A stretch of 64,000 nucleotides of DNA, taken from positions 3,968,001 through 4,032,000 of the forward strand of contig OY969811.1 in assembly GCA_963703315.1 (NCBI GenBank). The letters are read 5' to 3'. How positions within the stretch are numbered: position 1 is the first letter of the stretch; the number at the start of each line of letters is the position of its first letter. Under the pieces are notes generated by a model. It was not told the DNA's origin. It ran no database searches and was given only the letters and a program-made list of their open reading frames with translations. Shown here in pieces: positions 1 to 64,000 of the stretch. Position numbers and translations under genes: made by a program. Source of the DNA: an uncultured cyanobacterium. Lineage in GTDB: Bacteria > Cyanobacteriota > Cyanobacteriia > Pseudanabaenales > Pseudanabaenaceae.

Positions 1-145
1 CGCAAAATGTGACGGCAAAAGTCGGACCTTCAGGTGTTCCCGACAATTGAAGTCCTAAAACCTGAGGCGATCGCCTCAGGTTGGAAATCTGGTGTAACCG
101 ATTCTCGATATTTAACTTGATGCCCTATTTATAGCGTTAATTTCC

Positions 146-3094
146 ATGCAAACCCACACTAATGCTATTCAAGATCTGCTGGATCGCTTTCCCCTGTTAC
201 AGAAGCTCGATCGCTCAATTTTGCAAGAACTGAGCGATCGCCTAAAACCATTGCGTTATCGGATGGGGCAGTTAATTTTGCGTCGCGAAACCATGCCATC
301 GCAAGTGTTGTTTTTATGGGAAGGTCAAGCCAGACTCTTAGCGCAAATCCCCAAAACGATCGCCCCTACGACCTTAGAAATTCTCAAATCAGGGTCAGTG
401 ATTGGATGGGCAAGTTTGATCCGTGACCTGCCCTGCGAAACGGCGATCGCTTCGATTGAAAGTACTTTTTTATCCATAGAGGCTGCCGATTTCTTAGAAT
501 TGTGCGATCGCTATCCCACTTTTAAAAATACTTTTATCTCCCAAGTCTCCCCCGCCGAAGTATTTGATTTATTTGCGATCGAGATGGATCGCCGCGCTCA
601 GTCTCCGCAAAATTTTACGCAACTGGTGCGGAATGCTTGCCAAGATGCACAGGTGTTGACTTTACCTGCGGGGAAAAATGCGATCGCGCCCCTTGATCCT
701 GAGTTTGTCTGGCTGATTAGTGGCGGCAAAAATATCACGATTCCGATGGGGACTCGTGTTGAGCCAACTCGCACTCTCTTTGAAGTGCCAGAATCTAGCT
801 ATTTGCGCTTAATTGGTTTGCGCGATGATTTTGCGGTAACTACCGAAGTTGTGGACGAATTGCCGCCATCGCCAACTGCCTTCGATATTCCCTACGCTCC
901 TGATTTGCCGACTGTGGGCGATCGCAGCGATCGCAAGTCCCAAGACTATCCCTATATCTATGGGCGTGGACCCATTGATGCGACCGTGGCTTGTTTTGAG
1001 ATGCTGGCGAAATATTGGAAGATGCCCTTTAATCGCCATGTCATCAAACGGGCGATCGCCAATCAATATGATCGTTCTCAGAAAATTTCGCTCCAGCTAT
1101 GCGGCACGATCGCTGAACTGATGGGACTAAATGGGCAATTGATCCAGATCCCTGCTAGTGCCATTGGTCAAGTTCCCACTCCTGCTTTATTGCCTTGGCA
1201 AGATACCTTTGCGGTGCTTTACAAAACTAGCGATCGCGAACAAGTATTAGGCATTCCTGAACAGGGCATTGTCACTAAAAAAAACGCTCAATTTATCGAT
1301 CTATGGGGTGAGTCAGGGCAGATTTTATTAATTCAACCGACTAAGGACACGCCCAAGCAAAAATTTGGTCTGTCTTGGTTTCTGCCATCGATTAAACGCT
1401 ATCGGAACCCCTTAATAACAGTACTGATTGCTTCTTTCTTTGTGCAGCTCTTAGGCTTGGCAAATCCCCTGATTACGCAGGTAATTATTGATAAAGTCAT
1501 TATTCAAAATTCTCCCGCCACCTTAAATATCCTCGGCATTCTGCTATTAACGATCGCCTTTTTTGAAGCCGTCATTACCGCCCTACGCACCTACTTGTTT
1601 GTGAATACCACAAACCGCATTGACCTAACCCTCGGTTCAGAAACTATTGATCATCTGGTCAGACTGCCCTTGCGCTATTTCGAGAAGCGATCGGTCGGCG
1701 AACTATCGAGTCGGATTGGGGAACTAGAAAATATTCGCCAATTCCTGACAGGAACCGCCCTCACCGTTGTTCTGGATGCGGTATTTTCTGTCGTTTATAT
1801 CGTGGTGATGATTTTCTATAGCTGGCTCTTGACTATTGTGGCGTTGGGAACCGTGCCACTGTTCGGGTTACTGACCTATATCGTCGCCCCGATTGTGAGA
1901 TCCCAACTACGCAGCAAAGCCGAGCGCAATGCCGCAACCCAGTCCTATCTAGTGGAAGTGGTTTCAGGGATTCAGACCGTTAAGGCGCAAAGTATTGAAT
2001 TGCAGTCACGATGGGAATGGCAACGGCGTTATGCTCGCTATGTTTCCGATGGCTTTAAAACCGTAGTCACTTCCACGACCGCAGGTTCGATGAGTCAGTT
2101 TTTAAACCAGTTTTCTAATCTACTGTTGCTGTGGGTTGGTGCGTCTTTAGTCCTGAAAGGCGATCTATCTCTAGGACAGTTGATTGCGTTTCGGATCATT
2201 GCTGGCTATACAACATCACCGCTTTTGCGCCTGATTCAACTGTGGCAAAATTTCCAAGAAACTGCGCTCTCACTGGAACGACTCAGCGATATTATCGATC
2301 ATCCTCAAGAGCAGGAAGAAGCAGGTCGCCGCAATATTCCCATGCCTGCCATTAAGGGTGCAGTGCGCTATGAGAATGTTAACTTTCGCTTTAATCCCAA
2401 TGGACCTTTGCAGCTAAATAATGTCAACTTAGATGTTCCGAATGGTCAGTTTGTGGGCGTAGTTGGAACCAGTGGTGCAGGTAAGAGTACGCTCACAAAA
2501 TTAATGTCACGGCTCTATGATCCCGAAGCAGGAAGAATCTTAATTGATGATTATGACATCGGCAAAGTCGAGCTATATTCTTTGCGACGACAAATTGGCG
2601 TGGTTTTGCAAGATACATTGCTATTTGATGGTACTGTGCAGCAAAATATTGCTTTGACCAATCCCGATGCTACTCCCGATGAAATTGTGGCGGCGGCAAA
2701 AACTGCCTGCGCCCATGATTTCATTATGCAACTGCCTCAAGGCTATGAGTCACGGGTGGGTGAGCGTGGTGCTTCCCTTTCAGGTGGACAAAGACAAAGA
2801 ATTGCGATCGCGCGGACGATTTTGCAAAAGCCACAGTTACTAATTTTGGATGAAGCGACTAGCGCCTTAGACTACAATACCGAGCGTCAGGTTTGTTTAA
2901 ATCTTGCTGAAGAGTTTCGTGGGCGCACAGTGTTCTTTATTACCCATCGCCTTGCCACAATTAATAATGCTGACTTAATTTTGCTGATGGACAAAGGAAG
3001 GATTGCCGAGCAAGGAACTCACTCTGAACTAATGGCATTGCAAGATCGCTATTTCTGTTTATATCGTCAACAGGAAGCGGCGGGTGACTCTTAG
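146..3094 (+). CDS. hlyB: Type I secretion ABC transporter, HlyB family (cNMP-binding + C39-like + TM + NBD)
   Basis: N-terminal cNMP-binding-like domain, TM helices, Walker A GTSGAGKS, LSGGQ signature, LILDEATSALD; adjacent to HlyD. Confidence 0.92.
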   Translation: MQTHTNAIQDLLDRFPLLQKLDRSILQELSDRLKPLRYRMGQLILRRETMPSQVLFLWEGQARLLAQIPKTIAPTTLEILKSGSVIGWASLIRDLPCETAIASIESTFLSIEAADFLELCDRYPTFKNTFISQVSPAEVFDLFAIEMDRRAQSPQNFTQLVRNACQDAQVLTLPAGKNAIAPLDPEFVWLISGGKNITIPMGTRVEPTRTLFEVPESSYLRLIGLRDDFAVTTEVVDELPPSPTAFDIPYAPDLPTVGDRSDRKSQDYPYIYGRGPIDATVACFEMLAKYWKMPFNRHVIKRAIANQYDRSQKISLQLCGTIAELMGLNGQLIQIPASAIGQVPTPALLPWQDTFAVLYKTSDREQVLGIPEQGIVTKKNAQFIDLWGESGQILLIQPTKDTPKQKFGLSWFLPSIKRYRNPLITVLIASFFVQLLGLANPLITQVIIDKVIIQNSPATLNILGILLLTIAFFEAVITALRTYLFVNTTNRIDLTLGSETIDHLVRLPLRYFEKRSVGELSSRIGELENIRQFLTGTALTVVLDAVFSVVYIVVMIFYSWLLTIVALGTVPLFGLLTYIVAPIVRSQLRSKAERNAATQSYLVEVVSGIQTVKAQSIELQSRWEWQRRYARYVSDGFKTVVTSTTAGSMSQFLNQFSNLLLLWVGASLVLKGDLSLGQLIAFRIIAGYTTSPLLRLIQLWQNFQETALSLERLSDIIDHPQEQEEAGRRNIPMPAIKGAVRYENVNFRFNPNGPLQLNNVNLDVPNGQFVGVVGTSGAGKSTLTKLMSRLYDPEAGRILIDDYDIGKVELYSLRRQIGVVLQDTLLFDGTVQQNIALTNPDATPDEIVAAAKTACAHDFIMQLPQGYESRVGERGASLSGGQRQRIAIARTILQKPQLLILDEATSALDYNTERQVCLNLAEEFRGRTVFFITHRLATINNADLILLMDKGRIAEQGTHSELMALQDRYFCLYRQQEAAGDS

Positions 3095-3163
3095 AGTTAA
3101 GTTAGATTTCCCCAATTTTGATTTTCCCAATACAAAAGAACTAACACACAAGGTGAAAAGAGC

Positions 3164-4708
3164 ATGACAAATGTTAATGGTAATCAACCAACCCCAAAAT
3201 TAGCCGCGATCGCCCCTGAAGATCTAGCTTCTAGTAATGGCTTGGATAAGCCTGCTAAGTTAGCCCCAAAAAGCGATTTCGATCAGCCTTTAGCCTTAAG
3301 TCAATCACCCAAATGGATTCCTGCAATTTTATGGACGTTAGTCGGCTCAGTGACAGTAGCGATTATTTGGGCTTCATTCGCCAAAATTGATGAGTCGGTT
3401 CCTGCTCAAGGCAAACTAGAACCACAGGGAGCCGTCAAGGAAGTGAGAATTCCTGCTAATGGTGTACTTAAAGAGGTTTTGGTGAAAGATGGTCAAAAAG
3501 TGAAAACAGGGGAGGTTTTACTACGAATTGATACAACAGTAGCCAAATCCCAACTGGAATCGTTGCAAAAATTACGCAAAAATCTTCAGCAGGAAAATCA
3601 GTTTTATCGTGAAGTACTTAATGGTAAACCATCACAAATTAATGGAGCAAAAGCGATCGCTGTCCCTGCGGAATTTTTTGCCCTAGCCCGTAACCGTGAA
3701 GCATTAATCACCGAAATGCAGCTATATCGGATGCAGGTTAATGGTGGCGGTGCAGATTTGACAGGCGATCAACAGGATCGGCTCATGGCTTCAAGGGCAG
3801 AGCTAGGATCGCGATCGCAAGCTGCGGAAGCAAATATTAATCAGTCCATTAAGCAATTAAATCAAACTCGGATTAATCGCTCAAGCAAAGAACGTGCCTT
3901 AGATATTGAGAAAGACATTCTTAAAAGAATAAAAAGCCTCTGCAAGGAAGGTGCAGCATCTGAGCTTCAATGCCTTAAGCAACAACAACTAGTTCAAACC
4001 TCTGAGGCAGAAATTCGGCAATTAGCGCAGGAGGAACAGCGAATTCAGGCAGCGATCGCAGAAGGACAGGCTCGACTGAATAATACCTTTGACATTACCC
4101 GCAAGGAATTGACTAGCCAAATTGGCGATAATACGAAACGCATTGCCGAAATCGATAGTCAATTCACTAAAGCCTTAGTGGAAAATACCAAGAAGCTGAC
4201 AGAAGTAGAAGGACAAATCAAACAAGCAGAAGTGTTATTGAAAAACCAAGAACTCATTGCCCCTGCATCAGGTACAGTGTTTGAACTCAAGGCAGGACTT
4301 GGCTATGTCGCAAATCCTAATACTGGAGAAGTGGTGCTAAAAATTGTGCCTGACGATCTGCTGGTAGCAAAAGTATTTATTAGTAATCAAGATATCGGTT
4401 TTGTCACCGAGGGCAAAGATGTGGATGTTCGCATTGATTCTTTTCCTTTCACTGAGTTTGGCGATGTTAAGGGAAAATTGATTTGGATTGGCTCCGATGC
4501 CTTGCCTCCTGATCAAGCAAATCCCACCTACAGATTCCCTGCAAAGGTGCAACTTGCAAAACAATTCCTAGATCCTAATGGGCGCAAAATCAATTTGCAA
4601 TCAGGAATGTCATTGACAGCAAATATTAAAATTCGCGATCGCACCGTAATGAGCTTATTTACAGATTTCCTCTCTAAAAATACTGATAGCCTCAAATTTG
4701 TTCGTTAG
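3164..4708 (+). CDS. hlyD: HlyD-family membrane fusion protein
   Basis: Single TM, lipoyl-like VKDGQKVKTGEVLLRID, long coiled coil, FPFTEFGDVKG motif. Confidence 0.92.
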   Translation: MTNVNGNQPTPKLAAIAPEDLASSNGLDKPAKLAPKSDFDQPLALSQSPKWIPAILWTLVGSVTVAIIWASFAKIDESVPAQGKLEPQGAVKEVRIPANGVLKEVLVKDGQKVKTGEVLLRIDTTVAKSQLESLQKLRKNLQQENQFYREVLNGKPSQINGAKAIAVPAEFFALARNREALITEMQLYRMQVNGGGADLTGDQQDRLMASRAELGSRSQAAEANINQSIKQLNQTRINRSSKERALDIEKDILKRIKSLCKEGAASELQCLKQQQLVQTSEAEIRQLAQEEQRIQAAIAEGQARLNNTFDITRKELTSQIGDNTKRIAEIDSQFTKALVENTKKLTEVEGQIKQAEVLLKNQELIAPASGTVFELKAGLGYVANPNTGEVVLKIVPDDLLVAKVFISNQDIGFVTEGKDVDVRIDSFPFTEFGDVKGKLIWIGSDALPPDQANPTYRFPAKVQLAKQFLDPNGRKINLQSGMSLTANIKIRDRTVMSLFTDFLSKNTDSLKFVR

Positions 4709-4804
4709 TTTTGAGATTATTAGGATTTATAGCTGTAGTCAGTTATGTCTTAACTTGCTTGGCTATGGCTATACGCAAAAACGTTTTGAAAACAACATTT
4801 CATT

Positions 4805-4834
4805 GTAGGGGACAATTCATAAGTTGTCCCCTAC
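4805..4834. repeat. GTAG-type REP-like palindrome
   Basis: GTAGGGGACAAT-TCATAA-GTTGTCCCCTAC. Confidence 0.6.
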
Positions 4835-4842
4835 ATTTTTAT

Positions 4843-4937
4843 GGTTAACTTTGGTTTAAAAAAAGATAATTGTTAGGTTAAAAAATAAATAAGCTTTAGT
4901 ATAAATTTGGTTAAAAAACTAATTCTAATCAAGTTAA
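4843..4937. promoter_or_regulatory. Possible Pho/SphR box array
   Basis: GGTTAA/GTTTAA at 4843, 4854, 4876 and 4909 (multiples of 11 bp; TTAACC on minus strand) upstream of a phosphatase gene. Confidence 0.4.
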
Positions 4938-5041
4938 TAGATCAATGTATTTAGAAATACCTATATTTCCTGAAAAATTATGGCAAACTGCAAATTAGTA
5001 AGATTTTTATGTATTTCGCTAGATAGTTCTCAAACAAATTT

Positions 5042-7255
5042 ATGGCAACCCTTTCCTTCGATACAACTCAACCTGCTCAACTTCAAGGTTTAGGTGGTTA
5101 CACAGTTGACCCAATCTTTACAGTTGGCGATAAGATTGGAGATTACGTTCCTGCTGGTATCCTTGATGGTATTGGTGCTTACTCCCTTAATGACACAACT
5201 GTTCGCTTATTAGTTGTTAATGAAGTAGGTAGTACCGATGGCTATAAATACAGCCTTGCAAATGGTACACAGCTCTCTGGTGCTAGAGTTAACTACTTTG
5301 ATGTTGACAAGCGTACATTCCAAATAGTCGATGCTGGACTAGCCCACAACACAATTATTAATCGCGCAGGTGAAGTTGTTGATGCTGCTTCTGATTTGGA
5401 ATTTGGTGGTATTCAACGCTTCTGCTCTGCGGCTTTGTTTGAAGCAAACCAGTTTGGAGAGGATATCGGTTTAGCCGATCGCATCTTCTTCAGTGGTGAA
5501 GAAACTAATGGCGGTACACAATTTGCCTTAGATACAGCTACTAATACCCTGTATGCCGTTCCCGCATTCGGTCGTGCAGGATGGGAGAATGTCACCGAAA
5601 TCAATACAGGAAGCACCGACAAAGTTGCTTTTATTGTTGGTGATGATCGTAGCAATGCTCCATTACTTCTCTATGTTGGCGACAAGAATGCCAAAAATGA
5701 CGGCAGTTTCCTAGATCGTAATGGATTGGCACAGGGCAAGTTATTTGTTTGGGTGGCTGACGATCCTAATAGTGCTAGTGATCTCATTGAGCGTAGTGCT
5801 AGTGAATTTAGTGGTAGTGGTAATAGCACCAATGGCAAATTCGTCGAAATCGCTTACTACAATCCTGCTTTGGCAAATACTAGTGGCTATGATGCTCAAG
5901 GTTTTGCCACCCAAGCTAAACAGGATGAATTAGCTAACGCTGCTGGTGCATTCAAGTTCTCTCGTCCTGAAGATGTTGCCACCAATCCTTTTGATGGAAC
6001 TCAAGTTGTATTAGCTTCCACTGGTGTGGCGAATACGTCAGATGTATGGGGTACAACTTACAAAATTGATGTTGATTTTAATAACATCAACACAGGCAAT
6101 ATCACTGCCAAAATTGACATTCTTTACGATGGTAACGAAGCTGGTAAACAAGATTTTGGATTGCGTAGCCCTGACAATCTAACTTGGGCTAACGATGGCA
6201 AGATCTACATTCAAGAAGATCGGGCGATCGGAGCCGATCTTTTTGGTGCAACATCAAAGCAGGAAGCTTCTATCTTTGTTCTTGATCCTTTTGCGGCTGA
6301 CCCTGCGGCAAGCGTTACTCGTATTGCTCAAATTAATCGCTCCGCCGTACCTTCTGGTCAAACCGACTCTAGCCCAACTGACCTCGGCAACTGGGAAAGC
6401 TCTGGTATCCTTGATGTCTCTACTCTGTTTGGCAATAAACCAGGTACACTTTTTATCACTGATACCCAAGCTCACAGTCTTCGTAATGGAACAATCATTA
6501 CTGCTACCAACATTGATGGCAATGGTGATGGCATCAAAACCAGACAAGAAAATCTTGTGGAAGGCGGTCAACTCGCATTCTTGATTGCGCCTAATGCTAA
6601 CCTTGTCCAAAATCCCTCTTCTGTGGTCGGTACTGCTGGTGCTGACAAGTTCACAGCTGGTGTCACCAAAGGTTTTGATGGTACTAATGATATCGTCTCC
6701 ACTGGTGCTGGTAACGACAGAGTTGATAGCTCTAGAGGTTTTGGTAACAACCTCATTGACACTGGAAGTGGAGATGACAAAATCATTTTGGCTAATGGAG
6801 ATCGCGTTTTTGCTGGCTTAGGTAAAGACGAGGTAAATGCCGTAAATGCTAGCAATTACTCTATTGATGGTGGTGCAGGAAATGACACATTTTTCCTAGG
6901 TGCTAGTGGAACTGTCTTGGGTGGTGATGGCAACGATAGCTTCTTTGCTACTACTGGTGATGACATCTTCTTTGAGCCTACTGGTGCTGGCAACTTGCTA
7001 TATGGTGGTGCTGGTGCTGATAAGTTCTGGCTCTTCAATGGTGAAGCTGCATCTAGCCCAATCACGATCGCTGATTTCCAAGTTGGCACAGATGTAATTG
7101 GTTTCATTGGTGTAGGCAAAGGAACCTTTTCTCAATTGACTCTTTCTGGAAATACCATTAGTTTTGATGGTGAGACGATCGCCACCTTAACTGGAATTGA
7201 TACTTCCACCTTGACTGCCAATAGCTTTAAGTTCGTCAAGAATTTTGAAGCTTAA
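5042..7255 (+). CDS. PhoX/DUF839-like alkaline phosphatase with C-terminal RTX Ca-binding repeats
   Basis: RFCS, GR..WEN, RPED, SPDNL, IQED, WESSG motifs; GGAGND and GGDGND nonapeptides; no N-terminal signal peptide. Confidence 0.8.
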   Translation: MATLSFDTTQPAQLQGLGGYTVDPIFTVGDKIGDYVPAGILDGIGAYSLNDTTVRLLVVNEVGSTDGYKYSLANGTQLSGARVNYFDVDKRTFQIVDAGLAHNTIINRAGEVVDAASDLEFGGIQRFCSAALFEANQFGEDIGLADRIFFSGEETNGGTQFALDTATNTLYAVPAFGRAGWENVTEINTGSTDKVAFIVGDDRSNAPLLLYVGDKNAKNDGSFLDRNGLAQGKLFVWVADDPNSASDLIERSASEFSGSGNSTNGKFVEIAYYNPALANTSGYDAQGFATQAKQDELANAAGAFKFSRPEDVATNPFDGTQVVLASTGVANTSDVWGTTYKIDVDFNNINTGNITAKIDILYDGNEAGKQDFGLRSPDNLTWANDGKIYIQEDRAIGADLFGATSKQEASIFVLDPFAADPAASVTRIAQINRSAVPSGQTDSSPTDLGNWESSGILDVSTLFGNKPGTLFITDTQAHSLRNGTIITATNIDGNGDGIKTRQENLVEGGQLAFLIAPNANLVQNPSSVVGTAGADKFTAGVTKGFDGTNDIVSTGAGNDRVDSSRGFGNNLIDTGSGDDKIILANGDRVFAGLGKDEVNAVNASNYSIDGGAGNDTFFLGASGTVLGGDGNDSFFATTGDDIFFEPTGAGNLLYGGAGADKFWLFNGEAASSPITIADFQVGTDVIGFIGVGKGTFSQLTLSGNTISFDGETIATLTGIDTSTLTANSFKFVKNFEA

Positions 7256-7278
7256 TTAATTTCGTCTGTTTTACAGCG

Positions 7279-7331
7279 CAAAAGCAGAGCTTGTGCCGCC
7301 CGCGTAGCGGGCGGCACAAGCTCTGCTTTTG
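7279..7331. repeat. Perfect palindrome, core of MITE family B; probable terminator
   Basis: CAAAAGCAGAGCTTGTGCCGCCCGC-GTA-GCGGGCGGCACAAGCTCTGCTTTTG; same core in the 30391, 45669 and 58340 elements. Confidence 0.8.
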
Positions 7332-7402
7332 GCTTATTTACTTAGCAAGAAATGGGTGGCTCAAGGAGCGAACAGTTGATACATTGAGAATAAATCTGTG
7401 TA

Positions 7403-8296
7403 TTGGTTAGTATGAACCCATCGATAGAAACTACCCTAGATGAGAATATGGGCGATCTCGCAACCTATGAACTGATGGCAAAAGCGATCGCCTTTATTCG
7501 TCAAAACCATCGACAACAGCCAGATCTCGCCGCGATCGCGCAACAAGTCCATCTGAGTGAATATCACTTTCAGCGCTTGTTTACTAAATGGGCAGGGATT
7601 AGCCCCAAGCGATTTTTACAATATCTGACGGTGGAATATGCTAAGTCCAAAATTGCGGAAACAAAGAACTTGCTGGAATTGACTGGAGATGTGGGTTTAT
7701 CCAGTGCAGGGCGATTGCATGATCTATTTGTGAACCTTGAAGCAATGTCACCACAAGAGTTTAAAACTGGTGGTAAAGGTTTACAGATTTGGTATGGCAT
7801 CCATGAAACGATGTTTGGTGATTGCCTGATTGCCACGACAGAGCGAGGTATTTGTAATTTGTATTTTCTGGATGGAATGGATAATCAAGCTGCCGCATTA
7901 ATGCTAAGAGAGGAATGGTCAAAGGCGGAAATTATTTGCGATCGCCAAATTACCCAACCAATTTGCGATCGCCTATTTAGCCATCTTCCTAATCTGAATC
8001 CTGATAGCCAACCAACCCTTACACTCTATGTCAAAGGCACTAACTTCCAAATTCAAGTCTGGCGAGCCTTGCTGCGAATTCCCTTTGGTGGGATTACCAC
8101 TTATCAGGACTTAGGGCGATCGCTTGGTCGTCCCAAGTCAGCCAGAGCGATCGGTAATGCCGTTGGTAGCAATCCCATTAGTTACATCATTCCCTGTCAT
8201 CGCGTCATTCGGGAATCAGGAGAATTAGGCGGCTATCGTTGGGGATTGGAGCGTAAAACAGCAATACTAGGCTGGGAAGCTAGCTATCAAAATTAG
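7403..8296 (+). CDS. Ada-like AraC HTH / O6-methylguanine-DNA methyltransferase
   Basis: HLSEYHFQRLFTKWAGISPK HTH; IPCHRV active site; true start may be ATG 7412 or later. Confidence 0.9.
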   Translation: MVSMNPSIETTLDENMGDLATYELMAKAIAFIRQNHRQQPDLAAIAQQVHLSEYHFQRLFTKWAGISPKRFLQYLTVEYAKSKIAETKNLLELTGDVGLSSAGRLHDLFVNLEAMSPQEFKTGGKGLQIWYGIHETMFGDCLIATTERGICNLYFLDGMDNQAAALMLREEWSKAEIICDRQITQPICDRLFSHLPNLNPDSQPTLTLYVKGTNFQIQVWRALLRIPFGGITTYQDLGRSLGRPKSARAIGNAVGSNPISYIIPCHRVIRESGELGGYRWGLERKTAILGWEASYQN

Positions 8297-8390
8297 GTTG
8301 GTTGGACTACCCAGTTAAACTATAAAAGGTGATCTCACTATCAGGATTTCAATTGCTCTATAATTGCAGGTAAAATAGAGAAAGATAACA

Positions 8391-8807
8391 ATGGCAGCTA
8401 AAGATAGATTTCATGCTGTAGTTAGACTTGCTCTGGAAAAGGAGCAGTGGAATATAACTGACGATCCGCTACGGCTGGAAGTCGGTGGAACTAAGCTTGA
8501 AATTGATTTAGGTGCGGAGCAATTGCTAGCAGCAGAAAGAGGCACAGAAAAAATTGCTATTGAAATAAAGACCTTTTTGAGTGATTCTCCACTGACGGAT
8601 TATCATGCTGCTTTGGGACAATTTTTGAATTATCGACTTGCCTTAGAAATTATTGATTCAACTCGCATTCTATATTTAGCAGTTCCTGTGGGTGCTTATG
8701 AAGCTTTTTTTAAGCGTGAATTTGCACAAATTTCATTAGAAAGATATCAGATTAAACTAATCATTTACGACCCAATTCAAGAGGTGATTGTCCAATGGAT
8801 ACCATAG
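8391..8807 (+). CDS. xisH: XisH family protein
   Basis: MAAKD.FH..V..ALEK..W.IT.DP, IDLGAE, IAIEIK, ALGQFLNY. Confidence 0.93.
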   Translation: MAAKDRFHAVVRLALEKEQWNITDDPLRLEVGGTKLEIDLGAEQLLAAERGTEKIAIEIKTFLSDSPLTDYHAALGQFLNYRLALEIIDSTRILYLAVPVGAYEAFFKREFAQISLERYQIKLIIYDPIQEVIVQWIP

Positions 8808-9130
8808 ATTTTTATCGCAATGTAATTCAGTCGTTATTGTCAGCTTATGCAGCTATTCCGATCGCCAATGGAGCGATTGATTGCTATACAGTTTTTGATA
8901 CAAAGCAAGACCATTATCATGTAATGAATGTGGGATGGGATGGGCACCGCCGAGTTTATGGTTGTGTTTTACATTTGGATATTAAGAATGGAAAAATTTG
9001 GATTCAGCAAAATATGACGGAAATGCGAGTTGCTCAAGAGCTTGTTGATTTAGGGGTAGCGAAGGAGGATATTGTGTTGGGATTTCAGGCTCCTGAAATG
9101 CGGGAATATACAGGCTATGCAGTTGCTTAA
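8795..9130 (+). CDS. xisI: XisI family protein
   Basis: VGWDGHRRVYGCVLHLDIKNGKIWIQ, GVAKEDIVLGF; overlaps xisH. Confidence 0.93.
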   Translation: MDTIDFYRNVIQSLLSAYAAIPIANGAIDCYTVFDTKQDHYHVMNVGWDGHRRVYGCVLHLDIKNGKIWIQQNMTEMRVAQELVDLGVAKEDIVLGFQAPEMREYTGYAVA

Positions 9131-9171
9131 TACCAAACCTAAAAATGGCTCTGCCATTTTTAGGTTTGGTA
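9131..9171. terminator. Perfect palindrome related to MITE family A end; bidirectional terminator candidate
   Basis: TACCAAACCTAAAAATGGC-TCT-GCCATTTTTAGGTTTGGTA between convergent xisI and topA. Confidence 0.65.
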
Positions 9172-9217
9172 TTAAGCCCTCTCCTTTGCAAGGAGAGGGC
9201 TTAAGGGTGAGGTTAAT

Positions 9218-11941
9218 TTATTTGGTAGCTGCGGTCTTTTTTGTCGTTTTTTTTGTGGTTTTCGCAGCAGTTTTTGTGGTTGCGGCTTTCGTAGTCGTTG
9301 ATTTCGTGGTGGTCTTTTTAGCAGTAGTCTTCTTAGTCTCACTAGTAGCCGCTTTAGTCCGCTTACCAGTAGTTTTGCTAGATTTAGACTTAGTAGCTAA
9401 CATGGCGATCGCCTCTTCTAGAGTCAAACCTTCCACTGTTTGCTCCTTGGTTAGCGATACATTCACCTTGCCATGCTTCACATACGCGCCATACTTACCA
9501 TCGAGAATCTCGATCGCTTCATCATCATCGGGATGCTTACCGAGGGCTTTCAGGACTTTAGCGGCGGCGGCTCCACGCAAGGTTTTAGGCTGTGCCAGAA
9601 GCTCTAAACCACGTTCAAAGGTGATGGTGTAAGGATCATCAGTGGATTTGAGCGATCGGTTGTCATCCTTATCGCCATTGCCTTTGACATGACAAACGTA
9701 AGGACCAAAACGCCCTGTATTCACAAATACTCGATTGCCTGTTTCAGGATGTGCGCCTAGAGTGCGTGGTAAAGCCAATAACTTCACCGCCAGATCGAGG
9801 GTGACTTGTTCGGGTTGCATTCCCTTGGGCAGAGAAGCCCGTTTGGGTTTGGGAACTGCTTCTGTTGCCTGACCTAGCTGCACATAAGGACCATACTGAC
9901 CCATCATCATGAAAATTGGCTCATTCAGTTCAGGATGAATACCGACTTGATCGGGACCTTCAAGTTTTTGTTTGAGGAGAAGTTCGATTTTTTCAGGAAC
10001 TAAATCAGAAGGAGTCAAGTTTTGAGGAATGGAAGAATTAACTGTGCGATCGCCTTCTCCCACTTGGATATAAGCGCCAAATTTCCCGATTTTGACCTTC
10101 ACATCATCATCTAAACCTTCAAGACGCACGGTTCTTGCGGATTCTCCATCGATGAGACTATCGCGAGACTTCACCTGTCCGCTTAAGCCCTGTTCACCCG
10201 AATAGAATTTCTTGAGATAGGGCAACCATTCCACACTACCTGTGGAAATATCATCAAGGGTCTGCTCCATTTTAGAAGTGAAGCTAGGATCGACGAGATT
10301 CGGAAAATGTTCTTCTAATAAGCTAGTTACTGCGAAAGCCGTAAAGGTGGGGATCAGTGCATTATTGGTAAGCTGCACATAGCCGCGATCGCAGATTGTG
10401 CCGATAATGCTGGCGTAGGTACTAGGACGACCGATGCCTTCGCTTTCCAGCATTTTTACAAGAGCAGCTTCGGTATATCTGGCAGGGGGTTGAGTTTCAT
10501 GACCGACCGTATTTAATTCACGGCAGACGGGATGATCGCCAATTTTTAATGGCGGTAAAGTGATTTCCTTTTCTTCCAATGCCGCATCAGGATCATCGGA
10601 GCCTTCAACGTAGGCGCGGAAAAATCCTGCGAAATCAATCCGTTTACCTGAAGCACGGAATAAAGCATCCTCAACGGTTAACTGGACGCTGAGCATGGTT
10701 AACTGCGCGTCCGCCATCTGTGAAGCAACAGTGCGCTTCCAGATCAGGTCATAGAGCGCTAACTCACGACCTGATAAACCCGTTTCCTGTGGAGTGCGGA
10801 AAGTCTCACCCGCAGGACGAATCGCTTCGTGGGCTTCCTGTGCGCCTTTAGATTTGGTGACGTACTGGCGAGGTTCTTTGCTGAGGAAGTTGCCGCCATA
10901 CATCGTGGTTACACATTTCCGTGCCGCCTCGATCGCCTGTTGGGACAGATGCACCGAGTCCGTCCGCATATAGGTGATGTAGCCCTGCTCGTACAATGCC
11001 TGAGCTACGCGCATCGAGTCCCGTGCCGATAGGCGCAATTTGCGGTTTGCCTCCTGTTGCAAGGTCGAGGTGGTGAAAGGTGGTGAAGGCTTGCGGGTGG
11101 TGGGGCGTTCATCAAGGTTGCTGACTGACCAGACTTTGCCATTTAAGCGCTCTTTGAGGGCGATCGCTCCTGCTTCATCGAGCAGTAAAACCTTACGACC
11201 CTTGGCAATTTTACCCGTTGCCTCATCAAAGTCTTTGCCAGTGGCTACGTTTGTACCGCTAACCGAAACTAGCTGCACAGGAAATTCTTGTTTCGGTGCA
11301 AACAGATTTGCCTTCAAGTCCCAATAGCTACCTGATTTGAAAGCACGACGTTCGCGTTCACGGTTGACGATTAACCGAACCGCAACGGACTGGACTCGTC
11401 CTGCTGATAGTCCCCATGCAATTTTTTTCCACAGCAAAGGTGAGAGGGTATAACCGACAAGGCGATCAAGTATGCGGCGAGTTTCTTGGGCATGGACTAG
11501 GCGATCGTCGATTTGGCGGCAATTTTTGAGAGCGCCCTTAATTGCTTCAGAGGTGATCTCATGGAACACCATGCGCTTGATCGGTACTTTTGGCTGCAAG
11601 ATTTGCAATAAGTGCCAAGAAATACTTTCGCCTTCACGGTCTTCGTCAGTTGCCAGAATTACTTCTTTCACACCCTTTAGTGCCGCTTTGAGTTCACGGA
11701 CGATTTTTTTCTTATCGTCTGGGATTATATATAGAGGCTCAAAGTCCGCATCAACATTTACACCCAGCTTTGCCCATTCAGTCCCTTTTAACTCCGCAGG
11801 GATGTCACTGGCTGATTGTGGCAAATCGCGTACATGACCCATTGATGCCTCAACTCGATACTCTGAGGGCAAAAAGTTCCGAATGGTGCGGGCTTTGGTG
11901 GGCGATTCGACAATGACAAGGGTAGACATATTAGCCTGCAA
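9218..11941 (-). CDS. topA: DNA topoisomerase I
   Basis: LVIVESPTKA TOPRIM, ATDEDREGE, SAGRVQS, ITYMRTDS; Lys/Thr-rich tail; likely start at MST (11929). Confidence 0.97.
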   Translation of the reverse strand: MQANMSTLVIVESPTKARTIRNFLPSEYRVEASMGHVRDLPQSASDIPAELKGTEWAKLGVNVDADFEPLYIIPDDKKKIVRELKAALKGVKEVILATDEDREGESISWHLLQILQPKVPIKRMVFHEITSEAIKGALKNCRQIDDRLVHAQETRRILDRLVGYTLSPLLWKKIAWGLSAGRVQSVAVRLIVNRERERRAFKSGSYWDLKANLFAPKQEFPVQLVSVSGTNVATGKDFDEATGKIAKGRKVLLLDEAGAIALKERLNGKVWSVSNLDERPTTRKPSPPFTTSTLQQEANRKLRLSARDSMRVAQALYEQGYITYMRTDSVHLSQQAIEAARKCVTTMYGGNFLSKEPRQYVTKSKGAQEAHEAIRPAGETFRTPQETGLSGRELALYDLIWKRTVASQMADAQLTMLSVQLTVEDALFRASGKRIDFAGFFRAYVEGSDDPDAALEEKEITLPPLKIGDHPVCRELNTVGHETQPPARYTEAALVKMLESEGIGRPSTYASIIGTICDRGYVQLTNNALIPTFTAFAVTSLLEEHFPNLVDPSFTSKMEQTLDDISTGSVEWLPYLKKFYSGEQGLSGQVKSRDSLIDGESARTVRLEGLDDDVKVKIGKFGAYIQVGEGDRTVNSSIPQNLTPSDLVPEKIELLLKQKLEGPDQVGIHPELNEPIFMMMGQYGPYVQLGQATEAVPKPKRASLPKGMQPEQVTLDLAVKLLALPRTLGAHPETGNRVFVNTGRFGPYVCHVKGNGDKDDNRSLKSTDDPYTITFERGLELLAQPKTLRGAAAAKVLKALGKHPDDDEAIEILDGKYGAYVKHGKVNVSLTKEQTVEGLTLEEAIAMLATKSKSSKTTGKRTKAATSETKKTTAKKTTTKSTTTKAATTKTAAKTTKKTTKKTAATK

Positions 11942-12308
11942 GGTTGGCGGTAATCAAAAAAAACAATTAAGAAAGCAAATTTAAGGTTTATAAAATGCCT
12001 TCTTAACCTATATACAATGTTTATGTAGAAATTTACTATTTTTTAGTATGACAATAACCATACTAACAAGTTGCTTAAAACTACTAGTTGCCAATTCAGT
12101 CTTTTAGTGCATTGGACTTAATTGCTCAATTAATGCATGGAAAGAAGCATCATGCAAGTAACATCATAAAGTTTTTATATATTCATCGCTATTATAGAGC
12201 TGTCGCCAGTCCTGTTAGGATACTAGCAAAACGAGTGGTAGTGACAAGTGCTGTCCCTCAATGCCTTAAAGAATGGAAGCTTGTGCTGCTTTAACTATGC
12301 TGAGCTAC

Positions 12309-12743
12309 TCACCTACCGCGATATCTAGATGAAGTCGCCAGATCTTCTAGAGATTGATTGCCAGGGTAAAACTTTCCATTAATCTCCCATGTGGGATAGG
12401 CGCGAACTCTTTTGGAACGACAAAGTTGGGTTTGGGGATTCACACCACCCCGATCGCATTCAATTACTTCTAAATGTTTCACTGCCTCTTTACCAAAGCG
12501 TTGTTTTTGATTGTGGCAATGGGGACACCAGTAGGCGGTATATAGCTTTGCACCGATTTTTTGTAAATGCTTGGCTAAGGCGATCGCTTCAGGGCTAGAT
12601 GTGGTTGTAACATTAGGCGCAGCTTCTTGGGCGATCGCTATTTCCGTAAGTGGAGGGGCAAAAGTCAAAGCCGAAATACCTGTGATGCTGGCGATCGTCA
12701 GCATCACAGAGGCTAATGTAGAAGATGATTGGCGAAACTGCAT
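12309..12743 (-). CDS. Exported thioredoxin/glutaredoxin-like protein (resembles VKOR-associated Trx domain)
   Basis: Signal peptide, YWCPHC, YPTW cis-Pro motif. Confidence 0.8.
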   Translation of the reverse strand: MQFRQSSSTLASVMLTIASITGISALTFAPPLTEIAIAQEAAPNVTTTSSPEAIALAKHLQKIGAKLYTAYWCPHCHNQKQRFGKEAVKHLEVIECDRGGVNPQTQLCRSKRVRAYPTWEINGKFYPGNQSLEDLATSSRYRGR

Positions 12744-12799
12744 AAACTATACCCATTTCCAACGTTTGATATTGTAACCATAGCTTTAAGCAAGTAATC

Positions 12800-13936
12800 A
12801 TGACAAAACTAGAAAATTTACGAATTGCGATCGTTCATGAATGGTTTGTGAACTATGCGGGGTCAGAGCGTGTTACTGAGCAAATCTTAAATTTATTTCC
12901 CCATGCTGATTTATTTGCAGTTGTTGATTTTCTGGAGGATTCTCAACGGGGATATATTCAAAACAAAAAAGTTACGACTACGTTTATTCAAAAACTACCC
13001 TTTGCAAAAACGAAATTTCGGAAATATCTGCCATTGATGCCTTTAGCGATCGAGCAGCTTGATTTATCTGGCTATGATCTCATTATTTCCAGTTCCCATG
13101 CGGTTGCGAAAGGGGTATTAAGTTCACCGCACCAGTTACATATTTCCTACGTGCATTCACCGATTCGTTATGCGTGGGATTTGCAACATCAATACCTGAA
13201 GGAATCGAATCTAGAACGGGGAATTAAAAGCTGGATCGCACGCTGGATTTTGCACCAAATCAGGATCTGGGACACGCGCACGGCTAATGGAGTGGATTTA
13301 TTTATCGCTAATTCCGAATTTATTGCCCGTCGCATTCACAAGGTCTATCGGCGATCAGCAACGGTCATCTATCCACCTGTAGATTTGCAGAACTATTCCC
13401 TCCAAGAACCAAAGAAAGATTTCTATCTCACGGCTTCGCGGCTAGTCCCCTATAAACGGATTGATCTAATTGTGGAAGCTTTTTCGCAAATGGGCGATCG
13501 CCAGTTAATTGTGATTGGTGATGGCGAACAAATGTCAAAAATCCAAGCGAAAGCCAGCAAAAATATTAAATTTTTAGGTCACTGTGAACCAGAGAAATTG
13601 CGAGGATATATGCAAAATGCTAAAGCCTTTGTGTTTGGGGCGGAAGAAGACTTTGGGATTACGCCTGTCGAGGCTCAAGCCTGTGGTACACCAGTGATTG
13701 CCTATGGTCGTGGTGGTGTATGTGAGTCAGTACGCGGCTTAGATAGCGATCGCCCTACGGGTGTATTTTTTGGTGAACAAACCACAACCAGTATTTGTAA
13801 CGCGGTACTTGAGTTTGAACAAAATTGCGATCGCATTTTACCTGCGACTTGTCGCGAAAATGCGATGCGCTTCTCAATTGAGAGATTTCAAACCGAATTT
13901 TTAGAATTTGTGCAACAGGCTTGGCGCGATCGCTAG
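12800..13936 (+). CDS. GT4 glycosyltransferase (WbaZ-like)
   Basis: AIVHEWF..YAGSERV, SRLVPYKR, EEDFGITPVEAQACG. Confidence 0.9.
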   Translation: MTKLENLRIAIVHEWFVNYAGSERVTEQILNLFPHADLFAVVDFLEDSQRGYIQNKKVTTTFIQKLPFAKTKFRKYLPLMPLAIEQLDLSGYDLIISSSHAVAKGVLSSPHQLHISYVHSPIRYAWDLQHQYLKESNLERGIKSWIARWILHQIRIWDTRTANGVDLFIANSEFIARRIHKVYRRSATVIYPPVDLQNYSLQEPKKDFYLTASRLVPYKRIDLIVEAFSQMGDRQLIVIGDGEQMSKIQAKASKNIKFLGHCEPEKLRGYMQNAKAFVFGAEEDFGITPVEAQACGTPVIAYGRGGVCESVRGLDSDRPTGVFFGEQTTTSICNAVLEFEQNCDRILPATCRENAMRFSIERFQTEFLEFVQQAWRDR

Positions 13937-13988
13937 ATTTGGACTTTCTAAAATGCCCAATTTTGAGATAAAGGTCAATACTCAAAGA

Positions 13989-14276
13989 TTAAAACTGACT
14001 CTCAATATCTCTAGATTGATGGAGAATACGCACAATCTCAATAGAATTTTCTGCTTGCATATAGAAAATAGTGTATGGCTTGACTGGAAAGCTACGCAAT
14101 CCTTTTGAAATATCGTTTCTAACCTTACCCATTGATGGAAACTGGGCAATCATAGGGAATTTATCAAATATCCTTGCCAGTATGAGATCAGCAGCTAATG
14201 AATCATGTTGAGCGAGATATACCCATATATCCTCAAGGTCGCCATCTGCTTGCCGAGAAATTTTAAAGCGATTCAT
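13989..14276 (-). CDS. ParE/RelE family toxin
   Basis: ISRQADGDLEDIW, FPSMG..R, IEIVRILHQSRD. Confidence 0.88.
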   Translation of the reverse strand: MNRFKISRQADGDLEDIWVYLAQHDSLAADLILARIFDKFPMIAQFPSMGKVRNDISKGLRSFPVKPYTIFYMQAENSIEIVRILHQSRDIESQF

Positions 14277-14628
14277 TGCTATTCTGCATCAGCCGACTTT
14301 GACCACGAGTTTTGATGTTTGCTAGCAATGTAGGCATCATATCCGCATGGTATTCATTGTATTCACCATTTTTAAGTTGTGAAATGCCGACATTAATATC
14401 TTGTTGAAGTGCTGCAAGTTTAAGTGCGCGGAGTTCTTCCTCTGCTTGCTGAACGCGATCGCATATTGATTGAAAGGCTGCGGCATCTTGGACTACGACT
14501 TCGGCTTTGCCATTGACGGTCAGAACCATTGGTGATTTTGTGGCTTTGATCTGTTCGATCAAGCCTTTAGCGTTGCGTTTGAAGTCGCTAAGGGATTGGA
14601 TATTTTTAAGGTCGATCATAATTATCAA
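14263..14628 (-). CDS. Phd/YefM antitoxin with ParD-like C-terminus
   Basis: IQSLSDFKRN, PMVLTVNGKAEVVV; overlaps toxin start. Confidence 0.85.
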   Translation of the reverse strand: MIIMIDLKNIQSLSDFKRNAKGLIEQIKATKSPMVLTVNGKAEVVVQDAAAFQSICDRVQQAEEELRALKLAALQQDINVGISQLKNGEYNEYHADMMPTLLANIKTRGQSRLMQNSNESL

Positions 14629-14730
14629 ATCACTAAATTTAGATCTAATTTAATGATAATCGATCTTTATTTTAATTTTGTGAATTTTTGATATGCGATC
14701 TAGGGGTGAGGCGATCGCTAAAATACGCAC

Positions 14731-14759
14731 AAAAAAAGGGCGCTTAGCGCCCTTTTTTT
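14731..14759. terminator. Rho-independent terminator after prk
   Basis: AAAAAAAGGGCGC-TTA-GCGCCCTTTTTT. Confidence 0.75.
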
Positions 14760-15663
14760 AGCCCTTGAGTTTATTTGATTCAACTACGAGCGAATCGATC
14801 AATGGTTGGAGAATCAACTCCATCGCAAAGCCCATCTTGCCACCAGGAACAACCAAAGTGGTATGACGAGACATGAAGGAATCATGGATCATGTCTAGCA
14901 AATAACGGAAGTCGATTTTGAACTTCTCTCTGAAGACACGATTGGTGTGAATAATTACAAAGCTTTCATCGAGAGTAGGAATGTCGCGAGTAATGAAAGG
15001 ATTGGAAGTATCAACGGTAGGAACGCGCTGGAAGTTAATGTGCGTATTCGAGAACTGAGGCGCAATGTAATTTACATAGTCAGGCATCCGACGCAAAATT
15101 GTATCGACGATCGCTTCAGCACTGTAGCCACGTTCCGCATTATCACGATGAATCTTTTGAATCCACTCCAAGTTCACAATCGGAACTACGCCCACTAATA
15201 GGTCAACATACTGGGCAAGGTTAATATCTTCAGCAACGACACCACCATGCAAACCTTCGTAAAAAAGCACATCGGTATCTGTTTCGATGCTTTCCCAAGG
15301 GGTGAATTCACCAGGTTGATTATTAGTACCTAAGCGACCATTGTGATGAGCGGCTTCTTCAGGACTGTGCAGATAGTAACGTCTTTGTCCATTGCCAGTT
15401 TCACCATATTCACGAAACAGAGCTTCCAGCTTATCTAGCAAATTGGCATTCAAACCAAAATGGCTGAGACTACGACCTTCAGCCGCAGCTTGTTTCATGG
15501 CTTCGCGCATTTCTAAGCGATTGAATTTGTGGTAGCTATCACCTTCAATAACTGCCGCTTTGATATTTTCTAAACGAAAAATATGTTCAAAAGCTCGTTT
15601 GACGGTACTAGTACCAGCACCTGATGAACCTGTTACCGCAATAACTGGATGTTTTTTAGACAA
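14758..15663 (-). CDS. prk: Phosphoribulokinase, proteobacterial-type
   Basis: MSKKHPVIAVTGSSGAGT, YEGLHG, NFQRVPTVDTSNPF; TTG start with AGGAG RBS. Confidence 0.9.
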   Translation of the reverse strand: MSKKHPVIAVTGSSGAGTSTVKRAFEHIFRLENIKAAVIEGDSYHKFNRLEMREAMKQAAAEGRSLSHFGLNANLLDKLEALFREYGETGNGQRRYYLHSPEEAAHHNGRLGTNNQPGEFTPWESIETDTDVLFYEGLHGGVVAEDINLAQYVDLLVGVVPIVNLEWIQKIHRDNAERGYSAEAIVDTILRRMPDYVNYIAPQFSNTHINFQRVPTVDTSNPFITRDIPTLDESFVIIHTNRVFREKFKIDFRYLLDMIHDSFMSRHTTLVVPGGKMGFAMELILQPLIDSLVVESNKLKG

Positions 15664-15822
15664 ATTTTTTCTCCTTCAGTTTATATGTAGCCCCTCACTC
15701 TTAAATTTATAAGGCGTAGGGCAATTAGCTTGTTTTCAGCTTATTTATAGATTTTGCAGTTTTGAAAGAGTTGCGTCAGCTAGGGCGGCAAATCTGTCAA
15801 ACCATTTAGAATTACTATACCT

Positions 15823-16896
15823 TTGTATATAGCGCCAACGAAAGCAAAATTTGCGGACATGATTTCTGCCCCATCTAAATTACAGCAAAAATTCGCTGAA
15901 CCTTTAACTATTGGCAATGTGATCCTCAAAAGTCGGGTGTTGCAATCGCCATTGTCGGGGGTGACAGATTTGGTGTTTCGGCGTTTGGTACGGCGCTATG
16001 CCCCAGATTCAATGCTCTATACAGAGATGATCAGCGCTACGGATCTGCATTATCTCAAGGCTTTACCCAAGTTAATGGAGATCGATCGCCACGAAACACC
16101 GATCAGTATTCAATTATTTGATTGTCGTCCTGATTTTTTGGCAGAGGCAGCGCAAAAGGCGGTACTAGAGGGAGCCGACACCGTAGACATTAATATGGGT
16201 TGCCCTGTTAATAAGATCACCAAAAAAGGTGGCGGCTCATCGTTATTACGTCAGCCTGAACTGGCGGCGCAAATTGTGAGATCAGTGGTTGAGGCTGTTG
16301 ATATTCCTGTGACTGTGAAAACGCGCATCGGTTGGGATGATGCCGAAATTACGATCTTGGACTTTGCGAAACGCATGGAGGATGCGGGAGCCAAGATGAT
16401 CACTGTTCATGCGCGAACGCGATCGCAGGGCTATACAGGTAACGCTAAGTGGGAATGGATTCGTAAAGTTAAAGAGGTGCTGACGATACCTGTAATCGCC
16501 AATGGTGATATTTTTTCAGTGGAAAATGCGATCGCCTGTTTAGAGCAAACGGGAGCCGACGGGGTGATGTGTTCGCGTGGCACATTGGGCTATCCCTTTT
16601 TGGTGGGGCAGGTTGATCATTTTTTAAAAACTGGTGAATACTTGCCAGAGCCGACCGTAATTGAATGTTTAGAAGTTGCCAAAGAACATTTACAAGGGCT
16701 ATGGGATTACAAAGGGATGCGCGGTATCAGTCAATCACGAAAACACATGACTTGGTACGCGAGGGGTTTTGCAGGAGCGGCGGTGTTGCGCGATCGCCTC
16801 TGTCGGATTGAGTCCTTGCAAGATGGAATGGATTGTCTCGATGGGGCGATCGAGGAGTTGCAGGTTCTTGTTCGTCAATCCAAGCTAATCCACTAA
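15823..16896 (+). CDS. dusB: tRNA-dihydrouridine synthase B
   Basis: INMGCP, VTVKTRIGW, VHART, ANGDI; likely start at ATG 15859. Confidence 0.93.
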   Translation: MYIAPTKAKFADMISAPSKLQQKFAEPLTIGNVILKSRVLQSPLSGVTDLVFRRLVRRYAPDSMLYTEMISATDLHYLKALPKLMEIDRHETPISIQLFDCRPDFLAEAAQKAVLEGADTVDINMGCPVNKITKKGGGSSLLRQPELAAQIVRSVVEAVDIPVTVKTRIGWDDAEITILDFAKRMEDAGAKMITVHARTRSQGYTGNAKWEWIRKVKEVLTIPVIANGDIFSVENAIACLEQTGADGVMCSRGTLGYPFLVGQVDHFLKTGEYLPEPTVIECLEVAKEHLQGLWDYKGMRGISQSRKHMTWYARGFAGAAVLRDRLCRIESLQDGMDCLDGAIEELQVLVRQSKLIH

Positions 16897-16972
16897 TGTT
16901 GTCAGTTGCTTTGCCTTCTACGTTAGTGACGTAACGAATAAGGTTTTCAATTTGGGCGATCGGCATGGCGTT

Positions 16973-17805
16973 AAACTTCACAACGCAGGGACAATTTATC
17001 GGTGAAGGCGAAAAGGGTTTAAATTAAAGACCAGTAGGGGCAAAGCATTCCCACCGCAATCTATCAATTTCTAAACCATTTTAATTCGGGAATGCTTTGC
17101 CCTAAACCTCGCAACGCAGGGACAATTTATCGGTAAAAGCGAAGAGGGTTTAAATTAAAGACCAGTAGGGGCATAGCATTCCCACCGCAATCTATCGATT
17201 TCTAAACCATTTTAATTTGGGAATGCTATGCCCAAAACCTCACAACGCAGGGACAAGCGATCGGTGAAGGCGAAGAGGGTTTAAATTAAAGACCAGTAGG
17301 GGCATAGCATTCCCGCCACAATCTATCAATTTCTAAACCATTTTAATTCGGGAATGCTATGCCCAAAATCTCACAACGCAGGGACAATTTATCGGTGAAA
17401 GCGAAGAGGGTTTAAATTAAAGACCAGTAGGGGCAAAGCATTCCCGCCACAATCTATCAATTTCTAAACCATTTTAATTCGGGAATGCTCTGCCCAAAAC
17501 CTCGCAACGCAGGGACAATTTATCGGTAAAAGCGAAAAGGGTTTAAATTAAAGACCAGTAGGGGCAAAGCATTCCCGCCACAATCTATCAATTTCTAAAC
17601 CATTTTAATTCGGGAATGCTCTGCCCAAAATCTCACAACGCAGGGACAATTTATCGGTAAAAGCGAAGAGGGTTTAAATTAAAGACCAGTAGGGGCAAAG
17701 CATTCCCGCCCCAATCTATCAATTTCTAAACCATTTTAATTCGGGAATGCTATGCCCAAAACTTCGCAACGCAGGGACAATTTATCGATAAAAGCGAAGA
17801 GGGTT
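16973..17805. repeat. Tandem array of 131-bp units (6 full + 1 partial), each with a GTAG-led hairpin
   Basis: CAACGCAGGG starts at 16981, 17112, 17243, 17374, 17505, 17636, 17767; arms GGGCAWAGCATTCCC / GGGAATGCTNTGCCC. Confidence 0.97.
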
Positions 17806-17869
17806 CAGCATTTGCGTTTTGAGATTGTATTGGAGAATAAAAATATTGGCGCAAATGCTAAACCCCTAC
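17801..17869 (-). repeat. Oppositely oriented REP-like hairpin capping the array
   Basis: GGGTTCAGCATTTGCG ... CGCAAATGCTAAACCC-CTAC (GTAG on minus strand). Confidence 0.7.
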
Positions 17870-17898
17870 AGTTTTTACATTTTCTATCTTGTTGATTT

Positions 17899-20376
17899 CT
17901 AATTGCCCCAAATTCTATTCAACACAGTTTGAATCTTTTTCTCAAATCTCTCGATTAGTTCACGGTTAGCATTAACAAGAGATTGCTCGGCTTCGATTTC
18001 AGCAACTATTGCTTTTTGGGTTTCAATCGCTGGAACTGGAATCTTTACTTCAAATAATTGAGAGCGATTAATTTTTGGAATACTTGCTCTCTCATAATAA
18101 CCACGAATCCTCTCATTAAAAGCATTTGAAAGCATATATGTAGATAGATATGTGATGTCAATTTTGGAGCTATCAGGTACTAATGGGTACATATCAGAAC
18201 TACAATAGCCACGCATATTAACAACAGACAATTTATTGAGATAAGGACGGATTTTGCTGTATAGCAAACGTTCACCAGAAAACTCATAAACTGGTCCACT
18301 TACTCTCTGGCTTTCGGCTGTTTCTATTTTTAGTAACTTTCCTGTGTTTGATTCGATACTGTCAGCACCGAAGTACGGAAGTGAAGCATCTATGTTTACA
18401 TTAGGGGTAATTGCTGCACCAAGTGTGCAGATTTTACCAAGCTCTACCATTTCCCAATCAGGAGAGATCGCTATATGAGGTCGATAATTATCAATGACAG
18501 CACGAGCGCCGTTGATGACTTTTTGGTAGCCTTCGATTTCGGTGACTATTTCTTTTTGGATAGCGATCGGTGGCAAAGGGATTTGCACACCTCGAACAAT
18601 TTCACTGTTCAGATTATTGACGACTCCACCTGTTGCAGAACGCTTAAATTGTTGAAACACAAAATCTGAGCCAAGAATGAGATAGAAAAAATCTTGATCT
18701 ATCTGTTCAGACTGATTTCGCAATAGAAGCCATCCGTCATGAATACATCCATCAATAGCCATAATATAAGGTCTTCCAAAACTCATTGAGTTAGAAAGAA
18801 TAAAATCACCCTTTTTTACAGCACGGGATTTTTTAGCACCTTCTGGAATGATGCGTTCTTTAGTTTTAGTAATGTATTTTGAGCCTACTTCTGCATCTCC
18901 AATCTTGATCCAATTTATACCGTCAGGTGAATCAGTAATAAAATCATGAATTGGTCTAGGAGATCCCCCTCTTTCTATAGTGCAAATCTCACCAATTGAA
19001 ATTAGAGGATAGCTTAAACTAGCGTTAGCTGCTACATCTCGATATCTCTCCCCACTCAAATTATATTCACCATTAGCCGCAATCCTAGACTTCGGCACAA
19101 CCAAAACCCGATCATCATTCGCAATTCCTAATTCGTAATTCGTAATTGACAATTCGTAATTCGTAATTTGCTCCAACACAAAAGGCAAATCATCCCCCTC
19201 AACCGCCCGCCTTTGAGCGCCCAAACCGAATCCATCATTCTCGACCTTAAAAAATGCAATCTTATCCGTCTTCTTCGCCAAAGACTTATCCAAGATTAAA
19301 ATCGAAGTCTTCACCCCAGAATACGGATTAAAAACCCCAGCAGGAAGCGAAATCACCGCCACCAGCGAATTCTCAACCAACATCTTCCGCAAATCCTTAT
19401 AAGCAGTCTGACTCTGGAAAATAATCCCCTCAGGCACAATAATCCCCGCCCTACCCCTAGGCGAAAGATGTTCCGCCATATAGTCCACAAATAGAACCTC
19501 ACTCCGCTTCGCCTGAATCGAAAACCGCTTATGGGGCTTAATCCCACCCTTCGGCGACATAAACGGCGGATTTGCAAGGATCACATCCGCAAACTCATTC
19601 CACTTATCCTCAGAAGTCAACGTATCGTACTCAGCAATTTGCGGACTCTTAAAACCATGCAAATAGAGATTTACCAACGACAACCGCACCATATCAGGCG
19701 AAATATCATAACCTCTAAAATTAGTCGCCATCAGCCCCTTCTCATCAGGCGTAAGCGTACTATTCCCCTGAGCATCCAGATTAGACCGCAAAATATGCTT
19801 ATACGCCGAAATCAAAAAACCCGCCGTACCACAAGCAGGATCGAGAATCACCTCACCCTTTTGCGGACGCAAAACCTCCACCATAAAATCAATAATATGG
19901 CGCGGCGTGCGGAACTGCCCCGCATCCCCCTGCGAACCCAACACCGACAGCAAATACTCAAACGCATCCCCCAACCGTTCCGAATGATCGTAGGTAAACC
20001 CATCAATCACCTTCAAGAAACTCTTCAGCGTCTCAGGATCGCGATAGGGAAGATACGCATTCTTAAAAATATCTCGAAACAACGCAGGAATCCCCGCATT
20101 CTGCGGCATCGTGCTAATCCCCTCACTGTAAAGGCTCAGCAACTCATGACCGCCCACCGTCGGACTCATCAACCGTCCCCAACCAAACTTCGCAAACTCA
20201 CCCGCAAAAAAACTGCGATCGCCCCCCAACTCCTCCACCTCCGCATCCATATCATCCATAAACTTATAGATGAGAGCGATCGTAATCTGTTCCACTTGCG
20301 ACTTCGGATCAGGAACCTTCCCCACCAAAATGTCACGAGCAGTATCAATACGGCGTTTAGTTTCAGAATCAAGCAT
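17899..20376 (-). CDS. Type I R-M fused methyltransferase-specificity subunit (HsdM-HsdS)
   Basis: GQFRTPRH, DPACGTAGF, ANPPF (m6A MTase); two TRDs each followed by a P...Q..IV helix. Confidence 0.92.
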   Translation of the reverse strand: MLDSETKRRIDTARDILVGKVPDPKSQVEQITIALIYKFMDDMDAEVEELGGDRSFFAGEFAKFGWGRLMSPTVGGHELLSLYSEGISTMPQNAGIPALFRDIFKNAYLPYRDPETLKSFLKVIDGFTYDHSERLGDAFEYLLSVLGSQGDAGQFRTPRHIIDFMVEVLRPQKGEVILDPACGTAGFLISAYKHILRSNLDAQGNSTLTPDEKGLMATNFRGYDISPDMVRLSLVNLYLHGFKSPQIAEYDTLTSEDKWNEFADVILANPPFMSPKGGIKPHKRFSIQAKRSEVLFVDYMAEHLSPRGRAGIIVPEGIIFQSQTAYKDLRKMLVENSLVAVISLPAGVFNPYSGVKTSILILDKSLAKKTDKIAFFKVENDGFGLGAQRRAVEGDDLPFVLEQITNYELSITNYELGIANDDRVLVVPKSRIAANGEYNLSGERYRDVAANASLSYPLISIGEICTIERGGSPRPIHDFITDSPDGINWIKIGDAEVGSKYITKTKERIIPEGAKKSRAVKKGDFILSNSMSFGRPYIMAIDGCIHDGWLLLRNQSEQIDQDFFYLILGSDFVFQQFKRSATGGVVNNLNSEIVRGVQIPLPPIAIQKEIVTEIEGYQKVINGARAVIDNYRPHIAISPDWEMVELGKICTLGAAITPNVNIDASLPYFGADSIESNTGKLLKIETAESQRVSGPVYEFSGERLLYSKIRPYLNKLSVVNMRGYCSSDMYPLVPDSSKIDITYLSTYMLSNAFNERIRGYYERASIPKINRSQLFEVKIPVPAIETQKAIVAEIEAEQSLVNANRELIERFEKKIQTVLNRIWGN
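19130..19169. repeat. AATTCGT heptamer repeats inside hsdM-S coding sequence
   Basis: AATTCGTAATTCGTAATTGACAATTCGTAATTCGTAATT, translated as ITNYELSITNYEL. Confidence 0.85.
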
Positions 20377-20380
20377 TTTT

Positions 20381-20507
20381 AATTAATTACGAATTACGAA
20401 TTATCAATTACGAATTGCAAAATCGTAAATTGGTAGAATATTATAACTCCTAAGCCTTACCCCCAACCTCCACCTCGTAATTCGTAATTCCTAATTCGTA
20501 ATTAAAT
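20381..20507. repeat. Inverted heptamer-repeat junction element 1
   Basis: (AATTACG)n ... (AATTCGT)n; arms nearly identical to 22401-22511. Confidence 0.85.
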
Positions 20508-20509
20508 AG

Positions 20510-20746
20510 ATGAAAACCATACCAGTAGACAACCTCACCACCAACTTCATAAACCTCCTAGAAGAAATCGCCATCACAGGCGACCCCATCGAACTTGACT
20601 GGCAAGGCAAACGTTTTCAAATTCTGCCAGTACAGAAAAAAAGCCGACTCGACAATCTTGTACCCCGCCCCGAAGTATACATTGGCGATCCTGAAGATCT
20701 GGTAAACATCTCTTGGGAGCATGAAATAAACCTTGATTTACCTTGA
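20510..20746 (+). CDS. Phd/YefM-like antitoxin
   Basis: 78 aa, NLLEEIAITGDPIEL, GDPEDLV. Confidence 0.75.
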   Translation: MKTIPVDNLTTNFINLLEEIAITGDPIELDWQGKRFQILPVQKKSRLDNLVPRPEVYIGDPEDLVNISWEHEINLDLP

Positions 20747-20768
20747 CACGAAAATCATAAATTCGTAA
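20733..20768 (+). pseudogene. Truncated VapC/PIN toxin remnant
   Basis: TTG ATT TAC CTT GAC ACG = MIYLDT overlapping the antitoxin end, then stops within heptamer repeats. Confidence 0.6.
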
Positions 20769-20778
20769 TTCGTAATTT

Positions 20779-21186
20779 CTAATTCTTAACTACAAGGCGC
20801 TCAAAATCAGTTACCGAAATAATGATAGTTTCTAACATTCTTTGCGCTTCTGAGAAATCTTTGTCACCTGTAATAAAAAAATTGGCTGAACCTGCGATCG
20901 CGCAAGCTAAGAATTTTGCATCTTTTTGATCGCGAGGAAAATCAATTTCTATCTCTACATCAATGCAATTTGTCATTAAATCAAACACCATCAACCACTT
21001 TTCGATAATTTCTTGAGGCAGCTTAAATTTCGGACGACCGATCACAGCTTTATATTCTGTCAAAATATCTGACGAGACTATCCACTCAAATTCTTCATGC
21101 TCAGCAACAAACAAAATAACCTGTTCAGGAGCGCGATCTTTTAGAATTGCTGACACCAAAACATTCGTATCAATAACAACTCTCAT
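20779..21186 (-). CDS. PIN-domain toxin
   Basis: VVIDTNVLVSA, RDQKDAKFLACA, ITGDKDF. Confidence 0.9.
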   Translation of the reverse strand: MRVVIDTNVLVSAILKDRAPEQVILFVAEHEEFEWIVSSDILTEYKAVIGRPKFKLPQEIIEKWLMVFDLMTNCIDVEIEIDFPRDQKDAKFLACAIAGSANFFITGDKDFSEAQRMLETIIISVTDFERLVVKN

Positions 21187-21425
21187 AAACCTTGACGATA
21201 AGATTCAATCTCAGCCATAATTTCAGCTTCAGAAATAGCTTGTACTTGAGGTAAGCCCTGAGTCTCTTTAAAAAGAGCGCGTAGATCAAAAGGTAAAATC
21301 TTCTTCCTGCGATTAGCTTTAAGCACAATTACCCTCACTTCACAGCCCTCCAATTCTGTTCTCAGAGAATCAGGAACTTGAATTTTTCCATTAGACACAG
21401 TAGTTTTAAATTCTTCAGCAAGCAT
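21183..21425 (-). CDS. Putative antitoxin of the PIN toxin
   Basis: 80 aa, 4-bp ATGA overlap with the PIN gene. Confidence 0.7.
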   Translation of the reverse strand: MLAEEFKTTVSNGKIQVPDSLRTELEGCEVRVIVLKANRRKKILPFDLRALFKETQGLPQVQAISEAEIMAEIESYRQGL

Positions 21426-21427
21426 AA

Positions 21428-21540
21428 TAATTACGAATTACGAATTAAAAACACATTATATCGCCTAGATCTGTCATCCTTAATCCCAATTCCCAATTCG
21501 TAATTCGTAATTCGTAATTCCTAGTTGAATAATTCGTAAT
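21428..21540. repeat. Inverted heptamer-repeat junction element 2
   Basis: AATTACGAATTACGAATT ... AATTCGTAATTCGTAATTCGTAATT. Confidence 0.85.
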
Positions 21541-22058
21541 TAACTAATTAAACCCTCAACCAACTTCATCGGCAAATAAAGCCTCATCGGATCTTGTTTA
21601 AATCTTTGAAATCCATACTTTAAATAAAAACTCGCAGCATCCTCATCCAAAGCCTCGGCAATGACAGCCAAAGATGCAATCTGACTTGATACTTCAAAAG
21701 ACTTCATCAGCGCATCAATTAACAATAGTTCGCCAAACCGTTTCCCTCTTTGTTGCCGATCAATTCCCAAACGACCGAGCAAAGTCGCTGGTAATAAAGG
21801 ATATCGTGGCAAAGACTTAGCAAAAGTACCATCAAGAGCCGTCACCTCCACAACAAAAGCCGAAAGAGAGTAATAGCCCAAGATATCTGTTTCAAGTTCA
21901 TCTTCTTGCGCGTCAACCAAAACAAACACAGTCGATATCTTCCTTTTGAGATCCTGTGTAGCCTGCTTGCGAAGGTAATTATCTAGACTATCTTTACCAC
22001 AACAAAAACTAGAGCGCCGATGCTTGCGACTATCCAAAGGCTCGATTTTGAGAACCAT
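21540..22058 (-). CDS. GNAT acetyltransferase toxin (TacT/AtaT-like)
   Basis: FCCGKDSLDNYL, PATLLGRLGID...GK.FG, FYLKYGF. Confidence 0.9.
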   Translation of the reverse strand: MVLKIEPLDSRKHRRSSFCCGKDSLDNYLRKQATQDLKRKISTVFVLVDAQEDELETDILGYYSLSAFVVEVTALDGTFAKSLPRYPLLPATLLGRLGIDRQQRGKRFGELLLIDALMKSFEVSSQIASLAVIAEALDEDAASFYLKYGFQRFKQDPMRLYLPMKLVEGLIS

Positions 22059-22381
22059 TAAGCCCTCATGGTTTGCTTATATCTGACCGCCGCAGCATTT
22101 AGAGCCTCATTAGGCAAAGGTGGATTCAGCAAAGCCTCCACAAAAAGTTCACTATCTTCTCGATTAAGCTTGAGAGTTTGATGCTTCGCAATCACCGTAT
22201 AGGCAGCCTCCTGTAAACTAGCAATCACAAAATCAGTGAGAGTACGCCCCTCCAAATCAGCCGCCTTTTGCCACATAGCCTTAATCTCAGGGCTAACACG
22301 AGCTTCCAGCCTCGCCATTGTCTTCGCAGGTGTTGCAGATGTCATAGCATAATATTGAAATCTACATAAATTGTACGGCAA
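22058..22381 (-). CDS. DUF1778 RHH antitoxin (TacA-like)
   Basis: RLEARVSPE.K...QKAA.LEGRTLTDFV, ALLNPPLPN; likely start MTS (22345). Confidence 0.9.
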   Translation of the reverse strand: MPYNLCRFQYYAMTSATPAKTMARLEARVSPEIKAMWQKAADLEGRTLTDFVIASLQEAAYTVIAKHQTLKLNREDSELFVEALLNPPLPNEALNAAAVRYKQTMRA

Positions 22382-22400
22382 TCAGACGTACATTAATTAT

Positions 22401-22511
22401 TTAATTACGAATTATCAATTACGAATTAAGATTTTGATTGCACAGCAAATGAAACAATACCCAAAAAACACCACCTCGTAATTCGTAATTCCCAATTCGT
22501 AATTGAATAAT
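22401..22511. repeat. Inverted heptamer-repeat junction element 3
   Basis: AATTACGAATTATCAATTACGAATT ... CCACCTCGTAATTCGTAATTCCCAATTCGTAATT. Confidence 0.85.
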
Positions 22512-25061
22512 TCAAGCCATAAACCTTTCCAACGCCACAAACTGCCTCACATACTCAGGAATCAAATCACGATATGACTTCGGCACAGCCTTAAAATCGT
22601 TTGTTGAAAAGAACGCATTTGTTGCTAATTCCGTGTAATTCTTGCCCTCAATAATTTTCCGAATCTGGTCATTAGTCACATAAGCCTTAAAGTAATTTCT
22701 AATCGCAGGAATAGACTCGTTAGGCTGATAATTTGCCACAAACTTTTCAAACTCCTCCTCCAATAACTCATCCTTCAACTTAAATCTGGGTATTAACCCA
22801 AAAATCTTTTCTAAAATCTCGCGCAACTCCAACCGCCGATCCACCGCCGCCGCTTTACGCAACTTCTCCAAGGTATAAGACTGTTCAGAATCAGCAAAAA
22901 ATTTCTCATTCACATAAGCGATCGCCTTTTCCCAATGCCCGACCTCGATCGCCGCCGCTAACTCGCGATCATTGCGAATCACCTCCTCAAATCGCTCAAA
23001 ATATAAGCGATCGATTTTCATGCCACCATAGGCGATCGCCTCTTCCTTGAGGCTCAATAAAATATCGCTGCCAAGATGCTCATAACTGCCAATCCCTTTC
23101 ACCGTCTCACTATCATCATCGCGATCGCCTCCAGTCCCACTTTGAGGATTGGCTTTGGGCTTCGGCAACGCCAACACCTCATCATATTTAAAATCTTTCT
23201 CAAAATATTCACAGTTTGCAAAGAAATCAAATAATTTAAAAGCAGTCTTCTCTGGCTCCCTGATACTGCCCTTGAGATCCGCATCATGCAAATCATTCAA
23301 AAAATTATGCCTACGAGTCCCCCTTCCCTTAATTTGAATAAAATCTGTTGGTGAAAAAATTGGACGAAATAGCCCCAAATTCAACAAATCAGGGCAATCA
23401 TAGCCCGTCGTCATCATCCCCACCGTCACACATACCCGCGCCTTGCTCGTCCGATAGGTTTCCAAAAAGTTCGCCGTGCCGCGTAAATTGTTATTCGTGA
23501 AATTACTCGTAAACTGTTGAGCGTCCGTAATTTGTGATGTCACCTGTACTGCAAAATCCGATTGATATCGATTCGGAAATATCCGATCCGCCATCTCATT
23601 TAAAATTTGGGTCAACGTGGTCGCATGAGGCTGACTCACAGCAAAAATAATTGACTTGCCAATCTCACCACTAATCGGATCGCGAAAAGCCGTCTCTAAA
23701 AACGTCTTACAAAAAAGTTGATTGGTCGCAGGTGAAAAAAAGCGCTTCTCAAATTGCCGAATTTTAAAACTCTCTTCCGTCTTTTCACCTTCCTCATCCG
23801 TAAACTCCACCACAAAACCTTGTTTCGACAAAAGCTCAGTCGTTACTTCTGTACGCCCATCCACCACCGTCGGCTGAATCAAAAAGCCATCTCTAACCCC
23901 ATCATTCAAGCCATAGGTAAAAGTCGGAATCCCATCCTCACAGCCAAAAGTGCGATAGGTATCCAGCATCATCCGCCGCTCAGATTCTCGCGGATCTTTA
24001 GTCGTGGGCTTAGCTCTGTCAAATTGCTTCAGATAATCCTTCGGTGTCGCCGTTAGCCCCAATTTGTAACCAATAAAATACTCAAATACTGCCCGTGAGT
24101 TCCCCCCAATCGAGCGATGCGCCTCATCGGAAATTACCAAATCAAAATCTGTTGGCGAAAAGCGATCGCGATATTTATTACCCGTCAGCAATGACTGCAC
24201 CGTAGTCACCACAATATCCGCAAGTCGCCAATCATTCCGATTTTCCTTATAAATCGCCGTCTTATAGTCATTTTTAAGCAATAGATCAAAAGCTTTCTTA
24301 GCTTGTTCCTCTAACTCAATGCGATCGACCAAAAACAACACCCGCCGCGCATTTCCCGTCCGCAAAAACAACTTGATCACCGCCGCCGAAGTCAGCGTCT
24401 TCCCTGTCCCCGTCGCCATCTGAAACAAAAAGCGATTTTTCCCCGCGTTTACTGCATCTTGTAAAGCCGCGATCGCCTGTTTTTGATAACCCCTCAAAAA
24501 GCGCAACTTATTCTTCTCAATAAAACTCGCTCTTTCCAGTTCATTCTTCCATCCTGCATTATTCTCATAATCAGGATATTGCGTCAACACCACATAATTA
24601 TCATCAATCACCTCATCCACAAGACGTTGCGGTTCAGCAATCACTTTCTGATAACCCATCACCGATTGAGGCGTAGGGAAATTTGTAATTTCATAGGGAT
24701 TCCCTTGTTCCAAATCCCAAAAATAATGCAAAGTTCCATTGGATAGAATCACGAAACGGCATTTTTGAGACTTCGCATAATCTCGCGCCTGTTCTTTCCC
24801 CACAAGCGGATCAAGATCCCCCGCCTTTGCTTCCAAGACAATAAACGGAAAGCCCTTTTCATTCAGCAACAAAAAGTCAATAAAGCCCTTGCTTGTCTTC
24901 TCGAAATCCTCCCCAAACTCATCTAAATCCAAAGATGTAATCTGCGTCCCTGCTTCAAGCGCTATATTCGCAGGTTGCCCCCCTTCCGCAAAAAAACGCC
25001 AACCCGCCGACTCAAGCAACCTATTAATCTTAATTCGGGCTGTAGCCTCATTATTGGTCAT
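22512..25061 (-). CDS. hsdR: Type I restriction enzyme R subunit
   Basis: ID..L...VLEAK...QA..YA nuclease; MATGTGKT, DEAH, TATP, Q.KGRGTR helicase motifs. Confidence 0.92.
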   Translation of the reverse strand: MTNNEATARIKINRLLESAGWRFFAEGGQPANIALEAGTQITSLDLDEFGEDFEKTSKGFIDFLLLNEKGFPFIVLEAKAGDLDPLVGKEQARDYAKSQKCRFVILSNGTLHYFWDLEQGNPYEITNFPTPQSVMGYQKVIAEPQRLVDEVIDDNYVVLTQYPDYENNAGWKNELERASFIEKNKLRFLRGYQKQAIAALQDAVNAGKNRFLFQMATGTGKTLTSAAVIKLFLRTGNARRVLFLVDRIELEEQAKKAFDLLLKNDYKTAIYKENRNDWRLADIVVTTVQSLLTGNKYRDRFSPTDFDLVISDEAHRSIGGNSRAVFEYFIGYKLGLTATPKDYLKQFDRAKPTTKDPRESERRMMLDTYRTFGCEDGIPTFTYGLNDGVRDGFLIQPTVVDGRTEVTTELLSKQGFVVEFTDEEGEKTEESFKIRQFEKRFFSPATNQLFCKTFLETAFRDPISGEIGKSIIFAVSQPHATTLTQILNEMADRIFPNRYQSDFAVQVTSQITDAQQFTSNFTNNNLRGTANFLETYRTSKARVCVTVGMMTTGYDCPDLLNLGLFRPIFSPTDFIQIKGRGTRRHNFLNDLHDADLKGSIREPEKTAFKLFDFFANCEYFEKDFKYDEVLALPKPKANPQSGTGGDRDDDSETVKGIGSYEHLGSDILLSLKEEAIAYGGMKIDRLYFERFEEVIRNDRELAAAIEVGHWEKAIAYVNEKFFADSEQSYTLEKLRKAAAVDRRLELREILEKIFGLIPRFKLKDELLEEEFEKFVANYQPNESIPAIRNYFKAYVTNDQIRKIIEGKNYTELATNAFFSTNDFKAVPKSYRDLIPEYVRQFVALERFMA

Positions 25062-25254
25062 GGCAAACCCCAGTATTAAACTTGAACACAGATTAATTTT
25101 TCTGCTTTATTTCATTGTTTAATTATAAAACAACTTGCGATCACCGTCCCTCGGCATCTTTTGCGTTTTGGTTTTGTCCTAACGTAACTGACTACAGCTA
25201 TACCATACAGATTTTCTAGCGATCGCCTAGTAGGAGTTAACGAATGGTCGTATT

Positions 25255-25359
25255 TACAGCCATTTCCGATCAAACGAACCACAAGAATAAATTTGAAAGC
25301 GTTGCGAAGCAACGCTTTCAAATTTATTCTTGGTTCGGGTTTGAGCGCAAAGCGCTGTA
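25255..25359. repeat. Palindromic MITE-like element family E
   Basis: TACAGC...GCTGTA ends, central GCGAAGC hairpin; inverted diverged copy at 35231-35333. Confidence 0.75.
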
Positions 25360-25579
25360 ACTTGGCGATCGCCCAACTTAAAGACAAGATCGGGAATATC
25401 GTTTTAAATTAGTATGACGATTAAATTTGGGGTGATCAGTTAGGCGATCGCCTACAATGGCACTATTAGCAAGACATCTCTCCCCAACAAATTTTTAATT
25501 TTGCTAATCTAGGCGGGTAGCAAAACTTTACCGTTCTAGTAAAATACTGCCAACCCCATAAACTTAATTCAGAAGCATC

Positions 25580-26713
25580 ATGCAACAAATATTTAGCCGT
25601 CGTAGTTTGCGCCTGTTTATCATCTTGTTTGTGATAACGTTGCTAGGCTTTGCGCTGGGATGGTTTATATTTTTACGCCCCGAAATCGCCAGTTTGAATA
25701 AGACCGAGAAAACGGCTGGCTCTAATCTTCAAAATATTACGCTCACAGAATTTGATGCCAATGGAAAACTATTGTGGGAAATTACTGCGAAGCGGGCTAA
25801 CTATCGCGAAGAGCGCAAAATTGCTGATGTTGAAGATGTAAAAGGAAAATTTTATCGTAGCGGTGAGCCGCTTATGGAAGTCACAGGCAATAAGGGAACC
25901 ATCGATCAAATCACTAAAATGATTTCCCTAGATGGCAATATTAAGGCGATCGCCATTCAAGAAAAAATCAACATGAAAGCCGATCGCCTGATCTGGAAAT
26001 CGGAAGAAGACCTTCTCAAGGCGACAGGCAACATTCAGATTGATAAGCCTGAAGACAAGATCAAAATGACAGGTAAAGAGTTAACTGCGAAACCGAGTAC
26101 CAATATCTATAGTCTCGAAAAAAGCGTGATTGTGACTAAGATTGAACCACCTCTAGAAATGAAAAGTGAGAAAATTACTTGGGATGCTAAGCGGGATCAT
26201 GTATTTACAGAAGTTCCATTGTCAGTGTTTCAAGTAAAGGATAAGTTGGAATTGTTTGCGAATAAAGGTGATTGGGATATTACTAAAAAAGAGGTGACCT
26301 TCACAGGTGATATCAAGGCGAAAGATCCCAAGCTAGATGTTGAACTTGCGGCAAGCCAAGCTAGTTGGAATCTGGATAAACAACTTGTCATTTTGCCAGT
26401 AGAGTTTACGGCAACTAGTAAGAGTCGTGGCATTGTTGTCAAGGCTCAAAAAGGACAAGCCCAACTCAAGGAAGAGAAGATTAACCTTACAGGTCAAGTC
26501 TTGGCAAGCTTTAGCTCTACTCAGGGTGTGGTCAATGCCGATCAGGTGGAGTGGTTAATTCCTACCAAAATGGTTACGGCGGAGGGCAATATCGTTTATC
26601 AACAACCCGATAAAAATCTCAGTGTTAGAGGCGATCGCGCTGTGGCAAATCTGGAACTGCAAACAGTGAAGGTGACAGGAGCAAATGTACTGACGACCTT
26701 AACTCCTCAATGA
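25580..26713 (+). CDS. lptC: LPS export periplasmic protein LptC
   Basis: N-terminal TM, GKLLWEITAKRA motif, repeated beta-jellyroll. Confidence 0.8.
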   Translation: MQQIFSRRSLRLFIILFVITLLGFALGWFIFLRPEIASLNKTEKTAGSNLQNITLTEFDANGKLLWEITAKRANYREERKIADVEDVKGKFYRSGEPLMEVTGNKGTIDQITKMISLDGNIKAIAIQEKINMKADRLIWKSEEDLLKATGNIQIDKPEDKIKMTGKELTAKPSTNIYSLEKSVIVTKIEPPLEMKSEKITWDAKRDHVFTEVPLSVFQVKDKLELFANKGDWDITKKEVTFTGDIKAKDPKLDVELAASQASWNLDKQLVILPVEFTATSKSRGIVVKAQKGQAQLKEEKINLTGQVLASFSSTQGVVNADQVEWLIPTKMVTAEGNIVYQQPDKNLSVRGDRAVANLELQTVKVTGANVLTTLTPQ

Positions 26714-27430
26714 TTTGTTTACAATCCGTTTGCGGCATTCATCATCTTCGCGCTCAGATTCTGATTCTGAAGATGGACGCTCTTGCTTTTTGGAAGAAGA
26801 GTTAGGTCGATCATGCTCACTATCTTTGACTTGACCTTCTGAAGATGCGCGATCGCGTTTTTGAGGAGATGCGTTAGGACTAGTTTGATTATTCTGAAGG
26901 GTTGATAATGAACTGATCTCTCCGCCATTACTGATGAGAACCTGTTCGTTTTCAACGGTGACAGCATAGGTTGCTAGAGGAATTTTAGCAGGAGCTTCGC
27001 GGGGACTCCCATCTGCGGCAAATGTCGCATCATGGCAAGGACAGAAAAATTCTTGTTTATCCTTTTGCCAGTTCACATCACAACCTTTGTGGGTGCAAAT
27101 TGGATTAACGGCAAATAGCTTTTGGGGATTATTACGATCGCGGACAACGATGACACCATCAGCGATTAATTGACCATCTCGTTCTAGTTGCGCGATCGAG
27201 CCGATGACTCTAGCACCTTTTCTGGCGGTAGTGGCAGCAGGTGAAGTAGCGATCGCGGAACTGTTTGTTGCTGATAGAGGTGAACTTGTTGGCAATGGAT
27301 TAGCTAAAGCTGTCAGTGAGTTTTCAGCTTGTTTAGTTGCCGTTGAGCATGAGGTTAGGGCAGGGGGCAATACGCTAACGATCCAACCTAATCCCACCCA
27401 ACTTAAAATTTTACGGCGATTCATATTCAT
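26699..27430 (-). CDS. Tat/lipoprotein Rieske [2Fe-2S] protein
   Basis: NRRKIL Tat motif, LTSC lipobox, CTHKGC and CPCH. Confidence 0.88.
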   Translation of the reverse strand: MNMNRRKILSWVGLGWIVSVLPPALTSCSTATKQAENSLTALANPLPTSSPLSATNSSAIATSPAATTARKGARVIGSIAQLERDGQLIADGVIVVRDRNNPQKLFAVNPICTHKGCDVNWQKDKQEFFCPCHDATFAADGSPREAPAKIPLATYAVTVENEQVLISNGGEISSLSTLQNNQTSPNASPQKRDRASSEGQVKDSEHDRPNSSSKKQERPSSESESEREDDECRKRIVNKSLRS

Positions 27431-27450
27431 TTCTCTCTGAAATTTGATAG

Positions 27451-27546
27451 TACCAATTCACGAAAGACAACACTTTCGTGAATTAAAAAACGAACCTAGT
27501 AAGGGTTTTCAAAACTAAAAATGGCGTAGCCATTTTTAGTTTTATA
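27451..27546. repeat. MITE-like element family A
   Basis: TACCAATTCACGAAAG...AAACTAAAAATGGCGTAGCCATTTTTAGTTTT; copies at 45633, 59250 (partial) and 60776. Confidence 0.8.
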
Positions 27547-27573
27547 ATTCTATAATTTGGTCAAATGTTCTAA

Positions 27574-28085
27574 TTAGGCATCTAGGGAAGGACGGCGGCG
27601 TTTTTTAAACATACCTAGCATGAAAATTCCTGTTACCAGTAAACCAATCAATCCCAGTCCATCCAGTAGAACGTAGAAGGTTCTGAGTTGTGGTCCTAAA
27701 AACGAGCCTTGATGAATATTCAAAAAGATTTCGCCAATGTCTTTAGACCCACATTCCGCTCGTAATGGAGGCCTAAAAATATTTACAACGAGACAATGAG
27801 GGTTTCAGCGATTTTCTGGAAAATTAATGATAATGACTCCTATTAGTACGTCATTATTGACAATATTAAGATAGTGTTATTTTTCTGACGAAAGCCCAAA
27901 ATACTTACTGTATAAGGATTTGTTTTCTAAATATTTTTTTCAGTAAAATAAGAGCGGAATGTGGGTTTAGACATCCCAAACCAACTTCTGCCAACGCGAT
28001 AGGCAACACCTGTGATCGTGGTGAGTAAAATTGGTAGGAGCAAAATAGGAGCGATAAAGCGGTGAAGTTTGCGCCAGTTCATCAT
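27574..28085 (-). pseudogene. PepSY-associated TM-like membrane protein disrupted by a MITE
   Basis: MMNWRKLHRFIAP...GMSK | DIGEIFLNIHQGSF...RRPSLDA; removing the insert and one TSD copy restores a 95-aa ORF. Confidence 0.85.
27748..27965. mobile_element. 218-bp MITE with IS1634 termini
   Basis: TIR CCCACATTCCGCTC / GAGCGGAATGTGGG identical to the IS at 50612-52327; 6-bp TSD TTTAGA. Confidence 0.93.
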
Positions 28086-28161
28086 TTCTTGTCGGTCTGT
28101 TTACTAGTGAATGCGTTGATTATGCAGATCAAAAGTAAAGAACTCGGAAAGGATAGTGCAT

Positions 28162-29658
28162 TTATGCAAATGTCACTGTAAAACAACTGCCAGAGCCAAT
28201 CTGACTACTAACTGTGATATTGCCATCGTGATTTTTAGCGATCGCCTCGGCAATTGCTAAACCCAATCCTGAACCACCTGCTCGCCACGATCTCGCCCGA
28301 TCTGCCCTCCAAAAGCGCTCAAAAATATGGGGTAAATCTTCGGGGGCAATCCCCAATCCCGTATCAGTAATAGCGACGAATATGGAGCGATCGCGTTGTT
28401 GGAGATCAACGGTAATTTTGCCGCCTGTGGGTGTATAGGCGATCGCATTTTCTAGCAAATTAATAAATAGTCGCCGTAGTTGAGAAGCTTCGCCACGAAT
28501 AGAGACGGCATCCTGAAGATTTGCTTGCAAATTAATCTCTTTAGCAATAATTTGTGGTTCTAGGAACTCCAATAAATCTTCTAATAGTTCATCAAGGGGA
28601 ATTAATAATAAATTGGCTGCGCGATCTCCTTGATTATCCAAACTAGCGTTATCAACTCGTGCGAGAAATAACAAATCCTCGACTAAATGCGTCATCTGTT
28701 CTGTGGCATGACCAATTGCGGCTAGCTTTTTTACATCTGCTTGATGGATACGTTCGGGATGGCTTTGGATTACTTCAATGGAAGTTTTAATGGCGGTCAA
28801 GGGACTGCGTAACTCATGGGAAGCATCGGCGGTAAATTGGCGCATTTGTTCATAATTGCGTTCAACTGGTTGCAATGCTTGCCATGCTAGCCACCAGCCA
28901 CCAATACCACTGAGGGCGATCGCTAGTAATCCACCCCAACCTAATCCCCATAATAGTTTTTCTAATTCCTCTTCCAGTTCTTCACTAGATTCACTGACCC
29001 GCACATAACCAATTAATACTTTCTCCACATTATTGTTATCTATTGCTGAATATCTTTTCTGCTCTCTTTCAGAATTTTCTTTTCGTTCTTCCTCATGTTT
29101 TTGAGAACGCTTTTTATTGTGCTTTTCAGCAAATTCTGAAAATATTGTTTCTGTCAGCACTCCATTCAGATAGATAGGGACAATAAGCGATCGCAGATCG
29201 TGATGTTCTTCTAATTGATGTACTTTGGCGATCAGTGAAGCTTGATCAACGTGGGGGAAAGGTAAACTTGGCGCTTTCTGATTACCTGCTTTAGCCAATA
29301 ACTTTCCATCAGCATCAAACCATTCTACAGTTTGCTGATTTTGGCGCATATCCTGCCAAGGAATATCCAGATCGCCATCATTGTCAATCAGGCGATCGCT
29401 TTTAATTACATCCTTTTGAATTAAATTAGGATTGTTTTTTAGCTTGGGCAAACTATGAGAAGCAGCATCAGCGAGAGTCGCAATCTGGCGATCGAATTTA
29501 CTGTAAAGATTGCTTGCAAAATATTGATATACAAAAATCACCGTAATACCCAACACTGTAGACATGACGCTGAGATAACTCACCAACAAGCGTAGATGTA
29601 GGGCATTAAAGGGATGCCCTAGCCATTGTCTAATAATTTTGGATAGTCTAGTTTTCAA
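28162..29658 (-). CDS. Sensor histidine kinase
   Basis: Two TMs, DASHELRSPL H-box, NLLENA, DTGLGI, GSGLGL. Confidence 0.93.
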   Translation of the reverse strand: MKTRLSKIIRQWLGHPFNALHLRLLVSYLSVMSTVLGITVIFVYQYFASNLYSKFDRQIATLADAASHSLPKLKNNPNLIQKDVIKSDRLIDNDGDLDIPWQDMRQNQQTVEWFDADGKLLAKAGNQKAPSLPFPHVDQASLIAKVHQLEEHHDLRSLIVPIYLNGVLTETIFSEFAEKHNKKRSQKHEEERKENSEREQKRYSAIDNNNVEKVLIGYVRVSESSEELEEELEKLLWGLGWGGLLAIALSGIGGWWLAWQALQPVERNYEQMRQFTADASHELRSPLTAIKTSIEVIQSHPERIHQADVKKLAAIGHATEQMTHLVEDLLFLARVDNASLDNQGDRAANLLLIPLDELLEDLLEFLEPQIIAKEINLQANLQDAVSIRGEASQLRRLFINLLENAIAYTPTGGKITVDLQQRDRSIFVAITDTGLGIAPEDLPHIFERFWRADRARSWRAGGSGLGLAIAEAIAKNHDGNITVSSQIGSGSCFTVTFA

Positions 29659-29675
29659 ATGTGTGCTTGCTCCTG

Positions 29676-30350
29676 TTATAAATGCTTGAGCCGATACCCT
29701 AAGCCATATACAGTCTCAATGAGATCTGTTTTTGCTCCTGCTTGTTTCAGTTTTTGGCGCAAACTTCTGATATGTACTTTTACTGTTTCTTCGTTAGGTG
29801 GTTCGGCAAATGACCATAGATGCTCAAGGATTTCGGCTTTGCTAAAAGTGCGATCGCTATGCCGTAGTAATAATTCTAAAAGGCGATATTCTTTAGGGGT
29901 TAAATGCAATAACTCACCTGCATAAGTTACCTCATAGCTATTAGGATTAAGCTGCAATCGTTCCCATTCCAACAGCATCGTAATACTGGAACTGCCACGC
30001 CGCAATAATGCTCGAATCCTTGCCAATAGCTCTTTTAAATCAAAGGGCTTCACCACATAGTCATCTGCGCCCACATCTAAGCCCATCACCTTATCAGTGC
30101 TAGTGTCTCGCGCCGTTAACATCAAGATCGGCATTCCATAACTATTTTGCCGCACTTTTTGACAAAGCTGCATTCCATCTAGTTTCGGTAACATTACATC
30201 CAAAACCAATAGCTCGTAGGGAAATGCTTGCACAAATTCCCATCCCTGTTCCCCATCGATCGCTACATCCACGACATAATGACAGTCGGTGAGTGCCTCC
30301 GTCAGTGCCGCCGCAATGCGATCGTCATCTTCAACTAATAATATTTTCAC
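29676..30350 (-). CDS. OmpR-family response regulator
   Basis: ILLVEDD, LDVMLP, KPF, winged helix TVYGLGY. Confidence 0.95.
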   Translation of the reverse strand: MKILLVEDDDRIAAALTEALTDCHYVVDVAIDGEQGWEFVQAFPYELLVLDVMLPKLDGMQLCQKVRQNSYGMPILMLTARDTSTDKVMGLDVGADDYVVKPFDLKELLARIRALLRRGSSSITMLLEWERLQLNPNSYEVTYAGELLHLTPKEYRLLELLLRHSDRTFSKAEILEHLWSFAEPPNEETVKVHIRSLRQKLKQAGAKTDLIETVYGLGYRLKHL

Positions 30351-30390
30351 AAACTACTTTTTGAGACCAAGATCAACATTAGCAGTACTA

Positions 30391-30490
30391 AGTAGCTCAG
30401 CATAGTTAAAAACCAAAACCAGAGCTTGTGCCGCCCGCGTAGCGGGCGGCACAAGCTTCTAGGTTTTAAGTTTACTTATGCCTAGCTACT
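30391..30490. mobile_element. 100-bp MITE family B
   Basis: AGTAGC...GCTACT ends flanked by TA, central GCGTAGC palindrome. Confidence 0.8.
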
Positions 30491-30497
30491 TACCACT

Positions 30498-33400
30498 TTA
30501 CAACCCATTACCGATCGCAAAAAAAGCTGACCAATATTTGGGATGACTATATTCTTTAGACCGAATTAGAGATACTTGCGCTTTCTGTAATGCCTCATTC
30601 ACATTGCTGGTTTTAAGTTCTTTATAAAATGCTGCCATGAGTGCTTGAGTGGCTGCATCATCCACAGACCATAGAGAAGCGATCGCACTTTTTGCTCCTG
30701 CTTTCTGCACCTGATAGCCAAATCCCAAGATTTCTACGCCACTGCCTAGCTTGCCCACACCTGTCTGACAAGCGCTCAAAACAATTAGTTCTATATTCGG
30801 AATTTGCCAATCTGCAATTTCATTGAGACGGATTTTGTCACCATTCCCAAAAATGATGAAGGAATTATCGGGCGCACCGAGATTAAACTCAGCATGGGTC
30901 GCAAGATGGAGAATATTGTAGTTCTTAAATTTGGATTCAGTAGCTTGACGACTAAAGTTACTTTCTAGCAGCGTTGATGAGTTCGGGAAATAACTAGCGA
31001 TCGCTTGAACTTCCTTGAGAGTTGCAGGTAAACCCTGTTGTCCAAACTTCTGCTCACCAGCTTTACCACCAAAAGCTCCTGCTAAGATGTTCGGCGAAAT
31101 TTTGGACTGAGGGGAAAAATCAAAGAGAGTGTAAGCAATCAGATTACTAATCCGATATTTCTCAATAAGCCATTGTTTGCCATCGGAGAGAGCCGCCAGA
31201 GGCACATAGCGCAAAACCCCATCAGGTGCATAGAGAATCGTTTCCGCTTTAGCTTGGATGAGTTCAGACTCGATGGGTTTAATCAACAGGTTATAGAGCG
31301 CTGTGGAAGTTTCTTGATAATCTTCAGAACCAGCATCAATCAGGGTTGCTTTAAATTCATTGACTAGAGATTCTAGTTTGGCTTTAGAAATATTGACAGT
31401 ACGGTTGATCGGCAGCGTATCGGGTGAGAAGAGAATAATTTCTAGGCGATCGCCTAAAATCAGAGGATAGATTAAGACCGTACCTTTCGGAATCTTTTGG
31501 AGATAGTTAGGGACTTTATTGATTTCTGATTTAGGAAGTTGCTGGATCTGACTCGCTAATTGACGATTTAGGGCGGGACTACTCTCCAAGCTAATGGCTG
31601 ATGACTGATTGCTAATAGCCCTCTCTGCATCCAAAATCCCTATTCCTTGTGCTGTGCGATCGCTGCCCTTAATGTTCTCTAGATAATCCTCAATCTCTTG
31701 GACTTTGAGCAAATCCAGAACCTGTAGAGCTTCCATGATTCTGCCTTGCTTGAGCAGTAAATTTGCAAGGCTTTTATAACTTTCGGCAACGGTTTGTAAA
31801 TAGGAAGTTTGATCTTCTTGGCTCAGTCCGCGAATATCTTTACGAATCGATTCGCGCACATTAATTGCTTGCTTATAAAATAAAATTGCTAGTTCAGGTT
31901 GATTTTGCTGAGAGAGAGTATAGCCTAAGTTACTAAGCGATAACCCTTCCTTTTCGCGATCGCCAGTCTGCTTAAAAATGGCGAGGGACTTCTGAAAGGA
32001 GTCGTAGGCTTGGGCATATTGATTGAGCCTCAAATAAGCACTACCCAAATTGCCAAGAGATAACCCCTCACCATTGCGATCGCCATTTTTCTGACTAATG
32101 GCAAGAGATTGTTGATACAGTTCGATTGCTTTCTGAGTTTGTCCGAGATTGCTGTAGGTAATCCCCAAATTATTGAATGAAGTCGCTTCGCCAGCGCGAT
32201 AACCTCGTTGTTGCGAAATTGCTAAAGACTGTTGATGGGCGGCGATCGCTTTAGTGTAGTTGCCAATGCTGTTATAAGCACTACCAAGATTATTGAGAGA
32301 TTTGCCTAAACCTTCCTGATCACCAATTTTTTTGAATAGCTCAATGGATTGCTGATTAAATTCAATTGCCTTTGCAAGATTGCCCAAATAGTCGTAGGTA
32401 TTTGCTAAATTCCCTAACAGTTTTGCTTCACTCTGGAGATCTTGATCCTGCCTTTTTAGCACTAGCGCCTGTTGATAAAAATCAATTGCTTTTTGGTATT
32501 GTCCCAAGCTGCCATAGCCATTACCAATGCCAATAATGGAGTTGCCTTCACCATTGCGATCTTTAAGTTGTTGCGCGAGGGCAAGAGAACGCTGATAGAA
32601 ATCAATGGCTTTTTGATACTGTCCCACAATCATCTGAGCAGTTCCTAAATCATTAAGTAGATTCTTCTCAGTTTCGCGATCGCCAATTTTCCTGACAATT
32701 GCCAAAGCTTCGGTATAGGCATCAATGGATTTGGGATACTGCCCCAAGGTGCGGTAGACATCACCGAGATCCATCAGGGAATAACTTTGTTTTTGGAGGT
32801 CGCCAATCTGTTTAAAAATCGTGAGAGCTTGTTGATAGGCATCGGCTGCTTTTTGATATTGATTGAGACGTTGATAGGCAGTACCCAGATTACCAAGATT
32901 CAAGCTTTCGCCATTGCGATCGCCGATTTGTTGATAGGCATCAACAGCCTTCTGAAAGAAGTCAGCCGCCTGTTGATGCTGCTTCAGATTTAGATAGCCC
33001 TTACCTAAATTACTGAGGGAAGTTGCTTCAGCTACGCGATCGCCAATTTGACTTCTAATTGCTAAAGATTGCTGAAAAAAATCCACTGCCTTTTCATATT
33101 GTCCCAGACTGTTATAGACTGCCCCAATATTGCTGAGCGAAGTTGCCTCACCCTTGCGATCGCCAATTTGCTTTGTGATCGCTAAAGATTGTTGATAGAA
33201 GTCTAGAGCTTTGGGATACTGTTTTTGTCGGAAATAGGTTAGTCCAATGTTATTGAGGATCACTGACTCAGCACTACGATCCTTAAGCTCTCGATAAATC
33301 TGTAATGCCTGTTCATAGGTTTTGACTGCCTCATCATAGCGACTGCCTCTAACCAGTTGACTTGCGGCTTGGACTAAATTATCCGCTTGATCTTGACGAC

Positions 33401-33515
33401 TTTGGACAGTTTGCGCCACTGTGACATTACTTATTGCCATCTGCACAGGCAATCCACATAAAAGCGTCAACACCGCAATACTCAAAACTTTACGCATAGT
33501 TTCTCTCTGATTCAA
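30498..33515 (-). CDS. Secreted TPR-CHAT (caspase-like) protein
   Basis: Signal peptide, many 40-aa TPRs, HLATH and VLSACQT catalytic dyad, SLWSVDD, HPKYWSAF. Confidence 0.92.
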   Translation of the reverse strand: MNQRETMRKVLSIAVLTLLCGLPVQMAISNVTVAQTVQSRQDQADNLVQAASQLVRGSRYDEAVKTYEQALQIYRELKDRSAESVILNNIGLTYFRQKQYPKALDFYQQSLAITKQIGDRKGEATSLSNIGAVYNSLGQYEKAVDFFQQSLAIRSQIGDRVAEATSLSNLGKGYLNLKQHQQAADFFQKAVDAYQQIGDRNGESLNLGNLGTAYQRLNQYQKAADAYQQALTIFKQIGDLQKQSYSLMDLGDVYRTLGQYPKSIDAYTEALAIVRKIGDRETEKNLLNDLGTAQMIVGQYQKAIDFYQRSLALAQQLKDRNGEGNSIIGIGNGYGSLGQYQKAIDFYQQALVLKRQDQDLQSEAKLLGNLANTYDYLGNLAKAIEFNQQSIELFKKIGDQEGLGKSLNNLGSAYNSIGNYTKAIAAHQQSLAISQQRGYRAGEATSFNNLGITYSNLGQTQKAIELYQQSLAISQKNGDRNGEGLSLGNLGSAYLRLNQYAQAYDSFQKSLAIFKQTGDREKEGLSLSNLGYTLSQQNQPELAILFYKQAINVRESIRKDIRGLSQEDQTSYLQTVAESYKSLANLLLKQGRIMEALQVLDLLKVQEIEDYLENIKGSDRTAQGIGILDAERAISNQSSAISLESSPALNRQLASQIQQLPKSEINKVPNYLQKIPKGTVLIYPLILGDRLEIILFSPDTLPINRTVNISKAKLESLVNEFKATLIDAGSEDYQETSTALYNLLIKPIESELIQAKAETILYAPDGVLRYVPLAALSDGKQWLIEKYRISNLIAYTLFDFSPQSKISPNILAGAFGGKAGEQKFGQQGLPATLKEVQAIASYFPNSSTLLESNFSRQATESKFKNYNILHLATHAEFNLGAPDNSFIIFGNGDKIRLNEIADWQIPNIELIVLSACQTGVGKLGSGVEILGFGYQVQKAGAKSAIASLWSVDDAATQALMAAFYKELKTSNVNEALQKAQVSLIRSKEYSHPKYWSAFFAIGNGL

Positions 33516-33537
33516 ATTTTTTAACGGTAACGATGCT

Positions 33538-34479
33538 TTATCTCGACTTACTCAGTTCTGCTTCAATGCGACCAATTCGCACTGCATAGTTCTCAATACC
33601 GCGCCCACGCCGATCCTTGCGTCCTGCGGCATGGAGTCCCACAATTTGATAAACTCCATCAATTCTACTGATCAATGCCGAACCAGAAGCTCCCGGATTT
33701 GTATCGCAATCATGGACTAACATTCCTTCTTTTTCGCCTAGTACACTGCATTTTAGGTGTACACCTGCGGTATAGCCTTTTCCTGCCGCAAGGTCGCTAT
33801 AGACTCTCGGATCGGGATAGTCACTAGCATAACCCGCTACGGATAGCCTGTTCTTATAGCGCTGCAATACGGCTAATGGAACCGATCGCCATCGGAGAAA
33901 CCCATATTTCTCTCCCAAAGGCTTATTTAAAGATAGAATCGCCCAATCATCGGCAGATTCGACATTAGGTTGATTTGTTCCTGCTAAAACATTGGTCACT
34001 ACTGCCACATCACTCTTATTGCGTAGCCGACCATTTACTAAATTAGGCAAGAAGTACATTTTTGTAAATAGACGATCTTGCTCGTAGACACAGTGGGCAT
34101 TGGTTAGTACTAACGACTTCCCAATTAAGGTTCCTGTGCAGGAATATTCTTTTCCTGATTTGCTGATCATCACCACTTTGCCCACCGTTGACCAAGGATA
34201 TTCACGGCTCATCAAAGGTAGGCGCTGATCTGCACCGATGATAGCGCGATTAGTTCCTGTTGGTGACTCTGACTCCCTTAGTTTGTCTGGTACAAAGCCA
34301 TCAGGATTTGCGGTGAGGTCTTTAAAACTATTGATCTGTGTTGGTGCGATCGCATCCTTTGGCAGTAATTCGGAAAGTTCTTGAGCATTAACATTGTTAT
34401 GGGCTGCAAGATTACCTAACACTGCTAGTGCTGTTCCTAAACTAAGACTAAACAAAACTTGCCAAGTTCTACTTTTCAT
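33538..34479 (-). CDS. Secreted trypsin/V8-like serine protease
   Basis: CTGTLI, LTNAHC, DWAIL, CDT.PGASGS. Confidence 0.9.
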   Translation of the reverse strand: MKSRTWQVLFSLSLGTALAVLGNLAAHNNVNAQELSELLPKDAIAPTQINSFKDLTANPDGFVPDKLRESESPTGTNRAIIGADQRLPLMSREYPWSTVGKVVMISKSGKEYSCTGTLIGKSLVLTNAHCVYEQDRLFTKMYFLPNLVNGRLRNKSDVAVVTNVLAGTNQPNVESADDWAILSLNKPLGEKYGFLRWRSVPLAVLQRYKNRLSVAGYASDYPDPRVYSDLAAGKGYTAGVHLKCSVLGEKEGMLVHDCDTNPGASGSALISRIDGVYQIVGLHAAGRKDRRGRGIENYAVRIGRIEAELSKSR

Positions 34480-34509
34480 CGCCTTACAATTTGATTACCT
34501 AAAGTTGCC

Positions 34510-34593
34510 TATAGCGTTTAGTGCAGTGCGAGATTGTTTCCCCGCCAAAGGCGGGGAAACAATTCTCAACTCGCTCGCTTGAAAAGCGCTATA
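34510..34593. repeat. MITE-like element family D
   Basis: TATAGCG...CGCTATA ends, core TGTTTCCCCGCC-AAA-GGCGGGGAAACA; related copy at 35608-35702. Confidence 0.7.
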
Positions 34594-34663
34594 TTGCCAA
34601 GTATAGGACAACTCATTGAGAAATAAATCAGGTTACAATTTTTGCAACATTAAAAACCAAACT

Positions 34664-34739
34664 AAAAGCCTGTAGTGTACGCTGCGCGTACACTACAGGC
34701 TTTTTAGATCAGAAAAGCCCCTTAGGGGCTTTTCTGATC
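34664..34739. terminator. Two adjacent hairpins downstream of the Rrf2 gene
   Basis: AAAAGCCTGTAGTGTACGC-TGC-GCGTACACTACAGGCTTTT and GATCAGAAAAGCCCC-TTA-GGGGCTTTTCTGATC. Confidence 0.7.
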
Positions 34740-35179
34740 TAGATGTAATACATAGTTGTAGCAACTTGGCGCTGACGTTGGCGATCGCATAGATCTTTGA
34801 GAGTACAACTATCTAATACATGAGAAGCGGCTTTTTGCGCGGATTCCCATGCTTCATGAATTACTGCCACAGATGCACTCTCATGAGTTCCTTTCCCAAC
34901 TTTCCCTGCTAGCAAATCATACCCCTCGATACCATGAATGATTTCTAATAGGCTAATCGCTCTAGGCTCACGAGCAAGAGTATATCCCCCCTTAGCGCCA
35001 CGCTGACTTTTGACTAAACCCTGCCGTTTCAATGTTGCCAGCAACTGCTCTAGATAGCGATCGGGGATATTTTGTTGATTAGCAATTTGACGAATTTGTA
35101 AAGGTTGATCGATCGTAAAGTTCATGGCTAGCTCAAGCATCGCCAAGATTGCATATTCACTCTTTAAAGAAAGTTCCAC
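34739..35179 (-). CDS. Rrf2 family transcriptional regulator (CymR-like)
   Basis: EYAILAMLEL, RYLEQLL..LK..GLV.S.RGAKGGY; lacks the IscR three-Cys cluster. Confidence 0.9.
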   Translation of the reverse strand: MELSLKSEYAILAMLELAMNFTIDQPLQIRQIANQQNIPDRYLEQLLATLKRQGLVKSQRGAKGGYTLAREPRAISLLEIIHGIEGYDLLAGKVGKGTHESASVAVIHEAWESAQKAASHVLDSCTLKDLCDRQRQRQVATTMYYI

Positions 35180-35230
35180 AACTGTCCGTAATTTTATTTT
35201 AAATTTATTTAAAAAAGTTTGGGTAGGACT

Positions 35231-35861
35231 TACAGTGCTTTGCGCTCAAACCTGAACTAAGAAATTTTTAAAGACATTGCGAAGCAACACTTTTAAAAAT
35301 TTCTGGTGGTTCTTTTGATCGAAAACTGCTGTATGAGTTGTGATAGATGGCAATTTGCCTCATTTATCACAAATTTTAGATCAATACTTGATTGCATCCT
35401 ATAATACTACGGCATGGTACTGTAAATTATGGATTTAATTTTACATATCAAAACCGAAAAGATGGATAGCGGCGCGAAGCGCCGCTATCCATCTTTTCGG
35501 TTTTTAAAACTTACATTGCTATAGGTGCATCAATATAGCAGTTTTCATTTTGCCTATGGAAATCTGTAGCCATTTTTAGTTAATACATCAAATCAAAAAA
35601 AGAGTTATATAGAGTTTTTCAGCCTAGTGAAGTACGGGTTTGTTTCCCCGACGAAGGCGGGGAAACAAACCTATGTACCTCGCTTGCTTGAAAAGAGTTA
35701 TAGCGCAAAGCGCTGTAACTTTTTTTTGGTTTTCTAGCTATAGTTATATTTACAAAATGCTATAAGTACTTCGGCATAATTAAAACCCAAATTTAAAACC
35801 TGTAGCGCACACTGCGCGTGCGCTACAGGTTTTAGGGTTTTATATTTTAAGCCTACTTACT
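35231..35861. repeat. Cluster of palindromic MITE/REP-like elements
   Basis: Family E (35231-35333), GCGAAGC palindrome (about 35450-35503), family D (35608-35702), family-B-like (35765-35861). Confidence 0.8.
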
Positions 35862-35884
35862 TACCAACTAAATTTAAGAAAACT

Positions 35885-37108
35885 ATGTTTCGTCTTATCA
35901 AAAAATGGTTTCGCAAATCGAGAACAGTTAACAACGAGCCAATCAATAAGGTCAGCTTGATTGTTATTATCTTGATTGATATTTTTATCTTAATCAATGT
36001 TTTTACGGGATTGGCTGATATCAGTCGCTGGTACATGAGTCCTTCGCTTGCCTATCCATGCTATTCCGAATGGCAAAACTACCAAGATCAGACTACAAAA
36101 GAGAAAAATTACGAATTTATTAGACAGACATTGCTGGATCGTCAAGGCGATCGCTCAACGGTGCAGCAAAATTATCAAGCAAATGGCAGAGGTCGTCTAG
36201 GCAGTGTTTCCGCAACTTGTATAAAGTATGCAAGTTACGAAGATCAGATTAACAAGCCGCAAAATCAACAAATCATTAAAACTATCAGTCAGCAACAAGG
36301 CGAGATTGATAATCTTAAGCGAGCTAACGCTAATATTCGCGCCGAATATGATTCAACGCTATTAGAAAAAATTGCTAATCAGCCAGAAAATCAGTCGATC
36401 AATCAAGTTGCTTCTGATAAAGCCAAACAACAGTTAGAGCAGAACAATCAGAAAATTGCGACTTTTGAACAAGAAATTGCTAAGGCAAAACAAGAAGTCG
36501 TCACAAAACCAGAAAGTGTCAGTTTTATTGCCTTTCTGCAAGACCGAGGTGTATTTAGTGAAGTTGCATCAGGTTATTCACAGGCAAGTTTTTGGTATCC
36601 CAGCATTCAATTTGCTTTTCAGGCACTTTTTCTTTTACCGCTCATCTTGATTGCTCTACTAGTTCACAAATTCGCTCAGCGCAAGCAATATGGATTGATT
36701 GCCTTAATAAGCTGGCATCTTCTAGTTATCTTTTTGATTCCCCTGATATTGAAAGTTTTTGAGTTCTTACAAGTAGGCTTAGTCTTTCAATTTCTCCGCG
36801 ATCTTTTTCGAGTTCTCTTTGGCGGACTGCTTTTCTTAATTAGTTATCTCTATATTTTACTAATTCCAGTATTTGGTTTTGTAATGATCCAATTCTTTCA
36901 AAGAGTTGTGTTTAACCCCAAAATCCAAGCTGCTAATCGATTGCAAAAGTCTTCTTGTATCAATTGTGCCAAGAGAATTCGGAATCATGATATTCACTGT
37001 CCACACTGTGGTTATCATCAGTATATTGAATGTCCTAACTGCCACAATTCTACTTATAAGAATTTATCGTTCTGTAGCCATTGTGGACATCCTCAAGATG
37101 CTTTATAA
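35885..37108 (+). CDS. Membrane protein with coiled coil and C-terminal double zinc ribbon
   Basis: TM segments; CINC, CPHCG, CPNC, CSHCG. Confidence 0.75.
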   Translation: MFRLIKKWFRKSRTVNNEPINKVSLIVIILIDIFILINVFTGLADISRWYMSPSLAYPCYSEWQNYQDQTTKEKNYEFIRQTLLDRQGDRSTVQQNYQANGRGRLGSVSATCIKYASYEDQINKPQNQQIIKTISQQQGEIDNLKRANANIRAEYDSTLLEKIANQPENQSINQVASDKAKQQLEQNNQKIATFEQEIAKAKQEVVTKPESVSFIAFLQDRGVFSEVASGYSQASFWYPSIQFAFQALFLLPLILIALLVHKFAQRKQYGLIALISWHLLVIFLIPLILKVFEFLQVGLVFQFLRDLFRVLFGGLLFLISYLYILLIPVFGFVMIQFFQRVVFNPKIQAANRLQKSSCINCAKRIRNHDIHCPHCGYHQYIECPNCHNSTYKNLSFCSHCGHPQDAL

Positions 37109-37149
37109 AAAATAAGGACGGCGCTTCGCGCCGTCCTTATTTTTTATAG
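37104..37149. terminator. Bidirectional terminator
   Basis: TATAAAAAATAAGGACGGCGC-TTC-GCGCCGTCCTTATTTTTTATA between convergent genes. Confidence 0.8.
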
Positions 37150-39489
37150 AGTATGTCCCATTCGTTTAGGGATTGCCTCATTAAAGTTTTTGGTAATTTG
37201 CGATAGAGATACAGCGATCGCTTGTTCTCCATTTACCGCAATCTCCAAATCACTACCCGCATCGCTGACGCTACCGATATATTGCCAAGAATTGCCTAGC
37301 TGATTATTAAGATAAGCTTCCCATGCAGAGCGATCGCTTGCCTTAACAGAAACAACAATCCGACTTGCGCCTTCTCCAAAGAGAAGTTGGGTAATGTGTA
37401 AATTTTCAGGAAGAGTTATTTGAATCTTGGCGGTGAGTTTGCCAGAGATACTTGATTCGGCGATCGCTACAGCTAGACCACCTTCCGCACAATCATGGGC
37501 AGATTGAATCAAGCCTTGGGCAATTCCTTGACGACAGGCAAGCTGCACTTTGCGCTCCAATTCAAAATCAACGGGTTGGGGTCTGCCTGTAACTTCACCA
37601 ATAACTGAGGCAAGATATTCAGAACCTGCGAGACTAGCGCGATCGCTACCCAATAAATAAATCGCATCACCCACATTTTGCCAAGCCTGACCAACGACCT
37701 TAGTTACATCTTCAACTAAGCCGACCATGCCGATTACAGGCGTAGGATAGATTGGTTGGGCATTGCCCTCAGCGTCAATAGTTTCGTTATAGAGCGAGAC
37801 ATTACCACCCGTCACAGGAGTGGATAATTCCCGACAAGCATCAGCGATGCCGCGACAGGCTTCGTGCAGTTGCCAATAACCGATCGCATTTTCAGGACTA
37901 CCAAAGTTCAAGTTATCCGTAACAGAAATAGGATCGGAACCAACACAGGAGAGATTTCTAGCAGCTTCCGCAACCGCTAACTTTGCGCCTTCATAGGGAT
38001 CAAGATAGACATAGCGAGCATTACAGTCAACCGTAGCGGCAACCCCCGCAAGGGCATCAATTTGGCATTGAGCGGAACTTAACTCTCCAGCACCAAAACC
38101 TTGACTGCGTAACCGAATTACCGCCGCGTCCGCACCACCGGGGAAAAGCACCGTATTATTCTGAACTTGATGATCGTACTGGCGATAGACCCATGCTTTG
38201 GAGGCGATCGCTGGGGTATCAAGTAATTTCAATAGCGCATCATTGGGATTAATCACAGGGAAAGAGGCGATCGCGGTTTTCTCATCCCATGCCCAAGCTT
38301 GCTTGGCATAGTCGGGAGTGTCAGCTAACTGACGATGATAAATCGGTGTATTATCGGCAAGCGCCGTTGCAGGAATCTCTGCCGCAATTTCGCCATGCCA
38401 GAGAATACGGACAATTGGCTCTTCCAGAACTTCACCCGCCACCACCGCATGAAGTCCCCACCGTTCAAAAATTTCAATTAGTTCTGCTTCTCTCCCTTTA
38501 TGAGCCACAAATAACATCCGTTCCTGTGATTCCGAAAGGAGATACTCATAGGGAGTCATCCCTGTTTCCCGCGCAGGAATTTTGTCCAAATCGAGAGATA
38601 CACCCACGCCGCCCTTCGCTGCCATTTCCGAAGTGGAACAGGTTAAACCTGCTGCGCCCATGTCTTGCGCGGCAACAACTGCACCAGTTTTGAAAGCTTC
38701 TAAACAAGCTTCCACTAAAGACTTCTCTAAGAATGGATCGCCAACCTGTACCGCTGAGCGATTCTGTTCCGATTTGCCAGAAATTTCTGTGCTAGCAAAA
38801 CTTGCGCCTTTGATGCCATCGCGCCCAGTGGTCGAACCCACATAAATCACAGGGTTTCCCACACCCGCAGCACCCGATTTGACGATTTCTTTGGTTTCCA
38901 TAATCCCGATTGCCATCGCATTGACTAGCGGATTACGGTTATAGGCTTTATCAAAATACACTTCGCCGCCAACGGTGGGAACGCCGATACAGTTGCCATA
39001 GCCAGCGATGCCGTTAACAATGCCGTTAACCCGACTACGCACCCAAGGATCGGACAGTTCGCCAAACCTTAGTGAATTCAAAATCGCCACGGGACGCGCT
39101 CCCATCGTGAAAATATCACGCAAAATGCCACCCACACCTGTCGCTGCGCCTTGGTATGGCTCTACTGCCGAAGGACGGTTATGGCTTTCAATCTTAAAAC
39201 TAATGGCAATATCATCGGTAATCTTGACTACGCCCGCATTTTCCCCCGGTCCCACCAGAATGCGATCGCCTGTGGTCGGAAATTGCTTCAGCAGGGGACG
39301 CGAATTTTTGTAGCAGCAATGCTCTGACCACATCACGCCAAACATCCCCAATTCGGCTTTGTTTGGTTCACGATTGAGGCGATCGCAAATCATTTGATAT
39401 TCATCGAGCGTCAAACCCTCAGATTTAATTTCGGCTGGGGAAAATTTGGGTGTGGTACTGGCGGTCATATTTAAAGCGGTGACTATCAT
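37144..39489 (-). CDS. purL: Phosphoribosylformylglycinamidine synthase subunit PurL
   Basis: [38 protein letters not shown]. Confidence 0.97.
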
Positions 39490-39616
39490 TGGCTTGCAAC
39501 AATCATCTTATCGCAACACCATATTTTTTTGTCGTAGTGCGGTAGTCAGCTTCTTTGCAGATTTTGGCTCATCCGTTAAGATGTAAACAATAACCCGCAC
39601 TTAAGTTAAAAATGTC

Positions 39617-40831
39617 ATGTCCGATCGCCTGAAATTTTTCCGCAGGCTGATGTCAGCTTTTGAAGGCACTTCAAATCCTCAACGTGCCGTTGAACGAGGA
39701 TTTTATGTCAACTTGCCAAATAGTCCTGTAGAAGTGATCACCCGTAGAATTGAGCTTAGTCCTTCTTCGGTTCATTTATTATTTGGCGGTATTGGATCGG
39801 GGAAAACAACGCAGTTGCTACTAACACAAAAACATTTAAATGAGTTAGAAGATATAAAAGCTATTTATGTGGATGTTAGTCTTGTCACCGATATTTCCAA
39901 TCTTCAGTCTAGTGCTTTAATTGTGATTGCTGGACTGGAGCTAATAAAAATATTAGAGAAAATTGATAACCCTGAAATAGAAAAATCCAAACAAACAATT
40001 AAAAATGCTGCATATGGATACAGCGAGACAAAAATCGTTAACACGGCTTTTTCCTCGGTAGTTGCTAATCTGGTTAGTGGGTCTGTAAATACTTTTCACA
40101 AAGGATTATTGTCCTCAGAAAAGCAGGAAAATAAAGAGTTAATTTTAAAAGCTTTTGTTGAATTAAAAAAAGCTGCTAAAGCAATCATAAACAAAGAAAT
40201 TATTTTTCTTTTCGATAGTCTAGATAGATTGAGTAACTCAGAAATCTTTGTTGATTCAGTTCTTGACGATGTAATTGAAATTAACAATAGTGAAGTTGGA
40301 TCTGTTCTCGTAGGTTCTATTGCAACAATGTATGAAGAGAGAGATAGTATTGCAGAAGTTGTAGGACATTCTCACTTCTTGCCATATCTTGATATATTTG
40401 AAAATGTTGCCGCCCGTAAAGTTTTTACAGATATTTTTGCCATTCGAGATCCTGAAAAATTTATTAGTCTAGAGGCAAGAAATATACTAATGTATAGTTC
40501 TGGAGGGGTTTTACGCGATCTAATGTCTCTTTGCCAAGCTGCAATTGAAGAAGCTTATGTAGATGGTTCAGATCAAATTACAGAACAACACGCGAATCAA
40601 GCAATTTTAGCTATACGCCGTTCAAAACTAATTGGTTTAACCGATTCAAGCATAAATGTGCTACGTAAAGTTATGACTGAAAAATCATTTTCTCCACGGA
40701 CATCTGAGGATTTTGAACTATTGCTAACAGGACATATCTTGGAGTATAGACATCCAAGACAACGGTTTGTTGTTCATCCGATATTAGCTCCACTTATCAA
40801 AAATATGGCTGTGAGTGTAGCTAATGGATAA
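39617..40831 (+). CDS. P-loop ATPase (AAA/STAND-like)
   Basis: Walker A GGIGSGKTT, Walker B IIFLFDSLD, SGGVLRD helix. Confidence 0.85.
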   Translation: MSDRLKFFRRLMSAFEGTSNPQRAVERGFYVNLPNSPVEVITRRIELSPSSVHLLFGGIGSGKTTQLLLTQKHLNELEDIKAIYVDVSLVTDISNLQSSALIVIAGLELIKILEKIDNPEIEKSKQTIKNAAYGYSETKIVNTAFSSVVANLVSGSVNTFHKGLLSSEKQENKELILKAFVELKKAAKAIINKEIIFLFDSLDRLSNSEIFVDSVLDDVIEINNSEVGSVLVGSIATMYEERDSIAEVVGHSHFLPYLDIFENVAARKVFTDIFAIRDPEKFISLEARNILMYSSGGVLRDLMSLCQAAIEEAYVDGSDQITEQHANQAILAIRRSKLIGLTDSSINVLRKVMTEKSFSPRTSEDFELLLTGHILEYRHPRQRFVVHPILAPLIKNMAVSVANG

Positions 40832-41423
40832 ACTATCCTCTGTAGATGAATTATTACAAAAAATTGAACTGCGACCGCCAGATAGTAATAGCTGGATGGT
40901 TCTAGTCGCTATGCCTGATGACATACAATCAACAATTGATGAGTTACAAGACAGTGTTGAGATTTTTGGTGAATGTGAAACAGTAACTATTTCAGGAGAA
41001 TCTGGAGCAAGAAATCTAATTAAATGTATTCAAGAAGCACCTCAAGAATACTTTTTACTACATCAACTTGACTCTTGGGATAATAACGAATGGAAAATTT
41101 TTGATGCTTTTAGAACTCAATTAGATAAAAATACAAATGGGGGCTTGGTTGTACTTTCCGATCAATCAAGCCATTTAATGTTTAGTAATGCTCCTCATTT
41201 TGTTAGCTTTGTGGGTTCACGATTATATTATTTGGATAACAATGCAAATGTACTCACTTCTGAAGAATGTGAGAAACGCTTGTCTGCATTACAAGAATGG
41301 TCTGGTCAAACCAATGAAGAAATAATAGCTTTGGCTGAGAATCGTCAACTACCAACTGACCCAGAGTATGGAGAATGGTTAATCTTACTTGATCGAGGTG
41401 ACTTGCTTGAAAGGCAAAAATAA
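40824..41423 (+). CDS. Hypothetical protein, possibly an inactive NTPase-like partner
   Basis: 199 aa, 8-bp overlap with ATPase; FDAFR...NAPHFVSF. Confidence 0.7.
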   Translation: MDKLSSVDELLQKIELRPPDSNSWMVLVAMPDDIQSTIDELQDSVEIFGECETVTISGESGARNLIKCIQEAPQEYFLLHQLDSWDNNEWKIFDAFRTQLDKNTNGGLVVLSDQSSHLMFSNAPHFVSFVGSRLYYLDNNANVLTSEECEKRLSALQEWSGQTNEEIIALAENRQLPTDPEYGEWLILLDRGDLLERQK

Positions 41424-41973
41424 TTGGGAGAAGATCTGTAAAGAAATCCAAGAGCGTTCTTTAAACCAGACACTACTAGAAGTAGAAAGTGCGGAGAAAT
41501 TAAGAAAGAAAATTTTTAAATGTTTGAATGATGCCACCAATGAAAAGATATTGAATACGAATCTAAGTGAGATTCATCAGTTGCTTAAGATAAGTAATGG
41601 TCAAAAAGGACATTATGAAATTTTTGGTGGAGGCAAGAACTTTGGACGTATTCAAGACATTCCTCATTTCAAACTTCATAATGGCTGCTGGTTTGATTTT
41701 GCAATCACTGTCGATGAAACTGGCAAATCTTCCCAAATCGTGGCATTTGACTTTGAAATAAGGTTCCCTCAAAAAGAAAGTGAGACTAAAGTTTCATTTT
41801 TAAGAATTGACCTCAATCGACCAGAGCATAACAACGATGAACGAAATATACGTTTTCATCTCCATCCCAGCAATGACGATATTATGATTCATAGTCCACC
41901 AATGTCACCTCTCGAAATTCTGCATATGTTTCTGTATGGCATGAACATTCCAGACAAACCACGCACTTCTTAA
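41389..41973 (+). CDS. Hypothetical protein with RID..H..HLHP motif
   Basis: 194 aa ORF overlapping the upstream gene; start uncertain (TTG 41389 or GTG 41398). Confidence 0.7.
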   Translation: MIEVTCLKGKNNWEKICKEIQERSLNQTLLEVESAEKLRKKIFKCLNDATNEKILNTNLSEIHQLLKISNGQKGHYEIFGGGKNFGRIQDIPHFKLHNGCWFDFAITVDETGKSSQIVAFDFEIRFPQKESETKVSFLRIDLNRPEHNNDERNIRFHLHPSNDDIMIHSPPMSPLEILHMFLYGMNIPDKPRTS

Positions 41974-42069
41974 AACATCCTCAACTCTGCTTTGTTGGGT
42001 TCACGATTTAGGTGATCGCAAATTATCTGATCACGATCTTATCGCATTGAACCCGCCTAAAATGATTTC

Positions 42070-42675
42070 ATGTTGTCCAAAAGGAGATCAACTTTTATGA
42101 CCTTACAACTACTTGATCAAAGCGCGATCGCCTCACACTTTAAATTCACAACCCAGCAATATCACCTCATGCATGAAGCTGGCGTTTTTAAAGATGGCGA
42201 TCGCCTTGAGTTGATTAATGGAGAAATTAAAACTATGTCCCCCATTGGCAGAAAACACGTTGCTTGCATTATTCGCCTCGACAAACTGATCCAACAAAAA
42301 CTAGGCGATCGCGTGATGGTTTCAACGCAAAATTCAATTCGCTTAAATGAGCATTCAGAACCCCAGCCCGATCTTGCGATCTTGAAATTTCGTGATGATT
42401 TTTATGAAGCAGGGTTGCCAACACCAGAGGATATTTTGTTAATTATTGAAGTTGCGGATAGTTCACTTGATTATGACCGTGATGTGAAAGCACCTCTGTA
42501 TGCAGTGGCGGGGATTCCTGAAATGTGGTTATTTGATGTCAACAAAAAAGCGATCGCAGGATATTCTCAACCATCAGCATTAGGTTACAAACAAATCCAT
42601 CGCTACGATGAAGGCGATAGGTTATCGATGCTTGCTTTTCCTGATGTTACTTTCAATTGGAATGAGCTTTTCTAG
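42070..42675 (+). CDS. Uma2 family endonuclease
   Basis: RLELING, SEPQPDL, IEVADSS, YA.AGIPEMW. Confidence 0.92.
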   Translation: MLSKRRSTFMTLQLLDQSAIASHFKFTTQQYHLMHEAGVFKDGDRLELINGEIKTMSPIGRKHVACIIRLDKLIQQKLGDRVMVSTQNSIRLNEHSEPQPDLAILKFRDDFYEAGLPTPEDILLIIEVADSSLDYDRDVKAPLYAVAGIPEMWLFDVNKKAIAGYSQPSALGYKQIHRYDEGDRLSMLAFPDVTFNWNELF

Positions 42676-42679
42676 AAAT

Positions 42680-42714
42680 GTTTTTAAAAGCGGTGCGAAG
42701 CACCGCTTTTAAAA
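42680..42714. terminator. Bidirectional hairpin
   Basis: TTTTTAAAAGCGGTGC-GAA-GCACCGCTTTTAAAAA. Confidence 0.7.
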
Positions 42715-42735
42715 AGTTTGGGTTTTGTAACAACA

Positions 42736-44478
42736 TTAGTTGGGATAAATGCGTAAACGTCGATTGGGTTCCGCACCGTAGCTTTCCGATCGCAGTTGGT
42801 AATGCTCCACTAGTTCATGCTGCATCCGACGGATGATCGAAGAACGGGGTAGTAACTCCACAGGCTGTCCTTTAGGAATCACAATCTGCTCAACGGCAAG
42901 ACGGGTTTCTTCAAGAGCTTCGATTTCATCTTCCGAATCTCCATAGGCAAACATATTCAAGTCGCTAATCGTGTCCGCAGGACTTTCATCGATGTGTAGA
43001 ATCCGTCTCAGAGCACGAGTAATTTGGGGAAGAGTGCTAGTTTTGATCGCATGAATGGGAATTTGACGCGCTTCGGCAACTTGGCGCACTTTTGAACTGG
43101 TGCGAATCTGCGATCGCAAAGCCAGTACAATATCTGCCTCATCAAGATCCTTAGTAATTTCAATTGGTAAATTAATCGATTGCACCACCTGTTCAGTTTG
43201 ATGACGGCTAACTCCATAGAGATAAACATTCAGCGTACCGAAACGCTCACGCATGGCTCCATAACCAGCAAGATCGCCAAATTCCTCTTCATCTTCATCA
43301 CTGGATTCATTCAGTTCTACTACTGACGTATTACTAGTCTTGGTGGTCAACTCAGTGAGTTCAGACCGTAATTGCACCTGTGGATCGAGAGGGATTGGTT
43401 TGATCTTGCCAGTCGCTCGCCAACCTTTGACGGCAGGATTTCGCATTACTTCAGGATTTTTGGGCTTTTCATCGGTAGTCGTCACTTCGCCTTCATCACT
43501 GACTGCCCGAATTTGTCGTCCGGGGTCGCGATCGCGCAGGAGCATATCAATGGTTCCCGCGACATCGGCATGAACTGCCCAACGATAGCGCTCCCACATT
43601 TCCACAGCAATATCAAAGGTGGGCTGAGCCTTGCGTTCGAGAATGCTCTTTTGTGGTAAACCGCGCCGCCGCATTTCTTCATCACCGAGGGTGACGGATT
43701 GAATACCACCGATTAAATCAGAAAGAGTCGGGTTTTTAATTAAATTGGCAAGTTGATTACCGTGAGCCGTGCCGACTAGTTGCACACCCCGTTCGGCGAT
43801 CGTTCTGGCGGCTAGGGCTTCTAACTCCGTACCAATCTCATCAATGACGATTACTTCAGGCATATGGTTTTCCACTGCCTCGATCATCACTTGGTGCTGC
43901 AATTCGGGCTGGGAGACTTGCATTCGTCTAGCACGTCCGATCGCAGGGTGGGGAATATCGCCATCGCCAGCAATTTCATTGGAGGAGTCAATAATTACGA
44001 CGCGCTTATTCAGGTCATCGGCAAGCACACGGGCGATTTCGCGCAGAGCGGTGGTTTTGCCCATGCCGGGTTTTCCTAACAGCAAAATCGATTTGCCTGT
44101 TTCCACTAAGTCGCGAATCATGGCGATCGTGCCATAGACTGCTCGACCGACGCGACAGGTTAAGCCGATGATTTCGCCTTTGCGGTTGCGAATGGCACTG
44201 ATACGGTGCAGGGTGCGCTCGATACCTGCGCGATTATCGCCGCCAAATTCACCGACTTGCTTTACACAAATCGCCAAATCTTCTTTAGTAATTGGATCAT
44301 CGGTCAAATATTTAGTGCTGTCAAAATACCGTGCTTCGGGCAGCCTGCCTAAGTCCATCACAATTTCGACAAGTTGTTCTAACCCGCCGCAGAGTTCGAG
44401 GCTGCTTTTGATACGTGGTGGCAAAATATCGAGAAGTTGATCGAGGTTGTCTGTAACTTGTTTGCGAATGGATTCCAT
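42736..44478 (-). CDS. ycf45: Ycf45/SpoIIIAA-like AAA ATPase with R3H domain
   Basis: RAGIERTLHRIS, GKPGMGKTT, VIDEIG, C-terminal RRMQH R3H. Confidence 0.88.
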   Translation of the reverse strand: MESIRKQVTDNLDQLLDILPPRIKSSLELCGGLEQLVEIVMDLGRLPEARYFDSTKYLTDDPITKEDLAICVKQVGEFGGDNRAGIERTLHRISAIRNRKGEIIGLTCRVGRAVYGTIAMIRDLVETGKSILLLGKPGMGKTTALREIARVLADDLNKRVVIIDSSNEIAGDGDIPHPAIGRARRMQVSQPELQHQVMIEAVENHMPEVIVIDEIGTELEALAARTIAERGVQLVGTAHGNQLANLIKNPTLSDLIGGIQSVTLGDEEMRRRGLPQKSILERKAQPTFDIAVEMWERYRWAVHADVAGTIDMLLRDRDPGRQIRAVSDEGEVTTTDEKPKNPEVMRNPAVKGWRATGKIKPIPLDPQVQLRSELTELTTKTSNTSVVELNESSDEDEEEFGDLAGYGAMRERFGTLNVYLYGVSRHQTEQVVQSINLPIEITKDLDEADIVLALRSQIRTSSKVRQVAEARQIPIHAIKTSTLPQITRALRRILHIDESPADTISDLNMFAYGDSEDEIEALEETRLAVEQIVIPKGQPVELLPRSSIIRRMQHELVEHYQLRSESYGAEPNRRLRIYPN

Positions 44479-44539
44479 TAGGCTTTTTAAGGTTTTACAG
44501 TTAGTTTTTTCTGCTTAAAAGTGCGGCGAAGCCACACTT

Positions 44540-45538
44540 TTAAGCAGTTTTGATTTGGGAAACGAGTTGACGGGCGATCGCTACAGCTTGCCAGAGTAAA
44601 CAAGGATGTTCTTCAAGGCGATCGGGAATTTCTTCGCCGCGACTTTCTAGAAAATCGATCACGATCTTACGGGCATAGCTACCGTAGGCAACCCCAGCAA
44701 CAGGGATATTGGCTTGCTTGAGTTTGGGAACTGTACTGGCATTTGTGCCACCAGCCAGTTGCACAAAGCCCAGTGGCAACTGAAAATCCAGTACCTTCTG
44801 CCCTAGTTGCAAAGCTGCCCTAGTTGCGCCATCACCAATATCGCCACTCATCGGTCTGCCGTCAGTTTGCCAGATCAGCGATCGCGGTTTTGGCTGCATC
44901 CCTTCCAGCAAAGACAAGAGGTAATTGTGCAGATCTTCACAATCTGGAAAACTAACAGCTACTAGTCTGAGCTTGGGGATAATTGGACTCAAACGCTGCC
45001 AAAAAGCCGCAAATTCCTTAGTGCGATGGGGCTGTGTATGAATTTCGATCGCATCAACTTGCTGATTAAGTACTTCATCAAAAATATCTTCAGGGACATA
45101 AACCTGTTCGCGAGTATGAATAATCTGCACTGGACATAGCGGCAAACAACGACCGCACCCATAACAAAGATTTGGTATGATCCCATTGTAATCATTAGTA
45201 AACTTGATTGCAGTGGTGGGACATACTTTTTCGCAAGGTCTTGGGCAATCGGTTGGACAAAGATGTGGATCAAAGATAGCTTTCCGAAAATGCGGATCTT
45301 CGCCATCGTTGAAGCTGACCATCACTAAAGGGGCGATCGCCTGTGGGGATAATTGCATAGCGGCGGCGATACCTGCACGGGCGGCGGCAATTGTGGCAGG
45401 ATCGGGAGCCATATCGATGCAATCTGCTCCCGCCAGCGTATAAACCATTGCAAGGCTACGAATTGCGGGTAAATGTTGATAACTAGCACCACAAATGAGC
45501 TTAAACCATTGGTGCGATCGCAGAGCTTCAAGTTCCAT
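44540..45538 (-). CDS. ldpA: Circadian input Fe-S protein LdpA
   Basis: WFKLICGAS, DGEDPHFRKA, CPTDCPRPCEKVCP, CYGCGRC..CP, QTDGRPMSGDIG. Confidence 0.92.
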   Translation of the reverse strand: MELEALRSHQWFKLICGASYQHLPAIRSLAMVYTLAGADCIDMAPDPATIAAARAGIAAAMQLSPQAIAPLVMVSFNDGEDPHFRKAIFDPHLCPTDCPRPCEKVCPTTAIKFTNDYNGIIPNLCYGCGRCLPLCPVQIIHTREQVYVPEDIFDEVLNQQVDAIEIHTQPHRTKEFAAFWQRLSPIIPKLRLVAVSFPDCEDLHNYLLSLLEGMQPKPRSLIWQTDGRPMSGDIGDGATRAALQLGQKVLDFQLPLGFVQLAGGTNASTVPKLKQANIPVAGVAYGSYARKIVIDFLESRGEEIPDRLEEHPCLLWQAVAIARQLVSQIKTA

Positions 45539-45632
45539 AATTTCAGGGCGATTGACTAATTGTCGTTCGCACTCTGAAAAGCCTCATCGATACAGAATAT
45601 TTTTGATTGTAACTGCGATCGCGATCTAATAA

Positions 45633-45821
45633 CAATTCACGAAAGTGTGACCACACTTTCGTGAATTAAGTAGCTAGGCATGAGTAAACTTAAAACCTAG
45701 AAGCTTGTGCCGCCCGCTATGCGGGCGGCACAAGCTCTGATTTTGGGTTTTAACTATGCTGAGCTACTTAAAAAACAAACCCAGTGAGGGTTTTCAAAAC
45801 TAAAAATGGCGTAGCCATTTT
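45633..45821. mobile_element. Family A element interrupted by a family B MITE (45669-45768)
   Basis: CGTGAAT-TA[AGTAGC...GCTACT]TA-AAAAAC versus uninterrupted CGTGAATTAAAAAAC in the 27451 copy. Confidence 0.85.
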
Positions 45822-46395
45822 ATGTAGTTAGATTTTTCTCAATGCGGCGATCGGGAATGAGCCACATAATCGCTACAAGAATATAGAGCGCACAGGCTAG
45901 CAATGGCACAAAAAAGGAAATGGCAATGGCGATCGCATATATTACTAGAGACACTTTGCCTTTAAAGTCATTACCAATCGCGATCGCCAAAGTGGAATCT
46001 TGACCATGATAAGCAATCAGTACTCGGCAGAGAACATAGTAAGCTAAAGCCGCGAGTAATAGCACTATCCCATACAGCGCCACAGGTAAAGCCGCGAAAT
46101 GATTTTCACCCATCCATCCAGTGGTAAATGGGACTAAAGACAACCAGAACAATAAATGTAAGTTTGCCCAAAGAGTATAACCATTAACTCTTCCAACTGC
46201 CTGTAGTAGATGGTGGTGATTGTTCCAATAGATGCCAAGATAGACAAAACTGAGGACATAGCTGAGAAATACAGGAATCAATGGAACTAGCGCCTCTAGG
46301 TTCTCTTTGTGCGGTACTTTCAATTCCAATACCATAATTGTAATCAGAATCGCAATTACCCCATCACTAAATGCTTCTAACCGCCCTTTGGTCAT
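45820..46395 (-). CDS. TMEM175-family K+ channel
   Basis: RLEAFSDGVIAILITIMVLE, W.NHH; six TMs. Confidence 0.93.
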   Translation of the reverse strand: MTKGRLEAFSDGVIAILITIMVLELKVPHKENLEALVPLIPVFLSYVLSFVYLGIYWNNHHHLLQAVGRVNGYTLWANLHLLFWLSLVPFTTGWMGENHFAALPVALYGIVLLLAALAYYVLCRVLIAYHGQDSTLAIAIGNDFKGKVSLVIYAIAIAISFFVPLLACALYILVAIMWLIPDRRIEKNLTT

Positions 46396-46432
46396 CTCTC
46401 CAACCTCTCTGTATTTTGGCTACTTTAGTGGT

Positions 46433-46514
46433 TATTATAAGCTCTACTCATTTGGAGGCGATCGCCTTTTCTCATCATCAAGTGCGATCTCTAACATAGC
46501 CTTGTATATAAAAG
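46433..46514. repeat. 82-bp cassette junction repeat, copy 1
   Basis: Colinear with 47551-47632; core GCGATCGCCTTTTCTCATCAT.AAGTGCGATC. Confidence 0.85.
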
Positions 46515-46542
46515 CGATCGCTTGTCTTATCTTTGATTGTAA

Positions 46543-46607
46543 TTAAACTAAGAAGGTTTTAATTTCATCAGGTAGCAGAGAAACAACAAATCATCTTTAC
46601 TATCCAT
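46543..46607 (-). pseudogene. Probable internally deleted HEPN toxin
   Basis: MDSKD start overlapping the MNT stop, joined out of frame to FVVSLLPDEIKTFLV*. Confidence 0.5.
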
Positions 46608-47001
46608 ACAGACATTTCCCTCTATTTAATATTTGATGCTCTAGGGACATTGGAATCTGTGCAAATTTTTCTATTTCTTTTCGGGTTTTTACTAAGATAT
46701 CTAAGGGATAAGGAACATCTCTTAGGCATCGGTAAGCAATAGCAGAACGTTTACTAGAGGAGAGGTTGCTGTCGGTGACAATGATTAGTAAATCCAGATC
46801 GCTGTCTTTGTGAGGATTTCCCCAAACATGGGAGCCAAATAAAAAAATATTTTCTGGTCTAAATTCATTTACAAGTCGATTAGTAATATCTGAGAGTAAT
46901 TGTTCTATTGGCAAATTTGTGTGTGTCCCAACTTGAATAGGAATGGCGCGATCGCTTAGTGGTGTAATTTTTTTTTGGCTATGCTGCTGTTGGACTACCA
47001 T
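46600..47001 (-). CDS. Minimal nucleotidyltransferase (MNT antitoxin)
   Basis: IFLFGS...G....SDLDLLII, PLDILV. Confidence 0.9.
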   Translation of the reverse strand: MVVQQQHSQKKITPLSDRAIPIQVGTHTNLPIEQLLSDITNRLVNEFRPENIFLFGSHVWGNPHKDSDLDLLIIVTDSNLSSSKRSAIAYRCLRDVPYPLDILVKTRKEIEKFAQIPMSLEHQILNRGKCLYG

Positions 47002-47062
47002 TAATTTAGCCTTTGCCTTAGTTGCTATAACTATAGCTCATAAGCTAAAAAGCTACTAGATA

Positions 47063-47096
47063 ATCGCCTTTTCTCATCATCAAGCGCGATCGCTAA
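47063..47096. repeat. Cassette junction repeat, partial copy 2
   Basis: ATCGCCTTTTCTCATCATCAAGCGCGATCGCTAA. Confidence 0.8.
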
Positions 47097-47103
47097 ATAT
47101 CTC

Positions 47104-47301
47104 TTAGTATTCACGAATGATAAATACTGGCTTACTGGACTTGGGTTGATTTTGCTTTTGGATACGAATTAAGCGATCGCTTCCTCTGGTTCGTATTGAT
47201 TGTAACTGCACTAGGGCTTTTAAAATCCGTTGTTTAGGTTTCTGTGGTAATGCGTTCAGTTGCTTCTGCACGGTTTTTGGTAAGTTGACTTGATAACTCA
47301 T
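47104..47301 (-). pseudogene. Truncated RelE/ParE toxin
   Basis: MSYQVNLPKTVQKQLNALP...RILKAL N-terminus; the RIRVGDYR-type core is absent. Confidence 0.7.
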
Positions 47302-47519
47302 GATACTTGCTGTGCTTCAGTTACAAGGTGATGATCAAGGGTTACAAAATCGCCATTAGCAATTTCTGGGTCGGTTTCTTCAACTGCTTGTTGATAGCCT
47401 TTCCAGCAGAGAAATTCATCCATTTCTGCGAGTAACTTTTGATAAGCAGTAATATCGAGGATAACGGCTATGCGATCGCCTTGCGCGTTGGTAATGTATT
47501 GTTCTTGGAGTTGCAGCAT
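47298..47519 (-). CDS. Putative antitoxin
   Basis: EQYITNAQGDRIAVILDI..YQKLL; ATGA overlap with the RelE remnant. Confidence 0.75.
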   Translation of the reverse strand: MLQLQEQYITNAQGDRIAVILDITAYQKLLAEMDEFLCWKGYQQAVEETDPEIANGDFVTLDHHLVTEAQQVS

Positions 47520-47550
47520 AGGTTTGAGTGTTGATGAATAAGTTTGTGCC

Positions 47551-47632
47551 TATTATAAGCGTTACTCGTTTTGGGGCGATCGCCTTTTCTCATCATTAAG
47601 TGCGATCGCTAACAGAGCCTTGTAGATAAAAG
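47551..47632. repeat. 82-bp cassette junction repeat, copy 3
   Basis: Colinear with 46433-46514. Confidence 0.85.
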
Positions 47633-47692
47633 TGGAATAAGGCATGAAATAGGCGATCGCACTAATAATCTCTACAAAAAGCGATGAAGCTT

Positions 47693-47796
47693 TTAATCAG
47701 GTTCCATTATTTTTTGAAGTGCCTCGGCGATCGCTTCATATTGTTGAGGTGTGAAGCTGTGACAACATCACCAATTTGTAAAATATGCTCTGTCAT
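47693..47796 (-). pseudogene. Internally deleted MazF/PemK toxin
   Basis: MTEHILQIGDVVTA N-terminus joined out of frame to TPQQYEAIAEALQKIMEPD*; ATGA overlap with the upstream ORF. Confidence 0.65.
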
Positions 47797-48050
47797 ACGC
47801 CGATCTCAATTTTTCCTGTTTCAGCGCTAAATTTAACGGATAGCCCTTCTTGTAGTTCTCCTTCTTGCCATTCATAGGGTTCATAGTTGTCTAAACTTGA
47901 TAAGTCACTCTCTAGCCAGTCCGTATCATCTTGAGTTCGAGGGTTCTCAGTTTGCCATACCAGATAGTTCAAAAAGCTAAGAACTTCTCGCAGTTTATCA
48001 TCAGGAATAATTTCTAAGCGTTGCACTATCTCATTTTTGATTGCGTTCAT
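47793..48050 (-). CDS. Putative antitoxin (DUF2281-like)
   Basis: IVQRLEIIPDDKLREVLSFLNYL plus acidic tail. Confidence 0.7.
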   Translation of the reverse strand: MNAIKNEIVQRLEIIPDDKLREVLSFLNYLVWQTENPRTQDDTDWLESDLSSLDNYEPYEWQEGELQEGLSVKFSAETGKIEIGV

Positions 48051-48185
48051 ACTGCTTTTCTCGATTCACTCTCAAGTTAGCTTTAGTTTAGCAAAACTCA
48101 AAATCAGCTTAAATTATTTTTACACACACTTTAAGTTTTTTGCGTTATAAAAGATTTATAGAGTACATACATTTCTAACATCTGA

Positions 48186-49175
48186 ATGAGTTTACTGCGA
48201 CAAATCCAAGATGCTACAGTCGATCCTAAGTATCAGTTAGCAGATATTCTACGAATGTGTAAAATCCTTGCTGCGCGTTTGGAAAACAAAGTATTTGACG
48301 AGTGGATTAGACAGGAGTTGTATGGTTATGAAAATCGATTTCAACTCCCAAAATATAGAATTTTAAAGGAATTGAGCTGTAGTGGTAATTTTGTTAACTC
48401 TTCAGGAGATATTTGGAAAAACTTACCAATACCTCCAGTGAACTTATCAGAAAATATTAGAGAGTCAGTATCAATAAAATACGTTCTGCAAAATGTTAGT
48501 GGTTTAGCAAGTATTGTTGGTCTAGCAAAACAGGTAAATGAAAGTGTTCTTCGTTTTCCTTGGCAACCTGATATTGTTTTATTCTATACTTCAAATATTT
48601 ACGAGGAAATGGAGTGTAAACAGGCATGGATTGATGTTCCTACTAATGCATATGATGCCATTCTTGATACTATAAAAACTAGAATTTTAGATTTTGTAAT
48701 TGAGATTGAGGCTGAAAATTCAAATGCTGGAGATGCTCTACCACATGAAAAACTAATTCCCGATCAAATAGTCAATTATATTTACTATAAATGTATCCTA
48801 CACGAGAATCACATGACAGAAAACTACACGAACAACCTTCAAGGAGCCATTATCGCTAACATGGCTAACACAGTCAAAGATAACGCACGACAACAGGCTA
48901 ATCAATATATCCACTTATCCGAAGAAAAGAGAACTCTTGCTGAAGCTGCTAGCGAAATCCAACAACTTATCCAACAATTAGAACAAACGAATCCAACTGC
49001 CACCGAAGCTGAAATTATTGCTTATATTAATGATGAAACTAAGCCTAGTCTTAAACGTCGTGCAGGTAGTGCATTGCAGTCACTTGGAGAAACAGCAATT
49101 GACGAGTTTGTATTGGAGAATAAGTATCTTAAAGTTGTGAAAGCTGCTATCAAGGGTTGGGTAAAACCAAGCTAG
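48186..49175 (+). CDS. AbiTii-like domain protein with cyanobacterial C-terminal helical domain
   Basis: LADILRMCKILA.RL.....EW..QELYGY...LP.YR; TLAEAASEIQQLIQQLEQTNP. Confidence 0.72.
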   Translation: MSLLRQIQDATVDPKYQLADILRMCKILAARLENKVFDEWIRQELYGYENRFQLPKYRILKELSCSGNFVNSSGDIWKNLPIPPVNLSENIRESVSIKYVLQNVSGLASIVGLAKQVNESVLRFPWQPDIVLFYTSNIYEEMECKQAWIDVPTNAYDAILDTIKTRILDFVIEIEAENSNAGDALPHEKLIPDQIVNYIYYKCILHENHMTENYTNNLQGAIIANMANTVKDNARQQANQYIHLSEEKRTLAEAASEIQQLIQQLEQTNPTATEAEIIAYINDETKPSLKRRAGSALQSLGETAIDEFVLENKYLKVVKAAIKGWVKPS

Positions 49176-49188
49176 AGTTGAAAGAAGA

Positions 49189-50301
49189 TTATTCCTTATG
49201 AATAGTAATACCCTGTGAACTCAATTTCGCAAATGCCTCATTATAGCTACGAGCAGTAATATTAAACTGCTTCCGAATAGCTGGAAGCCCGATCGCTTTA
49301 AGTTCTGATTCTGTAAATTGAACAGTTTGATCATCACTTGATTCATCAGCTTCATCATCAACTAACTCATTATCTGTTTCAATATCTGGATTGCTAGAAA
49401 ATGAATCTAAACCGAGTTTCTGATCAAATTCTGCAAACTCACTTTCATCAATAACAATAGCAACCTCTTCCCCGATTTGATTGAGGCGCAGATCAAAACT
49501 GGCTAAAGCTTTTGCCTCTTCTATCACTTTCTTCTCTTCAGGAGAAAAATAAATTTGATCGCCATGCTTGCGAATATTCTCTTCAGCGATCGCATAACGC
49601 TGATTAAACTCGGCTAAATCTTGAGCTTTCTGATGTCTGGAGTTATACAGGGACACCATCTGATTGTAACTACCAAAAGGCATTACCCCCTTCACTGCAC
49701 GTTTACGAGTTGGAAAAGCTACCGTAAATTTCACTCGATCTGCAACCTTGCGGTTACGTTGACGTGATTTTAATTTGCCTCGTTTAGTTGTGTAAAACTC
49801 TGCATAGGATTCAGTGCGATAGAGAATTTTATCTGTTCTCAATCCAATATTTATACTGTCTGGTCTATCAGTTACTTTGACGGTATAGGAATTAAAAGAA
49901 ATCGAATCGCCAATTGAGTTTGCAGTGTCAAAATTGAATGGATGAAAACTATGAGCAGCGTTAGTTAGCCTAATCCGTTCATTTGTAACATTTGCCTTTG
50001 CCTTACGGATACTTTCAGCAATATCAAATTTTTTTCTCTCCTCTTGTGCTTCACTCGAATCATCTGTTTTGCGCTGTGATATGTAAATAGATGTACCTAC
50101 ACCCCCAAAGGCTAAGCCTCCACCAAGGATTTTGAGCATACTTTGAGAAGTAGCGAACAAAGTAAATAGACCAATCCCAATCGCAACAATTGAACCAATT
50201 AAATAATTTGTCTTTGTATTTGAAGGAACTGTTTTTGCCAGTTCATCATTATATTCAGGTATGCGCTTGAAAGAAAGTTCAATTGTATTAATATCAACCA
50301 T
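49189..50301 (-). CDS. Hypothetical two-TM protein
   Basis: 370 aa ORF, two hydrophobic helices, acidic C-terminal region. Confidence 0.65.
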   Translation of the reverse strand: MVDINTIELSFKRIPEYNDELAKTVPSNTKTNYLIGSIVAIGIGLFTLFATSQSMLKILGGGLAFGGVGTSIYISQRKTDDSSEAQEERKKFDIAESIRKAKANVTNERIRLTNAAHSFHPFNFDTANSIGDSISFNSYTVKVTDRPDSINIGLRTDKILYRTESYAEFYTTKRGKLKSRQRNRKVADRVKFTVAFPTRKRAVKGVMPFGSYNQMVSLYNSRHQKAQDLAEFNQRYAIAEENIRKHGDQIYFSPEEKKVIEEAKALASFDLRLNQIGEEVAIVIDESEFAEFDQKLGLDSFSSNPDIETDNELVDDEADESSDDQTVQFTESELKAIGLPAIRKQFNITARSYNEAFAKLSSQGITIHKE

Positions 50302-50611
50302 ATTTATTTGTTTATACCGCTACATCTGAATTTTATCAGAATTAGTCGTTTCCCATAGTTTGATCTAAAACACAGCAAAAGACAAAATAAATAGCGATGA
50401 TTGCAACCCACTACCGCTCATCCCTAATCTCCAAAAAACTTTGCAAATACCAGAAGCATTGTACCAACGCCTAGCGATCGCATATTGCATCACTTCACCC
50501 CAATCGCCTCAAATTTAGGCAAAAATGCAAGCACAATATCATTCTCAGGAATCCCCCTTTGAACCAAATCTTGAGTAATACCCCCCTCAATTCCATCATA
50601 TTCAATCAAAA

Positions 50612-52327
50612 CCCACATTCCGCTCGTAATGGAAGAAAAAAAACAATTACGAAACAGGAGCAGGGAGCAAATAGTAGCGTTGGCAGGAGGGAGAAAAGAA
50701 ATTCAAAATGTGAATCCGAAGAGGAGACAAATTAACAACTTGAGTGAGTCCCTGAAAAGAAACTAAATGAACCGCCATAAAACATTGAAAAATCCAACGC
50801 AAAGTTGGCGAATTAGTGGGTTTACCCAATTGATTAGGAATAGTATCTTGAGCGATGGCTAAGGCAAGTCTGAGTTGACGTTGGGCTAAATTATAAACGA
50901 GCAAGCACAGTGCCATAATCATGCCCAAAGCCTCAATGCGTTTAGCAGACTTGAGAAAAACACTCGAAGTAAAAAACAAAGGATCTTTGAGGAAACGAAA
51001 ACCACGCTCAGTGCTCTGCTGAGCCTTGTATTCCCGTAAAGCATCATCAGCCGTGAATTGTAAGGAATCAAGAATATTCGTGGCTAAAATAAACCTGCCA
51101 CAACGCTGTTGCTGAGCCAAGATTTCTGAGTCTATAGGAATCACCGTTGCAGTAATCCGATAACTAATGCTGGTGGGTATAGCATCAGGTTGTGGCTTAC
51201 CCCGTTTCGCATAATGTGGTTTTTCTACTGCCTGAATATGGTCGAGTTGATGCCATTTCATCTTGGTTGATAATTTTTCAGCAGCAGCGATCGCGTCAGC
51301 AGCACAGGCAAAATCTTGTCCCGCCAAAGTGTGTAAATCTTGATGACATTTTTGCTGGACTTGCTCAAGCTTTTTGTCTAACTTTTTGATGTCTGATTTA
51401 CGTCTTGCTTGGCTATCAACTAAAATCCATCTCTGTCTTACACCACCATACTCACTCACAGTTTCGGCTGTCCTGTATCCCTTAAATTTACTTTCTTGTA
51501 GGTCAGTTGTGCTTGACACTAAGTCACTTGCAGTTTTGATGCTTAATGGCACTCGGGTTAGCCATTTTAGTCCTGTCATTGCTACCAGATTTTCTTCACT
51601 GTATAGCGCTGCATCGCCTACGCATATTCCCTCAAATGTCCACTGGGTTTTGAATTCTTGTAATAGTCCTGCAAATCTTGCTTTGTCGGCTTGATTTCCA
51701 CTTACCACTTCCATCATTACGGGAATGTCTCCATCTCCTACACAGATCAGGTTCATCATAAATTGCTTCAGGTCGGGGCGATGGTCGCGTGAATATCCGT
51801 GTGTGATTTCGATACTCCCTTCTTCCTCTCTGCCATATTCCCCATCTACGTGAAATGAGGTTGAGTCTATATGTCCTGTTTCTACCTTGACATCGTATTT
51901 CGCTACTGCTTTCAGGCTGATTCCTAAAAATGTCTCACTCAGTCCTGCTTCATGTAAGTCATCCAGTACTTTACCGATGCGGTCATCATTGATTTGTTCG
52001 GCTGTTATCCCTTCCCCCAATAAGTGCTCGGTTGGTTTTCCTTCAAAGAATTTACCAAACATATACAGGGGTGCTGATACAAATCCTAATCCATTCAGGA
52101 GCATGGCTTTGACAATTACTCCTGCGCTTACTTTTTCCCTTGAGCTTCTCCCGATTATCGTGTTGATTTCTTCTACGATTCCCATCTCATCTATGATTCC
52201 TGCCACGATTCCTAGATGGTCTAGGTTCGTTACTTTCATCTCTGTATTAATACCTGCCTCCTCTTTTTGCTCTTGTGCCTTACCTTTAGTTAATTATTTT
52301 ACCCTTCCATTACGAGCGGAATGTGGG
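50612..52327 (-). mobile_element. IS1634-family insertion sequence
   Basis: 24-bp TIR CCCACATTCCGCTCGTAATGGAAG at both ends; 6-bp TSD TCAAAA. Confidence 0.95.
50647..52239 (-). CDS. IS1634 DDE transposase
   Basis: LDHLGIVAG, HIDSTS, GYSRDHRPDLKQ, DAALY, ERGFRFLKDP. Confidence 0.95.
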   Translation of the reverse strand: MKVTNLDHLGIVAGIIDEMGIVEEINTIIGRSSREKVSAGVIVKAMLLNGLGFVSAPLYMFGKFFEGKPTEHLLGEGITAEQINDDRIGKVLDDLHEAGLSETFLGISLKAVAKYDVKVETGHIDSTSFHVDGEYGREEEGSIEITHGYSRDHRPDLKQFMMNLICVGDGDIPVMMEVVSGNQADKARFAGLLQEFKTQWTFEGICVGDAALYSEENLVAMTGLKWLTRVPLSIKTASDLVSSTTDLQESKFKGYRTAETVSEYGGVRQRWILVDSQARRKSDIKKLDKKLEQVQQKCHQDLHTLAGQDFACAADAIAAAEKLSTKMKWHQLDHIQAVEKPHYAKRGKPQPDAIPTSISYRITATVIPIDSEILAQQQRCGRFILATNILDSLQFTADDALREYKAQQSTERGFRFLKDPLFFTSSVFLKSAKRIEALGMIMALCLLVYNLAQRQLRLALAIAQDTIPNQLGKPTNSPTLRWIFQCFMAVHLVSFQGLTQVVNLSPLRIHILNFFSPSCQRYYLLPAPVS

Positions 52328-52547
52328 TCAAAACCTTCCCATCCTTAATACTCACATAAATCAAATTACCCCGCACCCGTCTCTCACGATCCCAACCAAA
52401 CTGCATCAGCGCATAGCGACTATTCACATCATCAAATATCGGCTCCAAATGGATATTGCCATGAGAAGGACGGAACTTAGCATACTCACTAATTACCTGC
52501 TTGATTACTGCTTGATAGGATTTGATGGTATCCATTGAGTTATCTCC

Positions 52548-52709
52548 TTAGTGCTTAGATTTACGAACACCGATAAAGCCACTTGCCGCAAGATCCACAA
52601 ACAAAAAGCGATCGCCATAGGAAATAACATAGGGATCGTCAGTAACTTCCCATCCATCTTTAATAACTGCTTCTTTTACAGTCTCATGAATGGAGTCTCT
52701 AGCTGGCAA
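52548..52709 (-). pseudogene. xisH: Truncated xisH
   Basis: (M)PARDSIHETVKEAVIKDGWEVTDDPY...FVDLAA stops at 53 aa; GAGGAG RBS; directly upstream of xisI. Confidence 0.75.
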
Positions 52710-52799
52710 ATTATTTACTCCTCGTTTGTTAATTTCTTGCCTATTATGATAATTGTTTTGTTGCCATCGTAAGCGATCACCTTCAAGATATTCACAACA

Positions 52800-53420
52800 T
52801 CAAACTTCTATTTCTGCAATCTTGCGTAAAACTTGCCATGCTACCTCTAACTCACCCCGATTAACCAGAGGAGCTAAAACCTGAGACATCCCATATTGCT
52901 TATCCTCTAACTTCAAAAACACAATGTCATCACCATTCGTCAACATCGCAAAAGTCGGACGTTCGCCATTCGGACTAGCCATCAAATAAGCCAAAGTTTG
53001 CGGCAAAGCCGACCAAACCGAAAGCATCGTTTTCTTTGACTCCAAAACAATAATCCACAGGCGATCGCGCAATACCAACACATCGATTCGCCCCTGTAGA
53101 GTTTCTTCACTATCAGATACATTGATCAGCACAGATTCTTCCGCTTTGATAAGAAAAGGTGGATCGTATAAACCAGCGATCGTCAGTAATGGAGAAACTA
53201 GCAATAACATCACTGTACTTTCTAGCAAATGTCCACTAGAACGATGATAAATATAACGCCGCCATAGAATCTCTAGATTGGCGTGATCGCTGGCATTGAT
53301 CTCAGGAAGTTTGTCATACCATTCTGTAAAAAACTCTGTCGATTCACTACGACTCAAGCCAAACTTTTGCTCTGCGTCAGCGATCGTTGTGACAGTCTCA
53401 GTAACGGCTAGCGTTTGCAT
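52800..53420 (-). CDS. Stand-alone HsdR N-terminal-like PD-(D/E)XK nuclease domain protein
   Basis: GRIDVLV, VLESK, PQTLAY, LTNGD. Confidence 0.78.
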   Translation of the reverse strand: MQTLAVTETVTTIADAEQKFGLSRSESTEFFTEWYDKLPEINASDHANLEILWRRYIYHRSSGHLLESTVMLLLVSPLLTIAGLYDPPFLIKAEESVLINVSDSEETLQGRIDVLVLRDRLWIIVLESKKTMLSVWSALPQTLAYLMASPNGERPTFAMLTNGDDIVFLKLEDKQYGMSQVLAPLVNRGELEVAWQVLRKIAEIEV

Positions 53421-53560
53421 AGTGAATACTTTGAATGAGTAGTTAGATTTACAATAACAAGCTTTAAAGAAATTTCAGCGATCTAATGATCTGTAGTTTA
53501 GCAATTGACTTATCAAAATCTATGCAGTCACCAGTCTAGCAATTACGCATTGCTTAGAGG

Positions 53561-54955
53561 TTATTCATCATCATCAGAATATTGCGCTGGTGCTTTACCT
53601 TTTTGATCGATTACTTTTGGCTTTTTGAGTTTAGGATCAGGATCATCAATACTTTCCAAGACCACATTAAACTCCCACCAGTCACCAAAATCAAATATAT
53701 AGGTAATGCGATCGCCCTTACTAATTTGCCAATCTCTAATCACGATCTCATCGGTAAAGCCATCTCCTTCACCATGCTGAGTATAGGGATGATAAATACT
53801 CTTAACAAAGCCCTGCCGATCTTTGTAGGTGAATTGATGGAGATGATCGTTATCAAAATCAAAGGCTTTGAGAATTGCCGAACTAAAATCGTAGAGCGTC
53901 AGATGAGAAGGAATCGCAATCTTTCGCCAGACAGTCTCTGTAGAAAATTTATCCTTAGATTTCTGAATATAGGTTTGTAGGGATACTTTAAAAATGAAGA
54001 TCCCATCTTGGGCTTCAGGCTCAGGTAGCTGTAAATTGTTCTCCCATTCGGGAAATAAATCCAGCGCTTGAAATTCCTCTTGTAAGATCTGGGTGGGAGT
54101 TGACTTCTGCACGACTACATTGAGTTTAGTTTCTAGAGACTGTGGTTCAGATGGTGGTTCTATCAACAAATCTAAAAGATCATCCCCTGAGTCAGTCAAC
54201 ATTCCCTTTTTCCAATTTGTTTTCTCCAATAGCTCCATTATGGCTTTCCCAAAGGGGGATACTTTTGCCTTGGTTAACCGCCAGCCTTTGCCTGCTAGGG
54301 GTTTCGTATCTTCTAATTCCACAAATCCAAATAAATGTAACAAAGCCGCATTGTGTAACTTCAAACGATTTAGCCAATCGTTACTTTTAGAACTATTAGT
54401 AGAATTATTAGTAAAGTTTAAGTTCTCTTTAGCTATAGTATCCCAAGAAGTAAATACAAAAAACCATTCAGGCAGAACACGGCGATCATTGTTCATAATG
54501 TCTTCACTGGCATAATAAATCCATGTCGCCAGCAGATTAAAATACTTCTCGATCGCATTTAGTCTTTGCCATGATGTTAAAACTTGAGGATCAACGCGTA
54601 ATAGATTCTTCTTTTTGTCTGCTTGCACCACCGAGAGTCCTGAGCCACGTAATAGCAAATAGAGTCCATGAATATAGGGATAGGACTTTTGGCTAGGACG
54701 CTGAAAATCAATGGTGATCGGGTGACTGAGGCGACTGTTGAGATCAGCAAGATGTTTAGAGGCGATCGCGTGTTGATTAGCACTGACCTCGACTTTGTGA
54801 AGTTGTAAGAACTCGATAAAAGTCTCAAAATCTTGCACAATTGCATTCGGTTGATTCGTATTAAAAATCTGTTGACTTAATAATTGCCTAGATGAATTTG
54901 ATAAAGGTTTTTTCTTTGGATTATTAATGGGAAATAAATGCAGTAAATTTGGCAT
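53561..54955 (-). CDS. pRiA4b ORF-3 family protein
   Basis: VWRKIAIP, AFDFDNDHLHQF, YIFDFGDWWEF, APAQY. Confidence 0.85.
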   Translation of the reverse strand: MPNLLHLFPINNPKKKPLSNSSRQLLSQQIFNTNQPNAIVQDFETFIEFLQLHKVEVSANQHAIASKHLADLNSRLSHPITIDFQRPSQKSYPYIHGLYLLLRGSGLSVVQADKKKNLLRVDPQVLTSWQRLNAIEKYFNLLATWIYYASEDIMNNDRRVLPEWFFVFTSWDTIAKENLNFTNNSTNSSKSNDWLNRLKLHNAALLHLFGFVELEDTKPLAGKGWRLTKAKVSPFGKAIMELLEKTNWKKGMLTDSGDDLLDLLIEPPSEPQSLETKLNVVVQKSTPTQILQEEFQALDLFPEWENNLQLPEPEAQDGIFIFKVSLQTYIQKSKDKFSTETVWRKIAIPSHLTLYDFSSAILKAFDFDNDHLHQFTYKDRQGFVKSIYHPYTQHGEGDGFTDEIVIRDWQISKGDRITYIFDFGDWWEFNVVLESIDDPDPKLKKPKVIDQKGKAPAQYSDDDE

Positions 54956-54990
54956 AATGTTTGTAACGATGGTTAATGATAGAAAGTTAA

Positions 54991-56229
54991 CTAAACAAAA
55001 TCAGAAGAATCAATAAATGTCTCCCCCTTGGGGATTCTGTCAGAAGCAAGTAGATAGGTCATAATTCTTGCACCAATTTTTTCACTGCCTGATGTTTTGG
55101 ATATGAAAGATGTTGCGCCGACTAGCTTTGCGCGAATTCGATCAATGAGCGTGTCATTACTAGTTAAAATCAAAATTGGTGTATCTTTAAACTCTGGAAT
55201 TCGACGAATTTGAGTACAGAGTTCGTATCCACCAACGACTGGCATGATTAAATCCAAAATAATTATTTCTGGCTTATGCTCTACTAGTAATGGCAATACA
55301 TTAATAGAATCTCGAATCCCTAAAAAGCCAAATTCAAGATCCGTAACAATCTGTTCGATCATGGCACATACTTGATTGCTATCATCTATGCAAGCAATCA
55401 AGGGTCTTGCTAACGGTTCTAGCTTTTTCTGGCGCTGATTGCTATCTGGTAGAGCAGGTTCAGATTTTGTGGATTCATTGGCAAAAGACGATGAAACAGG
55501 CACTGGAATATCAGCAACCTCGGCTAGACCGACCATTCCACGATGATAATATGCCATCAATGACTGAAAAAGCGTGAGTAAATCCTTCTTCATCCATACC
55601 GATAGCTCCCGTAGCGATCGCCTTCCATCCAAAATCGTAATTAACGTTTTATAGGTAAGTTCCGAAGCTTCTTCTTTGAGTTGTACAGGACGCTTAATCC
55701 AAGGAGCAAGATTTGGCGAAAAGTCAGCGATGCCTGCTTTGCGCCATACTAACCATTCTTGGTAGGCGCGATCGATCGCTGTTTCCGCATGAATTAGCGC
55801 AATCGCAGGCGTGATCTCGTCTTCAAAATCGCAATAATAGGTGATACGTTCATTCGCCGCCGTTTGGATAATGTCGAATAATACTTCCTGCACAAAACTC
55901 TCGATGATTGGGAAGATTTGCTCACGGGTTAAGGTCATGCGCTTCATCAAAATTACGAGTACCTGATAGTCCCATAGCCGCAGCTCTTCTTCAGTACGCA
56001 GAGAAATTTTGTTGAAGTCTATTTGGAGTTTGTGCTGTCCCATCAATCTGCGCCAACGACGATGGTTATGTACTCCCCCCGAAGCCCATACCAATCTACC
56101 GTGACAATAATAAATATTCCATTTGTAATCCTTGACACTATAAAGTTCCAGCTTGCCAGTAAACTGCTTGCGACCATAGCCGCATAACTGTTCTACAAGG
56201 CTATAAACAGCTAGGTTATCTGTATCCAT
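54991..56229 (-). CDS. PatA-type response regulator (PATAN/DUF4388 + REC)
   Basis: FTGKLE, GRLVWA; IACIDDS, LDLIMP. Confidence 0.87.
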   Translation of the reverse strand: MDTDNLAVYSLVEQLCGYGRKQFTGKLELYSVKDYKWNIYYCHGRLVWASGGVHNHRRWRRLMGQHKLQIDFNKISLRTEEELRLWDYQVLVILMKRMTLTREQIFPIIESFVQEVLFDIIQTAANERITYYCDFEDEITPAIALIHAETAIDRAYQEWLVWRKAGIADFSPNLAPWIKRPVQLKEEASELTYKTLITILDGRRSLRELSVWMKKDLLTLFQSLMAYYHRGMVGLAEVADIPVPVSSSFANESTKSEPALPDSNQRQKKLEPLARPLIACIDDSNQVCAMIEQIVTDLEFGFLGIRDSINVLPLLVEHKPEIIILDLIMPVVGGYELCTQIRRIPEFKDTPILILTSNDTLIDRIRAKLVGATSFISKTSGSEKIGARIMTYLLASDRIPKGETFIDSSDFV

Positions 56230-56332
56230 GTGTCATCCATGCGTCATCTAGATTTTGACGAAAGCATATTTAATATATAGCAATCCTAAATGGTTTGTGA
56301 AAGAATGCGCCTTTTGGGTACTTTCTTTTACT

Positions 56333-56415
56333 AAAAACCAGAATCAAAACCTGTGGCGCACGCTAAGCGTACGCCACAGGTTTTAGGGTTTTATATTTAA
56401 TTGTGCCTAGATACT
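56333..56415. repeat. Family-B-like palindromic element (partial)
   Basis: AAAACCTGTGGCG.ACGC-TAA-GCGT.CGCCACAGGTTTT with the 3' tail shared with 35765-35861. Confidence 0.7.
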
Positions 56416-56526
56416 TAATTTCTTGATTATCGGTAGGTATTCACAACCGATTCTGTAGTATCTTGATGGAGACTTGGCGATCTCCATATTTTAATTTTTT
56501 GTAATTTTTAGGTTTGTTCCATACCC

Positions 56527-58245
56527 ATGTCGAAGTCATCTAGAACCAATAAATCTGCATCAAAAAAGCAATCGATGCTACTGATGTACATAGGCATCGG
56601 GGCTGCTGTCATCGCCACAGGAGCAGGGGGAGCTTATTTCTATTTTGCTCAGCGATCGCAGGCAATTAAAGGGATTTTGGGCGCGGCAGCAGCGATACCG
56701 CAAGAGGCGCAAGTAGTGATGGCATTTAATACCAAGACTGAGCCTTGGAATAAACTGGCGCAATTTGGGACACCTGCCTCGCAAAAGCTGATCGCCGACG
56801 GAATTACCAAGTCACCACTAAATTCTTTACTAGTCCAAAGCAAAACTGAATATAGTCGGGATGTGCAGCCTTGGCTAGAGGGTTACATCATTACAGCGCT
56901 GGTGCAGAATAAATCGCAACCGCAAGCACCTGCGGCAACTTTAGTAATTGCGCCAACCCGCGATCGCGCTAAATCTGATGCTTTTTTGACCAAATATCGT
57001 GAGGCTTTGACACAGCAAGGGGCAAGGTTTACCGCCAAGCAGTACAAAGATGTCACCTATTACGAATCTCCATCTCGCGATCCCAATAACAGTGTGGTCA
57101 CTGCGGATATCGGGGGGCAGTATGTGGCGATCTCTACGAGTTCGACCTTAATCCAACAGGCGATCGATACCTACAAAGGTAGTAATCCTTCCCTTGCCAA
57201 AAAACCGATTTTTGCCAAGATTTATGGCTCTACGACCGACACTAAAATTGCGGAGCCTTTGCTACAGGTTTATCTAGATGGTGATGTTGCTCTAGAATTT
57301 ATTGGCTCTCAAGCAAATCTCAATCTCAACGAAGCGGCGATCGCCCAGTCCAAGCGTGAATTGGATGCGATGACTCTGACGGGTGGTACGCAAAAGGAAG
57401 GCTTACGCTTTGAGATTAATACCTATCTCAAGAGTGACAATACTAATCCTCTAGCGAATAATGAAGCGAAGGTCTTAAGTCTGCTGCCCCAAGAAACTTT
57501 CTTACTAGTTTCGGGTGTCAATCTCTACCAGTCTTGGCAATCTCTAGTGGCTCAGGCAAAGGGAAATGCTAGTTCCGCTCAACTGATTGAGCAAATTCGC
57601 AAGGCGGTAAAAGATAGTACTAAGCTGGATCTCGATCAAGATATTCTCAAATGGATGAATGGAGAATTTGCGATCGCTGCCATTCCCAATAATCAAGGCA
57701 TTTTGGCAAATCCCGGATTTGGATTTGTGGCGATCGCCCAAGCCAATGATCAAAATGCTGCCAAAACTGCCCTCGACAAAATCGATAAAGTGGCTCAAGC
57801 ACCATCGGGTGGACTACTGCCCAAGGGAGTTGAGCTAAAGCCCAAACAAATAGGTGGTAAATCAATAACTGCTTGGGCGATCGGTAATACGAATGTGGCT
57901 ACACGCGGTAACTTAGACAATAATTTCGTATTTTGGTCAATGGGTGATCTAGCTGACACCTTTGTGCCGAAACCTGCGCGGACATTGCCTGAGAGCAGTC
58001 CTTTCCAAATTTTGACAACGGGGATTCCTAAGTCCAATGGTGGTTATTTTTATCTGAATATGACAACGGCTCTCACCCTTGCCGATCGCCTGTTACCCCC
58101 AGAAGTTAAGTCAAATCCCAACTTTACCGAAATCCGTGCAGTTCTTGATGCTATTAATGGCATTGCCGTAACCTCTACCAATGTCGATACCAAAACTACC
58201 CGCCTAGACTTCTTATTTACCCTCAAGCCTACCCCCGGTAACTAG
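56527..58245 (+). CDS. DUF3352 domain protein
   Basis: N-terminal TM, RDVQPWL, DLDQDILKWMNGEFA, NGGYFYLN. Confidence 0.8.
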   Translation: MSKSSRTNKSASKKQSMLLMYIGIGAAVIATGAGGAYFYFAQRSQAIKGILGAAAAIPQEAQVVMAFNTKTEPWNKLAQFGTPASQKLIADGITKSPLNSLLVQSKTEYSRDVQPWLEGYIITALVQNKSQPQAPAATLVIAPTRDRAKSDAFLTKYREALTQQGARFTAKQYKDVTYYESPSRDPNNSVVTADIGGQYVAISTSSTLIQQAIDTYKGSNPSLAKKPIFAKIYGSTTDTKIAEPLLQVYLDGDVALEFIGSQANLNLNEAAIAQSKRELDAMTLTGGTQKEGLRFEINTYLKSDNTNPLANNEAKVLSLLPQETFLLVSGVNLYQSWQSLVAQAKGNASSAQLIEQIRKAVKDSTKLDLDQDILKWMNGEFAIAAIPNNQGILANPGFGFVAIAQANDQNAAKTALDKIDKVAQAPSGGLLPKGVELKPKQIGGKSITAWAIGNTNVATRGNLDNNFVFWSMGDLADTFVPKPARTLPESSPFQILTTGIPKSNGGYFYLNMTTALTLADRLLPPEVKSNPNFTEIRAVLDAINGIAVTSTNVDTKTTRLDFLFTLKPTPGN

Positions 58246-58339
58246 CTACAATTCCCCTCAATCCCCCTTAAAAAGGGGTAAGGTTATCACCCCTGCGACT
58301 TGACTAGATTGCATAGCGGCAATTGCTATATTAGCTATA

Positions 58340-58438
58340 AGTAGCTAGGCATAAGTAAACTGAAACCTAGAAGCTTGTGCCGCCCGCGTAGCGGGCAGCA
58401 CAAGCTCTGGTTTTGGGTTTTAAATATGCTGAGCTACT
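58340..58438. mobile_element. MITE family B
   Basis: TA-flanked AGTAGC...GCTACT with GCGTAGC core. Confidence 0.8.
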
Positions 58439-58476
58439 TAGAAATCAAAATATGAAATCAACACCTTTAACAAAAA

Positions 58477-59193
58477 ATGGTTACAGCAACACCTACGACC
58501 GACACTAGCGCCCGTGAACTATTTCAGGCAGCTTACGAAAATCGATATACATGGGATAGCAACTTTCCGGGATTGACCGCTAATGTATCGGTAGCGATCG
58601 ATGGAGTAGCTCGTACAGGCAAAGCTCGGATTAATGGCGATCTATCGGTAGAAGTGAGCATGGATCAACCCCAACTAGTTGAGCGCACCACCCGCGCTCC
58701 TAGTGGCGAAGAAAAGACTGTTTCCGTTGATGAAGGTCAAGAATGGCTCTACAACCAACTGCGTGATGTGGTCACCCACCGCAAGCGTAAAACCTTTGAA
58801 GAGGCTCATGGCAAATCTGCATTTAACCTCGGTGCAACTGATGAGTCAGGAGCCGTAGAGATTTTAGTTACTGGCGACTCGATGGGATCGAACTACAAAG
58901 TACGTGGTAACGAAATCTCAATGGTTAGCCGCGTGATGGGACGGATTGGCTTTGTAATTAATCACCTCGGTCATCTGGATACTGGCGAAGGTTATATTTC
59001 CTCTCTTTATACTGCGGTGTTCCGTAATCCGCAAACTGATGAAATTGTGCGTCAAGCTCGTTTTGAAGATATCTACGAAAAGATTGGTAATTACTATGTG
59101 ATGACCAAACAAATTGTGCAGTCCAACGAGCAAGGTCAAACCAAAAACTATGAAATTATCTTCAGCGATATTCAACTAAGTACCTCGGCATAA
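58477..59193 (+). CDS. DUF3386 domain protein
   Basis: ARELFQAAYENRYTWD.NFPG, HRKRKTFEEAHG. Confidence 0.85.
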   Translation: MVTATPTTDTSARELFQAAYENRYTWDSNFPGLTANVSVAIDGVARTGKARINGDLSVEVSMDQPQLVERTTRAPSGEEKTVSVDEGQEWLYNQLRDVVTHRKRKTFEEAHGKSAFNLGATDESGAVEILVTGDSMGSNYKVRGNEISMVSRVMGRIGFVINHLGHLDTGEGYISSLYTAVFRNPQTDEIVRQARFEDIYEKIGNYYVMTKQIVQSNEQGQTKNYEIIFSDIQLSTSA

Positions 59194-59197
59194 TTCT

Positions 59198-59283
59198 AGA
59201 TCTAGCACCTGTAGCGCACGCGCAGCGTGCGCCACAGGTGCTAGATTTCTAAAAATGGCGTAGCCATTTTTAGTTTTGGTATA
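59198..59283. repeat. Family-B-like palindrome followed by a family A end
   Basis: ATCTAGCACCTGT.GCGCACGC-GCA-GCGTGCGC.ACAGGTGCTAGAT, then CTAAAAATGGCGTAGCCATTTTTAG. Confidence 0.7.
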
Positions 59284-59286
59284 AGA

Positions 59287-60171
59287 TTGTCAGTCAATGC
59301 GGTGGGTTGGGATAAGAGTGCAAAGAGCGATAGAAATGCAACTATGAAAGCTGATCTAGAGCGACTATTAATTTCTGAAGTGGAATTGCTGGAATTGACA
59401 GGATTTGACCGTCAGCAGTTTCGGCAAGCACATCAGTTTACCCCTCGACAGATCAAGATCCAAAAAGCGATCGCTTTGGCAACTACGGCGATCGCTTTTG
59501 TGACATTTACCAGTATCTTTTTGCCTGCATTACAACTGGTTGGAATTATCTTTTTGATTAGTCTTACCTTGGGAGCGTTGGGTTTGGCGATCGAGTTAGC
59601 TGAAGTGGCAGTGTTATGTTTTGTGGTGACCTTAGCCTCAGCATTTTACGCGATTTATCTTTTGGCAGGAACGACATTAGGTGTCATTCTCTTATGTCTT
59701 GGCTTAGCGATCGCTAGTGGTGGTTTTGCGCTATTACTCACGAAATTGACTCATCAACAATGGCAAAAATCGAAGGTTGCTAATTCTAAAAATGTGATTC
59801 CCCCAGTAGTCATGCGTCTATTTAGGGAAGTTGATAAATGCAATAAAACTATTCGCGATATTGATGTATTTGATCAGTTAAAAAATGCAGGAAATCCCAT
59901 TAAATTAGAGTCTAGGGATTCGGCGATCGCCGCTTTGCGAATGACTCGTAATGACATTACCAGAGCATTAAAAACAGAACGAATCTTGAGAGAAAATCCC
60001 GACTTTCATCCAGACCGTTTTGATATTGATCTGAATGCATTTGAAGCAATGCAGATGCAGGAACGGGCTAAGGAATATGGACGTATTTTTGATACAACTT
60101 TGCAAATTGCGATCGATGTTCAAAAAGCGATGTCTGAATTGCAGGAATTTACTTCAGATTCACCGCCTTAG
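59287..60171 (+). CDS. Hypothetical membrane protein
   Basis: TM helices, ALKTERILRENP; likely start at ATG 59344. Confidence 0.7.
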   Translation: MSVNAVGWDKSAKSDRNATMKADLERLLISEVELLELTGFDRQQFRQAHQFTPRQIKIQKAIALATTAIAFVTFTSIFLPALQLVGIIFLISLTLGALGLAIELAEVAVLCFVVTLASAFYAIYLLAGTTLGVILLCLGLAIASGGFALLLTKLTHQQWQKSKVANSKNVIPPVVMRLFREVDKCNKTIRDIDVFDQLKNAGNPIKLESRDSAIAALRMTRNDITRALKTERILRENPDFHPDRFDIDLNAFEAMQMQERAKEYGRIFDTTLQIAIDVQKAMSELQEFTSDSPP

Positions 60172-60196
60172 CAATTGCTGTACTAAACTACTTAAG

Positions 60197-60289
60197 TAGG
60201 ACTTACGCAAAGCTAACGAATTTATTGGGTTTTGGGTAGATGTGGCGCGGGCTTTGCCCGCGCCACATCTACCCAATGCGTAAGTCCTA
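60197..60289. mobile_element. MITE family C
   Basis: TIR TAGGACTTACGCA / TGCGTAAGTCCTA, internal palindrome. Confidence 0.8.
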
Positions 60290-60313
60290 TTAAGTTAGAA
60301 TAAGAAAATATTT

Positions 60314-60604
60314 ATGAATGATGATACAAGACTCGATAATTTGCTAGATGAAGACGAATTATTTCGTTTAGGGGGAAAAACATCTAATTTTGTAATCCTG
60401 TCTGCTGAGATTCGATATCAGCATATAAAAGTGGATGAATTAGAAAAACCCGTAGCTGCGATCGTCTATAACGGTTATACTTACAGCCTATTTCGGACTA
60501 GTACCGATTGGGCAGAAGTCGAAAAGCTAACTAATCGTCTATCCGCAGCTTATGTAATCACTGTGATTGCTAAAGGCTGGGCAATTTGGGTATTTGAATA
60601 TTAA
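60314..60604 (+). CDS. Hypothetical protein
   Basis: 96 aa ORF with ATG start, ends GWAIWVFE. Confidence 0.65.
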   Translation: MNDDTRLDNLLDEDELFRLGGKTSNFVILSAEIRYQHIKVDELEKPVAAIVYNGYTYSLFRTSTDWAEVEKLTNRLSAAYVITVIAKGWAIWVFEY

Positions 60605-60609
60605 AAGAC

Positions 60610-60759
60610 TAAGACTTACGCAGAAGTTGCTAAGACCCTCACCCCTAGCACCTCTCCCAAAAAGGGAGAGGTGAACAAGAAAAAGATTGTACTCCCCTTC
60701 TCCCTTTCTGGGAGAAGGGGTTGGGGGATGAGGGCAGTTTTTAACTTGCGTAAGTCCTA
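60610..60759. mobile_element. MITE family C with a different interior
   Basis: TAAGACTTACGCA ... TGCGTAAGTCCTA enclosing CCCTCA/TGAGGG nested hairpins. Confidence 0.75.
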
Positions 60760-60775
60760 AATCTCTTCTCTGTTA

Positions 60776-60876
60776 TACCAATTCACGAAAGTGTGACAAC
60801 ATTTTTGTGAATTGAAAACCAAACCCAGTAAGGGTTTTTAAAACTAAAAATGGCGTAGCCATTTTTAGTTTTGGTA
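60776..60876. mobile_element. MITE family A, full copy
   Basis: TACCAA...TTGGTA ends, two internal hairpins. Confidence 0.8.
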
Positions 60877-62772
60877 TTAATTGCGTTGTTCAAGAAGTTC
60901 TGCAAAAGCCTGTTCAAAGTCTTCGTTCATAATCCGTAAGTTTTCTAGCAAATTAGAATGATCGCGCTGATGGCGACGAATTGCAAAGATAGCTGCACGA
61001 TTACTTAAAAAGGCGAGATCGGCTCCGTTCCAATTTTCAGTTTTCTCTGCCCAAATTGCTAAATTGAGATCTGTTGCAAGGGGGCGATCGCGATTATGCA
61101 CTTCCAAAATTGAGCTGCGACTATCGCGATCGGGTAAATCCACCATCATGTGCAGTTCGATTCTGCCCGATCGCAGTAAGGCAGGATCGATAAAATCACG
61201 GCGATTAGTTGCACCGATTACTAATAATCCTTCTGCTGATTGCAAGCCATCGAGTTCTGTGAGTAATTGACCAATCACGCGATCGCTTACACCACTATCG
61301 CCTTGATAGCTGCCTCGCGCAGGGGCAAGGGTATCAATCTCATCGATAAAGATCACACAGGGAGAGGCTTGACGCGCTTGGGCAAATAGTTGTCTGATGG
61401 ATTGCTCGGAAGCTCCTACCCATTTGGTGAGCAATTCTGAACCTGCAACGGAAATGAAATTTGCTTGGGCTTGAGTGGCGATCGCCTTGGCAAGTAAAGT
61501 TTTGCCCGTTCCCGGAGGACCATAGAGCAGTACACCTCTTGGAGCCTTAGCGCGAGTATGGGCATAGAGAGCAGGATCGACTAATGCCCCAGCGACGGCT
61601 TCTTGGAGGGTTTGTTTAACTTTGGATAGTCCACCAATTTCTGACCATTGGACTTTAGGAACTTGAATTTGCAGTGATCGCAAGACGGCAGGTTGGACTT
61701 GTTTCAGGGCAACTTCAAAATCCTCGCGATTTACATCCAGATTCTCAGGAATATCGGTCACACTTGCCACTTGTCGCCGCAGTGCATTAGTTGCCGCCAC
61801 TTGGCAGAGTCCTTTAATATCGGCTCCCACATAGCCATAGGCGCGATCGGCAATATCATCCAAATCGACATCACCAGTCAAAGGCATCGATCGCGTATGG
61901 ATTTCCAGAATCTCACGACGAGCCTTGCGATCGGGAATGGGGAAAATAATCTCGCGATCGAACCTTCCGGGGCGACGGAGCGCAGGATCGATCGCATCAG
62001 GACGATTAGTTGCGGCTAAGACAATCACGCCTTTTGTTTCTGCAAATCCATCCATTAACCCCAATAATTGCGCTACGAGTCGCTTCTCAACTTCTCCTTC
62101 TACATTGGCGCGATTAGGAACGAGGGCATCAATCTCATCGATAAATATCAAACAAGGAGAAGATTTCGCGGCTTTCTCAAACACCTGTCGTAATCGAGTT
62201 TCTGCTTCACCATAGTATTTACTAATAATCTCAGGTCCCACGATCGCAATGTAATTGACACCTAAGACATTGGCAAGCGATCTCGCCGTCAAGGTTTTGC
62301 CAGTTCCCGGAGGACCCACCAATAACACGCCCTTGGGTGGTTCTAGTCCTAACTTGGCTAGCACATCAGGACGCTTAAGCGGAATCTCTACTAAATCGCG
62401 CAACTGTGCCAAAGTATCGCCTAAGCCGCCCACTAATTCCGCGATCGCTGTTGGTTTTGCCTTAGGAGAATTATCTTGCGGTGGTTCAGGTTTAACGACA
62501 TCAGGTGAAGTCACTTCACTATTGCCGCCTGTTGCCGTAGCAGCACGAGGCGATCTGGGAATATTACTACGACGGGGAATGCTTGATAAAGGACGAGTGC
62601 TGACATTTACTTCCGTATGAATTTCGCCCGATTTTTGCTTTTCGTCTAATTTTTGCGCCAGATCGATGAGTTGATCGAGATTTAGCAACTGCTTGACATC
62701 ATCTACCAGAGATTCTAGACCTTCGACTTTAAAAGCAAATTTGTCCTTAAAACTATCTTTGTCATTACTCAT
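60877..62772 (-). CDS. CDC48/VCP-like double AAA+ ATPase
   Basis: Two GPPGTGKT, two FIDEID, two second regions of homology (ATNRPD..DPALRRPGRFD; ATNRRD..DPALLRSGR). Confidence 0.92.
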   Translation of the reverse strand: MSNDKDSFKDKFAFKVEGLESLVDDVKQLLNLDQLIDLAQKLDEKQKSGEIHTEVNVSTRPLSSIPRRSNIPRSPRAATATGGNSEVTSPDVVKPEPPQDNSPKAKPTAIAELVGGLGDTLAQLRDLVEIPLKRPDVLAKLGLEPPKGVLLVGPPGTGKTLTARSLANVLGVNYIAIVGPEIISKYYGEAETRLRQVFEKAAKSSPCLIFIDEIDALVPNRANVEGEVEKRLVAQLLGLMDGFAETKGVIVLAATNRPDAIDPALRRPGRFDREIIFPIPDRKARREILEIHTRSMPLTGDVDLDDIADRAYGYVGADIKGLCQVAATNALRRQVASVTDIPENLDVNREDFEVALKQVQPAVLRSLQIQVPKVQWSEIGGLSKVKQTLQEAVAGALVDPALYAHTRAKAPRGVLLYGPPGTGKTLLAKAIATQAQANFISVAGSELLTKWVGASEQSIRQLFAQARQASPCVIFIDEIDTLAPARGSYQGDSGVSDRVIGQLLTELDGLQSAEGLLVIGATNRRDFIDPALLRSGRIELHMMVDLPDRDSRSSILEVHNRDRPLATDLNLAIWAEKTENWNGADLAFLSNRAAIFAIRRHQRDHSNLLENLRIMNEDFEQAFAELLEQRN

Positions 62773-62906
62773 CGATGCGGTTTCCTATGGCTAATCTTCG
62801 GGGCGGCGATTATATTCTATGTTAGTGCTGATTCTAACTCTGATGTAGGGGCGATCGCATCAGCATAAAGTACAGAAAGCCGTGCATTATCATCAATAAA
62901 AAATTT

Positions 62907-63329
62907 ATGACATCACCTCAAAGTGAAACTCCCTGCCAAGTCTTTGTCTATGGCACGCTCAAACCCAATGAAACCAATTATGACCAACATTGTGCTGGTA
63001 AAGTCATTGCTCAGCAACAGGCGATCGCCTATGGTGAATTATTTGCCCTGCCGATGGGTTATCCTGCAATGATTGTCGGTAATCATCAAGTTCATGGATA
63101 TCTGCTCTCATTTCCTGATGCAAGTATTTTAGAATCACTCGATGAGTTGGAAGATTATCAATGCGATCGCGATGCTGCTGAGAATTTATATAATCGCCAA
63201 CGGATAGAAGTTTTTGATTTGGAAAGAAATTCGCTGGGCATGGCATGGGCATATTTCATGACATGGGCGCAAGTGAGCAAGTTTCAAGGTATCGCTCAAA
63301 TTGATGGATGTTGGCATGGAGGTAATTGA
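62907..63329 (+). CDS. Gamma-glutamylcyclotransferase (AIG2-like)
   Basis: VFVYGTLK, GYPA, LDELE, AWAY. Confidence 0.9.
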   Translation: MTSPQSETPCQVFVYGTLKPNETNYDQHCAGKVIAQQQAIAYGELFALPMGYPAMIVGNHQVHGYLLSFPDASILESLDELEDYQCDRDAAENLYNRQRIEVFDLERNSLGMAWAYFMTWAQVSKFQGIAQIDGCWHGGN

Positions 63330-63604
63330 TGAAGAGTTCGCCTGATGGAAGAGATTCGCTATTGGATGTAATTGTTATTGCGCGATCGGGGTATTCAGTA
63401 AGAATTTTTAATTCGTTCATAGTCAAGTAATGATAGTGGTCTGCTGTTATTTTAGCTTTTTTAGATCGTGGCGATCGCTAGTCACATCACTTTTTAGGCA
63501 AATAGGCGATCGCGCTTTGCTACTTATCAAATTGTGTTGTCTTTGCCGTTGGCGATGCTAAAGTATTATGAAAGCTTGTAGTAGTAATAGATGAGGAAGT
63601 AACT

Positions 63605-63889
63605 ATGACTCTTACTCTTGACCTTCCACCAAATTTAGAAATCTCGTTATTTCAAGCAGCTAATCAACAAAGTCTTACTGTTGAAGAGTTTGTGATTCAA
63701 ATGTTGACATCTGCTTTTACTGAGAAAGAGAGACAGAAGAAAGCTGTAAGTTTATTAGAGTCTTGGTTAAGTGATGCTGATATTGAAGAACAAAAAATAA
63801 CGGGTGCATACTTGATTGAGGCGTTGGATCAAGATAGGCTATCCGATCGCTTGTTATTTCCTGATGAAATGAAAGGTAAGTCTTGGTGA
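63605..63889 (+). CDS. Putative RHH antitoxin
   Basis: MTLTLDLPPNLE..L; GTGA overlap with the next gene. Confidence 0.7.
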   Translation: MTLTLDLPPNLEISLFQAANQQSLTVEEFVIQMLTSAFTEKERQKKAVSLLESWLSDADIEEQKITGAYLIEALDQDRLSDRLLFPDEMKGKSW

Positions 63890-64000
63890 AAAAGTCTGTT
63901 TTTCTCGATTCTGGAGTCATCGGGCTGATTACCAATCCCAATCTGTCCGCAGAAGGTATAAATTGTGCTAAGTGGCTTCTATCGCATATCAATAAAGGGG
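63886..64000 (+). CDS. PIN-domain protein, 5' part only (runs off the window)
   Basis: MKKSVFLDSGVIGLITNP. Confidence 0.75.
   Translation, partial: MKKSVFLDSGVIGLITNPNLSAEGINCAKWLLSHINKG

Follow-up and report, generated by a model that had tools for sequence, protein, structure and literature searches.

The question raised by this locus is what role is played by the inverted runs of a heptamer, AATTACG…CGTAATT, that separate small toxin-antitoxin (TA) genes lodged between hsdR and hsdM in a restriction-modification (R-M) operon of an uncultured cyanobacterium. The sequence-only reading had proposed that these runs act either as attC-like hairpin sites, or as homology patches through which defence cassettes are loaded into the operon.

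Organization of the operon and its hairpins

The window, by which we mean the whole 64-kb stretch of DNA that was analysed, belongs to a complete genome of 4.57 Mb (G000), in which the locus lies near 3.99 Mb; GCGATCGC, present in 8231 copies in this genome, is presumably HIP1, the cyanobacterial marker. On the minus strand, hsdR is followed by genes for TacA, TacT, an 80-aa protein and a PIN_3 toxin, then by a Phd-like gene on the opposite strand, and lastly by a fused hsdM-S (Table 1). The components expected of a type I R-M system (HsdR, N6-methylase and specificity domains) are all present, with M and S fused and with NCBIfam scores under the family cut-offs. TacA and TacT constitute an adjacent antitoxin-toxin pair of known families, as defines a type II TA module, and the partner of the PIN protein has no family match. 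The TacAT and PIN pairs are predicted TA modules, their toxicity and neutralization being presumed. The Phd-like and PIN genes, formerly taken for one pair, have to be separated, as the PIN toxin goes with the upstream 80-aa gene and the Phd-like gene is an opposite-strand orphan.

Table 1. Positions of genes, hairpins and single arms, in coordinates of the window.
Feature	Position	Strand	Remarks
HsdR, 849 aa	22512..25061	-	Pfam ResIII and HSDR_N_2; best NCBIfam match the EcoAI/FtnUII family, below cut-off
Junction 3 hairpin	22401..22511		arms 22403-22428 and 22476-22504; immediately past the hsdR stop
TacA-like antitoxin, 95 aa counted from ATG	22058..22345	-	Pfam TacA1, 1.9e-26
TacT/KacT-like GNAT toxin, 172 aa	21540..22058	-	PDB matches 7f37, 7ak7 and 5zgn (KacT), E 2e-20 to 1e-15
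Junction 2 hairpin	21428..21541		arms 21429-21447 and 21484-21541; minus-strand TATAAT at 21455-21460
Putative antitoxin, 80 aa	21183..21425	-	overlaps PIN start; role suggested by position; no Pfam or NCBIfam match; best Atlas match 0.88, to hypothetical cyanobacterial clusters
PIN_3-family putative toxin, 135 aa	20779..21186	-	Pfam PIN_3, 1e-22; TIGR00305 above cut-off
Single arm	20760..20789		leftover of a full junction, by comparison with the full junction of G027
Orphan Phd/YefM-like antitoxin, 78 aa	20510..20746	+	Atlas 0.93 to Phd/YefM clusters; Pfam only E=0.036
Junction 1 hairpin	20381..20508		arms 20385-20416 and 20475-20503; TATAAT in spacer faces hsdM-S
Fused type I HsdM-HsdS, 825 aa	17899..20376	-	two specificity regions; Pfam N6_Mtase, 5e-49, and Methylase_S (two stretches)
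In-frame heptamer arm of HsdM-S	19117..19168		near the M/S boundary; translated ITNYELSITNYELGI

Period-7 arrays were called with TRF, and arms were paired as inverted by a repeat search. Arrays that pair in this way were found at each of the inverted pairs first seen at 20381, 21428 and 22401, and the lone arm noted at 20759-20780 corresponds to the TRF array beginning at 20760. Three hairpins, one half-hairpin and one in-frame arm separate hsdR, TacA/TacT, the antitoxin/PIN pair, the orphan Phd-like gene and hsdM-S. If the locus is read as hsdR is transcribed, each module has a second arm, (AATTCGT)n, before it and a first arm, (AATTACG)n, after it. The arm inside hsdM-S is an addition to the repeats listed by the sequence-only reading; it is present in five of the nine alleles compared below, and a repeat-free segment takes its place in the other four.

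Junctions 1 and 3 are alike in their arms and unlike in their spacers, as had been observed at the outset: 38 of 41 bases are common to 20468-20508 and 22469-22509, such that the two junctions supply a 41-base direct repeat with three mismatches. The TATAAT noticed earlier in junctions 1 and 2 was located on the minus strand of both, reading ATTATA on the forward strand (at 20440-20445 in junction 1), and that of junction 1 is kept in 9/9 alleles. A sigma-70 promoter scan gave five sites, with 6.3 expected, and an Rfam scan returned nothing significant (one chance match, E=0.43).

As single-stranded DNA, junctions 1-3 fold into hairpins on both strands (z -3.8 to -8.0), and for each of the six folds none of 200 shuffles was equally stable, in agreement with the folding that had been suggested as a check. 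Such stability might equally be sought at the level of RNA, where the hairpins could be kept as RNase III-type processing stems, or as insulators which uncouple the expression of hsdR, TA genes and hsdM, with recombination a side effect. The sense-strand RNA hairpins, at -27 to -41 kcal/mol (z -3.3 to -6.0), are consistent with this, as is Coxiella's intervening sequence (IVS), which in the available portion of PMC4990558 combines heptamer repeats with an S23p ORF and is cut by RNase III. Folding does favour the sense strand in 19/19 junctions, yet shuffled spacers reproduce the advantage (-8.6 vs -8.8 kcal/mol), which is therefore attributable to G-skew; selection on the RNA strand was rejected for this reason. 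Given also that half-junctions are tolerated, we regard it as very improbable that their main role lies at the RNA level.

Cargo alleles and the joints between modules

Eight other genomes of the genus carry the same R-M system, giving nine alleles with that of G000, and in the eight which have both genes on one contig, the hsdR-hsdM gap spans 820-2139 bp. The cargo comprises Tac - PIN - orphan vapB in G000; TacAT with YefM/YoeB in G030 and G016; YefM/YoeB in G003; inverted VapBC in G010, G022 and G039; YefM/YoeB - VapBC in G027; and YefM/YoeB - orphan vapB in G020, on two contigs presumed to join. At least one arm stands at each module boundary in all nine alleles, none of which is empty, so the proposed comparison across relatives finds content varying exactly at the arms. 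The R-M island occupies at least four chromosomal neighbourhoods, within which genomes differ in cargo at the same site (G016 vs G022; G010 vs G027 vs G020; G030 vs G003). On a contig labelled Nodularia, the PIN pair likewise lies between hsdR and hsdM, accompanied by an AATTACG arm and a second arm that is degenerate. A sample of 401 genomes from the phylum contributed one more allele of the same genus, and eight distant genomes with nine loci, all nine without arms. Contigs of X1, possibly the source, tile the locus, and none of the joints listed for them falls between modules; short-sided joints in the X2, X3, X4 and X7 contigs most likely represent other repeat copies and were left out of account.

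The spacers indicate where one module gives way to another. Across 21 complete junctions, whose pairs are not independent, full-spacer identity averaged 0.83 for pairs with the same downstream and different upstream modules, vs 0.70 for pairs with the same upstream and different downstream modules; label permutation of this tracking gave 0/5000 for the downstream and 87/5000 for the upstream side. Conservation of a promoter could account for some of this tracking on the downstream side, given that the TATAAT of the hsdM spacer is kept throughout. Between G030 (YoeB to hsdM) and G039 (vapB to hsdM), identity is 100% over the spacer, the second arm and the 30 bases that follow, and 95.9% over the 5' parts of hsdM. 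As the same spacer stands behind different modules in these two alleles, the switch point is placed in the first arm, and together with the downstream-tracking spacers, this implies a travelling unit of spacer, second arm, genes and first arm. Spacers ahead of different modules are also homologous, as among nine non-hsdM spacers (27 pairs, after dropping two with long insertions and one with an unrelated palindrome) the alignment score was 27.6 vs 16.1 for shuffled sequences (0/200). The G027 allele appears to combine one allele of G003 type with another of G010 type, the two meeting at the first arm. That spacers go with the downstream module, and that variation falls at the arms, lends support to the part of the original proposal which concerned homology patches for cassette swapping.

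Decay of the modules also involves the arms, which form the ends of deletion joints in G000/G020, G040 and G027. Next to the orphan Phd-like gene of G000, only the first codons of vapC remain, and intact PIN/VapC pairs are found in G010, G022, G039 and G027; by this comparison the single arm at 20760 is a junction from which the spacer end and the second arm have been deleted, along with almost the whole of vapC. The deletion joint is shared by G020 and is located at a short match of the G027-type spacer with the vapC start. In the G040 remnant, hsdR and hsdM are deleted, TacAT and a truncated VapBC are kept, and a different vapC deletion starts at an arm; YoeB of G027 lacks its last residues and ends at an arm. 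TA addiction is established TA biology, and both the loss of toxins first and the lack of empty alleles would be consistent with it.

Known attC sites carry core motifs, RYYYAAC…GTTRRRY, at the hairpin ends. Small modules with TA-rich content, separated by imperfect hairpins roughly as large as attC sites, recall an integron-like array in which the hairpins would be attC sites for an IntI-type integrase. As a CALIN may lack IntI, the absence of IntI does not by itself exclude an array of that kind. The attC-like half of the original proposal nonetheless has to be given up as scarcely credible, since no integron integrase is found in the genome (best TIGR02249 score 32 bits, cut-off 265), the PF00589 matches, near 1.755 Mb and near 4.37 Mb, are far from the locus, core motifs (RYYYAAC/GTTRRRY) occur in 0/21 junctions on either strand, none of seven adjacencies shows modules in reversed order, and the same hairpins sit inside ordinary genes and operons. 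Compared with integron arrays and CALINs, as portrayed in the available parts of PMC8618304 and PMC4889954, the locus has in common its tandem small modules with hairpins, TA-rich content and a switch point at one hairpin end; it differs in having no IntI, no attC cores and no order reversal among its seven adjacencies, and in its fixed position in an R-M operon.

Repeat distribution and cargo without arms

From 109 raw core clusters, 24 arms in 16 loci were kept. Eight of these 24 fall within about 3.4 kb of the 4.57-Mb genome, bearing out the concentration claimed for this locus (post hoc binomial 7e-20, or 9e-17 once multiplied by the number of such windows). On mapping across the genome, the runs are dense here and not uniform, and they extend beyond this locus, with 16 arms at 11 other loci in or between ordinary chromosomal genes, five of these loci holding inverted pairs at operon or in-gene sites and six holding single arms. 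The genes near them, recognized from their translations, we take to be those of nitrate transport, rpsK/rpoA, zwf/opcA, gcvP, lptA/B, crcB, rplJ and psaC. Uniform repeats and invariant content had been named beforehand as the outcome that would count against the proposal; the repeats found are clustered and the content varies.

Heptamer runs number 28 in the genome vs 0 in a 2-Mb Markov simulation, and the heptamer pattern occurs in 37/48 genomes of the genus (reversed-pattern control, 0). The arms were rejected as a general TA marker, since only one of 55 PIN/Phd/ParE matches in the genome lies less than 1 kb from an arm, this being the PIN gene of the locus itself, and two more lie near only a single 9-mer. 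The AATTACG repeat is thus a dispersed STRR-type family that is dense at the locus, and no general marker of TA genes. We take AATTACG to be among the STRR families listed for Nostoc punctiforme, and small dispersed repeats are reportedly the subject of Elhai 2008. The available parts of PMC4679880 describe TAACTGA repeats, and those of PMC4692102 describe GGGAATC repeats, often in inverted pairs, at more conserved rather than more variable sites. The repeats at this locus are like STRR repeats, so far as those accounts extend, in being short period-7 arrays at gene boundaries with variable copy number, inverted pairs and occasional in-frame copies, and are unlike the STRR repeats described there in forming homologous joints within a gene array whose content varies.

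If the hairpins merely gather at gene junctions as bystanders, TA content might change through ordinary loss, or through replacement of the whole interval when one crossover falls in hsdR and another in hsdM, and the arms would have no special part in it. The ordinary sites listed above are in line with this, as is the module order, which is never reversed, and so are the homologous TA pairs that lie elsewhere, all of which, at 65-82% identity, are armless (11/11 TacAT and 6/6 PIN pairs). Distant R-M operons point in the same direction. Among 160 distant hsdR loci, 135 of which have hsdM in view, the hsdR-hsdM gap is at most 150 bp in 99 and exceeds 300 bp in 36, with cargo that includes PDDEXK_3, Fic, KilA-N, TIR, AbiEii and PF05635-like genes (39 of 43 gap ORFs scanned). 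Heptamer runs occur in two of these 36 cargo-bearing gaps, one of them weak, and the other 34 have none; whether arms are present or not, the hsdR-hsdM gap is a hotspot for cargo. Against a bystander role, the identical spacer of G030 and G039, and the homologous spacers before different modules, require that crossing over took place within the junctions; arms coincide with the endpoints of deletions; and a single locus holds a third of all arms. On balance we consider it unlikely that the hairpins are bystanders, and do not dismiss it lightly. That hsd genes can have variable cargo between them, of defence or TA type, is familiar from R-M defence islands, and from accessory genes in type I R-M operons such as prrC in ecoprrI (PMC12707154, in its available portion). 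From prrC-type inserts, as that portion presents them, this locus differs in its repeat-defined joints and its stacks of up to three modules.

Four-helix-bundle cassettes and the exchange of modules

In relatives, arm pairs about 420 bp apart enclose a four-helix-bundle (4HB, PF05635) gene. Thirty PF05635 loci were returned, of which 21 matched the 4HB query; the nine at 87-100% identity to it, members of one subfamily, are without exception flanked on either side by AATTACG/CGTAATT arms, and the other 12 mostly have other heptamer types. In G003, the hsdS of this R-M system has one such arm-4HB-arm cassette after its first specificity domain; the two contigs concerned we read as joined across an insertion sequence because the flanks continue the G020 protein exactly. 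The same hsdS cassette occurs in G027 with most of the 4HB gene deleted. Metagenome contig X2 spans the full cassette at hsdS, gene included, and the idea of a gene-less hairpin at that site was dropped.

The G000 genome returned no match for a PF05635 gene, and the hairpins of the window are gene-less. Descent of the TA-junction spacers from 4HB cassettes by deletion was rejected, as the best blastn-short match was 14 nt and lay outside the gene, and nhmmer gave E 0.08 or worse. With neither a 4HB gene in G000 nor a spacer match, it is from the shared repeat type, and from the hsdS cassette in relatives, that we infer an origin of the TA-junction arms in a 4HB cassette. We know of no catalytic activity for mobility in PF05635. 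Inverted heptamer arms are likewise a feature of ORF-bearing 23S rRNA intervening sequences (S23p, PF05635, TIGR02436) in the available text of PMC4990558, and 4HB genes of this genus, including one at this operon's own hsdS, are bracketed by the same AATTACG arms. Unlike the 23S rRNA elements of that text, the hairpins at this locus have no 4HB gene, their spacers are unlike 4HB DNA, and they join TA modules in an mRNA operon.

These cassettes raise the prospect of a dedicated element, in which the arms would be cis ends for 4HB (S23p/Avd-like) machinery, possibly via an RNA stem, and the TA modules non-autonomous cargo. Some 4HB genes (L240, L242 and L255) have a hairpin on either side, in precisely the way that TA modules do, other 4HB subfamilies have heptamer types of their own, and the 4HB protein matches DGR Avd weakly (E=3e-4, below cut-off). 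In addition, VapBC copies of 89-93% identity at other loci retain a remnant of one or two arm units ahead of vapB, which would allow for entry by microhomology. These copies have no full arms, however, and G000 has no 4HB gene; moreover, all copies of TacAT (4/4) and YefM/YoeB (5/5) at no less than 90% identity are found at this locus or its remnant, and in the portion of PMC4990558 available, mobility of PF05635 is a hypothesis only. A dedicated element therefore appears improbable to us, as does its extension, whereby gene-less hairpins of a 4HB-run cassette system would capture neighbouring defence genes, as an integrase-free analogue of an integron within an R-M operon.

We favour, at a probability of about 0.6, the reading that the heptamer hairpins were seeded by a 4HB element and are direct-repeat patches at which host recombination stacks, swaps and deletes TA modules. 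The arms would have arrived at the locus with the 4HB cassette and spread to the gene junctions, the first arm of each hairpin serving as a short direct-repeat patch for host recombination. Multi-module alleles could arise by out-of-register crossover of single-module alleles at the arms, with a second crossover either in hsdM, which is roughly 96% identical, or in hsdR; the same process in reverse would remove modules. Half-junctions and toxin-first decay may stem from hairpin-stimulated slippage; TA addiction may account for the missing empty alleles, and a dedicated recombinase would be unnecessary. As no adjacency is reversed, pure differential loss from a long ancestral array fits as well as stacking, and since TacAT divergence (95-96%) is similar to that of hsdM (95-97%), vertical descent with loss is compatible too. 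The hsdR and hsdM trees differ in topology, do not group alleles by cargo, and cannot separate gain from loss. The crossovers involved in losing modules from a longer ancestor are those of stacking, and the two cannot be told apart.

What is new here is the occurrence of gene-less heptamer arms as joints of TA modules; a search of open-access literature returned no description of heptamer arms in this capacity in an R-M operon. To our knowledge, decades of cataloguing have attached no clear consequence to the heptamer repeats of cyanobacteria. The locus amounts to a natural experiment, with nine alleles, one repeat type at every joint, and a switch point traced to one arm. It yields a testable claim, namely that heptamer repeats make the TA cargo of R-M islands turn over faster, and it links these repeats to the 4HB cassette. 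If host recombination suffices, this would be a neat but modest result in genome evolution; if a 4HB cassette system were to prove true, it would provide STRR heptamers with a function, and constitute a new mobile system.

Repeats and modules flanking the locus

The module array bounded by heptamer arms extends past hsdS at four of the compared loci (L033, L034, L037 and, downstream of hsdM-S in the genus relative G027, L035), and the modules found there are a PIN-like pair together with a RelB-like gene of 85 aa. Heptamer arms are absent at the window's Phd/ParE pair (table). The units of the 131-bp array are 92-95% alike; genome-wide, the unit occurs in full length only in this array, with partial matches forming 23 further clusters. 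As a single copy or fragment it lies 3' of hsdS in G016, G020, G027 and G003, and one of the G016 junction spacers contains related sequence. The inverted repeat upstream of hsdR bears no relation to the heptamers.

Features of the R-M locus, its surroundings and relatives
Feature	Location	Remark
Tandem array, 131-bp unit, 6.4 copies	window 16973-17805	immediately downstream of hsdM-S
85-aa RelB-like gene, internally deleted remnant	window 16727-16981	sole trace of that gene in window
Phd/ParE toxin-antitoxin pair	window 13989-14628	3 kb from R-M locus
52-bp inverted repeat	window 25254-25360	upstream of hsdR
In-frame arm, gcvP-like gene	G000 C1 near 368009	
In-frame arm, decarboxylase-like gene	G000 C1 near 558500	
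In-frame arm, hypothetical gene	G000 C1 near 2586295	
hsdM-S allele stopping after one specificity domain	G003, L209:1384-1930	in-frame arm in terminal helix, then 4HB gene
hsdM-S allele stopping after one specificity domain	G027, L035	in-frame arm in terminal helix, then deleted 4HB remnant

Arms in other genomic settings

The three in-frame arms elsewhere in the window's own genome (G000) are translated as NYELRIT peptides, and those of the gcvP-like and decarboxylase-like genes also occur in G004 or G012. In L214 and L215 (G010, G012) the arms lying between an rpoB-like and an rpoC1-like gene have the opposite arrangement, the second arm preceding the first with a few bases between. A second subfamily of four-helix-bundle (4HB) genes has TGGTAAT/ATTACCA arms (L238, L243-L247, L256, L258) and stands between neighbours that look like cas6 and cas4. 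L248 carries a third arm type, directly 5' of an HsdS-like gene.

Allelic variation in hsdM-S

The HsdM C-terminal segment (window 19117-19168) exists as two alleles, one an in-frame heptamer arm (five of nine genomes), the other repeat-free (four of nine). The specificity domains likewise vary among alleles, the first being common to G020 and G003. Behind the 4HB gene in G003, and behind its remnant in G027, lies a leftover hsdS 3' end; these two hsdM-S alleles would yield a half-size HsdS.

Follow-up and report, generated by a model that had tools for sequence, protein, structure and literature searches.

A foreign three-gene cassette beside purL in a cyanobacterial genome combines predicted active and inactive AAA+ proteins with a putative effector: a candidate conflict module

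Three overlapping genes on the plus strand, called g1, g2 and g3 here, lie at 39617-41973 of the window (the whole 64,000-nucleotide stretch of DNA analysed) and form a cassette that is foreign in its host genome; the same trio is kept together across phyla, in many unrelated bacteria. We see about an even chance that the cassette is a self-contained, horizontally moving conflict module that joins an NTPase switch to an effector and most likely acts against phages or plasmids. g1 (39617-40831) encodes 404 amino acids, g2 (40824-41423; 199 amino acids) overlaps g1 by 8 nt, and g3 (41389-41973; 194 amino acids) overlaps g2 by 35 nt. In the database, this g3 protein of the window is listed with 188 amino acids, which would place its start at 41407. 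The cassette is divergent from the core gene purL (FGAM synthase II; a 781-aa ORF at 37144-39489, minus strand). A preliminary description of this DNA had reported three overlapping ORFs oriented divergently from purL, with distinctive motifs in each; this arrangement was confirmed, and the motifs were all present and conserved in alignments of relatives.

The GC content was 35.6% in the block of 2.46 kb compared to 42.5% in the window; sliding GC values were 0.32-0.38 over the block and 0.47-0.51 in purL, and GC3 was 0.23, 0.22 and 0.34 in g1, g2 and g3, respectively, versus 0.42 in purL. The window contains 127 copies of HIP1 (GCGATCGC), against ~0.9 expected by chance, and no such site was found between 39386 and 42124. 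The HIP1-free gap at the cassette (2745 bp) ranks third in the window after gaps of 3425 and 2849 bp and is therefore suggestive alone, not unique. Among 52 cassettes, the density of HIP1 was 0.35 per kb versus 1.13 per kb in the flanks (~3-fold depleted), and GC content was lower than that of the flank in all 52. In the congener G007, the site is empty, with a Uma2-family gene directly adjoining purL. The earlier reading of the block as an AT-rich, HIP1-free foreign insertion thus stands.

The cassette has sharp limits, which lie ~80 bp upstream of g1 on one side and at the stop codon of g3 on the other, and it is flanked by a repeat of ~175 bp derived from the 5' end of purL. The left direct-repeat copy (39340-39515), delimited by aligning it both to G007, where the site is empty, and to the right junction, comprises purL codons 1 to ~50 plus ~26 bp upstream and ends in ATCTTATCGCA. 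The right copy (about 41974-42046; match to the left copy at 41973-42031) is a remnant of the 5' end of purL, displaced and on the minus strand; tblastn and DNA alignment showed that it covers purL residues ~29-50, carries an internal deletion of ~100 bp and ends in GATCTTATCGCA. In four congeners, the remnant spans residues 2-50. Beyond it lies the Uma2-family gene (42070-42675, plus strand; Pfam PF05685, E 1.3e-31), which matched the candidate PDC-S03 (E 6e-13) among the defence models of PADLOC v2.0.0. The same purL 5' repeat also flanks unrelated cargos, namely a pair of genes for 923-aa and 141-aa proteins and Uma2, and the 923-aa protein matched the PADLOC candidate PDC-M28B (E 2.3e-15). 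Since unrelated cargos share the repeat, the mechanism of this insertion hotspot is independent of g1-g2-g3. If the trio is defensive, purL would be a swap site where closely related strains carry now one candidate defence cargo, now another.

Related cassettes occupy at least three different chromosomal sites (purL, lspA and a kinase gene among them), and no integrase or transposase was found beside cassettes at several unrelated sites. At six sites other than purL, we saw neither inverted repeats at the termini nor short duplications of the target; flanking direct repeats at these sites were short pairs, probably due to chance, with one exception.

g1 is a probable ORC/Cdc6-STAND-type AAA+ ATPase that looks active. 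Walker A (GGIGSGKTT, residues 57-65) was present in 27/27 cyanobacterial and 31/31 metagenome relatives, in agreement with the initial assignment of gene 1 as a P-loop ATPase. Walker B is represented by D200/D203, and a sensor-2-like motif (GGVLRD) lies at 296-301; D200, D203 and R300 are invariant, and the C-terminal end is winged-helix-like. Residues 111-195 form a hypervariable insert, 81-158 aa long among relatives: identity was 78% over residues 1-110, 32% over 111-195 and 9% over 141-160. The Pfam model ATPase_2 matched 21 of the 27 g1 relatives, with the best match (E 1.1e-6) still short of the curated cut-off (20.7 bits for the g1 of the window, cut-off 33.2); KAP_NTPase matched 14, AAA_22 12 and AAA_16 7 of the 27. 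Weak matches among the relatives were to AAA_16, NACHT, NB-ARC and NPHP3_N, and g1 matched no helicase model.

g2 had been described as a degenerate NTPase-like protein, a view that its predicted structure and its relatives both bear out. In the model, g2 has an AAA+ fold with an alpha/beta core and a helical lid, and it superposes on AAA+ modules of clamp-loader delta', ORC, Rif2 and TorsinA-LAP1. These belong to heteromeric AAA+ assemblies with dead subunits, a likeness that extends to the missing P-loop; g2 differs from them in having no sequence-level membership. Walker A (GxxxxGK[ST]) was found in none of 35 cyanobacterial and none of 43 metagenome relatives (0/78), which rules out g2 as an active P-loop NTPase and identifies it, by its sequence, as a catalytically dead AAA+ protein. 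The motif R97...A123-P124-x-F-x-S128 is conserved, the C-terminal part is helical and the tail LPTDPEYGEWLILLDRGDL is nearly invariant. By analogy, R97 could complete the site of a neighbouring subunit. Paralogy between g1 and g2 was unsupported (hhalign, E 0.12). TnsC and IstB, too, are among the many AAA+ proteins that the g2 model resembles.

g3 is a putative effector. Its predicted structure is an alpha/beta protein (pLDDT 93.9), and the motif FLRxDLN...RFHxHP is conserved with R139, H157 and H159 invariant. The His-rich site noticed in the preliminary description falls in a conserved His/Arg/Asp site. Conserved residues comprise R87, D98, E123, R139, D141, N143, N149, R155, H157, H159, D164 and E176. 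In the model, the most conserved charged and His residues alternate on adjacent strands (D103, E123/R125, R139/D141 and R155/H157/H159), and the invariant Arg, His, Asp and Glu cluster on one face of the beta-sheet. Foldseek searches of PDB with the model gave a best E value of 0.38 and no informative neighbour, from which we do not claim a new fold; no match was found among the viral structures of BFVD.

Sequence comparison makes a distant relationship of g3 to DUF2290 probable, at a similarity below conventional significance. DUF2290 was the closest named cluster by language-model features (score 0.91); profile-profile comparison with hhalign gave E 0.0015 over 84 columns, with probabilities of 1.4% and 17%, and HMM matches between the two were sub-threshold but reciprocal in a set of 4317 ORFs. 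PF10053 matched neither g3 nor 31 aligned g3 relatives at E<=10, and no Pfam family, PF10053 included, matched any of 63 distant relatives. PF10053 was found in 11/301 genomes of the phylum and not in the genome of the window. The PADLOC models for DUF2290 failed to match the g3 of the window and four distant relatives, whereas they matched genuine cyanobacterial DUF2290 at E 1e-105.

The three genes also co-occur strictly at other loci. The order and strand of g1-g2-g3 were kept at 49 of 53 loci with room on cyanobacterial genome contigs, the four exceptions carrying truncated g3 remnants, and both were kept at 30/30 metagenome loci with room, on contigs with GC of 0.32-0.78 (median 0.67). 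No fourth conserved gene was found next to the trio in the neighbourhoods of these loci. A strong g1 match was present in 8/25 genomes of the genus, and the g3 family in 10/401 sampled genomes of the phylum, several copies being broken. Cassette evolution is mosaic and fast: between the genome of the window and those of G002/G017, g2 is 93-95% identical and g1 ~60%, with purL at 91-97%, the range of identity in congeners. The copies found were all chromosomal; tblastn with g3 and a high-GC relative gave no match in 72,556 plasmids and 50,697 phage records, and profile scans of IMG/VR with two family alignments found no relative.

None of the three proteins matched PADLOC, Pfam, NCBIfam or PHROGs models above threshold. 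The best PADLOC matches were PifA (E 3.4e-4) and PtuA (E 7.9e-4) for g1 and SIR2 (E 3.8e-3, over a helical stretch) for g3, with no match for g2; a search of PDB sequences with profiles of g1, g2 and g3 returned nothing meaningful. The preliminary description had been unable to assign the cassette to a named system, and this remains so, with PADLOC membership failing for all three proteins. We did not find the trio described in the open-access literature consulted. Defence-island enrichment, put forward earlier as a check, turned out to be weak, since only ~3 of 121 nearest-neighbour ORFs (32 loci) are credible defence genes; PADLOC matches at E<=1e-8 were found in 12/121, the remainder being generic repeats, a radical SAM enzyme, an ABC ATPase, a methyltransferase and a cNMP-binding protein.

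Certain known systems are similar to the cassette in part. The Rst Helicase+DUF2290 system (Rousset et al. 2022), one of whose two halves is DUF2290, has been validated by experiment against T7; going by the available part of that paper (PMC9122126), its NTPase gene precedes one for a protein of ~200 aa, as here. g3 aligns with the sheet core of cyanobacterial DUF2290 (DGA, RFD, the His of (R/K)CHL, and RIP..SP). The cassette differs in having an AAA+ pair in place of a UvrD-like helicase and in its extra dead-ATPase gene; neighbours of genuine DUF2290 carry UvrD_C_2. Membership was rejected, as g3 fails PF10053 and the PADLOC DUF2290 models and g1 has no match to UvrD-like SF1 helicases. In BREX, as described in the accessible portion of PMC12839542, BrxC is an AAA+ protein of the ORC/Cdc6 clade with a winged helix that acts directly on DNA, and its partner BrxB is a STAND/ORC-Cdc6-like protein of ~200 aa, inactive and devoid of Walker motifs; g1-g2 is likewise a probable ORC/Cdc6-type AAA+ protein paired with an inactive partner of ~200 aa. 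However, g1 is a third of the size of BrxC, and no PglX methyltransferase, PglZ or BrxA/L was found near the cassette, the surrounding ORFs being purL, Uma2 and core genes. g1 and g2 had no BrxB/BrxC match in PADLOC or Pfam, and BREX was likewise rejected. With STAND/Avs NTPases and the iSTAND ternary systems, so far as the excerpted text of Kaur et al. 2020 (PMC7159879) describes them, the cassette shares a nucleotide-driven switch whose recognition element evolves fast and, as g2, an inactive STAND-like partner. It differs from them in that g1 carries neither sensor repeats (TPR, WD40 or others) nor a fused effector, in having no MoxR-vWA pair and in encoding its putative effector, of unassigned fold, as a separate gene (g3).

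In the proposed mechanism, g1 would be a minimal ORC/Cdc6-STAND-type AAA+ switch whose hypervariable insert and winged-helix end recognise an invader-derived cue, DNA or protein. g2, a dead, paralogue-like AAA+ partner, would co-assemble with g1, as in clamp loaders, ORC and BrxC/BrxB, and link g3 to the nucleotide state of g1. g3, an effector of the DUF2290 superfamily, would then stop the invader or the infected cell by an activity that we guess to be hydrolysis of nucleic acids or nucleotides. In this scheme, the physical assembly of the proteins, their trigger, the reaction carried out by g3 and the role in defence are what we infer. In a broader form, held more tentatively and at somewhat less than even chance, the cassette may be the first example of a defence family that is widespread and so far undescribed, one in which a DUF2290-superfamily effector is under the control of an ORC/Cdc6-STAND-like AAA+ protein and its dead partner, with the Pseudanabaena cassettes shuffled at purL by recombination that duplicates the 5' end of the gene without a cassette-encoded recombinase.

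A conflict module could also be wired in the opposite way, with g3 as a sensor or ligand-binding adaptor and the AAA+ pair giving the output, for example by remodelling or blocking the replication of invader DNA via g1. g3 indeed has no recognisable catalytic fold, and winged-helix ATPases of the ORC/Cdc6 type act directly on DNA, as BrxC is described to do in the accessible portion of PMC12839542. The fastest-evolving segment belongs to g1, though g3 varies too (68-80% identity within the genus). Conserved charged and His residues on adjacent strands, however, are typical of an active site rather than of a variable sensor, and the hypervariable element sits in g1; we regard this wiring as unlikely. 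Similarly unlikely in our estimate is a selfish module maintained by toxin-antitoxin-like addiction or by its own mobility, the latter with TnsC/IstB-like AAA+ regulators and with g3 as a novel DNA-breaking-and-joining enzyme. Insertion at several unrelated sites with sharp limits and no adjacent integrase or transposase is consistent with such mobility, as is the resemblance of the g2 model to TnsC and IstB, which it shares with many other AAA+ proteins. Against it are the lack of inverted repeats and target duplications at the six non-purL sites, the repeat shared by unrelated purL cargos, which makes the hotspot independent of the trio, and the absence of copies from the plasmids and phages searched.

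Improbable, finally, is an accessory cellular function outside conflict, such as a niche-specific DNA-transaction or stress module. The neighbours of the cassettes are mostly housekeeping genes, all copies found are chromosomal, and close relatives are partly represented on RNA-library contigs from two studies; yet the patchy distribution, pseudogenised copies, variable location, foreign composition and fast mosaic evolution are atypical of housekeeping functions. If the cassette is a defence system, the catalogue would gain a compact, phylum-spanning module of ~2.4 kb; the module would provide a first entry point to DUF2290-like effectors, a class on whose chemistry we found no description in the open-access literature consulted, and offer a clean model for a dead AAA+ subunit gating an effector. 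On the broader, more tentative reading of a defence family, two unrelated types of NTPase engine, helicases and AAA+ pairs, would be able to drive the orphan effector fold of the DUF2290 type. To our knowledge, phage defence in cyanobacteria is poorly charted.

Upstream of g1, a conserved block (39550-39616, plus strand) is common to cassettes at the purL, lspA and kinase sites. A consensus scan for promoters and terminators found none upstream of g1 and none after g3; reading by eye, we noted a candidate promoter, sub-threshold in that scan, consisting of TTTGCA (39554-39559), a 17-nt spacer and TAAGAT (39577-39582). In RNA-library runs of the two studies, contigs that may derive from DNA carry-over and do not imply a level of expression covered g1, g2 and g3 in part, with identities of 90-99% and shallow depth.

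Divergent from purL (37144-39489) lie three plus-strand ORFs: g1 (39617-40831, 404 aa), g2 (40824-41423, 199 aa) and g3 (41389-41973, 194 aa), with overlaps of 8 nt (g1/g2) and 35 nt (g2/g3). Their overlapping layout and their divergence from purL are as given in the preliminary description, and the AT-richness it reported was borne out: the cassette has 35.6% GC versus 42.5% for the whole window, sliding-window GC is 0.32-0.38 in the cassette region versus 0.47-0.51 in purL, and GC3 is 0.23, 0.22 and 0.34 in g1, g2 and g3 versus 0.42 in purL. The reported lack of HIP1 sites (GCGATCGC), abundant in this genome, was also correct, with 127 copies across the 64 kb and none at 39386-42124, though this gap is only the third longest within the window and is therefore suggestive, not unique. 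The two longer HIP1-free gaps (16790-20215, 3425 bp, GC 0.43; 4635-7484, 2849 bp, GC 0.42) could be further segments that are foreign or unusual. Downstream of purL, an AT-rich region (34-39% GC) contains a 407-aa ORF (35885-37108, plus strand). Its product has hydrophobic stretches resembling membrane segments, a coiled segment rich in Gln/Asn and, at the C-terminus, a double zinc ribbon (PF12773, E 4e-6).

The genome (4.57 Mb, single contig) has its close relatives in Pseudanabaena. One congener (G007) has an empty site, in which the Uma2-family gene (42070-42675, plus strand, in the window) directly and divergently adjoins purL. By aligning this site against both junctions, we placed the left limit of the cassette-specific DNA near 39516 and its right limit at the g3 stop codon (41973). 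Both sides carry the purL 5' end as a direct repeat: the left copy (39340-39515) is inside the working purL, and the right copy (41974-42046) is a displaced remnant with about 100 bp internally deleted. Four congeners have a remnant that still codes for purL residues 2-50. A 181-bp segment of the repeat gave at least two matches in 17 of 48 genus genomes; in 11 of the 17 the copies are on one contig, with three spacings: 2.64-2.68 kb, corresponding to the three-gene cassette (four genomes), 3.44-3.54 kb (six genomes) and 1.02 kb (one genome). Each cargo (about 1.0, 2.65 or 3.5 kb) has a duplicate of the purL 5' end at its borders; the window and loci L014, L016 and L027 exemplify the hotspot. 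The 3.4-kb cargo of genome G006 (L014:1405-4601, minus strand) encodes a 923-aa and a 141-aa protein, neither with any Pfam match; the larger contains two P-loops, one ParA-like (KGGVGRTT) and one reading GAKGAGKT, and matched the PADLOC candidate PDC-M28B (E 2.3e-15) and a ParA-like PHROG (E 2e-4). In Pseudanabaena biceps O153 (L027) the order is purL-Uma2-purL'-cassette (purL', the duplicated 5' piece), which differs from purL-cassette-purL'-Uma2 in the window. Since differing cargos are bounded by the same repeat, purL is a hotspot at which cargos alternate, each with a purL 5' piece. No recognisable recombinase is encoded by any purL cargo, and we infer that Campbell-type recombination via purL homology may move the cargos.

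purL is one of at least three sites of the cassette in Pseudanabaenaceae, along with lspA-sufB and a site beside a kinase-like gene. The cassettes share a conserved block (about 50-80 bp) upstream of g1 and terminate with the g3 stop codon. In L029, from Pseudanabaena biceps PCC 7429, the very start of g1, including ATGTCCGATCGCCTG, recurs as a 32-nt copy just past the g3 stop (the pair lies at 6190-6221 and 8594-8625); this may be what is left of a second, tandem cassette, or else a recombination site.

g1, g2 and g3 move as a trio. Strong g1 matches were present in 8 of 25 genus genomes, and g1 was followed by g2 and g3 in all six genus loci with enough flank. A g3-profile search of species-representative genomes returned 62 loci, all titled as cyanobacterial in their records, spanning Nostocales, Oscillatoriales, Chroococcales, Pleurocapsa, Acaryochloris, Chamaesiphon and others. 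Where at least 1950 bp lay upstream of g3 (n=53), g1-g2-g3 were ordered on one strand in 49 loci, the other four being truncated g3 remnants; g3 is disrupted in 4 of the 49. A metagenome scan with six distant g3 members gave 80 loci (GC 0.32-0.78, median 0.67), with the same order in 30/30 loci with room and g2 present in 24 of the 27 with room for g2 only. The neighbourhood conservation that the preliminary description had asked about is therefore found in both samples. No conserved fourth gene adjoins the cassette in cyanobacterial or metagenome loci. Among 1.84 billion representatives the g3 profile matched 291 clusters built at 50% identity (E<=1e-3), one of them from an alphaproteobacterial MAG. 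Cassette GC was below flank GC in 52/52 cassettes, and HIP1 density was 0.35 per kb versus 1.13 per kb in flanks. In the phylum, 10 of 401 sampled genomes carry the g3 family, several copies having stops or truncations. Several cyanobacterial genomes (L076, L062, L070, L078, L082; G369, G089), among them a Trichormus azollae record, have only broken or truncated cassettes, with stop codons, missing g2 or, in L082, about 1 kb inserted into g3.

The g1 product had been called a P-loop ATPase, and its Walker A motif (GGIGSGKTT) is indeed invariant, occurring in 27/27 and 31/31 relatives. Walker B residues are D200 and D203; the GGVLRD motif, with R300, presumably resembles sensor-2 of ORC/Cdc6 proteins. 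Pfam matches among 27 relatives, all below curated cut-offs, were to ATPase_2 (21), KAP_NTPase (14), AAA_22 (12) and AAA_16 (7). Conservation is 78% at residues 1-110 and 32% at 111-195, a region of 81-158 aa, falling to 9% at 141-160. g2 has no Pfam match; its predicted model (pLDDT 83.8) is an AAA+ module, for which Foldseek returned 39 matches at E<=1e-3, including Hda, RuvB, DnaA, RFC subunits, DnaC, IstB, Rif2 and LAP1. Walker A is absent from g2 relatives (0/35 and 0/43), in keeping with the degenerate NTPase-like domain proposed earlier, and the C-terminal tail is nearly invariant.

The g3 model (pLDDT 93.9) runs from three helices through an antiparallel sheet to a final, C-terminal helix, and gave no informative structural match in PDB or BFVD. 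Among 61 relatives L46, R139, H157 and H159 are invariant, and conservation reaches at least 90% at R87, D98, E123, D141, N143, N149, R155, D164, P174, E176 and further positions. Because the conserved residues alternate on neighbouring strands of the model, we read them as a putative active or ligand-binding site.

In a language-model atlas g3 adjoins a DUF2290 cluster (score 0.91). Membership of that family is ruled against by PF10053, which had zero matches to g3, 31 close and 63 distant relatives, or anything in the window's genome, and by PADLOC. Genuine cyanobacterial DUF2290 genes, which adjoin UvrD-like helicases, were detected by PADLOC models (E 1e-105 and 1e-205), so the lack of g3 matches cannot be blamed on the models. 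PF10053 was positive in 11 of 301 sampled phylum genomes. Remoter kinship fares better: profile-profile comparison with six cyanobacterial DUF2290 proteins gave E 0.037 for a broad g3 alignment and E 0.0015 over 84 columns for the most divergent g3 subgroup, the latter pairing DGA, the RFD strand, the His of (R/K)CHL and the RIP..SP segment. When 4317 ORFs were compared, g3 proteins were the strongest sub-threshold matches of the DUF2290 HMM, and DUF2290 ORFs were among the first non-family matches of the g3 HMM. These comparisons make a distant common origin likely, short of established. In excerpts of the literature, DUF2290 plus helicase protected E. coli against T7 (PMC9122126) and is catalogued as a system (PMC10952713); a mechanism was not found in those excerpts. 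The genuine Helicase+DUF2290 pairs (L084-L093) occur in 11 of the 301 genomes, and their helicase-like gene encodes only about 390-440 aa, which align to the PADLOC helicase model over its C-terminal two thirds.

The architecture proposed in the preliminary description, an ATPase with an inactive NTPase-like partner and a third protein, is supported by fold and motif evidence. Its further proposal was a conflict system with a toxic effector. In such a system g1 would be a nucleotide-driven switch, sensing the invader through its variable insert and winged helix, g2 a dead AAA+ subunit that would co-assemble with g1 and relay the signal, and g3 the effector. BREX BrxC/BrxB closely parallels the architecture of g1/g2: as described in an excerpt of PMC12839542, it pairs a wHTH-carrying ORC/Cdc6 AAA+ ATPase with an inactive, STAND-like partner of about 200 aa; iSTAND ternary systems, as excerpted from PMC7159879, are a second parallel to the cassette.

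The surroundings speak against defence. The flanking genes are largely housekeeping ones; of the 121 nearest neighbours, only about 3 are credible as defence genes (a Uma2/PDC-S03 gene, an Mrr-type enzyme and an HNH-helicase), nine more PADLOC matches among the 121 being generic domains, and the defence-island enrichment named as a check in the preliminary description is weak. No relatives were found in plasmids, phages or IMG/VR contigs. On balance, a defence system under some wiring seems rather probable, and for a conflict or defence module with exactly the switch, relay and effector roles described here we put the case for and against as level. g1, g2 and g3 had no match above threshold in Pfam, PADLOC, NCBIfam or PHROGs, and the earlier failure to assign a named system thus stands. 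We file the cassette as an NTPase plus DUF2290-like protein or, alternatively, as an AAA+ switch plus a separate effector, outside all named systems.

RNA-library contigs from two studies (freshwater and ice metatranscriptomes; runs X1-X4) contain pieces of g1, g2 and g3 from close relatives, at low depth and with 90-99% identity to window positions 39200-42300.

What the first reader, a model, noticed from the sequence alone, without database searches (positions are those of the whole stretch)
45820..48050. Cassette array with HIP1-containing junction repeats that appear to carry a promoter
Seen: four co-oriented modules (TMEM175; MNT+HEPN remnant; antitoxin+RelE remnant; antitoxin+MazF remnant) are separated by one repeat: 82-bp copies at 46433 and 47551, partial copy at 47063. 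Each full copy has two HIP1 or near-HIP1 sites and ends, on the coding strand, in TATAAT 32-38 bp before the next start codon. Inference: an integron-like gene-capture array whose junction is both recombination site and portable promoter. It does not look like attC and no integrase is in the window.
Basis: partly seen in the sequence, partly recalled or inferred. Interest (0 to 1): 0.8.

Follow-up and report, generated by a model that had tools for sequence, protein, structure and literature searches.

The report
HIP1-joined toxin-antitoxin arrays without integrase
In Pseudanabaena cyanobacteria, small toxin-antitoxin gene modules sit in shuffled, one-directional arrays separated by short repeats bounded by the 8-base HIP1 palindrome, and with no integrase beside them they are likely swapped by ordinary recombination that often breaks at HIP1, which would give this long-puzzling palindrome a testable job.

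Summary
The repeat is real. Its conserved core is 34 bp: HIP1, an 18-bp spacer, HIP1. It has three copies here, three at a second locus, and matches in 38 of 47 congeners. Across 101 copies the neighbours are shuffled (91 distinct pairs of 99), and neighbouring copies always point the same way (65 of 65).

The promoter is not part of the junction: TATAAT follows only 16 of 101 copies and belongs to one antitoxin's leader. It is not an integron. There is no IntI in this genome, no attC boxes (0 of 113), and no core in 37 congeneric IntI loci.

Only the outer two bases of each HIP1 travel with the adjacent module, and filled/empty pairs differ by whole HIP1-to-HIP1 units. However, HIP1 marks only 12 of 47 intergenic breakpoints (null 5.4).

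At least six other arrays in this genome use different HIP1-bounded junctions; one junction is the 3' end of a long gene. Best reading (0.55): integrase-free arrays built by homologous exchange over junction patches, with HIP1 as preferred joint. The scan noted related palindrome-junction ideas on other DNA. My searches found no paper describing these arrays.

The parts
45820..46395 (-). TMEM175-family channel gene; terminal module. Its leader is a hybrid: the RelB-module leader joined at the -10 box to the native TMEM175 leader
   Evidence: Pfam PF06736; homology to G004 and G043 ends at 46438
46434..46457 (-). Copy of the RelB-module promoter segment (TATAAT at 46434-46439); not part of the junction proper
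46458..46491 (-). Junction core copy 1: near-HIP1, 18-bp spacer, HIP1
46492..46521 (-). Accessory 22-bp segment B plus upstream HIP1 (46514-46521); B precedes 69 of 113 cores
46548..46607 (-). HEPN toxin remnant, about 346 bp deleted internally, frame broken
   Evidence: alignment to intact L049 module
46600..47001 (-). MNT antitoxin, intact
   Evidence: PF18765/PF01909
47060..47093 (-). Junction core copy 2; the downstream HIP1 is degenerate in its outer bases, as in most other copies before this module
47094..47199 (-). Vestige of a fifth module: DUF433 3' end fused at HIP1 (47173-47180) to the DUF5615 3' end
   Evidence: (intact and deleted forms)
47200..47301 (-). 5' part of a ParE/RelE toxin, about 380 bp deleted through into the DUF433 module
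47298..47519 (-). RelB-like antitoxin, intact
   Evidence: PF18506
47520..47575 (-). Native leader of the RelB-ParE module, TATAAT at 47552-47557
   Evidence: conserved in close homologues
47576..47609 (-). Junction core copy 3: HIP1, 18-bp spacer, HIP1
47610..47688 (-). Chain of accessory segments: B (47610-47631), 21 bp, HIP1 (47653-47660), segment E (47661-47680), degenerate HIP1
47693..47796 (-). MazF/PemK toxin remnant, about 275 bp deleted internally
47793..48050 (-). Putative antitoxin (weak DUF2281 hit), intact; first module of the array, with no core upstream here

Best explanation
This is one of many one-directional arrays of toxin-antitoxin and other small gene modules in Pseudanabaena, separated by short HIP1-bounded repeats, and it is likely built without an integrase: the shared 34-100 bp junction likely serves as a homology patch for ordinary recombination, and HIP1 is likely the preferred point where unlike DNA gets joined. 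SHOWN: shuffled neighbours, strict polarity, homology that stops at the HIP1 ends of the core, gains and losses of whole HIP1-to-HIP1 units, no integrase or attC, and several unrelated junction families. INFERRED: a new module is first attached at a HIP1 or near-HIP1 microhomology. Thereafter modules loop out, re-enter or arrive on incoming DNA (transformation, plasmids) by pairing over the junction, which keeps direction and evens out the spacer. Each module brings its own promoter. Toxins decay by further microhomology deletions while antitoxins persist.
For: Shuffling: 91 distinct flank pairs of 99; 45 downstream and 48 upstream flank types. Polarity: 65 of 65 neighbour pairs on the same strand. 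Linkage: only the outer two bases of each HIP1 track the adjacent module (20 of 131 upstream pairs vs 0.8% background; 34 of 171 downstream pairs vs 6.7%), while inner arms and centre track neither. Filled/empty pairs differ by segment plus one HIP1 (L091 vs L090 and L061; L047 vs L043; L067 vs L049; tandem amplification in L049). DUF433-DUF5615 is deleted between two sites sharing six HIP1 bases, creating a perfect HIP1. Intergenic breakpoints at HIP1: 12 of 47 vs null 5.4, reached by 5 of 1000 draws; outside arrays 5 of 148 vs 3.3. Array-private spacer alleles: 12 of 63 pairs vs null 6.0. A sister junction is the in-frame 3' end of a long gene (at least 510 codons in L324 and L336), so ordinary sequence can serve as a junction. 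ComEC and DprA are present. Literature links HIP1 to deletion and recombination (PMC4390886; PMC13756078) and to better homologous integration (10.1101/2024.09.10.611283).
Against: 35 of 47 intergenic and 30 of 34 genic breakpoints are not at HIP1, and the three toxin deletions here are not at HIP1. No circle, excision or insertion event was seen. A second strain keeps the same order over 45793-47092 at 97% identity, so turnover is slow. Pairs and breakpoints are not independent, inner-zone alleles are few, and copies were chosen by likeness to the core. The control breakpoints at about 86% identity are mostly ends of conserved genes. No founder gene was found for this core. The allele-sharing signal comes mainly from two arrays. 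34 bp is short for RecA-type exchange (recalled).
Confidence: 0.55

Rival explanations
1. The core is a neutral relic. It is carried along by generic horizontal exchange in toxin-antitoxin hot spots, and HIP1 piles up there by the proposed methyl-directed mutational ratchet, without favouring joins.
For: Most breakpoints are not at HIP1. HIP1 occurs 1.8 times per kb anyway. The spacer is about as variable as the cargo (about 2.3 differences in 18). A sister junction is a gene relic. The ratchet model is in PMC4390886.
Against: Homology stops within HIP1 on both sides across 54 downstream and 22 upstream junction types. Exact HIP1-to-HIP1 gains and losses occur. Enrichment is about two-fold over matched intergenic positions.
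Confidence: 0.2
2. A dedicated recombinase or nuclease acting from elsewhere in the genome recognises the core and swaps modules. The conserved XerC-like 507-aa protein at C1:1754114 is one candidate.
For: 34-bp length with 10 of 13 arm symmetry and an asymmetric centre. Strict polarity. A possible 11-bp hairpin with one bulge. The XerC-like gene has weak counterparts across many congeners.
Against: Half-sites do not travel with modules. No recombinase was recognised as a recurring neighbour in 20 stretches around core copies (read by eye from partly cut output; one plasmid-like locus has a tyrosine recombinase about 2 kb away). No tyrosine-recombinase hit in 20 family-2 stretches. No compensatory stem changes. 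Other arrays use unrelated junctions. No resolvase in this genome.
Confidence: 0.15
3. The 18-bp spacer is an SDR5-like micro-element that inserts into HIP1 sites at junctions formed earlier.
For: Filled and empty sites exist. The spacer tracks neither neighbour. A few solo copies occur.
Against: Filled sites have two whole HIP1 copies, whereas SDR5 splits one HIP1 between bases 3 and 4 (PMC4390886). Only 6 copies lie among 8189 HIP1 sites in this genome, all in two arrays and one orientation.
Confidence: 0.06
4. The array is a decayed integron array (CALIN) with atypical attC sites once served by IntI.
For: IntI is over the cut-off in 23 of 48 genomes of the genus. Polar arrays rich in toxin-antitoxin pairs are typical of integrons (recalled). 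The family-2 junction lies near attC in 2 loci.
Against: 0 of 113 cores have attC R boxes. None of 37 IntI-centred stretches holds the core. None of 141 core-bearing loci has a genus-type attC end within 4 kb. The core occurs in 20 of 23 IntI-positive and 19 of 25 IntI-negative genomes. The genus's integrons use ordinary attC.
Confidence: 0.04

Closest known systems
HIP1-associated recombination in cyanobacteria (smtB deletion in Synechococcus PCC 6301; plasmid recombination in PCC 7002; HIP1-enhanced transformation)
   Same: Joints fall inside HIP1 or near-HIP1 sites, and deletions leave one HIP1.
   Different: The known cases are single laboratory events. Here there are natural, genus-wide, polar gene arrays with repeated HIP1-bounded junction families. 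The first two cases were seen only as cited in PMC13756078 and PMC4390886; the third in the abstract and introduction of 10.1101/2024.09.10.611283.
Integron cassette arrays and CALINs (IntI, attI, attC)
   Same: Same-strand repeats between gene-sized modules, many toxin-antitoxin pairs, order differing between strains.
   Different: No IntI in this genome, no attC boxes, a 34-bp core, cargo in either direction (59 of 100 co-oriented), and no link to the genus's real integrons.
Acinetobacter pdif (dif) modules, XerC/XerD
   Same: Shuffled accessory modules, often toxin-antitoxin pairs, on plasmids and chromosomes, with no recombinase gene beside them.
   Different: pdif sites have XerC and XerD arms around a 6-bp spacer and alternate in orientation (PMC13141974). 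These cores are direct repeats (65 of 65) and their halves do not travel with modules.
SDR5 small dispersed repeat of Nostocaceae
   Same: A piece of about 20 nt tied to HIP1.
   Different: SDR5 splits one HIP1 and was not found outside Nostocaceae (PMC4390886, PMC5861425). This spacer lies between two whole HIP1 copies and mostly in arrays. The original SDR paper was not held.
Homology-facilitated illegitimate recombination in natural transformation (recalled; search listing only)
   Same: A homologous anchor on one side and a short GC-rich microhomology joint on the other.
   Different: Here the microhomology is a fixed genome-wide octamer and the outcome is a growing array. The route itself is untested.

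Membership tests
Integron / CALIN | Integron integrase IntI in or beside the array | tested here: not met
   TIGR02249 best score 32 bits against cut-off 265 in this genome; no tblastn hit with a congeneric IntI; core absent from 37 of 37 IntI-centred stretches
Integron / CALIN | attC with complementary R boxes (AAC/GTT triplets per PMC4889954; full box pattern recalled) spanning the site | tested here: not met
   0 of 113 strict, 6 of 113 loose. A pattern scan, not the IntegronFinder covariance model
Integron / CALIN | Two or more sites on one strand within 4 kb | tested here: met
   65 of 65 neighbour pairs same strand; 30 arrays with two or more copies
Integron / CALIN | Mostly promoterless, co-oriented cassettes | tested here: not met
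   59 of 100 downstream ORFs co-oriented (mechanical ORF calls); modules carry their own leaders
pdif / dif modules | Inversely oriented, alternating sites | tested here: not met
   0 of 65 neighbour pairs opposite
pdif / dif modules | 11-6-11 site with XerC and XerD arms | tested here: inconclusive
   Best match to a XerD-type arm near the core is 7-8 of 11 for 100 of 113 copies; the cyanobacterial Xer site is not known to me
loxP-type tyrosine recombinase site | Crossover in the central spacer, so half-sites travel with flanking DNA | tested here: not met
   Inner arms track neither neighbour; only outer HIP1 bases do (few informative alleles)
SDR5 | Insertion splitting one HIP1 between bases 3 and 4 | tested here: not met
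   Filled sites have two whole HIP1 copies and empty sites one
HIP1-mediated recombination | Joints inside HIP1 or near-HIP1 leaving one copy | tested here: met
HIP1-mediated recombination | Dependence on HIP1 sequence or its methylation | not testable with these tools
   Needs mutant substrates; three full-length C5 methyltransferases are present but their targets were not determined

The most novel reading that the evidence does not exclude
Pseudanabaena runs an undescribed, integrase-free gene-cassette system. A HIP1-directed cutting or strand-exchange activity captures DNA between HIP1 sites and chains it into polar arrays, and each array lineage (at least seven junction families in this genome, arrays to about 56 kb in a relative) keeps its own junction as an address. 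This would be a natural function for HIP1.
Probability: 0.3. Interest if true: 0.85.

Novelty: new variant of a known kind. Interest (0 to 1): 0.62.

Why it matters
[quoted passage not shown] These arrays give dozens of natural junctions with filled and empty forms, and a defined 34-bp substrate, on which HIP1's role in recombination can be tested directly. They also show a way to build integron-like arrays of toxin-antitoxin and defence genes that integron finders would likely miss.

Tried and rejected
Core as a coding 3' end: one frame is open in 101 of 101 copies, but no long ORF covers it in that frame, and substitutions are not biased to synonymous (12 synonymous, 35 non-synonymous, 1 stop, against 24/72/3 possible). 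Structured RNA: no Rfam hit reaches a gathering score. Folding z-scores of -0.7 to -3.5 largely reflect pairing of palindromes, and stem changes are not compensatory. Promoter scan: no -35/-10 pair at either TATAAT, and 5 sites against 7.8 in shuffles. Fixed insertion locus: no core in 19 ldpA-upstream stretches or in the G043 TMEM175 stretch (20 of 20), and TMEM175 lies beside ldpA only in G004. Serine resolvase: none. The single Y1 transposase hit is far away. The TetR protein with a weak integrase hit at C1:4367585 was not pursued. A first breakpoint count (32 of 130 vs 10.7) was inflated by near-duplicate sites and is replaced. No RNA holder listed. IntegronFinder could not be run. Elhai 2008 was not held. 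No structure or complex prediction was needed.

Full report
OBSERVATION. The repeat is there as described. The two 82-bp copies match at 73 of 82 bases, and TATAAT lies 38 and 32 nt before the next ATG. The genome is one 4.57-Mb contig with 8189 HIP1 octamers; relatives carrying the repeat are titled Pseudanabaena. BLAST finds three more copies at C1:2177004-2180145, again among toxin-antitoxin genes.

ANATOMY. The 82-mer is a composite. On the coding strand it reads: 22-bp segment B, HIP1, 18-bp spacer, HIP1, then a 24-bp segment ending in TATAAT. Across 114 copies conservation is high only from the first HIP1 to the second, a 34-bp core. B precedes 69 of 113 copies. Other short segments between HIP1 sites appear in varying chains. 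The TATAAT segment is the leader of the RelB-like module. It follows 16 of 101 cores and occurs without any core in G024 (L153). In the two closest TMEM175 homologues (G004, G043) the leader differs upstream of 46438, so the window's TMEM175 leader is a hybrid joined at the -10 box. All three toxins are broken by internal deletions of about 275, 380 and 346 bp, while the antitoxins are intact. A vestige of a DUF433-DUF5615 module lies at 47094-47199.

DISTRIBUTION. The repeat matches in 38 of 47 congeners. An order-wide search found 39 of 47 in the genus and weak hits in 2 of 23 other genomes. An exact pattern over the species collection returned 51 stretches, titled Pseudanabaena, unnamed cyanobacterial bins, or in one case Phormidium tenue, on chromosomes and plasmids.

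SHUFFLING. Among 101 distinct copies there are 45 downstream and 48 upstream flank types, and 91 distinct pairs of 99. Downstream ORFs are co-oriented in 59 of 100 (mechanical calls). Cores within 4 kb share a strand in 65 of 65 pairs. Searching by module instead of by repeat, a strict core lay upstream in 8 of 20 RelB-ParE loci, 4 of 6 MNT-HEPN loci whose 5' end was located (4 of 10 were not), and 9 of 28 DUF2281-MazF loci. Diverged cores add by eye to the first two, and the third module often uses another segment. The array is not tied to ldpA: no core in 20 of 20 comparison stretches. A contig from a run of another study covers 45793-47092 with 42 differences and no gap, so that part is shared by a second strain.

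WHERE EXCHANGE HAPPENS. Homology ends at the HIP1 edges in 54 downstream and 22 upstream junction types. The outer two bases are less conserved than the inner ones (downstream site 0.74 and 0.73 against 0.93-1.0). Only those outer bases are shared between copies with the same neighbour: 20 of 131 upstream pairs against 0.8% background, and 34 of 171 downstream pairs against 6.7%. Inner arms and centre track neither side. This argues against a loxP-type site, although the core has 10 of 13 arm symmetry. Filled and empty forms differ by a segment plus one HIP1. DUF433-DUF5615 is deleted between two sites sharing six HIP1 bases in the window, the second own locus and five other loci, and is intact in nine; it may be one inherited event. 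In module-chosen loci, 12 of 47 distinct intergenic breakpoints end at HIP1 against 5.4 expected (5 of 1000 draws), and 4 of 34 genic against 1.3. In 400 kb of G006 against this genome, 5 of 148 did so against 3.3. HIP1 is therefore preferred about two-fold in arrays and is not required. The window's three spacers share a private base; such sharing occurs in 12 of 63 same-array pairs against 6.0, mostly in two arrays.

NO INTEGRASE LINK. This genome has no IntI and no resolvase. It has one XerC-like gene about 2.3 Mb away. True integrons exist in the genus: IntI is over the cut-off in 23 of 48 genomes, several with ordinary attC. The core is in none of 37 IntI-centred stretches. One solo core lies about 25 kb from an IntI (L289). 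None of 141 overlapping core-bearing loci has a genus-type attC end within 4 kb, and 0 of 113 cores have attC boxes. The core occurs in 20 of 23 IntI-positive and 19 of 25 IntI-negative genomes.

THE WIDER PATTERN. Clustering segments between HIP1 sites revealed at least six more arrays in this genome, each with its own junction family and, where scanned, largely toxin-antitoxin or small accessory cargo. One family matches in 41 of 47 congeners and forms same-direction arrays, with 15 junctions over about 56 kb in G016. No tyrosine-recombinase hit was found in 20 stretches. It does touch integron parts in 2 loci. Another family matches in 33 of 47, and in 5 of 20 loci one copy is the in-frame end of a long ORF; DUF7149 fragments flank the own array, and the link to restriction-modification enzymes is recalled. 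So a junction can be a plain relic of a founder gene. No founder was found for the present core.

MECHANISM. A palindrome alone would allow either orientation, yet polarity is strict, so pairing over the longer junction is likely needed. The simplest account is homologous exchange across the patch, with HIP1 or near-HIP1 microhomology making first joints and many deletions. Uptake genes are present. The dynamics and the enzymes are inferred, not seen. Confidence is 0.55; rivals are a neutral relic (0.2), a dedicated recombinase (0.15), an SDR5-like insert (0.06) and a decayed integron (0.04).

LITERATURE. Seen: passages of PMC5861425, PMC4390886, PMC4889954, PMC4963859 and PMC13141974; abstract and introduction of PMC13756078 and 10.1101/2024.09.10.611283. 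They report HIP1-flanked deletion, HIP1-linked plasmid recombination, SDR5, better transformation with HIP1, and clustering of cyanobacterial toxin-antitoxin genes. None of the passages describes HIP1-bounded junction repeats in arrays. Searches listed no such paper. The library lacks most subscription journals and Elhai 2008, and no supplements were read.

VERDICT. New variant of a known kind; interest 0.62.

Noticed in passing
G000:C1:2731718-2748068 (L197) and congeners L229-L248: A second, more abundant HIP1-tandem junction family (about 63-bp unit) separates mixed cargo (GNAT, MerR, NUDIX, LysE, HNH, Uma2) in same-direction arrays up to about 56 kb. It matches in 41 of 47 congeners and lies near an attC end in two loci, one of them beside a truncated IntI. 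It may be the better model for the mechanism.
   Followed up: partly
G000:C1:1637322-1641908 (L201): Toxin-antitoxin array whose junction is the 3' end of a long gene (DUF7149 fragments adjacent); matches in 33 of 47 congeners.
   Followed up: partly
G000:C1:442936-445314, 2189685-2193414, 4510150-4521411, 1370205-1372166: Further toxin-antitoxin arrays with their own 18-27 bp HIP1-bounded junction segments.
   Followed up: partly
G000:C1:653039-653123 and 2747826-2747906: Two attC-like sites of the genus's integron type in a genome with no IntI.
   Followed up: no
window 50490-52709: A DDE transposase (DUF4277; 50647-52239) with inverted repeats at 50611-50654 and 52285-52328 splits an XisI gene; the adjacent XisH is truncated.
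   Followed up: partly
window 48186-49175: AbiTii-domain gene borders the array; G017 and G034 share the same boundary sequence upstream of the DUF2281-MazF module.
   Followed up: partly
window 45627-45821: Stack of REP-like palindromes between ldpA and TMEM175, with very high contig depth in four metagenomes, so a widely repeated element; one Y1 transposase hit lies at C1:348969.
   Followed up: no
G000:C1:2176567-2178602 (L203): DUF433 module duplicated around an insertion-sequence-like pair of ORFs, which accounts for two of the three cores at the second locus.
   Followed up: partly
L037, L045, L050, L053: Cores sit 185-202 bp upstream of a parA gene (parAB in L037, L045, L050) on plasmid-like contigs, followed by a palindromic segment; a tyrosine recombinase lies beyond parB in L050.
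   Followed up: no
G000:C1:4367585-4368832: TetR-type protein with a weak C-terminal tyrosine-recombinase hit.
   Followed up: no
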